DNA from: Gammaproteobacteria bacterium | Lineage (GTDB): Bacteria; Pseudomonadota; Gammaproteobacteria; Steroidobacterales; Steroidobacteraceae | Length of the DNA: 24,136 bases | Direction of reading: 5' to 3' | Assembly (NCBI GenBank): GCA_034667865.1 | Contig: JAXDQN010000240.1 | Location: forward strand, 1 to 24,136 | Part shown: positions 1 through 24,136 of the stretch, piece after piece | Numbering within the stretch: position 1 is the first letter of the stretch | Layout of the letters: every line of letters begins with the position of its first letter | The notes under the pieces: model-generated | What the model was told of the DNA's origin: nothing | The model's database searches: none | Seen by the model: the letters and a program-made list of their open reading frames with translations, nothing else | Made by a program: the position numbers and the translations under genes

Positions 1-2
1 CC

Positions 3-1034
3 GACAGCTCACGAGAATTGCCACCGTATCAGTGGCAGCTTCCGCCCGGCTTTCCGCCGCCGACGATTCCCGCGGACAATCCGATGTCGGATGCAAAAGT
101 CGCGCTCGGCAAACGCCTGTTCTACGAGACGCGCTTGTCGCCCACCGGCGCCTATTCCTGCGCCACTTGTCACCGCGAGGAACTGGCTTTTACCGACGGC
201 AGGCCGCATGCCGTCGGCGCTACCGGCGAGCCGGTGCGGCGCGCAGCCATGAGCTTGGCCAATGTCGCCTACAGCCCCGCCCTCACCTGGGGCGATCCGC
301 GAGTACGCAGCTTGGAGGCGCAGATGCGCACGCCGCTGTTCAATCGGCACCCGGTGGAAATGGGACTGCATGCCGACGGCCGGAAAGCCATGGCAGCACT
401 GTCACTCGATGACGGGTACGCGGCGCAATTTTCCGCCGCGTTCCCGGACGCAACTGTCCCGATGTCGATGGATCACCTCATCAAGGCGATCGCAGCCTTC
501 GAACGCACGCTCATCTCGGGCCGATCAGCTTTCGATCGTTATGTTTTCTCGGACGACTCGCAGGCGATGAGCGAGCCGGCCAAGCGGGGAATGAGTTTGT
601 TTTTCTCGGCGCGCATCGGCTGCTCGGAATGCCACTCGGGCATAAATTTTTCCGGTCCTCTCATATATCAAGGCCACGAGAAAGCCGGCGCGCTGTTCGC
701 CAATAACGGCCTCTACAGCTTAAACGCTCACGGCGACTATCCGCGCTCCGATCAGGGTTTGATGGAAGTCACACATCGGCCGGCCGATATGGGCAAATTT
801 CGCGTGCCGACGTTGCGCAATATCGCGCTGACCGCTCCTTACATGCACGACGGCAGCCTGGCCACCTTGCAGCAGGTACTGGATCACTATTCGCGTGGCG
901 GACAGCACAATCCGCATCAGGACGCGAGAGTCAGACCGACGCCGCTGTCGGCCGCGGAACGCGCTGAATTGCTGGAATTTTTGCACAGTCTCAGCGACGC
1001 TGATTTCGTGAAAGACCCGAGATTTCGGCCGTAG
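3..1034 (+). CDS. Di-heme cytochrome c peroxidase/MauG superfamily enzyme, MbnH (MXAN_0977)-like; 5' partial
   Basis: Two CxxCH heme motifs (CATCH, CSECH), N-terminal WQLPPGFPPP...DNP...KVALGKRLFY and C-terminal GKFRVPTLRNIALTAPYMHDGS. The frame stays open to the left edge (D-S-S-R-E before the TTG at 18) and no signal peptide is present, so the real start lies upstream of the window. Confidence 0.85.
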   Translation, partial: DSSRELPPYQWQLPPGFPPPTIPADNPMSDAKVALGKRLFYETRLSPTGAYSCATCHREELAFTDGRPHAVGATGEPVRRAAMSLANVAYSPALTWGDPRVRSLEAQMRTPLFNRHPVEMGLHADGRKAMAALSLDDGYAAQFSAAFPDATVPMSMDHLIKAIAAFERTLISGRSAFDRYVFSDDSQAMSEPAKRGMSLFFSARIGCSECHSGINFSGPLIYQGHEKAGALFANNGLYSLNAHGDYPRSDQGLMEVTHRPADMGKFRVPTLRNIALTAPYMHDGSLATLQQVLDHYSRGGQHNPHQDARVRPTPLSAAERAELLEFLHSLSDADFVKDPRFRP

Positions 1035-1128
1035 CAGCACATTTTCCGCGTTTATTGAACCGCGTCGCGGTAAAAAACGGCTGGTGCGCCGAGTATCGCA
1101 AGCTGCGCTTTGGCAATAAGTCGGCCGC

Positions 1129-3123
1129 TTGAACCACCACGACATAACCCCTGCGAAACCTGCTCCCGACCGTCAGTTGCGCACACGGCTGATACTGGCG
1201 GTTGCCTTGAGTTACGCCATCGATGGCCTGATTCTCAGCGGCTTTGCGGCGGCAGGCGTCATCAGCTTCGAAGTGCCGCTGCTGTACACCCTCGCCGGCT
1301 TGTCGACCATGGCGGCCTTTTGGCTGCTGCGCATGTGGGCGCTCAAGCGCAACTTCGGCGACGGCGAATTCGCACTGTCCCAGGTGATTGTCGCCAGCGC
1401 ACTGCTGCTCAGCTTCGCTGCCGCCACGCCGCCTTTGGCATTCTATTTTTTCACCGTGCTGTTCGTCGTGTTCGGCTGCGGGAGTCTCGGCCTATCGGGC
1501 CGACAGTCCGCAATTGCGTGGGTGGCTGTGGCCATTGCGGCCGCGATGACCATGTCGGCCGTTCACGCGCGCATCGTCATTCCGCAAGACTCCACGTTGG
1601 CTCGCACACTGGTGCTGTTGTGCTTCGTTGCCACTCTCGGGCGATGCATATTGCTGGGCAGCTTGGCTCGTAGCCTGCGCATGCGGCTGCAGGATCGCCG
1701 CCGGCAGTTGCGCGAGTCGGTGCGCATGCTGGAAGAGCGCGACAAATCGCTGGCGCAAGTGAATCTGGAATTGAAACGGCAGGCCACGCACGACGCCCTC
1801 ACCGGCATCGCCAACCGGGTGTTGTTCGTCGAGCAACTGCAGCGCGCCGTCGCTCAGCCGCAGCCATTCGCAGTATGCGTCTTCGATCTGGATCGTTTCA
1901 AAATCATCAACGATTCGCTGGGCCATGGCGCAGGCGATGCGCTGCTCAAGCACGTGTCCGACCGGCTGCTGTCCATCACCCGTGCCTCGGACACGGTGGC
2001 GCGCGCCGGTGGCGATGAATTCCTGCTGCTGCTGCGCGACATGCGCTCCGCAGAAGAAATCGAAGCTTTGATCGCGCGCTGGATGCTGGCGCTGGCCCAG
2101 CCCTATCATCTCACCGGACTGGAATTGCATGTCAATCCGAGCATTGGCATTGCGCGTTATCCAAAGGATGGCACGCTCGCCGAAGAACTCTTGGCGCGCG
2201 CCGACGAGGCGATGTATTACGCCAAGCGCACTGGGCGCAATACCTTCCGATTCTTCGATTCCAGCGTCATGGGCTTCTCGCGCGAACGCTTGGAGATCGA
2301 AGCGGAGCTGCGCGGCGCACTGGCACAGGGTCAGCTGGTATTGCACTACCAGCCGAAGATCGACATCGCCACCGGCGAAATGCGCAGCGTCGAGGCGCTG
2401 ATCCGTTGGAATCATCCGACGCGCGGCGCCGTGCTGCCGGGAGAATTCATTCCGATCGCCGAAGAGAGCGGCCTGATTCTGGAAATCGGCGACTGGGTGA
2501 TTCGCGAGGCGTGCCGGCAAGCATGTGAATGGCAGCGGCAAGGAATGCCGTTCTTGCGGGTTGCGGTCAATGTATCGCCGCTGCAATTCCGCCAGGCCAA
2601 CTTCGTCAAGAAACTCAGCGCCGCACTGAAGGAATTCTCCTTGGAAGCGACTTTTCTCGAGATCGAGTTGACCGAGGCGACGTTGATGAGCAACGCTGAA
2701 AGCTCCGTCACCTTGCTGAACGAATTGAGCCAGCTCGGCGTGGTCGTCGCCGTCGATGATTTTGGCACCGGTTATTCCAGCATGAGTTATTTGCAGCGCT
2801 TTCCAATCGACAAACTCAAGATCGACCGCAGCTTCATCAGTGATGTGGCCTCAAACGCCGGCGATGCGTCGATCGTGCGCGCCATCATCTCCTTGGCGCA
2901 CGGACTGCGCCTGAAAGTCATTGCGGAAGGCGTGGAGTCCGAACAGCAGCTTGGAATTCTGCGCCGCATGGGCTGCGATCAATATCAAGGCTTCTATCGC
3001 AGCGCCGCCGTTCCGGCCATCGACATCGAGCGTTTCGCGCGGCGCGATCAGCGTCTGCAGCCGCACGGCGAGACCGATATCGATCGCACTCACAGCAAGT
3101 TGTTCCGTCTGCGCGAAGCGTAA
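1129..3123 (+). CDS. Membrane-anchored diguanylate cyclase/phosphodiesterase (multi-TM + GGDEF + EAL)
   Basis: Hydrophobic N-terminal ~180 aa; DALTGIANR, DLDRFKIINDSLGH, RASD...GGDEF; EAL, VNVS, ELTE, DDFGTGYSS, KIDRSF, EGVE, QG. The TTG start is uncertain (weak RBS). Confidence 0.93.
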   Translation: MNHHDITPAKPAPDRQLRTRLILAVALSYAIDGLILSGFAAAGVISFEVPLLYTLAGLSTMAAFWLLRMWALKRNFGDGEFALSQVIVASALLLSFAAATPPLAFYFFTVLFVVFGCGSLGLSGRQSAIAWVAVAIAAAMTMSAVHARIVIPQDSTLARTLVLLCFVATLGRCILLGSLARSLRMRLQDRRRQLRESVRMLEERDKSLAQVNLELKRQATHDALTGIANRVLFVEQLQRAVAQPQPFAVCVFDLDRFKIINDSLGHGAGDALLKHVSDRLLSITRASDTVARAGGDEFLLLLRDMRSAEEIEALIARWMLALAQPYHLTGLELHVNPSIGIARYPKDGTLAEELLARADEAMYYAKRTGRNTFRFFDSSVMGFSRERLEIEAELRGALAQGQLVLHYQPKIDIATGEMRSVEALIRWNHPTRGAVLPGEFIPIAEESGLILEIGDWVIREACRQACEWQRQGMPFLRVAVNVSPLQFRQANFVKKLSAALKEFSLEATFLEIELTEATLMSNAESSVTLLNELSQLGVVVAVDDFGTGYSSMSYLQRFPIDKLKIDRSFISDVASNAGDASIVRAIISLAHGLRLKVIAEGVESEQQLGILRRMGCDQYQGFYRSAAVPAIDIERFARRDQRLQPHGETDIDRTHSKLFRLREA

Positions 3124-3141
3124 AGCCGTAGAATTGGCGCC

Positions 3142-4053
3142 ATGAGCGTGCCAGCGACCGCCGATCCTCTCTTTTGGGAAACCCGCAAGGGCGGACTGTT
3201 GTTGGCCAGTCTGGGCGCGGTGGCATTTTCCGGCAAAGCCATCATCGTCAAGCTGGCCTATCGCTACGGGGTGGATGCCGTCACCCTCATCATGTATCGG
3301 ATGTTGTTTGCCCTGCCCTTGTTCCTATTGCTGGCATGGCATGCAGGCCGGGGCAAGGCTGCGCTCACTGGGCGCGACTGGCGCACCATCTTAGGGTTGG
3401 GTTTCTGCGGCTACTACCTGGCGAGCTTCCTGGATTTCGCCGGGCTGGCCTATGTGAGCGCCAGCTTGGAGCGCCTCATCCTGTATCTCAATCCCACCAT
3501 TGTGTTGCTGCTCGGGGTGACTTTTTTTCGCAAGCGCGTCACGCGTGCGCAAATTGCGGCATTGGCGGTGAGTTATTGCGGCGTACTGTGCGTATTCGGT
3601 CGGGAAGTGTCTTTGACCGGGAACAATGTGCCGCTGGGCGCAACGTTGGTTTTTAGCAGCGCGGTCAGCTATGCCGTGTACTTGGTTTACAGCGGCGAGG
3701 AAGTGCGACGCCTGGGCGCGCTGCGGCTTACCGGGCTGGCGACCTCGGTCGCCTGCATCATCTGCATCGCCCAATTTTTTCTACTGCGTCCTGTTTCGGC
3801 CCGGGCGGTCGCGGCACCGGTTGTATGGCTCTCGGTCCTGAATGCCACCGCCTGCACCTTCGCCCCCGTGCTGATGGTGATGATGGCGATCGAGCGCATC
3901 GGCGCCACTCTGACGGCACAGGCCGGAACCATCGGGCCGTTGTCCACCATCCTGATGGCTGTCCTTGTGCTCGGGGAACCCTTCACACCGTGGGTGGCGG
4001 CCGGAACCGCGCTGGTACTGGCGGGAATCTGGCTGCTGACGAGACAGGCATGA
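3142..4053 (+). CDS. EamA/DMT family transporter
   Basis: 303 aa, about 10 hydrophobic segments in two repeats; LERLILYLNPTIV and GPLSTILMAVLVLGEPFT motifs. Confidence 0.9.
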   Translation: MSVPATADPLFWETRKGGLLLASLGAVAFSGKAIIVKLAYRYGVDAVTLIMYRMLFALPLFLLLAWHAGRGKAALTGRDWRTILGLGFCGYYLASFLDFAGLAYVSASLERLILYLNPTIVLLLGVTFFRKRVTRAQIAALAVSYCGVLCVFGREVSLTGNNVPLGATLVFSSAVSYAVYLVYSGEEVRRLGALRLTGLATSVACIICIAQFFLLRPVSARAVAAPVVWLSVLNATACTFAPVLMVMMAIERIGATLTAQAGTIGPLSTILMAVLVLGEPFTPWVAAGTALVLAGIWLLTRQA

Positions 4054-4868
4054 AGGGCACCCATGGCTGGCATGAACAGGTGCCTGAAGCGGCCGCAGCC
4101 GGCTTGATGATCGTGCATGGAATTGCGGAACACGCCGGTCGCTATCGCCACGTCCCGCAAGCGCTGGCGCGCCACGGCATCGCCTGCTTCGCCTACGATC
4201 AGCGCGGGCATGGACGCCACCCCGGCAGGCGCACCGATATCGAGGACTTCGATCACTTCGCGGCCGATCTGGAAACCGTGGGCCAGACATTGCGGCAACG
4301 ATTTCCCAGGCTGCCGCTGTTCGTCTGGGGACACAGCATGGGCTCAGTGATTGTCACGTTGGCAGCCATCGACCGGTTGCGCTGGGCGCGCGGCATCATC
4401 ACCACCGGACATGCGCTGCATGCGCTACCCAACCTCGACGGAGCGACCGGGACAGCCATCAAATTCGCAGCCAAATTGGCGCCGCGATTTCGCGTCCGCC
4501 TAGGTATCGATGGCGCCAAGCTCACGCAGGTGCTCGAGACGCAGCGCGCGCACATGGCCGATCCGCTGATAGCGCGCAGCGCCAGCCTGCGGCTGCTGTT
4601 GGGCTTCGCCACCGGCTGCGAAACTTGCGCGCGCAGCCTGCCCAAGATCGCGCAACCGTGGCTGGCCGTGCATGGCGAGGCGGATGGCGTTTGCCCGCCG
4701 AGCGGCTCCGCGGCAGTGGTGGCGCAACTCGGCTCCGCGGATAAGACCTTGGTGAGCTACCCGGGACTGTTGCACGAAGTTCACAATGAGGATGCGGCTG
4801 CGCGCGCAGTGTTATTCGAACTCATGAGTGACTGGATGCTGGCGCGCAGCGGCTCCGCGGCCGCCTAA
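4050..4868 (+). CDS. Alpha/beta hydrolase, lysophospholipase/monoacylglycerol lipase-like (272 aa)
   Basis: VHGIAEHAGRY, YDQRGHG, GHSMG nucleophile elbow, HGEAD and HEVHNE. The ATG at 4050 overlaps the DMT stop (ATGA), so the ORF-track start at 3825 is not used. Confidence 0.9.
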   Translation: MKGTHGWHEQVPEAAAAGLMIVHGIAEHAGRYRHVPQALARHGIACFAYDQRGHGRHPGRRTDIEDFDHFAADLETVGQTLRQRFPRLPLFVWGHSMGSVIVTLAAIDRLRWARGIITTGHALHALPNLDGATGTAIKFAAKLAPRFRVRLGIDGAKLTQVLETQRAHMADPLIARSASLRLLLGFATGCETCARSLPKIAQPWLAVHGEADGVCPPSGSAAVVAQLGSADKTLVSYPGLLHEVHNEDAAARAVLFELMSDWMLARSGSAAA

Positions 4869-4967
4869 TCCTGCACAGCGGAACTATCTAAATTTATTTC
4901 CGTCCGGCGCATCCGGGCTTACACTGCCGCTCCGATCACAAACCATAATCTCACTGGGAGTTTCCGA

Positions 4968-6254
4968 ATGCGTCTATTGCGACTGCCTGCATTTTTCTTG
5001 GCTGCAGTTCTGGGATCCTCGACCAGCTGGGCCGCGAGTCATGACTTGCCGACGGCCAGTGCCAATAGCGAAGGCATGTCTGCCGAACGCCTGGCCAAAC
5101 TCAACGACGCGATGAAAGCGCTAGTGGATCAGGGCCGCTTGGCGGGTACGGTCACGATGGTGTCGCGCCACGGCAAGGTGGTGGAATTCGACGCCAACGG
5201 CAAACGCGATATTGCAGCGAATGCTCCCATGCAGAAGGACAGCATCTTTCGCATTTATTCGATGACCAAACCCATCACCGGCGTGGCGATGATGATGTTG
5301 TTCGAGGAAGGCAAGTGGCAGCTGAATGATCCGGTGTCCAAATACATTCCGGAGTTCGCGGGCCTAAAGGTCTATGGCACTGACGCCGCCAACAACATGG
5401 TCATGAAGGATCAGGTTCATCCGGTCACCATGCGCGAGCTGATGTCGCATACCGGCGGATTTACCTACGGCATCTTCAGCAACACGCCGGCCGACAAGGC
5501 GCAGCGCGAAGCCAATGTCCTCGACGTCAACATTACGCTGGATGAATTCATCAAGCGCGTCGCCAAGGTGCCGCTGAACACCCAACCCGGGACCGAATGG
5601 CACTACAGCATCTCGGTCGATATTCAGGGTTACATCGTGCAGAAGCTTTCCGGCATGCCCTTCGAGGAATTCCTCGAGAAGCGCATCTTCAAGCCCTTGG
5701 GTATGAGCGATACCGGCTTTTATGTACCGAAGGAAAAGCTCGGACGGTTGGCTGAATTCTATAGCTACGACAAGGACGGTAAATTCGTGGTGGTCGGCGC
5801 CAAGGATGGGTTGAATCATGATTTCTCCGCAAAACCGGCCTTCGCCTCGGGCGGCGGCGGATTGGTTTCCACCGCGACCGACTACATGCGCTTCTGCCAG
5901 ATGCTGTTGAATGGCGGCGAGTTGGACGGCGTGCGCTTGTTGTCGCCAAAGACTGTCGAACTCATGCACACCAACATGATCGCTCCCGGTCTGAACGTCT
6001 TCGGACTGGAGGCGGGGTTCGGTTTGGATTTCGCGATCTACACCAATCCGGTGGCGGCCGGCGGTTACTACGGCAAGGATACTTTCTGGTGGGGCGGCGC
6101 CGCCGGCACTTGGTTTTGGATCGATCCGGTTAACGACCTCATCGTCATCGGCATGATCCAACAGGTGGCCGGCACCGGTGCGGCCGCAACGGGAGTGATT
6201 CCCGATGTGCGCGGTTTATCTCACGCCCTCACCTATCAATCCGTCATTAAGTAA
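4968..6254 (+). CDS. Secreted serine hydrolase, beta-lactamase family (class C/EstB-like)
   Basis: Signal peptide, SxxK (YSMTK), LMSHTGG, WHYSIS, WGGAAGT; RBS GGGAG 7 nt before the ATG. Confidence 0.9.
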   Translation: MRLLRLPAFFLAAVLGSSTSWAASHDLPTASANSEGMSAERLAKLNDAMKALVDQGRLAGTVTMVSRHGKVVEFDANGKRDIAANAPMQKDSIFRIYSMTKPITGVAMMMLFEEGKWQLNDPVSKYIPEFAGLKVYGTDAANNMVMKDQVHPVTMRELMSHTGGFTYGIFSNTPADKAQREANVLDVNITLDEFIKRVAKVPLNTQPGTEWHYSISVDIQGYIVQKLSGMPFEEFLEKRIFKPLGMSDTGFYVPKEKLGRLAEFYSYDKDGKFVVVGAKDGLNHDFSAKPAFASGGGGLVSTATDYMRFCQMLLNGGELDGVRLLSPKTVELMHTNMIAPGLNVFGLEAGFGLDFAIYTNPVAAGGYYGKDTFWWGGAAGTWFWIDPVNDLIVIGMIQQVAGTGAAATGVIPDVRGLSHALTYQSVIK

Positions 6255-6276
6255 AGCACCAAGCGTTCGGAATTCT

Positions 6277-6313
6277 CACAGCCGATCCGATCTGGATCGG
6301 CTGTGCTTCTCTT
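6277..6313 (+). terminator. Probable intrinsic terminator hairpin after the serine hydrolase gene
   Basis: Perfect 12-bp stem CACAGCCGATCC / GGATCGGCTGTG with a 5-nt loop, followed by pyrimidine-rich CTTCTCTT (weak U tract). Confidence 0.6.
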
Positions 6314-6569
6314 GCGGTCTTAACTTTTCTTTGCAATCCAATATATCTGTCTTGCGAAACGCCGGAGTAGCATCTGCCTCGGGGTCGTTGCGCTTGAGCG
6401 CGTAGTCTTTTGCATTACGCACGTTGACAGAGTCAATTTGATGCGAGACCGATGTTCCATATGCGGTTCATCGGTCCAGAAATGCGGCGCGAGCAAAAAG
6501 CGTGGCAACTATGAAGTGAACGGCAAAGCACGTTTACCGTTAAAACGCATAAACAATATTGAGGATTCT

Positions 6570-8750
6570 ATGACTACCTATGCTTATACGCTGTACAAGC
6601 GCGCTGGCGCGCTTGTACTCATTGGGCTGGTTGCCGCAACCACAGGGTGTGGCAGCTCCAACGGTGGAGCGACCACGCCTCCCCCAACGACGCCTCCTCC
6701 GGCCGCGCCGCCGCCGCCACCACCGACCGGCATCGTCACTTTCACCATCAGCTCAACCACCGCGCCCTTGCCGAGTGAGATGCCGACTTTTGAAGGCAAG
6801 ACATTCGGACCCGTGGGCACGTACGACAAAATCCGCGGCACCGCGGCCGGCAAATTGGATCCGAAGGATCCGAAGAACGCCGACATCACCGACATCGCGC
6901 TCGCGCCGACCGATGCCAACGGCCTGGTCGATTACAACGTCGACTTCTACATCCTCAAGCCATCCGATCTGACCAAGGGCAACCACAAGGTGTTCTTCGA
7001 GCTGGTGAATCGCGGCAGCAAACAGTTCGGACCACTGAACTTGTCGGGCGGCGGAAACGATCCGAAGACCGCAGCTGACGCCGGTACCGCATTCCTGGAG
7101 AACATGGGCTACACCATGGTCTGGACGGGATGGGAGTCCACGGTGTCCCGCGCCAACAGCTCCATGGGAGTCACGACACCGGTGGCGGTGAATGCCGACG
7201 GCAGCCCCATCACCGGCCCGGTGTATGAGTACCTGGAGTCCGACTCGGCCACGACGACCTCGATGAGCACCACCTACTCCACCAGCACCATGGACACCAC
7301 CAAGGCCACGCTGACGGTGAAGGCTCACTTGACCGACGCACCCACCACCATCGATCCGACTGCCTGGGTCTGGACCAGCGCGACCACCATTGCGCTGCTG
7401 CCCTCGGGCACGAAGTTCACGGCCGGCTCGATCTATGAGTTGGTGTACACCGCGCAGAATCCCTGGGTGGCCGGCATCGGCTTCGCGGCGGTTCGCGACC
7501 TGATGTCCTTCCTGCGCTATGCGAAGACCGACGTCACCAGCGGCACGGCCAACCCGTTGGCCGGCGATGTGACTCGCATGGTGACTTACACACTCTCGCA
7601 GCCCTCGCGCACCATGAACGACTTCATCTGGCTGGGTTTCAACCAGGACTTGAACGGCAAGCAGGTAGTCGATGGCATGTTCAGCTGGGTGGGCGCCGGT
7701 GACGGCGTTGCGCTCAACTATCGCTTCGAGCAGTCCGGCATGACGGAACGCAATCGTCAGCAACACTTCTATCCTGAAGCGGTGTTCCCCTTCGCCTATC
7801 CCACCATCACCGACACGCTGTCGGGCAAGACGGACGGCAAATTTGCACGCTGCTCAGCCACCAACACCTGTCCGACAGTGATGAACATCAACTCGGCCAA
7901 TGAGTATTGGGTCAAGGCGGGCTCGACTCTGCACACCGACAGTGCCGGCAATGATTTGCCCGAGCTGCCGAACGTGCGCAACTACTTGATCTCGAGCGCG
8001 CAGCACGCCACACCGGGTGCGGCGAATTCGCTGGGCGTGTGTCAGCAGTTCGTGAATTCCACCGACCAGTTCCCGGCGTTGCGCGCGCTGTTCGTCGACC
8101 TGGATCAGTGGCTCGACGGCACCCCGCCGCCGGACAGCATGGTTCCGAGCCGCCACGATGGCACTGCCGTATTCGCGCAAGTCACCGCCAACACGCCGTT
8201 GGGCATCGGCACAGTACCGCAGGCGGATCTGGGTTTCCCCACCATCCCCGGCGTGCTCTACACCGGCTTGGTCACGATTCACAACCTGTTCAACTGGGGT
8301 CCGGACTTCGACAAGGGCATCATCGCCAATGCGGAACCGGTCGCGACCGGCAAGACCTACCTGAACTTCGTCTCCAAGGTGGATTCAGATGGCAACGAGC
8401 TGGCCGGCATTCGCCTGCCGCCCGTAGCCGTGCCTGTCGCCACCACGGCGGGCTGGAACCTACGGTCCACCGCGCTCGGCGGCCCCGATGGCTGCGAGTC
8501 TTCGGGTTCGCTGATTCCGTTCGCGGCGCATGCGGCCGACCGCACGCTGGCAACCGGCACGGACCCGCGCCCTTCACTGGATGAGCGTTATGGTTCGCAC
8601 GGTGCCTATGTCGCGGCGGTCACGGTCGCTGCGACCGAGTTGATGAACCAGCGCCTGCTGCTGCCGGCCGACGTGCAGACCTACATCACCAATGCGGCGA
8701 AGCCCATCAACGTGTCCAACAATCCGATTTACGGATCGTATATGTGGTAA
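6570..8750 (+). CDS. Putative lipoprotein with a large alpha/beta-hydrolase-like domain (726 aa) and a Pro-rich linker
   Basis: GAGG RBS before ATG 6570; signal with lipobox-like TTGC; TTPPPTTPPPAAPPPPPPT linker; family motifs ELVNRG, GYTMVWTGW, GIGFAAVRD, SQPSR, EYW, VDSDGNELAGIRLP, RPSLDERY, LLLPAD. Confidence 0.8.
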   Translation: MTTYAYTLYKRAGALVLIGLVAATTGCGSSNGGATTPPPTTPPPAAPPPPPPTGIVTFTISSTTAPLPSEMPTFEGKTFGPVGTYDKIRGTAAGKLDPKDPKNADITDIALAPTDANGLVDYNVDFYILKPSDLTKGNHKVFFELVNRGSKQFGPLNLSGGGNDPKTAADAGTAFLENMGYTMVWTGWESTVSRANSSMGVTTPVAVNADGSPITGPVYEYLESDSATTTSMSTTYSTSTMDTTKATLTVKAHLTDAPTTIDPTAWVWTSATTIALLPSGTKFTAGSIYELVYTAQNPWVAGIGFAAVRDLMSFLRYAKTDVTSGTANPLAGDVTRMVTYTLSQPSRTMNDFIWLGFNQDLNGKQVVDGMFSWVGAGDGVALNYRFEQSGMTERNRQQHFYPEAVFPFAYPTITDTLSGKTDGKFARCSATNTCPTVMNINSANEYWVKAGSTLHTDSAGNDLPELPNVRNYLISSAQHATPGAANSLGVCQQFVNSTDQFPALRALFVDLDQWLDGTPPPDSMVPSRHDGTAVFAQVTANTPLGIGTVPQADLGFPTIPGVLYTGLVTIHNLFNWGPDFDKGIIANAEPVATGKTYLNFVSKVDSDGNELAGIRLPPVAVPVATTAGWNLRSTALGGPDGCESSGSLIPFAAHAADRTLATGTDPRPSLDERYGSHGAYVAAVTVAATELMNQRLLLPADVQTYITNAAKPINVSNNPIYGSYMW

Positions 8751-8768
8751 CAGTCTCTCGATGATACT

Positions 8769-8803
8769 TGCCGCCGCTTCGAAGGAAGCGGCGGCATTTT
8801 TTT
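8769..8803 (+). terminator. Rho-independent terminator
   Basis: 12-bp stem TGCCGCCGCTTC / GAAGCGGCGGCA, 4-nt loop, then a T7 run, 18 nt after the stop codon. Confidence 0.9.
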
Positions 8804-9001
8804 GCCCGCAGGTTTTAACGCGATACATCGAAGACGGAATTTTACGTTGTCTTGACATCCCGGGTGATAACTTGCCGTTGGACAGTCGAGGAACGCCATG
8901 GACACTCATTCAGCCAAGACCAGCATCACCTCAGACCTCAGTAAACCGCCGCGCGCGCGGCGCTTCCCCAAGCCGATCGCCATTGCGGCGAGGTAACTTG
9001 A

Positions 9002-9385
9002 GTGCGTGCGGAATTGGTCAACGTATTGACGCGTACTCGACTGATGGATGCACTTGTCGAAGATGGCCTGAATGTTGCACTCCCGTTATATGCGAGCAGC
9101 GTCGATATCTTGGCGTATAACAATCCGCCGAGTTCCAGCTGCCACATTGTTTCGGTCCCGATTCGCGTGAAATTGATAAATCGCCTGGCGCTTCCGCGAG
9201 ACTTCGAGACCGAGCTTCCGGATGACGCGCGGTCAGTGGCGCAGAAAGATCAAGGCGATGCTGCAGAGTTGAGCGACAGAGTTGAGCGTTTTGTCAGGCT
9301 GCAATTTCGCGGGCATGTTGCTGCAAGAGCGACTCGGACGAAATCTGCCTGCGGCCACGTCCGGCGAGCGTTTGAGTACTCATAG
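9002..9385 (+). CDS. Hypothetical protein; N-terminal half resembles a PD-(D/E)XK nuclease-like fold, possibly degenerate
   Basis: GAGG RBS 8 nt before the GTG; pattern AEL...L..DGLNVALP....VDILAY...VPIRVK. The C-terminus is doubtful and overlaps the BLUF gene by 92 nt. Confidence 0.4.
   Translation: MRAELVNVLTRTRLMDALVEDGLNVALPLYASSVDILAYNNPPSSSCHIVSVPIRVKLINRLALPRDFETELPDDARSVAQKDQGDAAELSDRVERFVRLQFRGHVAARATRTKSACGHVRRAFEYS
9264..9288. repeat. Tandem direct repeat, 2 x CAGAGTTGAGCG (13-nt period)
   Basis: Identical 12-mers at 9264-9275 and 9277-9288. Confidence 0.85.
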
Positions 9386-9848
9386 ATGCGGCTCGTTGCT
9401 TCCGCTCAACGATGAGTTTGCCGGTTCCACACGAATTCCTGGCGTGCAGCAACAATTGATCGGCGACATCCACATCGATGCTATTTAGGTGAGTTGCGGA
9501 TTCTGCCGTCAATCGGGGGATGACCAGCCCCGCTGATTCTGACCATACGACCTCGCAGTAGCCTAGCTGCCAGGGCAAAAAAGCGCGTTCCCGGGCCGGC
9601 CGAGCCACGAGTACCGTAACTTCGGCATGGCGCTTGTCGCGCGCAATTGTCCGGTAGACGGCATCCACCATTCCAGCCTCGCCTTCGAGCTGCTGTATGT
9701 AAAACCCATCGATGCGAATCAGCATGCTGGTGATAAGACGCTTGGTGTTGCAGCACCGAGCCTGCCGGAGCATGCGAAGTTGCTCGCTCTCCTCCAACGC
9801 CGCTGCACGGCTCACGTAAATAAGTTGGGAAACTTGCGTGATGATCAA
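9294..9848 (-). CDS. BLUF-domain blue-light sensor (variant)
   Basis: LIYVSRA, ARCCN, ITSML, YIQQLEG, IARDKRH and RAFLPWQL match the BLUF pattern. The TTG start is uncertain. Confidence 0.82.
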   Translation of the reverse strand: MIITQVSQLIYVSRAAALEESEQLRMLRQARCCNTKRLITSMLIRIDGFYIQQLEGEAGMVDAVYRTIARDKRHAEVTVLVARPARERAFLPWQLGYCEVVWSESAGLVIPRLTAESATHLNSIDVDVADQLLLHARNSCGTGKLIVERKQRAASMSTQTLAGRGRRQISSESLLQQHAREIAA

Positions 9849-9897
9849 CGTCGATTGGTGGGGCGGGTGATTTGGTGGCTCACGTGCCCAAAGACAC

Positions 9898-10076
9898 TTA
9901 TCGCGTGGAATCCGGTTGCGTTATCGAGCGCATGAAGGTCTGGAGTTCTTCGTACCCGAGTTGCCATCATGGTTTCTGTCGGCGCGCGCAAATTGCATTT
10001 CGAGAAAGCGAAATATTTGCTCCTTTGACACGCTGTCGGTCGCTGCGATGGATTTGACGTAGTCGATAACTGCCAT
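9898..10076 (-). pseudogene. EF-hand mini-protein gene (~59 aa) broken by a single-base frameshift near 9960-9962
   Basis: ATG 10076 reads MAVIDYVKSIAATDSVSKEQIFRFLEMQFARADRNHDG. Restoring one base continues (K/N)LGYEELQTFMRSITQPDSTR to TAA 9898-9900, giving a canonical D-x-N-x-D-G-x-L-x-x-x-E loop. The span is 179 nt, one short of 60 codons. Confidence 0.7.
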
Positions 10077-10164
10077 AGTTAACCCCACATTCTGCAATAG
10101 CGGCCACAAACATCGAGTGGCTGCGTTGAGTTACAGCATAGGGATTCGCGGATAAATTAGATGT

Positions 10165-10208
10165 AAAGAAAATGCTGGGGCGTATATCTGCGCCGCGGAT
10201 ATCGCCCC
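10165..10208 (-). terminator. Probable intrinsic terminator after the GGT-family gene
   Basis: On the minus strand, GGGGCGATATC-loop-GATATACGCCCC (11 bp, one bulge) followed by AGCATTTTCTTT. A second small hairpin, GCAGG-AAAG-CCTGC, lies at 10212-10225. Confidence 0.6.
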
Positions 10209-10232
10209 ATTGCAGGCTTTCCTGCGGGAAAT

Positions 10233-12059
10233 TCAGTACGCCAACGCCAGACCGTCCGCGCGCATTTCGCTCGCCGCCGCATACACCCGCGTCGACCCGT
10301 TCATGCGATGTTCGATGCATTCGTAACGGCCAAATCCGCCGTCCGACGCACCCATCGGCCAACCGAGCCGAATCAGCGCTTTGCGCGTGGCTTCGGGCAC
10401 GCCGGACTCCAGACGCAACACACCCGTGGGGCCAAAGCCCGGCGCATCCTCGCCCATGCTTTGCGATGATCCCTCGTGATGCCAACGCGGACTGTCGCCG
10501 GCCGCCTGGATATCGAGCCCGTAGTCGACGCGATCGATGATGATTTGCGCCTGGCCCTGGGGCTGCATGTCCCCACCCATCACGCCGAACGACATCCACG
10601 GCTGACCGTTCTTGGTGGCGAATCCCGGGATGATGGTCTGAAACGGCCGCTTGCCCGGCTGATAAATATTGGGATGTCCGTCGACCAAGGAGAATAATTG
10701 GCCGCGATCTTGGAACATGAAGCCCAGCCCGTCGGCCACCAAACCTGAACCCATGCCGCGGAAGTTGGACTGAATGATGGAAATCATCATGCCATTCGCG
10801 TCGGCGACCGTGAAATAGGTGGTGTCGCCGTGACTTGGCGCCTGACCCGGGTAGATCGGCGTCAGAATTTTGTCCGGGCGAATCAGCTTGGCGCGCTGCG
10901 CCGCGTATTCCTTGGAGTTCAACCATTCGACCGGAACCTTGGCGAAGTGCGGATCGGCGTAGTAGCGCGCTCGATCCTCGTAGGCCAAACGCTTCGCCTC
11001 CGCCTGGGCGTGGAATGATGCGGCCGACTGGAATCCCATCTCCTTCAAATCGAAGTTTTCCAAAATGTTGAGCATCTGCAGCGTCGCCAATCCCTGGGTG
11101 TTGGCCGCCATCGCATATACATCCACACCGCGGTACTTGGTTACCAGCGGATCACCCCACTCGGCATGTTGGTCGCGCAAATCCTCGTACGACAGCCACC
11201 CGCCGATGCGCTTGAAGTAGGCATCGATCGTGTGCGCGATGGGCCCTGCGTAGAAGGCATCACGTCCGCCTTGCGCAATCATTTTGTAGGTGCGCGCCAG
11301 ATCCGGGTTGCGAAATACATCGCCCTCATGCGGCGCCTTGCCCGACGGCGCATAGGTGTGCATGGCATTCTCGGTTTCTTCGACGCCGGAATCAGGCCGG
11401 CGGAAAAACGTCAGATTGCGATCGATGTAGTAGCCGATGATTTGCGGCACCGGCACGCCTTCTTCGCACAAATGAATGGCCGGCGCGAACAGTTCGGCCC
11501 ATTTCAACTTTCCGTAGCGCTGATGCAGGGTCCACCAGGCATCGCAAGCGCCCGGCGTCGAGACGGAAACCGCGCCGAGCGGAGCGATCGTGCCGTTCTT
11601 GGCGCGCGCACGCTGCGTCTCCAGGGTCAAAGCCCGCGGCGAGCGGCCGGATCCCGCCAGGCTGATCACCTTGCCGAGTTTCGGATCCCAAACGAAGGCA
11701 AAGCAATCACCGCCTAACCCTGAACTGGTGGGTTCGAGAAAACCCAGGCAGGCATTGGCGGCGATCGCCGCATCCGCCGCCGAGCCGCCGCGCTTCAAGG
11801 TTTCGATCGCCGTCAAGGTCGCGATGGGATGCGCGGTGCCGGCGGCACCCGAACATCCATAAGCCGCGGATCTCGACGCAAAGCTGGCACCGGCCGGGCG
11901 GTCGCCGGCATGGACGTCGGGACGATCAAAGCGTCCGGCGTCCGGCGGCTGAAATTTCGCGAGGGCTGTGCTCGCATCGGAATCCGCACCAACGCGCTGG
12001 AAAGGAAGTGCGCCTGCGGCGGCCAGCGGCAAGGCACCTAAAAATGATCGACGACGCAT
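10233..12059 (-). CDS. ggt: Gamma-glutamyltransferase family Ntn-hydrolase with a Tat signal (608 aa)
   Basis: MRRRSFLG twin-arginine signal, GGSAADAAIA, EPTSSGLGGDCF, VSVSTPG, HGDTTYFTVAD (autoprocessing Thr), GKRPFQTIIP, GVMGGDMQPQG. An AGGAG RBS favours ATG 12059 over 12080. Confidence 0.9.
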   Translation of the reverse strand: MRRRSFLGALPLAAAGALPFQRVGADSDASTALAKFQPPDAGRFDRPDVHAGDRPAGASFASRSAAYGCSGAAGTAHPIATLTAIETLKRGGSAADAAIAANACLGFLEPTSSGLGGDCFAFVWDPKLGKVISLAGSGRSPRALTLETQRARAKNGTIAPLGAVSVSTPGACDAWWTLHQRYGKLKWAELFAPAIHLCEEGVPVPQIIGYYIDRNLTFFRRPDSGVEETENAMHTYAPSGKAPHEGDVFRNPDLARTYKMIAQGGRDAFYAGPIAHTIDAYFKRIGGWLSYEDLRDQHAEWGDPLVTKYRGVDVYAMAANTQGLATLQMLNILENFDLKEMGFQSAASFHAQAEAKRLAYEDRARYYADPHFAKVPVEWLNSKEYAAQRAKLIRPDKILTPIYPGQAPSHGDTTYFTVADANGMMISIIQSNFRGMGSGLVADGLGFMFQDRGQLFSLVDGHPNIYQPGKRPFQTIIPGFATKNGQPWMSFGVMGGDMQPQGQAQIIIDRVDYGLDIQAAGDSPRWHHEGSSQSMGEDAPGFGPTGVLRLESGVPEATRKALIRLGWPMGASDGGFGRYECIEHRMNGSTRVYAAASEMRADGLALAY

Positions 12060-12086
12060 GAAGCTCTCTCTCCTGAACAACGAAAC

Positions 12087-12452
12087 TTAGGACGCGCCGC
12101 GACCTCGCGCGGCAACTTCGACATGCTGCTGCGTGGGAGACAGCGCCTCGACCAACGCCTCGAGGGCGCGTTGGGGGTTCGCAGTCCCGCACATGAATAT
12201 ATCCACGGCCGCAAAATCGGATTCGGGCCAAGTGTGGATGGAAATATGCGATTCAGCCAGCAGCACCACCCCGGTTACTCCGTGGGCGCTGCCAAAGCTG
12301 TGGAAGTGGCTGCCGACGACTTTGGCGCCGGCGAGTTCGGCGGCACCGCGCAACAGCGCTTCCAACTCGCCGCCACTGCGCAGCAACCGCGCCGAGACTC
12401 CGTAGAAGTCGGCCAGTATGTGACTGCCGACCATGCCTACCGATCCGCTCAT
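12087..12452 (-). CDS. speD: S-adenosylmethionine decarboxylase proenzyme (short, class 1B-like)
   Basis: GSHILADFYG, HSF...GVTGVVLLAESHISIHTWPE (E-S pyruvoyl cleavage site), AVDIFMCG. Confidence 0.93.
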   Translation of the reverse strand: MSGSVGMVGSHILADFYGVSARLLRSGGELEALLRGAAELAGAKVVGSHFHSFGSAHGVTGVVLLAESHISIHTWPESDFAAVDIFMCGTANPQRALEALVEALSPTQQHVEVAARGRGAS

Positions 12453-12634
12453 TTATGGCCGCCGCCTCCGCCGCCGGCCCACCCGCCGCCGCTGTACCCC
12501 GGACCCGACGACCACGAGTGCCAGGAGTTGCCCGTGCCCTGCCCGCCCGCTGCTCGACGCGCGAGCGCCGACCAGCTTGCCAACGAACATAGCAACGACA
12601 CGATGATGGAATAAGCCAGGAATTTGTTTCTCAT
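12449..12634 (-). CDS. 61-aa membrane-anchored or secreted Gly/Ser/Trp-rich peptide ending GGGGGGHK
   Basis: ATGA overlaps with both neighbours (12631-12634 and 12449-12452); one N-terminal hydrophobic helix and a low-complexity tail. Confidence 0.8.
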   Translation of the reverse strand: MRNKFLAYSIIVSLLCSLASWSALARRAAGGQGTGNSWHSWSSGPGYSGGGWAGGGGGGHK

Positions 12635-14079
12635 TGGCCCTTGGCATCCAGCCGATCGAGAAAATACGCCGGCAGGTAGATGCCTGCGGCCGCGAGCAGC
12701 GCGTACGGCAGTACGTTGGAGGTCACGAACAGCAGCGGGATGGCGTTAACCAAGGCCAAACCAATGAGAATCTTGCGGGCCGTCTCGCGGTAGGCCGGAT
12801 GTGGCGCCACGTCGGCATGCACGTGTCCGCCGAACCAGGCCCGCACCTGATCCAGAGGCGCAGGCACAGAGCGCGACCACGTCAGTTCTGCGGCGGTCGA
12901 TTCTGCCGCCAGCCGCACGGAGCCGCCGCTGAACTCATTCACCTGGGTAACATCCCCGACACTGACCCGCCAATTGAAAGAACCGGCGGCAAACATCACG
13001 CGCGCCGCGTACGCCGCGCTTTGGTTGAAGCGCATGCCATCGAGATTTGCATGACCCGCGCCGTCCCACCCAGGCCAGCGGTCTAGTACTTCCGCCCGTT
13101 GCCAACCCTCGTCGGTTTCGATCAGCCAGATGAATTTCTGTCGCGGCGAATACAACAGATATTCGCTCCAGCTGGATCCGTCGTCGCTTTCCGAGCGCCG
13201 CATGGCGCCCAGGATGGTGTAGTGATTGCCGCCGATCATCGCCTCGGATCCCAGCGCCAAGGTGAAGCGCACCGCTTCCACGGCCGCGCCGGCCGCCAAC
13301 ACTTTCGCAACGGCACCGGACGTATCCACCTCGGCATGACAACTCGGACACACGATGTGCACGGTAATGCCGGCGACGCAACTGACCGGCGCGCCGCACG
13401 AGGGGCAGGCCAGTGCGCTTACTTTTCCGTGAAAGCGGCCCGCGGCGTCTTTGATTTGGTCCGCATCGCGCAACAACTGCGGTTTCAGATCAATCAGCTG
13501 CACGGCTTGGCCGACGAATACTTTCGTCGCTGCCGGGTCCGAATAATCCAGACTTAAGAATCGATCAGCGGTGCGGAAATCCGCGACTTTTGCCACCCAA
13601 CCCTGGCCCACCTTGAAGGGCAATTCGCCTTGGCCCGCGGTGCATTGGGCGGTTCTGACATCGGAGGTCGCATACAGCTGCCCCGAGACCGTCATGACAT
13701 GGCCGGGCACGAGTTTCTCGAACAGCGGTAATGCCGCGTCCGTCGCTTGGGCAAACGTCATGGTGTACTGACCGGATGCATCGGACAGCCAGCCGTTGCT
13801 GCCGTCATCGAACAGCACGTACCACTCATTCCAGTAGCCATCCGCATACTGCAGCTGGATCCGGCCGATCAGGGAAAAGGAGCGCGGGCCAAACTGGCCC
13901 GAGGTGCCGATCTGCAGCGGCGAATAGTCCTCGAACACCTCCGACATCTTGCCGAGATTGCTGACTGAATCGGCGTCCTTGAGCAGCGTGGTCTTGCAAA
14001 ACTGACACACGACCATCACCGAGGCAGCCGATTTGAACTGCACCGGCGCCCCGCATCCGGGACAGCTGACTTGCTGCAT
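12631..14079 (-). CDS. DUF4178-domain protein with two Zn-ribbon + DUF4178-like repeats and a C-terminal membrane anchor
   Basis: CPGCG...CQFC and CPSCG...CPSC; GRIQLQY..GYWNEW and W.EYLLY...WL motifs; YA...FxW.V..G; hydrophobic C-terminus; GAGGA RBS. Confidence 0.85.
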   Translation of the reverse strand: MQQVSCPGCGAPVQFKSAASVMVVCQFCKTTLLKDADSVSNLGKMSEVFEDYSPLQIGTSGQFGPRSFSLIGRIQLQYADGYWNEWYVLFDDGSNGWLSDASGQYTMTFAQATDAALPLFEKLVPGHVMTVSGQLYATSDVRTAQCTAGQGELPFKVGQGWVAKVADFRTADRFLSLDYSDPAATKVFVGQAVQLIDLKPQLLRDADQIKDAAGRFHGKVSALACPSCGAPVSCVAGITVHIVCPSCHAEVDTSGAVAKVLAAGAAVEAVRFTLALGSEAMIGGNHYTILGAMRRSESDDGSSWSEYLLYSPRQKFIWLIETDEGWQRAEVLDRWPGWDGAGHANLDGMRFNQSAAYAARVMFAAGSFNWRVSVGDVTQVNEFSGGSVRLAAESTAAELTWSRSVPAPLDQVRAWFGGHVHADVAPHPAYRETARKILIGLALVNAIPLLFVTSNVLPYALLAAAGIYLPAYFLDRLDAKGQ

Positions 14080-14098
14080 CCCGCGCTTCCTCTGGTTA

Positions 14099-15115
14099 TT
14101 AGCCGACCAGTCTCTTCAGCACTTCGGCTTTCGCCGTTTCGAAATCGCCGGCGGAGATCAGGCCTTTGTCTAGAAGGCTCTTTAGTTGCCCCAAACGCGC
14201 TTCCGGGTCCGCTGCACCTGGGGTTGCTTCCGCGGCCGCAGGTGTAGCGGGCTTTTGCGCGCCGGCCAATCCCTGCGCCATGGTCTGGCCCAAAACGAGG
14301 CCGGCCGAAAGGCTGGCGCCAACGCCGGCCATGCCGCCTTCATTTTGCGCGGCCAACGGTATGGCGTTTGCCACCTGATACTGGGTGTATTTATTCAGGT
14401 CGCCCGACATGCCAATGGCAATTCTCTTATCGAGCGCCGCTTGCAGGTCCTCCGGCAAATTGATGCTGGTCACGTTGAACACATCCAGCGCCAGGCCATA
14501 GTTGCCAAACGCCGACTGAATGGCCGCCTTGACTTCGTTGGCCATCAAAGTCTGGTTCGCAGCCATGTCCAGAAACGGCTTCGTGGATGCACCCAGCGAG
14601 GCGGCCATGGTCGATACCACGATGCCGCGCAACTGCTCTTCCAAATCATCGCGCGTGTAGACCGCGCGCGTGCCGCTGATGCCGGTAAAGAATTTGCGCG
14701 CGTCAGACACGGCGTAGGAATACATGCCAAAGGCGCGCAGTCGGACCATGCCGAAATCGGCGTCGCGCAAGCTAATGGCCTGCGGCGTGCCCCACTTGCG
14801 CCCGGTCTGCAGCCGGGTGCTGAAGAAATAAACATCCGATTTGAACGGCGATTCGAACAATTTGTCCCAATTCTTGAGGTAGGTCAGCACCGGCAAGGTC
14901 TGGGTTGTCAGTTTGTACATGCCGGGCGAAAATACATCCGCGATTTTGCCTTCATTGACGAACACGGCCACCTGCGACTCGCGCACGGTTAGACTGCCGC
15001 CGTATTGAATCTCGAAATCCTGCATCGGATAGCGCCACGCCAACACCCCGTCGGTGTCCTCGTTCCATTGCAGAATATCGATGAACTGTTTCTTGATGAA
15101 AGATCCGAGGCTCAT
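14099..15115 (-). CDS. SPFH/band-7 domain protein (YdjI-like) with a C-terminal SHOCT-like domain
   Basis: LTVRESQVAVFVNEG, GMYKLTT..LPVL, SPFKSDVYF, KWGT, LRAFG.YS; C-terminal RLGQLKSLLDKGLISAGDFETAKAEVL; GGAG RBS. Confidence 0.87.
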   Translation of the reverse strand: MSLGSFIKKQFIDILQWNEDTDGVLAWRYPMQDFEIQYGGSLTVRESQVAVFVNEGKIADVFSPGMYKLTTQTLPVLTYLKNWDKLFESPFKSDVYFFSTRLQTGRKWGTPQAISLRDADFGMVRLRAFGMYSYAVSDARKFFTGISGTRAVYTRDDLEEQLRGIVVSTMAASLGASTKPFLDMAANQTLMANEVKAAIQSAFGNYGLALDVFNVTSINLPEDLQAALDKRIAIGMSGDLNKYTQYQVANAIPLAAQNEGGMAGVGASLSAGLVLGQTMAQGLAGAQKPATPAAAEATPGAADPEARLGQLKSLLDKGLISAGDFETAKAEVLKRLVG

Positions 15116-15139
15116 GGCAATCTCCGTCAGGACGATGAA

Positions 15140-15526
15140 TTAAGAAAGAGCACCCGCGCTCAGCGCGCCGACCGAAATTGAAATTGACGCCAGCAACACA
15201 CCGAAGGCCACGTTGTTGCCTTCGATTTGCTGTTTGGACATGTGCAATAGATGCGAGACCAGAATGTACGTCAGCAGCTGTACGGCGGCCGCCGCGGCGG
15301 ACCAGGCTGCAAACGATGCCAGGTTATCGGTGTGCAACAATCCTGAGGCCACCGTCATGGAGAAACCCACCAAGGCGCCCCCCAAGGTTAGCGCTGCGGC
15401 GACATTGCCCTGGCGGATGAGCTTCAGTTCATCGAAGGGCACCACCCAGGTGTAGACCAGAAAAAAAACGAACAGCAACAGGCCCGCGGTGACGAGGTGC
15501 AAGGCATAATTGATGACAATGTTCAC
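15140..15526 (-). CDS. DUF350 (YjfL-like) inner-membrane protein
   Basis: Four hydrophobic helices and duplicated LIRQGNVAAA / IEGNNVAFG motifs; GGAGG RBS before the GTG. Confidence 0.88.
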   Translation of the reverse strand: MNIVINYALHLVTAGLLLFVFFLVYTWVVPFDELKLIRQGNVAAALTLGGALVGFSMTVASGLLHTDNLASFAAWSAAAAAVQLLTYILVSHLLHMSKQQIEGNNVAFGVLLASISISVGALSAGALS

Positions 15527-15550
15527 AGTGCCCTCCCTGATGCAATGTTC
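15511..15550. repeat. Imperfect direct repeat TGATG(A)CAATGTTC spanning the divergent start region
   Basis: TGATGACAATGTTC at 15511-15524 and TGATGCAATGTTC at 15538-15550. Confidence 0.7.
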
Positions 15551-17056
15551 GACCGCATTCTAGTAATTTCCATCTTCTTTGTCGCCTCCTGCGGACTGGC
15601 CTACGAATTGATCGCCGGGGCCTTGTCGAGCTACCTGCTCGGCGATTCAGTGCTGCAGTTCTCGACCGTGATCGGATGCTACCTGTTTGCCATGGGCGTG
15701 GGCGCCCATCTGTCGCGTTATGTTCGAGACGAGCAGGTATTGGCGCGATTCGTGGATGTCGAGCTGGCCATAGGCCTGATCGGCGGGGTGTCGGCTGCGC
15801 TGCTGTTCCTGGCTTTCGCCTGGTTGGCGGCGCCGTTTCGTGCCCTGCTGTACGTGCTGGTGTTCCTGATCGGCGCGTTGATCGGTATGGAGATTCCGTT
15901 GGTGATGCGCGCATTACATGCCCGCCAAGCCCAGTTTGCGGATCTTGTCAGCCGGGTGCTGACTTTCGACTACCTCGGCGCACTTGCGGTGGCGCTGCTT
16001 TTTCCCATGGTGCTGGCGCCGCATCTGGGGCTCACGCGTACCGCCTTCCTGTTCGGCATGGTAAACGTTGCCGTGGCGCTCTGGACGATCCATGGCTTCG
16101 GCGATGCGATCGACCATCCGCGGCGGCGGGTGCTGCGCGCCGCGATTGTGTTCGTGGTGCTCGGCGCCGGCTTCGTCGGCGCGGAACGGCTGGTGTATTG
16201 GAGCGAACGCGGCATGTATGGCGATGAAATCGTGCACGCCATCACCACGCCCTATCAGCGTCTGGTCATTACGCGCTGGAAGGATGATCTGCGCCTTTAC
16301 ATCAATGGCAATTTGCAATTCTCTTCGCGCGACGAGCATCGCTATCACGAAGCCTTGGTGCATCCGGCCCTGCAATCGCTGCCCTGGGCGCGTTCCGTTC
16401 TGATCCTGGGCGGCGGTGACGGCCTGGCGCTGCGCGAAGTCTTGCGCTACCCGTCGATTCAAAAGGTGACCCTGGTTGATCTCGACCCGGAGATGACGCG
16501 TTTGTTTTCATCTTCCGAGCCGCTGACCGCTCTCAATCACAACTCCTTTCACGATGCGCGGGTGCACTTGATAAACGCCGATGCGGCGCTCTGGATCGAA
16601 TCGGGGGAGGAAAGCTTCGATGTCGCCTTCGTCGACTTTCCCGATCCATCGAATTTCGCCTTGGGGAAACTGTATTCGGTGCCGTTCTATGCACTTTTGA
16701 AGAAACATGTCGCTGCCCATGGACTGGTGGTGGTGCAGGCGACCTCGCCCTACTTCGCGCCGCATGCCTATTGGTCGATTGAAGCCACGTTGCGCGAGAG
16801 CGGCTTCAAAACTTTTCCGTATCACACCTACGTGCCATCGTTTGGCGAATGGGGCTTCATTCTTGCGGGCGCCGAGACCGAATTCTCGCCGCCCACCGAT
16901 TACCGCCTGCCCATGCGCTATCTGAATGCCGAGGTCACGCGTGAAATGTTCAGTTTTCCTCCCGACATGCAGCGTATCGCTGTCGAAGCGAACCATCTCA
17001 ACAGTCAAGCGCTGGTGCGCTACTTCGACGAGGACTGGCATCGAGTGATTCGCTGA
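15545..17056 (+). CDS. speE: Membrane-fused polyamine aminopropyltransferase (spermidine-synthase-like, 503 aa)
   Basis: N-terminal ~215 aa multi-TM region (YEL...LSSYLLGDSVLQFS); catalytic domain with LQFSSRDEHRYHEALVHP, VLILGGGDG, VDLD, DFPDP, SFGEWGF. Confidence 0.92.
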   Translation: MFDRILVISIFFVASCGLAYELIAGALSSYLLGDSVLQFSTVIGCYLFAMGVGAHLSRYVRDEQVLARFVDVELAIGLIGGVSAALLFLAFAWLAAPFRALLYVLVFLIGALIGMEIPLVMRALHARQAQFADLVSRVLTFDYLGALAVALLFPMVLAPHLGLTRTAFLFGMVNVAVALWTIHGFGDAIDHPRRRVLRAAIVFVVLGAGFVGAERLVYWSERGMYGDEIVHAITTPYQRLVITRWKDDLRLYINGNLQFSSRDEHRYHEALVHPALQSLPWARSVLILGGGDGLALREVLRYPSIQKVTLVDLDPEMTRLFSSSEPLTALNHNSFHDARVHLINADAALWIESGEESFDVAFVDFPDPSNFALGKLYSVPFYALLKKHVAAHGLVVVQATSPYFAPHAYWSIEATLRESGFKTFPYHTYVPSFGEWGFILAGAETEFSPPTDYRLPMRYLNAEVTREMFSFPPDMQRIAVEANHLNSQALVRYFDEDWHRVIR

Positions 17057-18669
17057 TGCGGCGTAGGGAATTCGTTCTGGCCGCCGCGGCTCTGGCGGGC
17101 GGCGGCACCGCCGTATTCCTCGAACAGCAGCGCATGCAGTCCAGCGTCAATTATCCGGGGCGCGAGCAGGGTCACCGTCTGCGCGATCTGCGCTCGCTGT
17201 CGCAACCGGCCGAGACCGTGGAAACCGATGTGCTGATCGCCGGATCCGGCATTGCGGGACTCACCGCCGCGTGGCAGTTGAAGAAACATGGCGTGAAGGA
17301 TCTGCTGCTGGTGGGCGGCCCGGAATGGCATGGCAATGCAGCCGCCGGCCAGGATGGCGATTTGGTGTTTCCCACCGGCGCGCACTATCTGCCCCTGCCT
17401 TCCATGGAATCGCTTCACGTGCGCGAGATGTTGGCGGAATTCGGCTTACTCCATGGCGATCCCTACGCGGTCCGCCCGAGCTTCGATGAGCGTTACCTGG
17501 TGCATGCGCCGGCCGAGCGGGTGTTGTACCGCGGTGCTTGGCAGGATGGCTACCTGCCCGTCGAAGATGTCAGCGCGTCCGAGCGTGCCGATCATGAGAA
17601 ATTCTTCGGCATCGTCGAGTGGTACACCAACGCCCGGGGCAGCGATGGCCGGCGCGCCTTCGCCGTGCCGCTGGAGCTGTCCTCCAACGATGAGGACTTC
17701 CGCCGGCTCGATCAACTCTCGTTCAATGCTTGGTTGAACGCGGCGGAGCTGAATGCGCCGACCCTGCGCTGGTACCTGAATTACTGCTGCCGCGACGACT
17801 ATGGCCGCCACTACGATGAGATATCAGCCTGGGCCGGTTTGCACTATTTCTGCAGCCGCGACGGACAAGCGGCCAATGCCGAACGCGGCGCCGTTCTCAC
17901 CTGGCCCCAAGGTCTGGGTGCGCTCGCCGCACGCTTGGAAGCGGCGGCCTCGGTGCAGCGAGCGTGGAGTACGGCCAGCGTCGCGCGGCTCGAGGTGGTC
18001 GACGGCGCGGTCGAAGCGATGCTACTGGTACCCCACGGCAACGACTGGCGTGCGGTGCGCGTCAGAGCCAGACAGGCGATCGCGGCGATGCCGCTGTTCG
18101 TATTGCAGCATGTTTTCCCCGGTCTTTCAGGCTATGGCTTCGTGAGCGCACGCGACGTGCCGGCATATGCGCCCTGGCTGGTATCCAATTTCATCATGCG
18201 CGCGTTTCCGGAGGAGAAAGGCGGAACGCCATTGGCGTGGGACAACGTCATCTACAAGGAACCGGGCCTGGGCTACGTGGTGTCGACCCACCAGGACATT
18301 CGCATGAGCCGGCCTGCCCGCACCGCATTCACCGCCTATCATGCGCTGTCCGATCTCGAGCCCAACGCTGCGCGTCAATGGCTGGATCGCGCCAGCGTCG
18401 CCGATCTCACCGATGCCGCCAGCAAGGATTTGCGGCTGGCGTACGGCTGGCGCCTGCCGCTGTGCGTGGAAAGAATCGCCGTCACGGTTCGCGCCCATGC
18501 CATGGCTGTGCCCGAACCCGGGTTCCTGGCCAATCCGGGAAGAATCGCATTGCGCAGCACCAGCGGGCCGATTTTTTTCGCACATTCGGATCTGTCAGGT
18601 CTATCCCTGTTCGAAGAGGCCGCGTGGTGGGGATATCGAGCTGCCGCGCGCGCGCTCGCGGCGCGCTAA
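17056..18669 (+). CDS. Flavin-dependent amine oxidoreductase family protein with a twin-arginine-like N-terminus
   Basis: MRRREFVL, IAGSGIAGLTAA FAD motif, GAHYLP, RDDYG...SAWAGLHYF, AWDNV, HSDLSGLSLFEEA; TGATG coupling to the aminopropyltransferase. Confidence 0.88.
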   Translation: MRRREFVLAAAALAGGGTAVFLEQQRMQSSVNYPGREQGHRLRDLRSLSQPAETVETDVLIAGSGIAGLTAAWQLKKHGVKDLLLVGGPEWHGNAAAGQDGDLVFPTGAHYLPLPSMESLHVREMLAEFGLLHGDPYAVRPSFDERYLVHAPAERVLYRGAWQDGYLPVEDVSASERADHEKFFGIVEWYTNARGSDGRRAFAVPLELSSNDEDFRRLDQLSFNAWLNAAELNAPTLRWYLNYCCRDDYGRHYDEISAWAGLHYFCSRDGQAANAERGAVLTWPQGLGALAARLEAAASVQRAWSTASVARLEVVDGAVEAMLLVPHGNDWRAVRVRARQAIAAMPLFVLQHVFPGLSGYGFVSARDVPAYAPWLVSNFIMRAFPEEKGGTPLAWDNVIYKEPGLGYVVSTHQDIRMSRPARTAFTAYHALSDLEPNAARQWLDRASVADLTDAASKDLRLAYGWRLPLCVERIAVTVRAHAMAVPEPGFLANPGRIALRSTSGPIFFAHSDLSGLSLFEEAAWWGYRAAARALAAR

Positions 18670-18671
18670 GA

Positions 18672-20135
18672 CTACACGCCTGATGCGTTCGGATCGCGCC
18701 ACGCGCGCTCGAACGGCAAACGCCAGGCATGCGGCGCAATCAATTGATGGATGGCATTTGGACCCCACGAGCCCGGATCGTAGAAGCGCACCGGCGGCGG
18801 ACGCTCCAGCAAAGGCGTGGACACTTCCCATAGTCGTTCGATGCCCTCGGCGGTCGTGAACAAGGTGTGATCGCCCCGCATCGCGTCGAGGATCAAGCGT
18901 TCATAGGCTTCGAGCACATCACCGATGTGCGAGGTGTCGTGCATCGCAAACTGCATGCTCAGTTTATCCAGCCGCATGCCGGGCCCCGGCCGCTTGCCGT
19001 AGAAGGACAGCGACATTTTCGCTGCATCCGCCAAATCAAAGGTAAGGTGATCCGGCCCCTGAGCGCTGACGCCCGAATCGGCCGGAAACATGCTCTTCGG
19101 CGGCTCACGAAAGGCGATGGAAATGATCCTTTCACCATCGGCGAGACGCTTGCCGGTGCGCAGGTAAAACGGCACGCCGGCCCAGCGCCAATTATCGATG
19201 TAGCACTTCAGGGCAATGAAGGTCTCCGTGTCGGAATCCTTCGACACCCCTTCCTCCAAGCGGTATCCGGTGTACTGGCCGCGCACCACGTCGGTGGGCT
19301 TGAGCGGCAGCATGCTGCGAAACACTTTGTTCTTCTCTTCGCTGATGGGTTTCGGCTCCAAGGAGGTGGGCGACTCCATGGCCATAAACCCTAAGATTTG
19401 GAACAGATGCGTGACCACCATGTCTTTATATGCGCCGGTTTGCTCATAGAACCCCGAGCGCCTACCGAGACCAAGTGTCTCCGGCACATCGATCTGCACA
19501 TGGTCGATGAAGTTGCGATTCCAAATGGGTTCGAATAACCCGTTGGCGAAGCGAAATGCCAGAATGTTCTGCGCCGCTTCCTTGCCGAGAAAGTGATCGA
19601 TACGGAAAATCCGATCTTCGTCGAAAACCTCGTGCAAGCGCTCATTCAATGCGACGGCGGTCTCGAGGTTGGTGCCGAAAGGCTTCTCCATGATGATGCG
19701 CGAGCGCTCGACCAATCCGGCTTCACCGAGCATGCGCACTGCGGACAGTGCGGCATTGGGCGGCACACTCAAGTAGTGCAAGCGGCTGCTTTGGCCGCTG
19801 AATGCGGCTTCCGCTTCCTGGACGGCCGCCTTCAGCGCAGCGGCGCCGCTGGACAGCGGCAAATACTGCAGATTGGCGGCGAACGCATTCCAATCTGCTT
19901 CCTCGACTTTACGCGAGGAGAATTCGGTGAGTGCGTCGTGCGCGACCTTGCGAAAGCTCTCGGTGTCCAGATTTTCGAGCGACACGCCGATGATGCGGCA
20001 GCCGGGAATGAACCCGGCGCTCACCAGATGGAACAGACCTGGCAACAGTTTGCGTTTCGCCAGATCACCGGTGGCTCCGACGAGCACGACGACTTGAGGA
20101 GATTGCGGTCCGACACCTGCAGGTACTTTTGCCAA
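18672..20135 (-). CDS. zwf: Glucose-6-phosphate 1-dehydrogenase
   Basis: GATGDLAKRKL, EKPFG, RIDHFLGKE, DMVVTHL, RWAGVPFYLRTGK; AGGA RBS before the TTG. Confidence 0.95.
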   Translation of the reverse strand: MAKVPAGVGPQSPQVVVLVGATGDLAKRKLLPGLFHLVSAGFIPGCRIIGVSLENLDTESFRKVAHDALTEFSSRKVEEADWNAFAANLQYLPLSSGAAALKAAVQEAEAAFSGQSSRLHYLSVPPNAALSAVRMLGEAGLVERSRIIMEKPFGTNLETAVALNERLHEVFDEDRIFRIDHFLGKEAAQNILAFRFANGLFEPIWNRNFIDHVQIDVPETLGLGRRSGFYEQTGAYKDMVVTHLFQILGFMAMESPTSLEPKPISEEKNKVFRSMLPLKPTDVVRGQYTGYRLEEGVSKDSDTETFIALKCYIDNWRWAGVPFYLRTGKRLADGERIISIAFREPPKSMFPADSGVSAQGPDHLTFDLADAAKMSLSFYGKRPGPGMRLDKLSMQFAMHDTSHIGDVLEAYERLILDAMRGDHTLFTTAEGIERLWEVSTPLLERPPPVRFYDPGSWGPNAIHQLIAPHAWRLPFERAWRDPNASGV

Positions 20136-20198
20136 TTGAAATCCTATGGAGACGTATCCGTCTCGTTTAAAGTCCGATAGTACAGGTCAGCAATGCTC

Positions 20199-20978
20199 TC
20201 AGCGATCGATGACAGAAATCAGATCGGCGACGCTGTCGATGACCACGTCCGCGCCGGCCGCCAATAAAGACCGCTTCGCCGCATCGAGGCGTCGCGTTCG
20301 TTCCGCCGCGGGTAACGCCGCCAGCGCCTCTTGAGTAAGACCCACGCAGTTGCCGGACGCCGCCAATCCGACCGTGAAACACCCCGCGTTGCGGCCCTCG
20401 GCGACTCCCGATTCGGTGTCGTCTACTTTCACCACGCGAGACAAAGGCCAGACGCCGAGTTCGGCGCACGCCTTGTAAATCATCAGCGGCGTCGGCCGTC
20501 CCGTCGGCGTTTCGCCCGAACACACCAAGTGATCCGGCACATAGCCCTGGCGCGCGGCCTCGCGCAGTACCGGTTGCATCATGTCGCGGGTGTAGCCTGT
20601 GGATGATGCGATTTTCACGCGCCGCTCGCGCAGCGCATCGATGGTGGATTTAGCGCCGTCGATCAACTGCGCCGCTCGTGCCGCCTGATCACGCATCAGC
20701 GGCCCCAGATCCGCCATAAGAGCCGCCACGTCTGCATCGGCCGCGTCGCTGCCATTGGTTTGCTTCCAGGCCTGCGCCACATCGGGGTCCGCCAGCATCG
20801 CGCGGACGTGATCTTCCTTGGCCCGGCCCATGTCGCGCCTGACCTGCGTGTCGCTGACCGCCACTCCACGCCTGGCAAATGCCTCGCGCAATGCAATGGC
20901 CGGCGCCTGACATCCAAAGTCCACCACGGTGCCGGCCCAGTCCAGCACCACCATGTCAAAGCGCGCGCGTTCCGGCAT
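20199..20978 (-). CDS. phnX: Phosphonoacetaldehyde hydrolase (phosphonatase, HAD family)
   Basis: DWAGTVVDFG HAD motif I, MGRAKEDH (Schiff-base Lys position), TGY, GRPTP, VKVDDT.SG..EG.NAG. Confidence 0.92.
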   Translation of the reverse strand: MPERARFDMVVLDWAGTVVDFGCQAPAIALREAFARRGVAVSDTQVRRDMGRAKEDHVRAMLADPDVAQAWKQTNGSDAADADVAALMADLGPLMRDQAARAAQLIDGAKSTIDALRERRVKIASSTGYTRDMMQPVLREAARQGYVPDHLVCSGETPTGRPTPLMIYKACAELGVWPLSRVVKVDDTESGVAEGRNAGCFTVGLAASGNCVGLTQEALAALPAAERTRRLDAAKRSLLAAGADVVIDSVADLISVIDR

Positions 20979-22192
20979 CAGAGGTCACTCCCCGCGAATA
21001 GGTCGTTGATCACATCCTCACCGATGGCGAAACCCGTCGATGCCCCGGAACCGCCCGTCACCATGGCCAATCGCACCCGCGACGCCGGCGCGTCCATGAA
21101 CATGGTCCGATTCGCTGCCGCCGAATAAGTGCCCGTCCAGCGCTCGATAACGGCGGGTGGCGGCCATCCGGTGGCCGCCGCGAACTCATCCAGTATCAAC
21201 TGGTCGATCCCGGCATCGGAGAAAAAATCCGGAGTCGCCGCGTAATGATGGCTGTCTCCCACCACCAGGGTGCCGTCGGCGCTTTGCACGATGATCAGAT
21301 GGATGCCATTTGCCAGGTGTTGCGGCTGTTCTCGCTCGAGCCGCGCGCGCAAAGCGGCAGCCTCCGGCAGCGCCGCGTAACCCGCATAGCGCACCAGTCC
21401 CAGATCGGACATCAAGGCGCTGGGCAGACGTCTGCCGGGGTCGGCCAAGCGCAGCATTTGCAATTTGCAACGGGTGACACCGTAGTGAGCGATGCGGTCG
21501 GCATACAGTCCGACCAGATCGTCGCCCGGACATACCACCACCGATCCTGCCTGCACCACCCCGCGCGTAGTGACAATCCGCGGCGGCTCGACACTGAGCA
21601 CGGCCGTTTGCCGCATGAACACCACGCCGAGTTGTTCGCCCAACCACGCCGCAATCTTTGGGATGGCCTCGCGTGACTCGACGCGCATGTCGATGGAACT
21701 GGTGAGCATGGCCTTAATTTCGCCGCTGACGAAGCCCGCGCCGCGCGTCAGCGCCGTGGCCCGATCCAGCAGTTCGCAGCCCTCGGCCATTTCCGTCCGC
21801 AAGAACGCCTCGAGCACCGCCACGCCCTCGGCGCGGCGCGTCGTCATCCACATGCCCCGCTGCAAGATGGGAATCCGCGCCTGCTCGGCCACTTGCTGCC
21901 AAATGGCGCAGGCACGGCGCGCCCGGTCCCACGGCAGTCCACGCTCCTGGCCGGTGACCGTGACGAAGCCGAAATTGCGCACCGAGGCGCCGTTGGCCTG
22001 AGCGTCACGGTCGATCACGATCACACGCAGGCCACGCAGAGCCGCCGCTCGCGCACAGGCGAGGCCGACGATCCCGGCGCCAACCACCGCCACATCGAAG
22101 ACGCCGCTTAAGGCCGATTGAGCAACTATGATTTTCTCAGTAAATGAAATATGACTGCATGATGGCACAGCCGCCAAACGAACCAAAACCAT
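20978..22192 (-). CDS. FAD-dependent oxidoreductase, TIGR03364 (aminophosphonate oxidase)-like; start uncertain, possibly 22129
   Basis: FDVAVVGAGIVG, GASVRNFG, RVESREAIP, CKLQMLR, IHLIIVQ.ADG.LVVGDSH, ERWTGTY, GSGASTGF; TGATG coupling to phnX. Confidence 0.85.
   Translation of the reverse strand: MVLVRLAAVPSCSHISFTEKIIVAQSALSGVFDVAVVGAGIVGLACARAAALRGLRVIVIDRDAQANGASVRNFGFVTVTGQERGLPWDRARRACAIWQQVAEQARIPILQRGMWMTTRRAEGVAVLEAFLRTEMAEGCELLDRATALTRGAGFVSGEIKAMLTSSIDMRVESREAIPKIAAWLGEQLGVVFMRQTAVLSVEPPRIVTTRGVVQAGSVVVCPGDDLVGLYADRIAHYGVTRCKLQMLRLADPGRRLPSALMSDLGLVRYAGYAALPEAAALRARLEREQPQHLANGIHLIIVQSADGTLVVGDSHHYAATPDFFSDAGIDQLILDEFAAATGWPPPAVIERWTGTYSAAANRTMFMDAPASRVRLAMVTGGSGASTGFAIGEDVINDLFAGSDL
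22140..22168 (-). promoter_or_regulatory. Possible Pho-box-like 11-bp periodic repeats
   Basis: Minus strand GTGCCAT-catg-CAGTCAT-attt-CATTTAC compared with the PhoB half-site CTGTCAT. Confidence 0.3.
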
Positions 22193-22225
22193 TTGCGCAC
22201 GCGGTTTACGGTAGGCTACGTCGGA

Positions 22226-23539
22226 ATGAATAAGTTGACGCTATCACTCGAACGCGCCAATCCGGTGCTGTTCACCGCGTTCGCCGGTCTCGCCGGATTT
22301 GCCGCATATTTTTCGATGTACGCTTTCCGCAAGCCATTCTCGGTGGCCATATTCGGCGCCGTACCGGGCTGGCACTTTTTGCTCGATTACAAGATTGCCC
22401 TGGTGCTGGCGCAGGTCGCCGGCTACGCCCTCTCCAAATTGATGGGCGTCAAATTGATCGCAGAATTCCAGCCCGCGAGGCGCGCCGGCGCCATCATCAA
22501 ACTCATCTTCTTGTCCTGGCTGGCGCTGCTGCTGTTTGCGGTGGTGCCGGCGCCCTGGAATGTGTTTGCCATGTTTTTGAACGGATTACCCCTGGGAATG
22601 ATTTGGGGCCTGGTGTTCGGCTTCATGGAGGGCCGGCGCACTTCAGAGGTGCTTGGCGCCATCCTCTGCGCCAGCTTCATCGTCTCCTCAGGCGCGGTCA
22701 AGTCGGTGGGCAAACTACTCATGGACGTGTGGCATGTGAGCCCGTTCTGGATGCCGGCGGCGGCCGGCTTGATCTTCTTTCCGCTGCTGGCGGTTTCCGT
22801 TTGGGGCTTATCGATACTACCTCCGCCGAGTGCGGCCGATGAAACCGCCCGAGTCAGACGGGCGCCGATGGACGCTGCGGCACGCGCCAGCTTCTTGAGC
22901 CGCTTCGGAACCGGCCTCGCACTGCTCGTCATCTCCTACGTCATGACCACCGCCATTCGAGACTTCCGCGATAACTTCGCCGCTGAATTGTGGACTGCCT
23001 TGGGGTTCGGCCGCGAAGCCACGGTCTACACAGCCAGCGAGCTGCCGGTCGCCGTATTGGCGCTGACCGTGCTCGGCGTCATCATCGTGGTGCGCGACAA
23101 CGTGCGGGCGCTGCTGGTGATTCACGCGGTGATCATCGCCGGGTTGTTGCTGCTTGGCCTGTCCACTCTGGCCTTTCATGCGGGGTTACTGTCGCCCTTG
23201 GCGTGGATGATATTGAGCGGCGCGGGTTTGTACATGGCCTATGTACCCTTCAATGCGATGCTGTTCGACCGCTTGATCGCCGTCAGCGGCACCGTGGGCA
23301 CAGCCGGTTTCTTGATTTACATCGCCGACGCTTCGGGATATCTGGGCAGTTGCGCGTTGTTGGTGTGGCGCAATTTCGGGCTGGTGCAGCTGAATTGGCT
23401 GCAGGTGTTTACCGCAGCGGCCTACGCCACCAGTGTTCTCGGCACGCTGCTCGTGGCCTTGTCCGCCCTGTTCTTCTACGCCAAGCGGCATGGCGCCGCG
23501 AATGCGCCGACCGAGACAGTCGCCCCCGCGATCAGCTAG
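22226..23539 (+). CDS. DUF5690-family MFS-like membrane transporter (437 aa)
   Basis: YAFRKPF, AQVAGYALSK, NGLPLGMIWG...EGRR, SFIVSSG.VKS, RDFRDNF, YLIYIAD-like FLIYIADASGYLGS; many hydrophobic helices. ATG 22226 is preferred to TTG 22193. Confidence 0.82.
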   Translation: MNKLTLSLERANPVLFTAFAGLAGFAAYFSMYAFRKPFSVAIFGAVPGWHFLLDYKIALVLAQVAGYALSKLMGVKLIAEFQPARRAGAIIKLIFLSWLALLLFAVVPAPWNVFAMFLNGLPLGMIWGLVFGFMEGRRTSEVLGAILCASFIVSSGAVKSVGKLLMDVWHVSPFWMPAAAGLIFFPLLAVSVWGLSILPPPSAADETARVRRAPMDAAARASFLSRFGTGLALLVISYVMTTAIRDFRDNFAAELWTALGFGREATVYTASELPVAVLALTVLGVIIVVRDNVRALLVIHAVIIAGLLLLGLSTLAFHAGLLSPLAWMILSGAGLYMAYVPFNAMLFDRLIAVSGTVGTAGFLIYIADASGYLGSCALLVWRNFGLVQLNWLQVFTAAAYATSVLGTLLVALSALFFYAKRHGAANAPTETVAPAIS

Positions 23540-24135
23540 TCGCGATAGCGCGTTAGCGCATCTCCCAAGGCGTCCTTTAGCGGCGCGAGCCAAGGCTGGT
23601 AGTTCTTCCACTGATCCAAGCCTTCGCGATAGATGGGCTGGCGGACCTGCTCAGAACTCGCCGTGCGAATACTTCGTGCGGTCTTGTGAAAATCGATGCA
23701 TGCCGGCTCGAATTGGAGACCGCAAAAATCGAGAATCCGCCGCACGCTACCTTCCAGGTCATCAACCACGCTCTCGTGCTCCACGCGCAGGATTTTTCCG
23801 GGAAGTACTCGATCCCAATGTTCAATGAGCTGCAGATAGGTGCGGTAATAGCGGGCAATGTCATCGAAGCTATAGGTGAATTCCTGGCCATTGGCGAACA
23901 ATTGCTTCAGGTTGCTGAAGCAGCAAGCCATCGGCTCGCGCCGCGCATCGATGATCTTGGCATTCGGCAAGATCAGATGAATCAAGCCGATGTGCCGGAA
24001 GTTGTTTGGCATTTTATCGATAAAGTAAGGCCGATCGGTTCGGTACACTCGAGTGTCCGCGAGGTACTTCTCTCCCAATCGTAGGAACTCATCCGGCGGC
24101 AGATCAGCCAGCACGCCCGGGTAGCGCGGATTGTC
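23536..24135 (-). CDS. Sulfotransferase family protein, C-terminal part (usually TPR-fused); 5' partial
   Basis: FIDKMPNNF, PNAKIIDARREPMACCFS, RTASSEQVRQPIY...QW. The frame is open to the right edge, and its stop overlaps the DUF5690 stop in a CTAG palindrome. Confidence 0.88.
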   Translation of the reverse strand, partial: DNPRYPGVLADLPPDEFLRLGEKYLADTRVYRTDRPYFIDKMPNNFRHIGLIHLILPNAKIIDARREPMACCFSNLKQLFANGQEFTYSFDDIARYYRTYLQLIEHWDRVLPGKILRVEHESVVDDLEGSVRRILDFCGLQFEPACIDFHKTARSIRTASSEQVRQPIYREGLDQWKNYQPWLAPLKDALGDALTRYRD

Positions 24136-24136
24136 C

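Follow-up and report, generated by a model that had tools for sequence, protein, structure and literature searches.

A conserved gene module around a membrane-fused spermidine-synthase-like protein: a possible envelope aminopropyl-transfer system

What could an S-adenosylmethionine decarboxylase, a spermidine-synthase-like protein fused to a membrane domain and a flavin amine oxidase do in the company of a glycine-rich micropeptide and proteins of the DUF4178, SPFH and DUF350 families? The question is raised by seven adjacent genes in the window (the whole stretch of DNA analysed, 24,136 nucleotides), all of which are present with the domains that the initial annotation named, as checked by Pfam and NCBIfam profile searches. 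Instead of the single packed array described earlier, they form two divergent units standing head to head, the GTG start of the DUF350 gene and the ATG of the spermidine synthase (SpdSyn) fusion gene being separated by 18 nt (15527..15544). The minus-strand unit starts with the DUF350 gene (15140..15526) and continues with the genes of the SPFH-SHOCT protein (14099..15115), the zinc-ribbon DUF4178 protein (ZnR-DUF4178x2, 12631..14079), the micropeptide (12449..12634) and SpeD (12087..12452); the plus-strand unit consists of the 7TM-SpdSyn fusion (15545..17056) and the oxidase (17056..18669). The tight junctions reported before can be read directly from the sequence: 4-nt ATGA overlaps join DUF4178 to the peptide and the peptide to speD, coupling the peptide translationally on both sides, a TGATG junction couples the SpdSyn gene to the oxidase gene, and the intergenic gaps are 19 and 24 nt, i.e., under the 25 nt claimed. 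With a spacer of only 18 nt, the promoters, if any, must lie inside the opposing coding regions; a minus-strand promoter-like site, GCGACA-17-TAGAAT (15585-15557), occurs in the first SpdSyn codons, the scan as a whole being not above chance.

The neighborhood analysis proposed by the initial annotation, based on 80 loci retrieved by the presence of the SpdSyn fusion, found the gene set together at most of them and in several phyla (Betaproteobacteria, Moraxellaceae, Acidobacteriota and Gemmatimonadota were represented), in two different gene orders. The oxidase accompanies the fusion at 59 of these loci, DUF4178 at 58, SPFH at 55 and SpeD at 51, many of the misses being due to truncated contigs. 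The clustering of the module genes is far beyond chance, and the view that the seven genes are one functional module, widely conserved among bacteria, is supported. The SpdSyn gene of Neisseria sicca occupies a separate genomic location, and the DUF350-SPFH-DUF4178-peptide-SpeD-oxidase set is still together; DUF4178 was found in four of five genomes with a solitary SpdSyn gene. In operons of the Acidobacteria type, DUF350 is replaced by a two-helix version of about 70 aa, encoded immediately 5' of the SpdSyn gene. The distribution is patchy (5/24 genomes searched in the same genus, 4/151 in the order), and within one genus two different module types occur and the flanking genes differ as well. 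The downstream GGT gene, earlier read as a member of the module, does not belong to it, as it is present at 0 of the 80 loci.

The transferase (503 aa) had been described as fused to a multi-TM domain, and this description holds. An MFS-half-like set of seven membrane helices (residues 2-211) is followed by a linker helix (213-225) and a full spermidine-synthase-fold domain (226-503), and the AF2 model (pLDDT 89.3) contains seven long helices. The protein matches NF002956/PRK03612 with 682.8 bits against a cut-off of 472, and stays below the cut-offs of TIGR00417 (120 bits, cut-off 249.55) and of the "fused MFS/spermidine synthase" model NF037959 (25 bits, cut-off 40). Its fold is common to the Ralstonia proteins Q8XQC5/Q8XQC8, Rv2601 of M. 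tuberculosis and Q8EAX8 of Shewanella, and the closest solved relatives of its SpdSyn domain are T. thermophilus SpeE (1uir/3anx) and thermospermine synthase (6bq2). The motifs for binding decarboxylated SAM (dcSAM) and for catalysis (GGGDG 289-293, D312/D314, D346 and D364-x-P-D367-P) do not vary among 50 homologues. This supports the reading of the protein as an intact aminopropyltransferase of the dcSAM type that is joined to a membrane domain. Canonical SpeE (1uir/3anx, 1inl, 3o4f, 2o05) has the same catalytic fold and all these motifs, but lacks the 225 extra N-terminal residues that form the seven helices; moreover, the acceptor-site motif is D-F-P-D-P, specific to the family of the window protein, as opposed to DLTDP in Thermus SpeE.

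As to the topology of this protein, loops 2, 4 and 6 carry on average 2.9-3.7 Lys+Arg and loops 1, 3 and 5 only 0-0.6, and the linker that follows helix 7 has an acidic character (0.4 K/R vs 3.0 D/E; n = 50 in both cases). By the positive-inside rule and helix counting, the SpdSyn domain is thus predicted to be periplasmic. We know of no well-established precedent for a dcSAM-using domain in the periplasm, and such a location would require a step of dcSAM export, which we purely infer.

The 61-aa micropeptide, identified by its translation and junctions, has no match in Pfam or NCBIfam. It consists of an N-terminal hydrophobic helix and a Gly/Ser/Trp-rich tail ending with GGGGGGHK, and 56 of 57 evaluable loci have a counterpart behind DUF4178, a further one being frameshifted in the run of Gly codons. 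The C-terminal Lys is the sole invariant column among 38 sequences. In two Moraxellaceae genomes the peptide is fused in frame to the C-terminus of DUF4178, behind a two-helix membrane hairpin; since the zinc-ribbon protein carrying this hairpin has no signal peptide, the N-terminus of the peptide would be inside and its tail outside the cytoplasm, so that the Gly-rich tail is predicted to be periplasmic. The charges flanking the helix (0.9 K/R before, 1.5 after) do not decide its orientation. Peptides of the Acidobacteria type have a conserved small-x-Ala motif, resembling a signal-peptidase site, ahead of [QEDH]-[YF]-x-G-W-S. A complex prediction for the SpdSyn fusion with the micropeptide scored 0.02.

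The protein encoded next to the peptide (482 aa; PF13785, 84.8 bits in two stretches) is built as zinc ribbon, DUF4178, zinc ribbon, DUF4178 and a C-terminal hydrophobic helical hairpin, the ribbons (CPGCG...CQFCK and CPSCG...CPSCH) being read from the sequence and the hairpin (residues 433-474) from hydropathy; as it has no signal peptide, its soluble part is expected in the cytoplasm. The SPFH protein (338 aa; Band_7_1, YdjI-type; PF13421, 237.9 bits; PF01145, 67.7 bits) ends with a SHOCT-like helix pair, which scores 23 bits, below the SHOCT cut-off of 27, and is 52-76% identical to its counterparts at 55/80 related loci. The DUF350 protein of the YjfL family (128 aa; PF03994, 105.2 bits) is a four-helix membrane protein with four hydrophobic segments.

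The 121-aa SpeD is a class 1b S-adenosylmethionine decarboxylase proenzyme (PF02675, 124 bits; TIGR03330, 128.6 bits vs cut-off 75.65). Its motif ESHISIHTWPE...FMCG gives an intact triad of Ser71, His76 and Cys91, spaced (+5, +20) as S63/H68/C83 of T. maritima, which are named as essential residues (PMC10407285). Having no signal peptide, SpeD should be cytoplasmic. The genome contains no further PF02675 match, and neither a second SpeE, including the separate soluble one considered in the initial annotation, nor another SpdSyn-fold gene was found in the 85%-complete MAG. A putrescine-forming enzyme is indeed absent from the window, as noted before, though speA (NF003763, 850 bits), an agmatine deiminase gene and an arginase-family gene are located elsewhere in the genome; the genome search gave no nspC (carboxynorspermidine decarboxylase) over the cut-off. 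The organism is able to make agmatine and probably putrescine, and the module is the only visible route to spermidine in the MAG as well.

The oxidase (537 aa) begins with MRRREFVLAAAALAGG, which includes RRREF, and an RRxF-type twin-arginine motif occurs in 35 of 37 homologues checked. It matches PF13450 (35.6 bits) and PF01593 (22.4 bits vs cut-off 19.8), and a profile search also matches LAAO, PuO, SpdH and LSD1. The top PDB matches of its AF2 model (pLDDT 92.0) in Foldseek are putrescine oxidase (2yg3/2yg7, TM 0.63/0.74), bacterial monoamine oxidase (8p84, 9h5p), MAO-B and SpdH (7d9h). The conserved Tat motif and the structural matches support a predicted exported flavin amine oxidase of the putrescine-oxidase/MAO fold, in line with the earlier reading as a Tat-like amine oxidoreductase.

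Clusters of AdoMetDC, a membrane-protein/SpdSyn-like fusion and DUF350 were reportedly described by Li, Kurihara, Kim, Liang and Michael (Biochem J, 2019), whose abstract is said to state that species with AdoMetDC and the membrane-SpdSyn fusion lack spermidine and that the fusion fails to complement an E. coli speE mutant. As far as that abstract goes, their clusters share with the window a class 1b AdoMetDC, a membrane-fused SpdSyn-like protein and DUF350, and their conclusion, that the fusion may aminopropylate something other than putrescine, is the one drawn here. The window protein, however, belongs to PRK03612/NF002956 (683 bits), set apart by NCBIfam from their "MFS/SpdSyn" family NF037959 (25 bits). 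The gene set is already in print (Ravi et al., 2024, PMC11237479; Li et al., 2019), with no substrate assigned, in agreement with the initial annotation. The polyamine-linked PSP-type operons described there include a PspA-free Band-7/SHOCT variant and a 7TM-spermine-synthase/DUF350/DUF4178 group (Ravi, Anantharaman et al., 2024, mSystems, PMC11237479). They share with the window an exported low-complexity small protein ("LipoSIG+Ctha_1186+Low-comp" in Shewanella), but the paper presents separate operon groups without function, whereas the window brings such parts together in its two divergent units; the accessible text mentions neither an invariant Lys at the C-terminus of the small protein, nor its DUF4178 fusion, nor the predicted periplasmic catalytic domain. 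A sibling module appears in it as E. coli yjfIJKLMC-type operons with PspA/YjfJ, DUF350/YjfL, a DUF1190 lipoprotein and a glutathionylspermidine-synthase-like ATP-grasp protein (PMC11237479). As described there, it resembles the window in combining DUF350 with a polyamine-type enzyme, a small lipoprotein that is exported and a membrane-stress scaffold, but the enzyme is an ATP-grasp ligase, necessarily cytoplasmic, rather than an aminopropyltransferase, and the partners DUF2491, DUF1190 and PspA differ. In P. aeruginosa, SpeD2-SpeE2 (PA4773-PA4774) likewise combines a class 1b SpeD, there a second SpeD, with an atypical aminopropyltransferase; this pair is connected with protection of the envelope and is proposed to act together with SpdH, a spermidine dehydrogenase exported by the Tat pathway (PMC11107197). 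SpdH is itself one of the proteins that the window oxidase matches in structure. SpeE2, though, is a soluble 349-aa thermospermine synthase without a membrane domain that aligns with the window's catalytic domain only (29% identity), and SPFH, DUF4178, DUF350 and micropeptide partners are absent from that system.

We suppose, with a probability of roughly 0.45, that the window encodes a dedicated envelope module for aminopropyl transfer rather than for housekeeping spermidine synthesis. The data show the gene content, its conservation, the intact motifs, the export signals and the peptide-DUF4178 fusion. SpeD, judging by its family and intact triad, would make dcSAM in the cytoplasm, and the MFS-half-like domain might let either dcSAM or the amine acceptor pass through the membrane and reach the catalytic domain, which by charge bias and helix count would lie behind the seven helices on the periplasmic face. 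The acceptor would be an amine on the outer face of the inner membrane, with the invariant C-terminal lysine of the micropeptide as the leading candidate and a free di- or polyamine or an amine of envelope lipid or peptidoglycan as alternatives. A C-terminal lysine, however, bears a carboxylate at the position where spermidine synthases expect a second amine, which counts against it. Aminoalkyl or polyamine chains are built on a protein lysine side chain in eukaryotic silaffins (long-chain polyamine lysines) and in hypusine, though by other enzymes in other organisms, which makes them a conceptual parallel only to the speculative fate of the micropeptide Lys. The Tat-exported flavoprotein could oxidize the aminopropylated product, either trimming it or forming a reactive aldehyde, and SPFH-SHOCT, ZnR-DUF4178 and DUF350 may be the membrane scaffold that keeps peptide and enzyme together. 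It is the topology, the passage of dcSAM, the identity of the acceptor and the role of the oxidase that we infer here.

It is also quite possible, if short of probable, that the module makes free polyamine for the envelope, and the presence of speA and agmatine deiminase without a second speE keeps this explanation alive. The membrane-bound enzyme would then aminopropylate agmatine, putrescine or spermidine, the fused membrane domain would export the product, the scaffold proteins would tie synthesis to membrane-stress handling, and the periplasmic oxidase would convert, e.g., spermidine or thermospermine to 1,3-diaminopropane or norspermidine, by analogy with SpeD2-SpeE2 and SpdH of P. aeruginosa, where an aminopropyltransferase followed by a Tat-exported oxidase/dehydrogenase has been proposed as a route to norspermidine (PMC11107197). 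The sole SpeD and the sole SpdSyn-fold gene of the genome are in this module and a route to agmatine and probably putrescine is encoded, which left unsupported the earlier placing of the acceptor on an envelope protein or lipid; besides, no carboxynorspermidine decarboxylase exceeded the cut-off, the nearest relatives of the catalytic domain use free polyamines, the oxidase fold is nearest to putrescine oxidase, a putrescine-binding bacterial MAO and SpdH, and the neighbors of the 7TM-SpdSyn gene are housekeeping genes in some genomes. Yet free-polyamine synthesis leaves unexplained the universal Lys-terminated micropeptide and the DUF4178 and SPFH partners, does not account for these partners remaining beside SpeD and the oxidase in cases where the transferase gene has been relocated, and misfits a predicted periplasmic catalytic domain, as synthesis would be cytoplasmic and export would follow. 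The patchiness and the two module types in one genus are also unlike housekeeping, and the fusions reported by Li et al. in 2019 are said not to complement speE, their hosts lacking spermidine.

The same patchiness, which looks like horizontal transfer, could be taken to favor anti-phage defense or abortive infection, with aminopropylation or amine oxidation (H2O2, aldehydes) as the effector, and SPFH and membrane proteins are part of some defense systems. We nevertheless consider this suggestion of the initial annotation very improbable: PADLOC matched none of the seven genes except for the Rossmann methyltransferase fold of SpdSyn to mad2 (47 bits, a generic match), none of the seven genes showed a nuclease, NTPase sensor or other defense hallmark, and the annotated parts of the flanks held no genes of phages or mobile elements. 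Still harder to believe is a fortuitous adjacency of an ordinary polyamine gene pair and an unrelated SPFH/DUF4178/DUF350 membrane operon, in spite of the divergence of the two gene sets here and the separation of the SpdSyn gene from the rest in other genomes, as the seven-gene set recurs in dozens of genomes of different phyla, in two orders and translationally coupled, while the genes flanking it vary even within the genus.

All seven module genes named in the initial annotation are present in the window, according to the ORF listing and family scans. The minus strand carries the genes of SpeD (12087-12452; class 1b equivalog model TIGR03330, 128.6 bits against a cut-off of 75.65), of a 61-aa micropeptide (12449-12634, from the ORF listing), of a 482-aa protein with two Zn-ribbons and two DUF4178 domains (12631-14079; PF13785, 84.8 bits), of an SPFH (Band_7_1) protein (14099-15115; PF13421, 237.9 bits), whose SHOCT tail is a weak assignment as it scores 23 bits against a cut-off of 27, and of a DUF350 (YjfL) protein (15140-15526; PF03994, 105 bits). 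The plus strand carries the genes of a membrane-fused spermidine-synthase-like protein of 503 aa (15545-17056), below called the transferase, and of a flavoprotein of 537 aa (17056-18669; flavin amine oxidase PF01593, 22.4 bits against a cut-off of 19.8). Neither PspA nor CesT genes were found within the cluster by gene listing and family scans. The junctions are as originally described: ATGA overlaps flank the peptide gene, TGATG joins the transferase and oxidase genes, and the gaps measure 19 and 24 nt. The tight packing holds, and to it should be added a layout that the initial annotation did not mention, namely two head-to-head units with only 18 nt between their start codons. Among the opening codons of the transferase gene lies a promoter-like sequence (GCGACA-17-TAGAAT, 15585-15557) for the minus-strand unit; taken with the spacing of the start codons, it indicates that overlapping control regions are probably common to both units. 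Promoter and terminator scans gave results not above the shuffled expectation. One soil RNA library contained scattered contigs 95-99% identical to parts of the module and to the junction of speD with the neighboring gamma-glutamyltranspeptidase (GGT) gene; these contigs are too sparse, and possibly derived from contaminating DNA, to demonstrate transcription or the extent of an operon.

The transferase passes the NF002956/PRK03612 model (682.8 bits; cut-off 472) and fails the canonical speE model TIGR00417 (120.2 bits; cut-off 249.55). In contrast to the canonical SpeE, which is soluble and about 280-310 aa long, it possesses seven membrane helices within its 503 residues. In the AF2 model (pLDDT 89) seven long helices and a linker helix are followed by the SpdSyn fold, which is common to the Shewanella protein Q8EAX8, and the same architecture is found in Swiss-Prot entries from Ralstonia (two copies, 66% identity), Leptospira, Rhodopirellula, Streptomyces, Aquifex, Mycobacterium tuberculosis (Rv2601), and Shewanella. 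For the catalytic domain, Thermus SpeE and plant thermospermine synthase give the best alignments. The Gly-rich GGGDG loop of this domain (residues 289-293), specific for decarboxylated SAM, and the catalytic pair D364 and D367 of D-x-P-D-P, to which GGGEG and DLTDP of Thermus SpeE correspond in the alignment, are invariant among 50 homologues of 45-74% identity, as are the acidic ribose- and adenine-binding positions. As to the donor side, Ser71, His76 and Cys91 of SpeD are spaced as are S63, H68 and C83, the essential residues of the Thermotoga maritima enzyme (PMC10407285).

Scanning the transferase alignment against one genome per species gave 596 confirmed relatives, and the best 80 loci were kept. 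Among these best 80 of 596 loci, tblastn with the window proteins detected the oxidase at 59, DUF4178 at 58, SPFH at 55, and SpeD at 51, many of the misses being due to short contigs; the clustering of the module genes exceeds chance, which upholds the grouping proposed initially. The divergent layout of the window is kept in Betaproteobacteria, and Acidobacteriota and Gemmatimonadota have the co-directional order SPFH, SpeD, DUF4178, peptide, short DUF350, SpdSyn, oxidase. In Neisseria sicca the module is split: the transferase gene (locus L053:9992-11506) lies among housekeeping genes, between purF-like and sulfite-reductase-like ones, and the other six parts (DUF350, SPFH, DUF4178, a 54-aa peptide ending in GGHK, SpeD and oxidase) form one cluster elsewhere in the genome (L115:2844-8397). 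Where the transferase gene stands alone (five genomes), SpeD was found in all five and DUF4178 in four.

Within the genus of the window the module occurs in 5 of the 24 genomes searched, and at the order level only 4 of 151 genomes exceed the family cut-off. Two module types exist in this genus, one divergent and 85-94% identical to the window, the other co-directional, 53% identical and similar in its layout to that of Acidobacteria; they separate locus L015 (genome G005) from L014, L017, and L018 (G010, G015, and G003). Their co-occurrence in one genus suggests independent horizontal acquisitions and, together with the patchy distribution, points to an accessory function acquired by horizontal transfer. 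At L017:8686-10199 the transferase orthologue aligns in three pieces that lie in different frames (residues 1-241, 241-339, and 340-503) with its neighbors intact; the gene is a pseudogene or has been misassembled.

The side of the membrane on which the catalytic domain would lie was predicted from the helix count and the charge bias. Mean Lys+Arg counts in loops 2, 4, and 6 of the 50 transferase homologues are 2.9, 3.7, and 3.2, against 0, 0.02, and 0.6 in loops 1, 3, and 5, and helix 7 is followed by an acidic linker. By the positive-inside rule, an internal N-terminus and seven helices would place the catalytic domain on the periplasmic side, which is also the side predicted for the exported oxidase and for the tail of the peptide. 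In this case dcSAM (decarboxylated SAM) must cross the membrane, for which we know of no precedent. Language-model features relate residues 1-225 (15545-16219) to stand-alone membrane proteins of 212-234 aa from Bdellovibrionota and Myxococcota and, more weakly, the seven-helix domain to MFS transporters. Three acidic residues within the membrane helices, E21, E116, and D142, are invariant; it is a matter of speculation that they would suit a cationic cargo.

The oxidase has near its N-terminus a twin-arginine motif with a hydrophobic stretch behind it (MRRREFVLAAAALAGG in the window); the motif is present in 35 of 37 homologues, several of them having a lipobox-like Cys after it, and the protein is predicted to be Tat-exported. 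Its FAD Rossmann motif GSGIAG occupies residues 63-68, G63 and G65 being invariant and G68 nearly so. Foldseek with the AF2 model (pLDDT 92) gave TM scores of 0.63/0.74 to 2yg3/2yg7 (E about 1e-19), the nearest structures being putrescine oxidase, a putrescine-binding bacterial MAO, MAO-B, and the spermidine dehydrogenase SpdH of Pseudomonas aeruginosa. The profile search and the model place the protein in the two-domain flavin amine oxidase fold of the putrescine-oxidase/MAO type, an assignment made by profile and fold search only; a single-sequence search against the PDB gave no match.

A short ORF, coding for a single hydrophobic helix and a tail rich in Gly, Ser, Tyr, and Trp, lies 3' of the DUF4178 gene in 56 of 57 evaluable loci. 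In one more locus, L029 (reverse strand, about 14500-14700), the micropeptide frame shifts within a run of Gly codons and the ...GGGGHK end is found in the next frame; this run is possibly a slippage-prone tract or a sequencing error. The tails end in GGGHK in Betaproteobacteria and in GGK or YHK in Acidobacteria, and the C-terminal Lys is the sole invariant column in an alignment of 38 micropeptides. Two Moraxellaceae genomes (L045:13691-15433 and L048:7484-9190) encode a Zn-ribbon/DUF4178 protein that continues in frame at its C-terminus, behind its two-helix hairpin, into a Gly/Ser-rich peptide with a terminal Lys. The body of the DUF4178 protein is expected to be cytoplasmic, as it has Zn-ribbons and lacks a signal peptide; the fusion behind the hairpin therefore suggests that the peptide helix would run from inside to outside and leave the tail outside. 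The acidobacterial peptides have a conserved small-x-Ala site directly before a G-W-S motif, as would a cleavable signal peptide. The charges flanking the peptide helix, examined for its orientation, show no decisive bias, and a complex prediction for the transferase with the micropeptide scored 0.02 against a mark of 0.32, a value that speaks neither for nor against their interaction.

Taken as a whole, the system is well supported as a dedicated membrane module of aminopropyl transfer, and this part of the initial interpretation stands. An envelope-bound acceptor, which was also proposed there, is plausible. As to its nature, we may suppose that the catalytic domain would use, in the periplasm, dcSAM carried across the membrane by the transporter-like domain of the same protein; that the acceptor would be the invariant C-terminal Lys of the micropeptide, aminopropylated perhaps repeatedly; and that the Tat-exported flavoprotein would then oxidize the aminopropylated product. 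We put the probability of this scheme at roughly 15%; if true, it would add peptidyl-lysine aminopropylation to the bacterial post-translational modifications and, as far as is known, give the first example of a SAM-derived cofactor shown in use outside the bacterial cytoplasm.

Synthesis of free polyamine by the module is an explanation to be reckoned with. The metagenome-assembled genome to which the window belongs (85% complete, 660 contigs) encodes a biosynthetic arginine decarboxylase, agmatine deiminase, and an arginase-family gene, so that a canonical acceptor is probably available; no carboxynorspermidine decarboxylase exceeded the cut-off in it. The separate soluble speE, whose presence the initial annotation regarded as worth checking, was not found, the transferase being the sole SpdSyn-fold gene in this 85%-complete assembly, nor was a second SpeD, and the transferase and SpeD are thus the only such pair of the genome. 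As for phage defence, suggested initially as a possible role, it found no backing: with PADLOC-DB 2.0 six proteins gave no match, and the SpdSyn domain hit mad2 at 47 bits, a likeness of the methyltransferase fold only.

Ravi, Anantharaman et al. (2024; PMC11237479) describe gene sets in which 7TM-spermine-synthase occurs alongside DUF350, DUF4178, and a low-complexity lipoprotein that is exported, as well as Band-7/SHOCT variants that contain AdoMet decarboxylase and polyamine oxidase; they propose, citing Li et al. (2019), that such operons serve to monitor polyamines "or aminopropylation of other substrates", and the Shewanella species of Q8EAX8 is the source of their example operon. The window has all parts of the published AdoMetDC/membrane-SpdSyn/DUF350/DUF4178/Band-7 module, with the Band-7 protein and its weak C-terminal SHOCT in place of the CesT-PspA pair, and with the oxidase in addition. 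The module had been published before, and the window adds one more copy of it, not the discovery of a new kind. In the 2019 study of Li and co-authors, the AdoMetDC genes linked to membrane-SpdSyn fusions are said to be active; reportedly, the host species are devoid of spermidine and the fusion fails to complement an Escherichia coli speE mutant. Our literature search found no paper after 2024 that characterizes the module or assigns its substrate. The nearest studied system is SpeD2-SpeE2 of P. aeruginosa, proposed to cooperate with the Tat-exported SpdH in making norspermidine (PMC11107197); it differs from the module in that SpeE2 is soluble and all the scaffold partners are lacking.

The module or its membrane-bound "spermidine synthase" is present in thousands of bacterial genomes, including those of Ralstonia, Cupriavidus, Burkholderia, commensal Neisseria, Leptospira, and M. 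tuberculosis (Rv2601). Annotation pipelines name the enzyme polyamine aminopropyltransferase, although to our knowledge no substrate of it has ever been demonstrated. Should the acceptor be something other than a free polyamine, these annotations are misleading and an entire type of envelope chemistry has gone unexplored, in which aminopropylation would take place at the outer face of the inner membrane and be coupled to a flotillin-like scaffold. The terminal Lys, the DUF4178 fusion and the predicted outside topology make the question of the acceptor open to direct experiment.

The GGT gene mentioned above (10233-12080, minus strand; PF01019, 461 bits) encodes a protein with a twin-arginine N-terminus and starts 27 nt past the speD stop, after a GGAGAG ribosome-binding site and with no terminator-like site in between. 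We considered it as an eighth member of the module and rejected it, as no GGT gene adjoins the module at any of the 80 loci kept (best 80 of 596), nor at the two same-genus loci with enough flank. Its co-transcription with speD in the lineage of the window is possible. One contig of the soil RNA library spans the speD-GGT junction. Elsewhere in the window, the translations point to a membrane protein in which GGDEF- and EAL-type motifs can be read (1129-3123, plus strand) and to a small protein (9294-9848, minus strand) taken for BLUF in the initial annotation.
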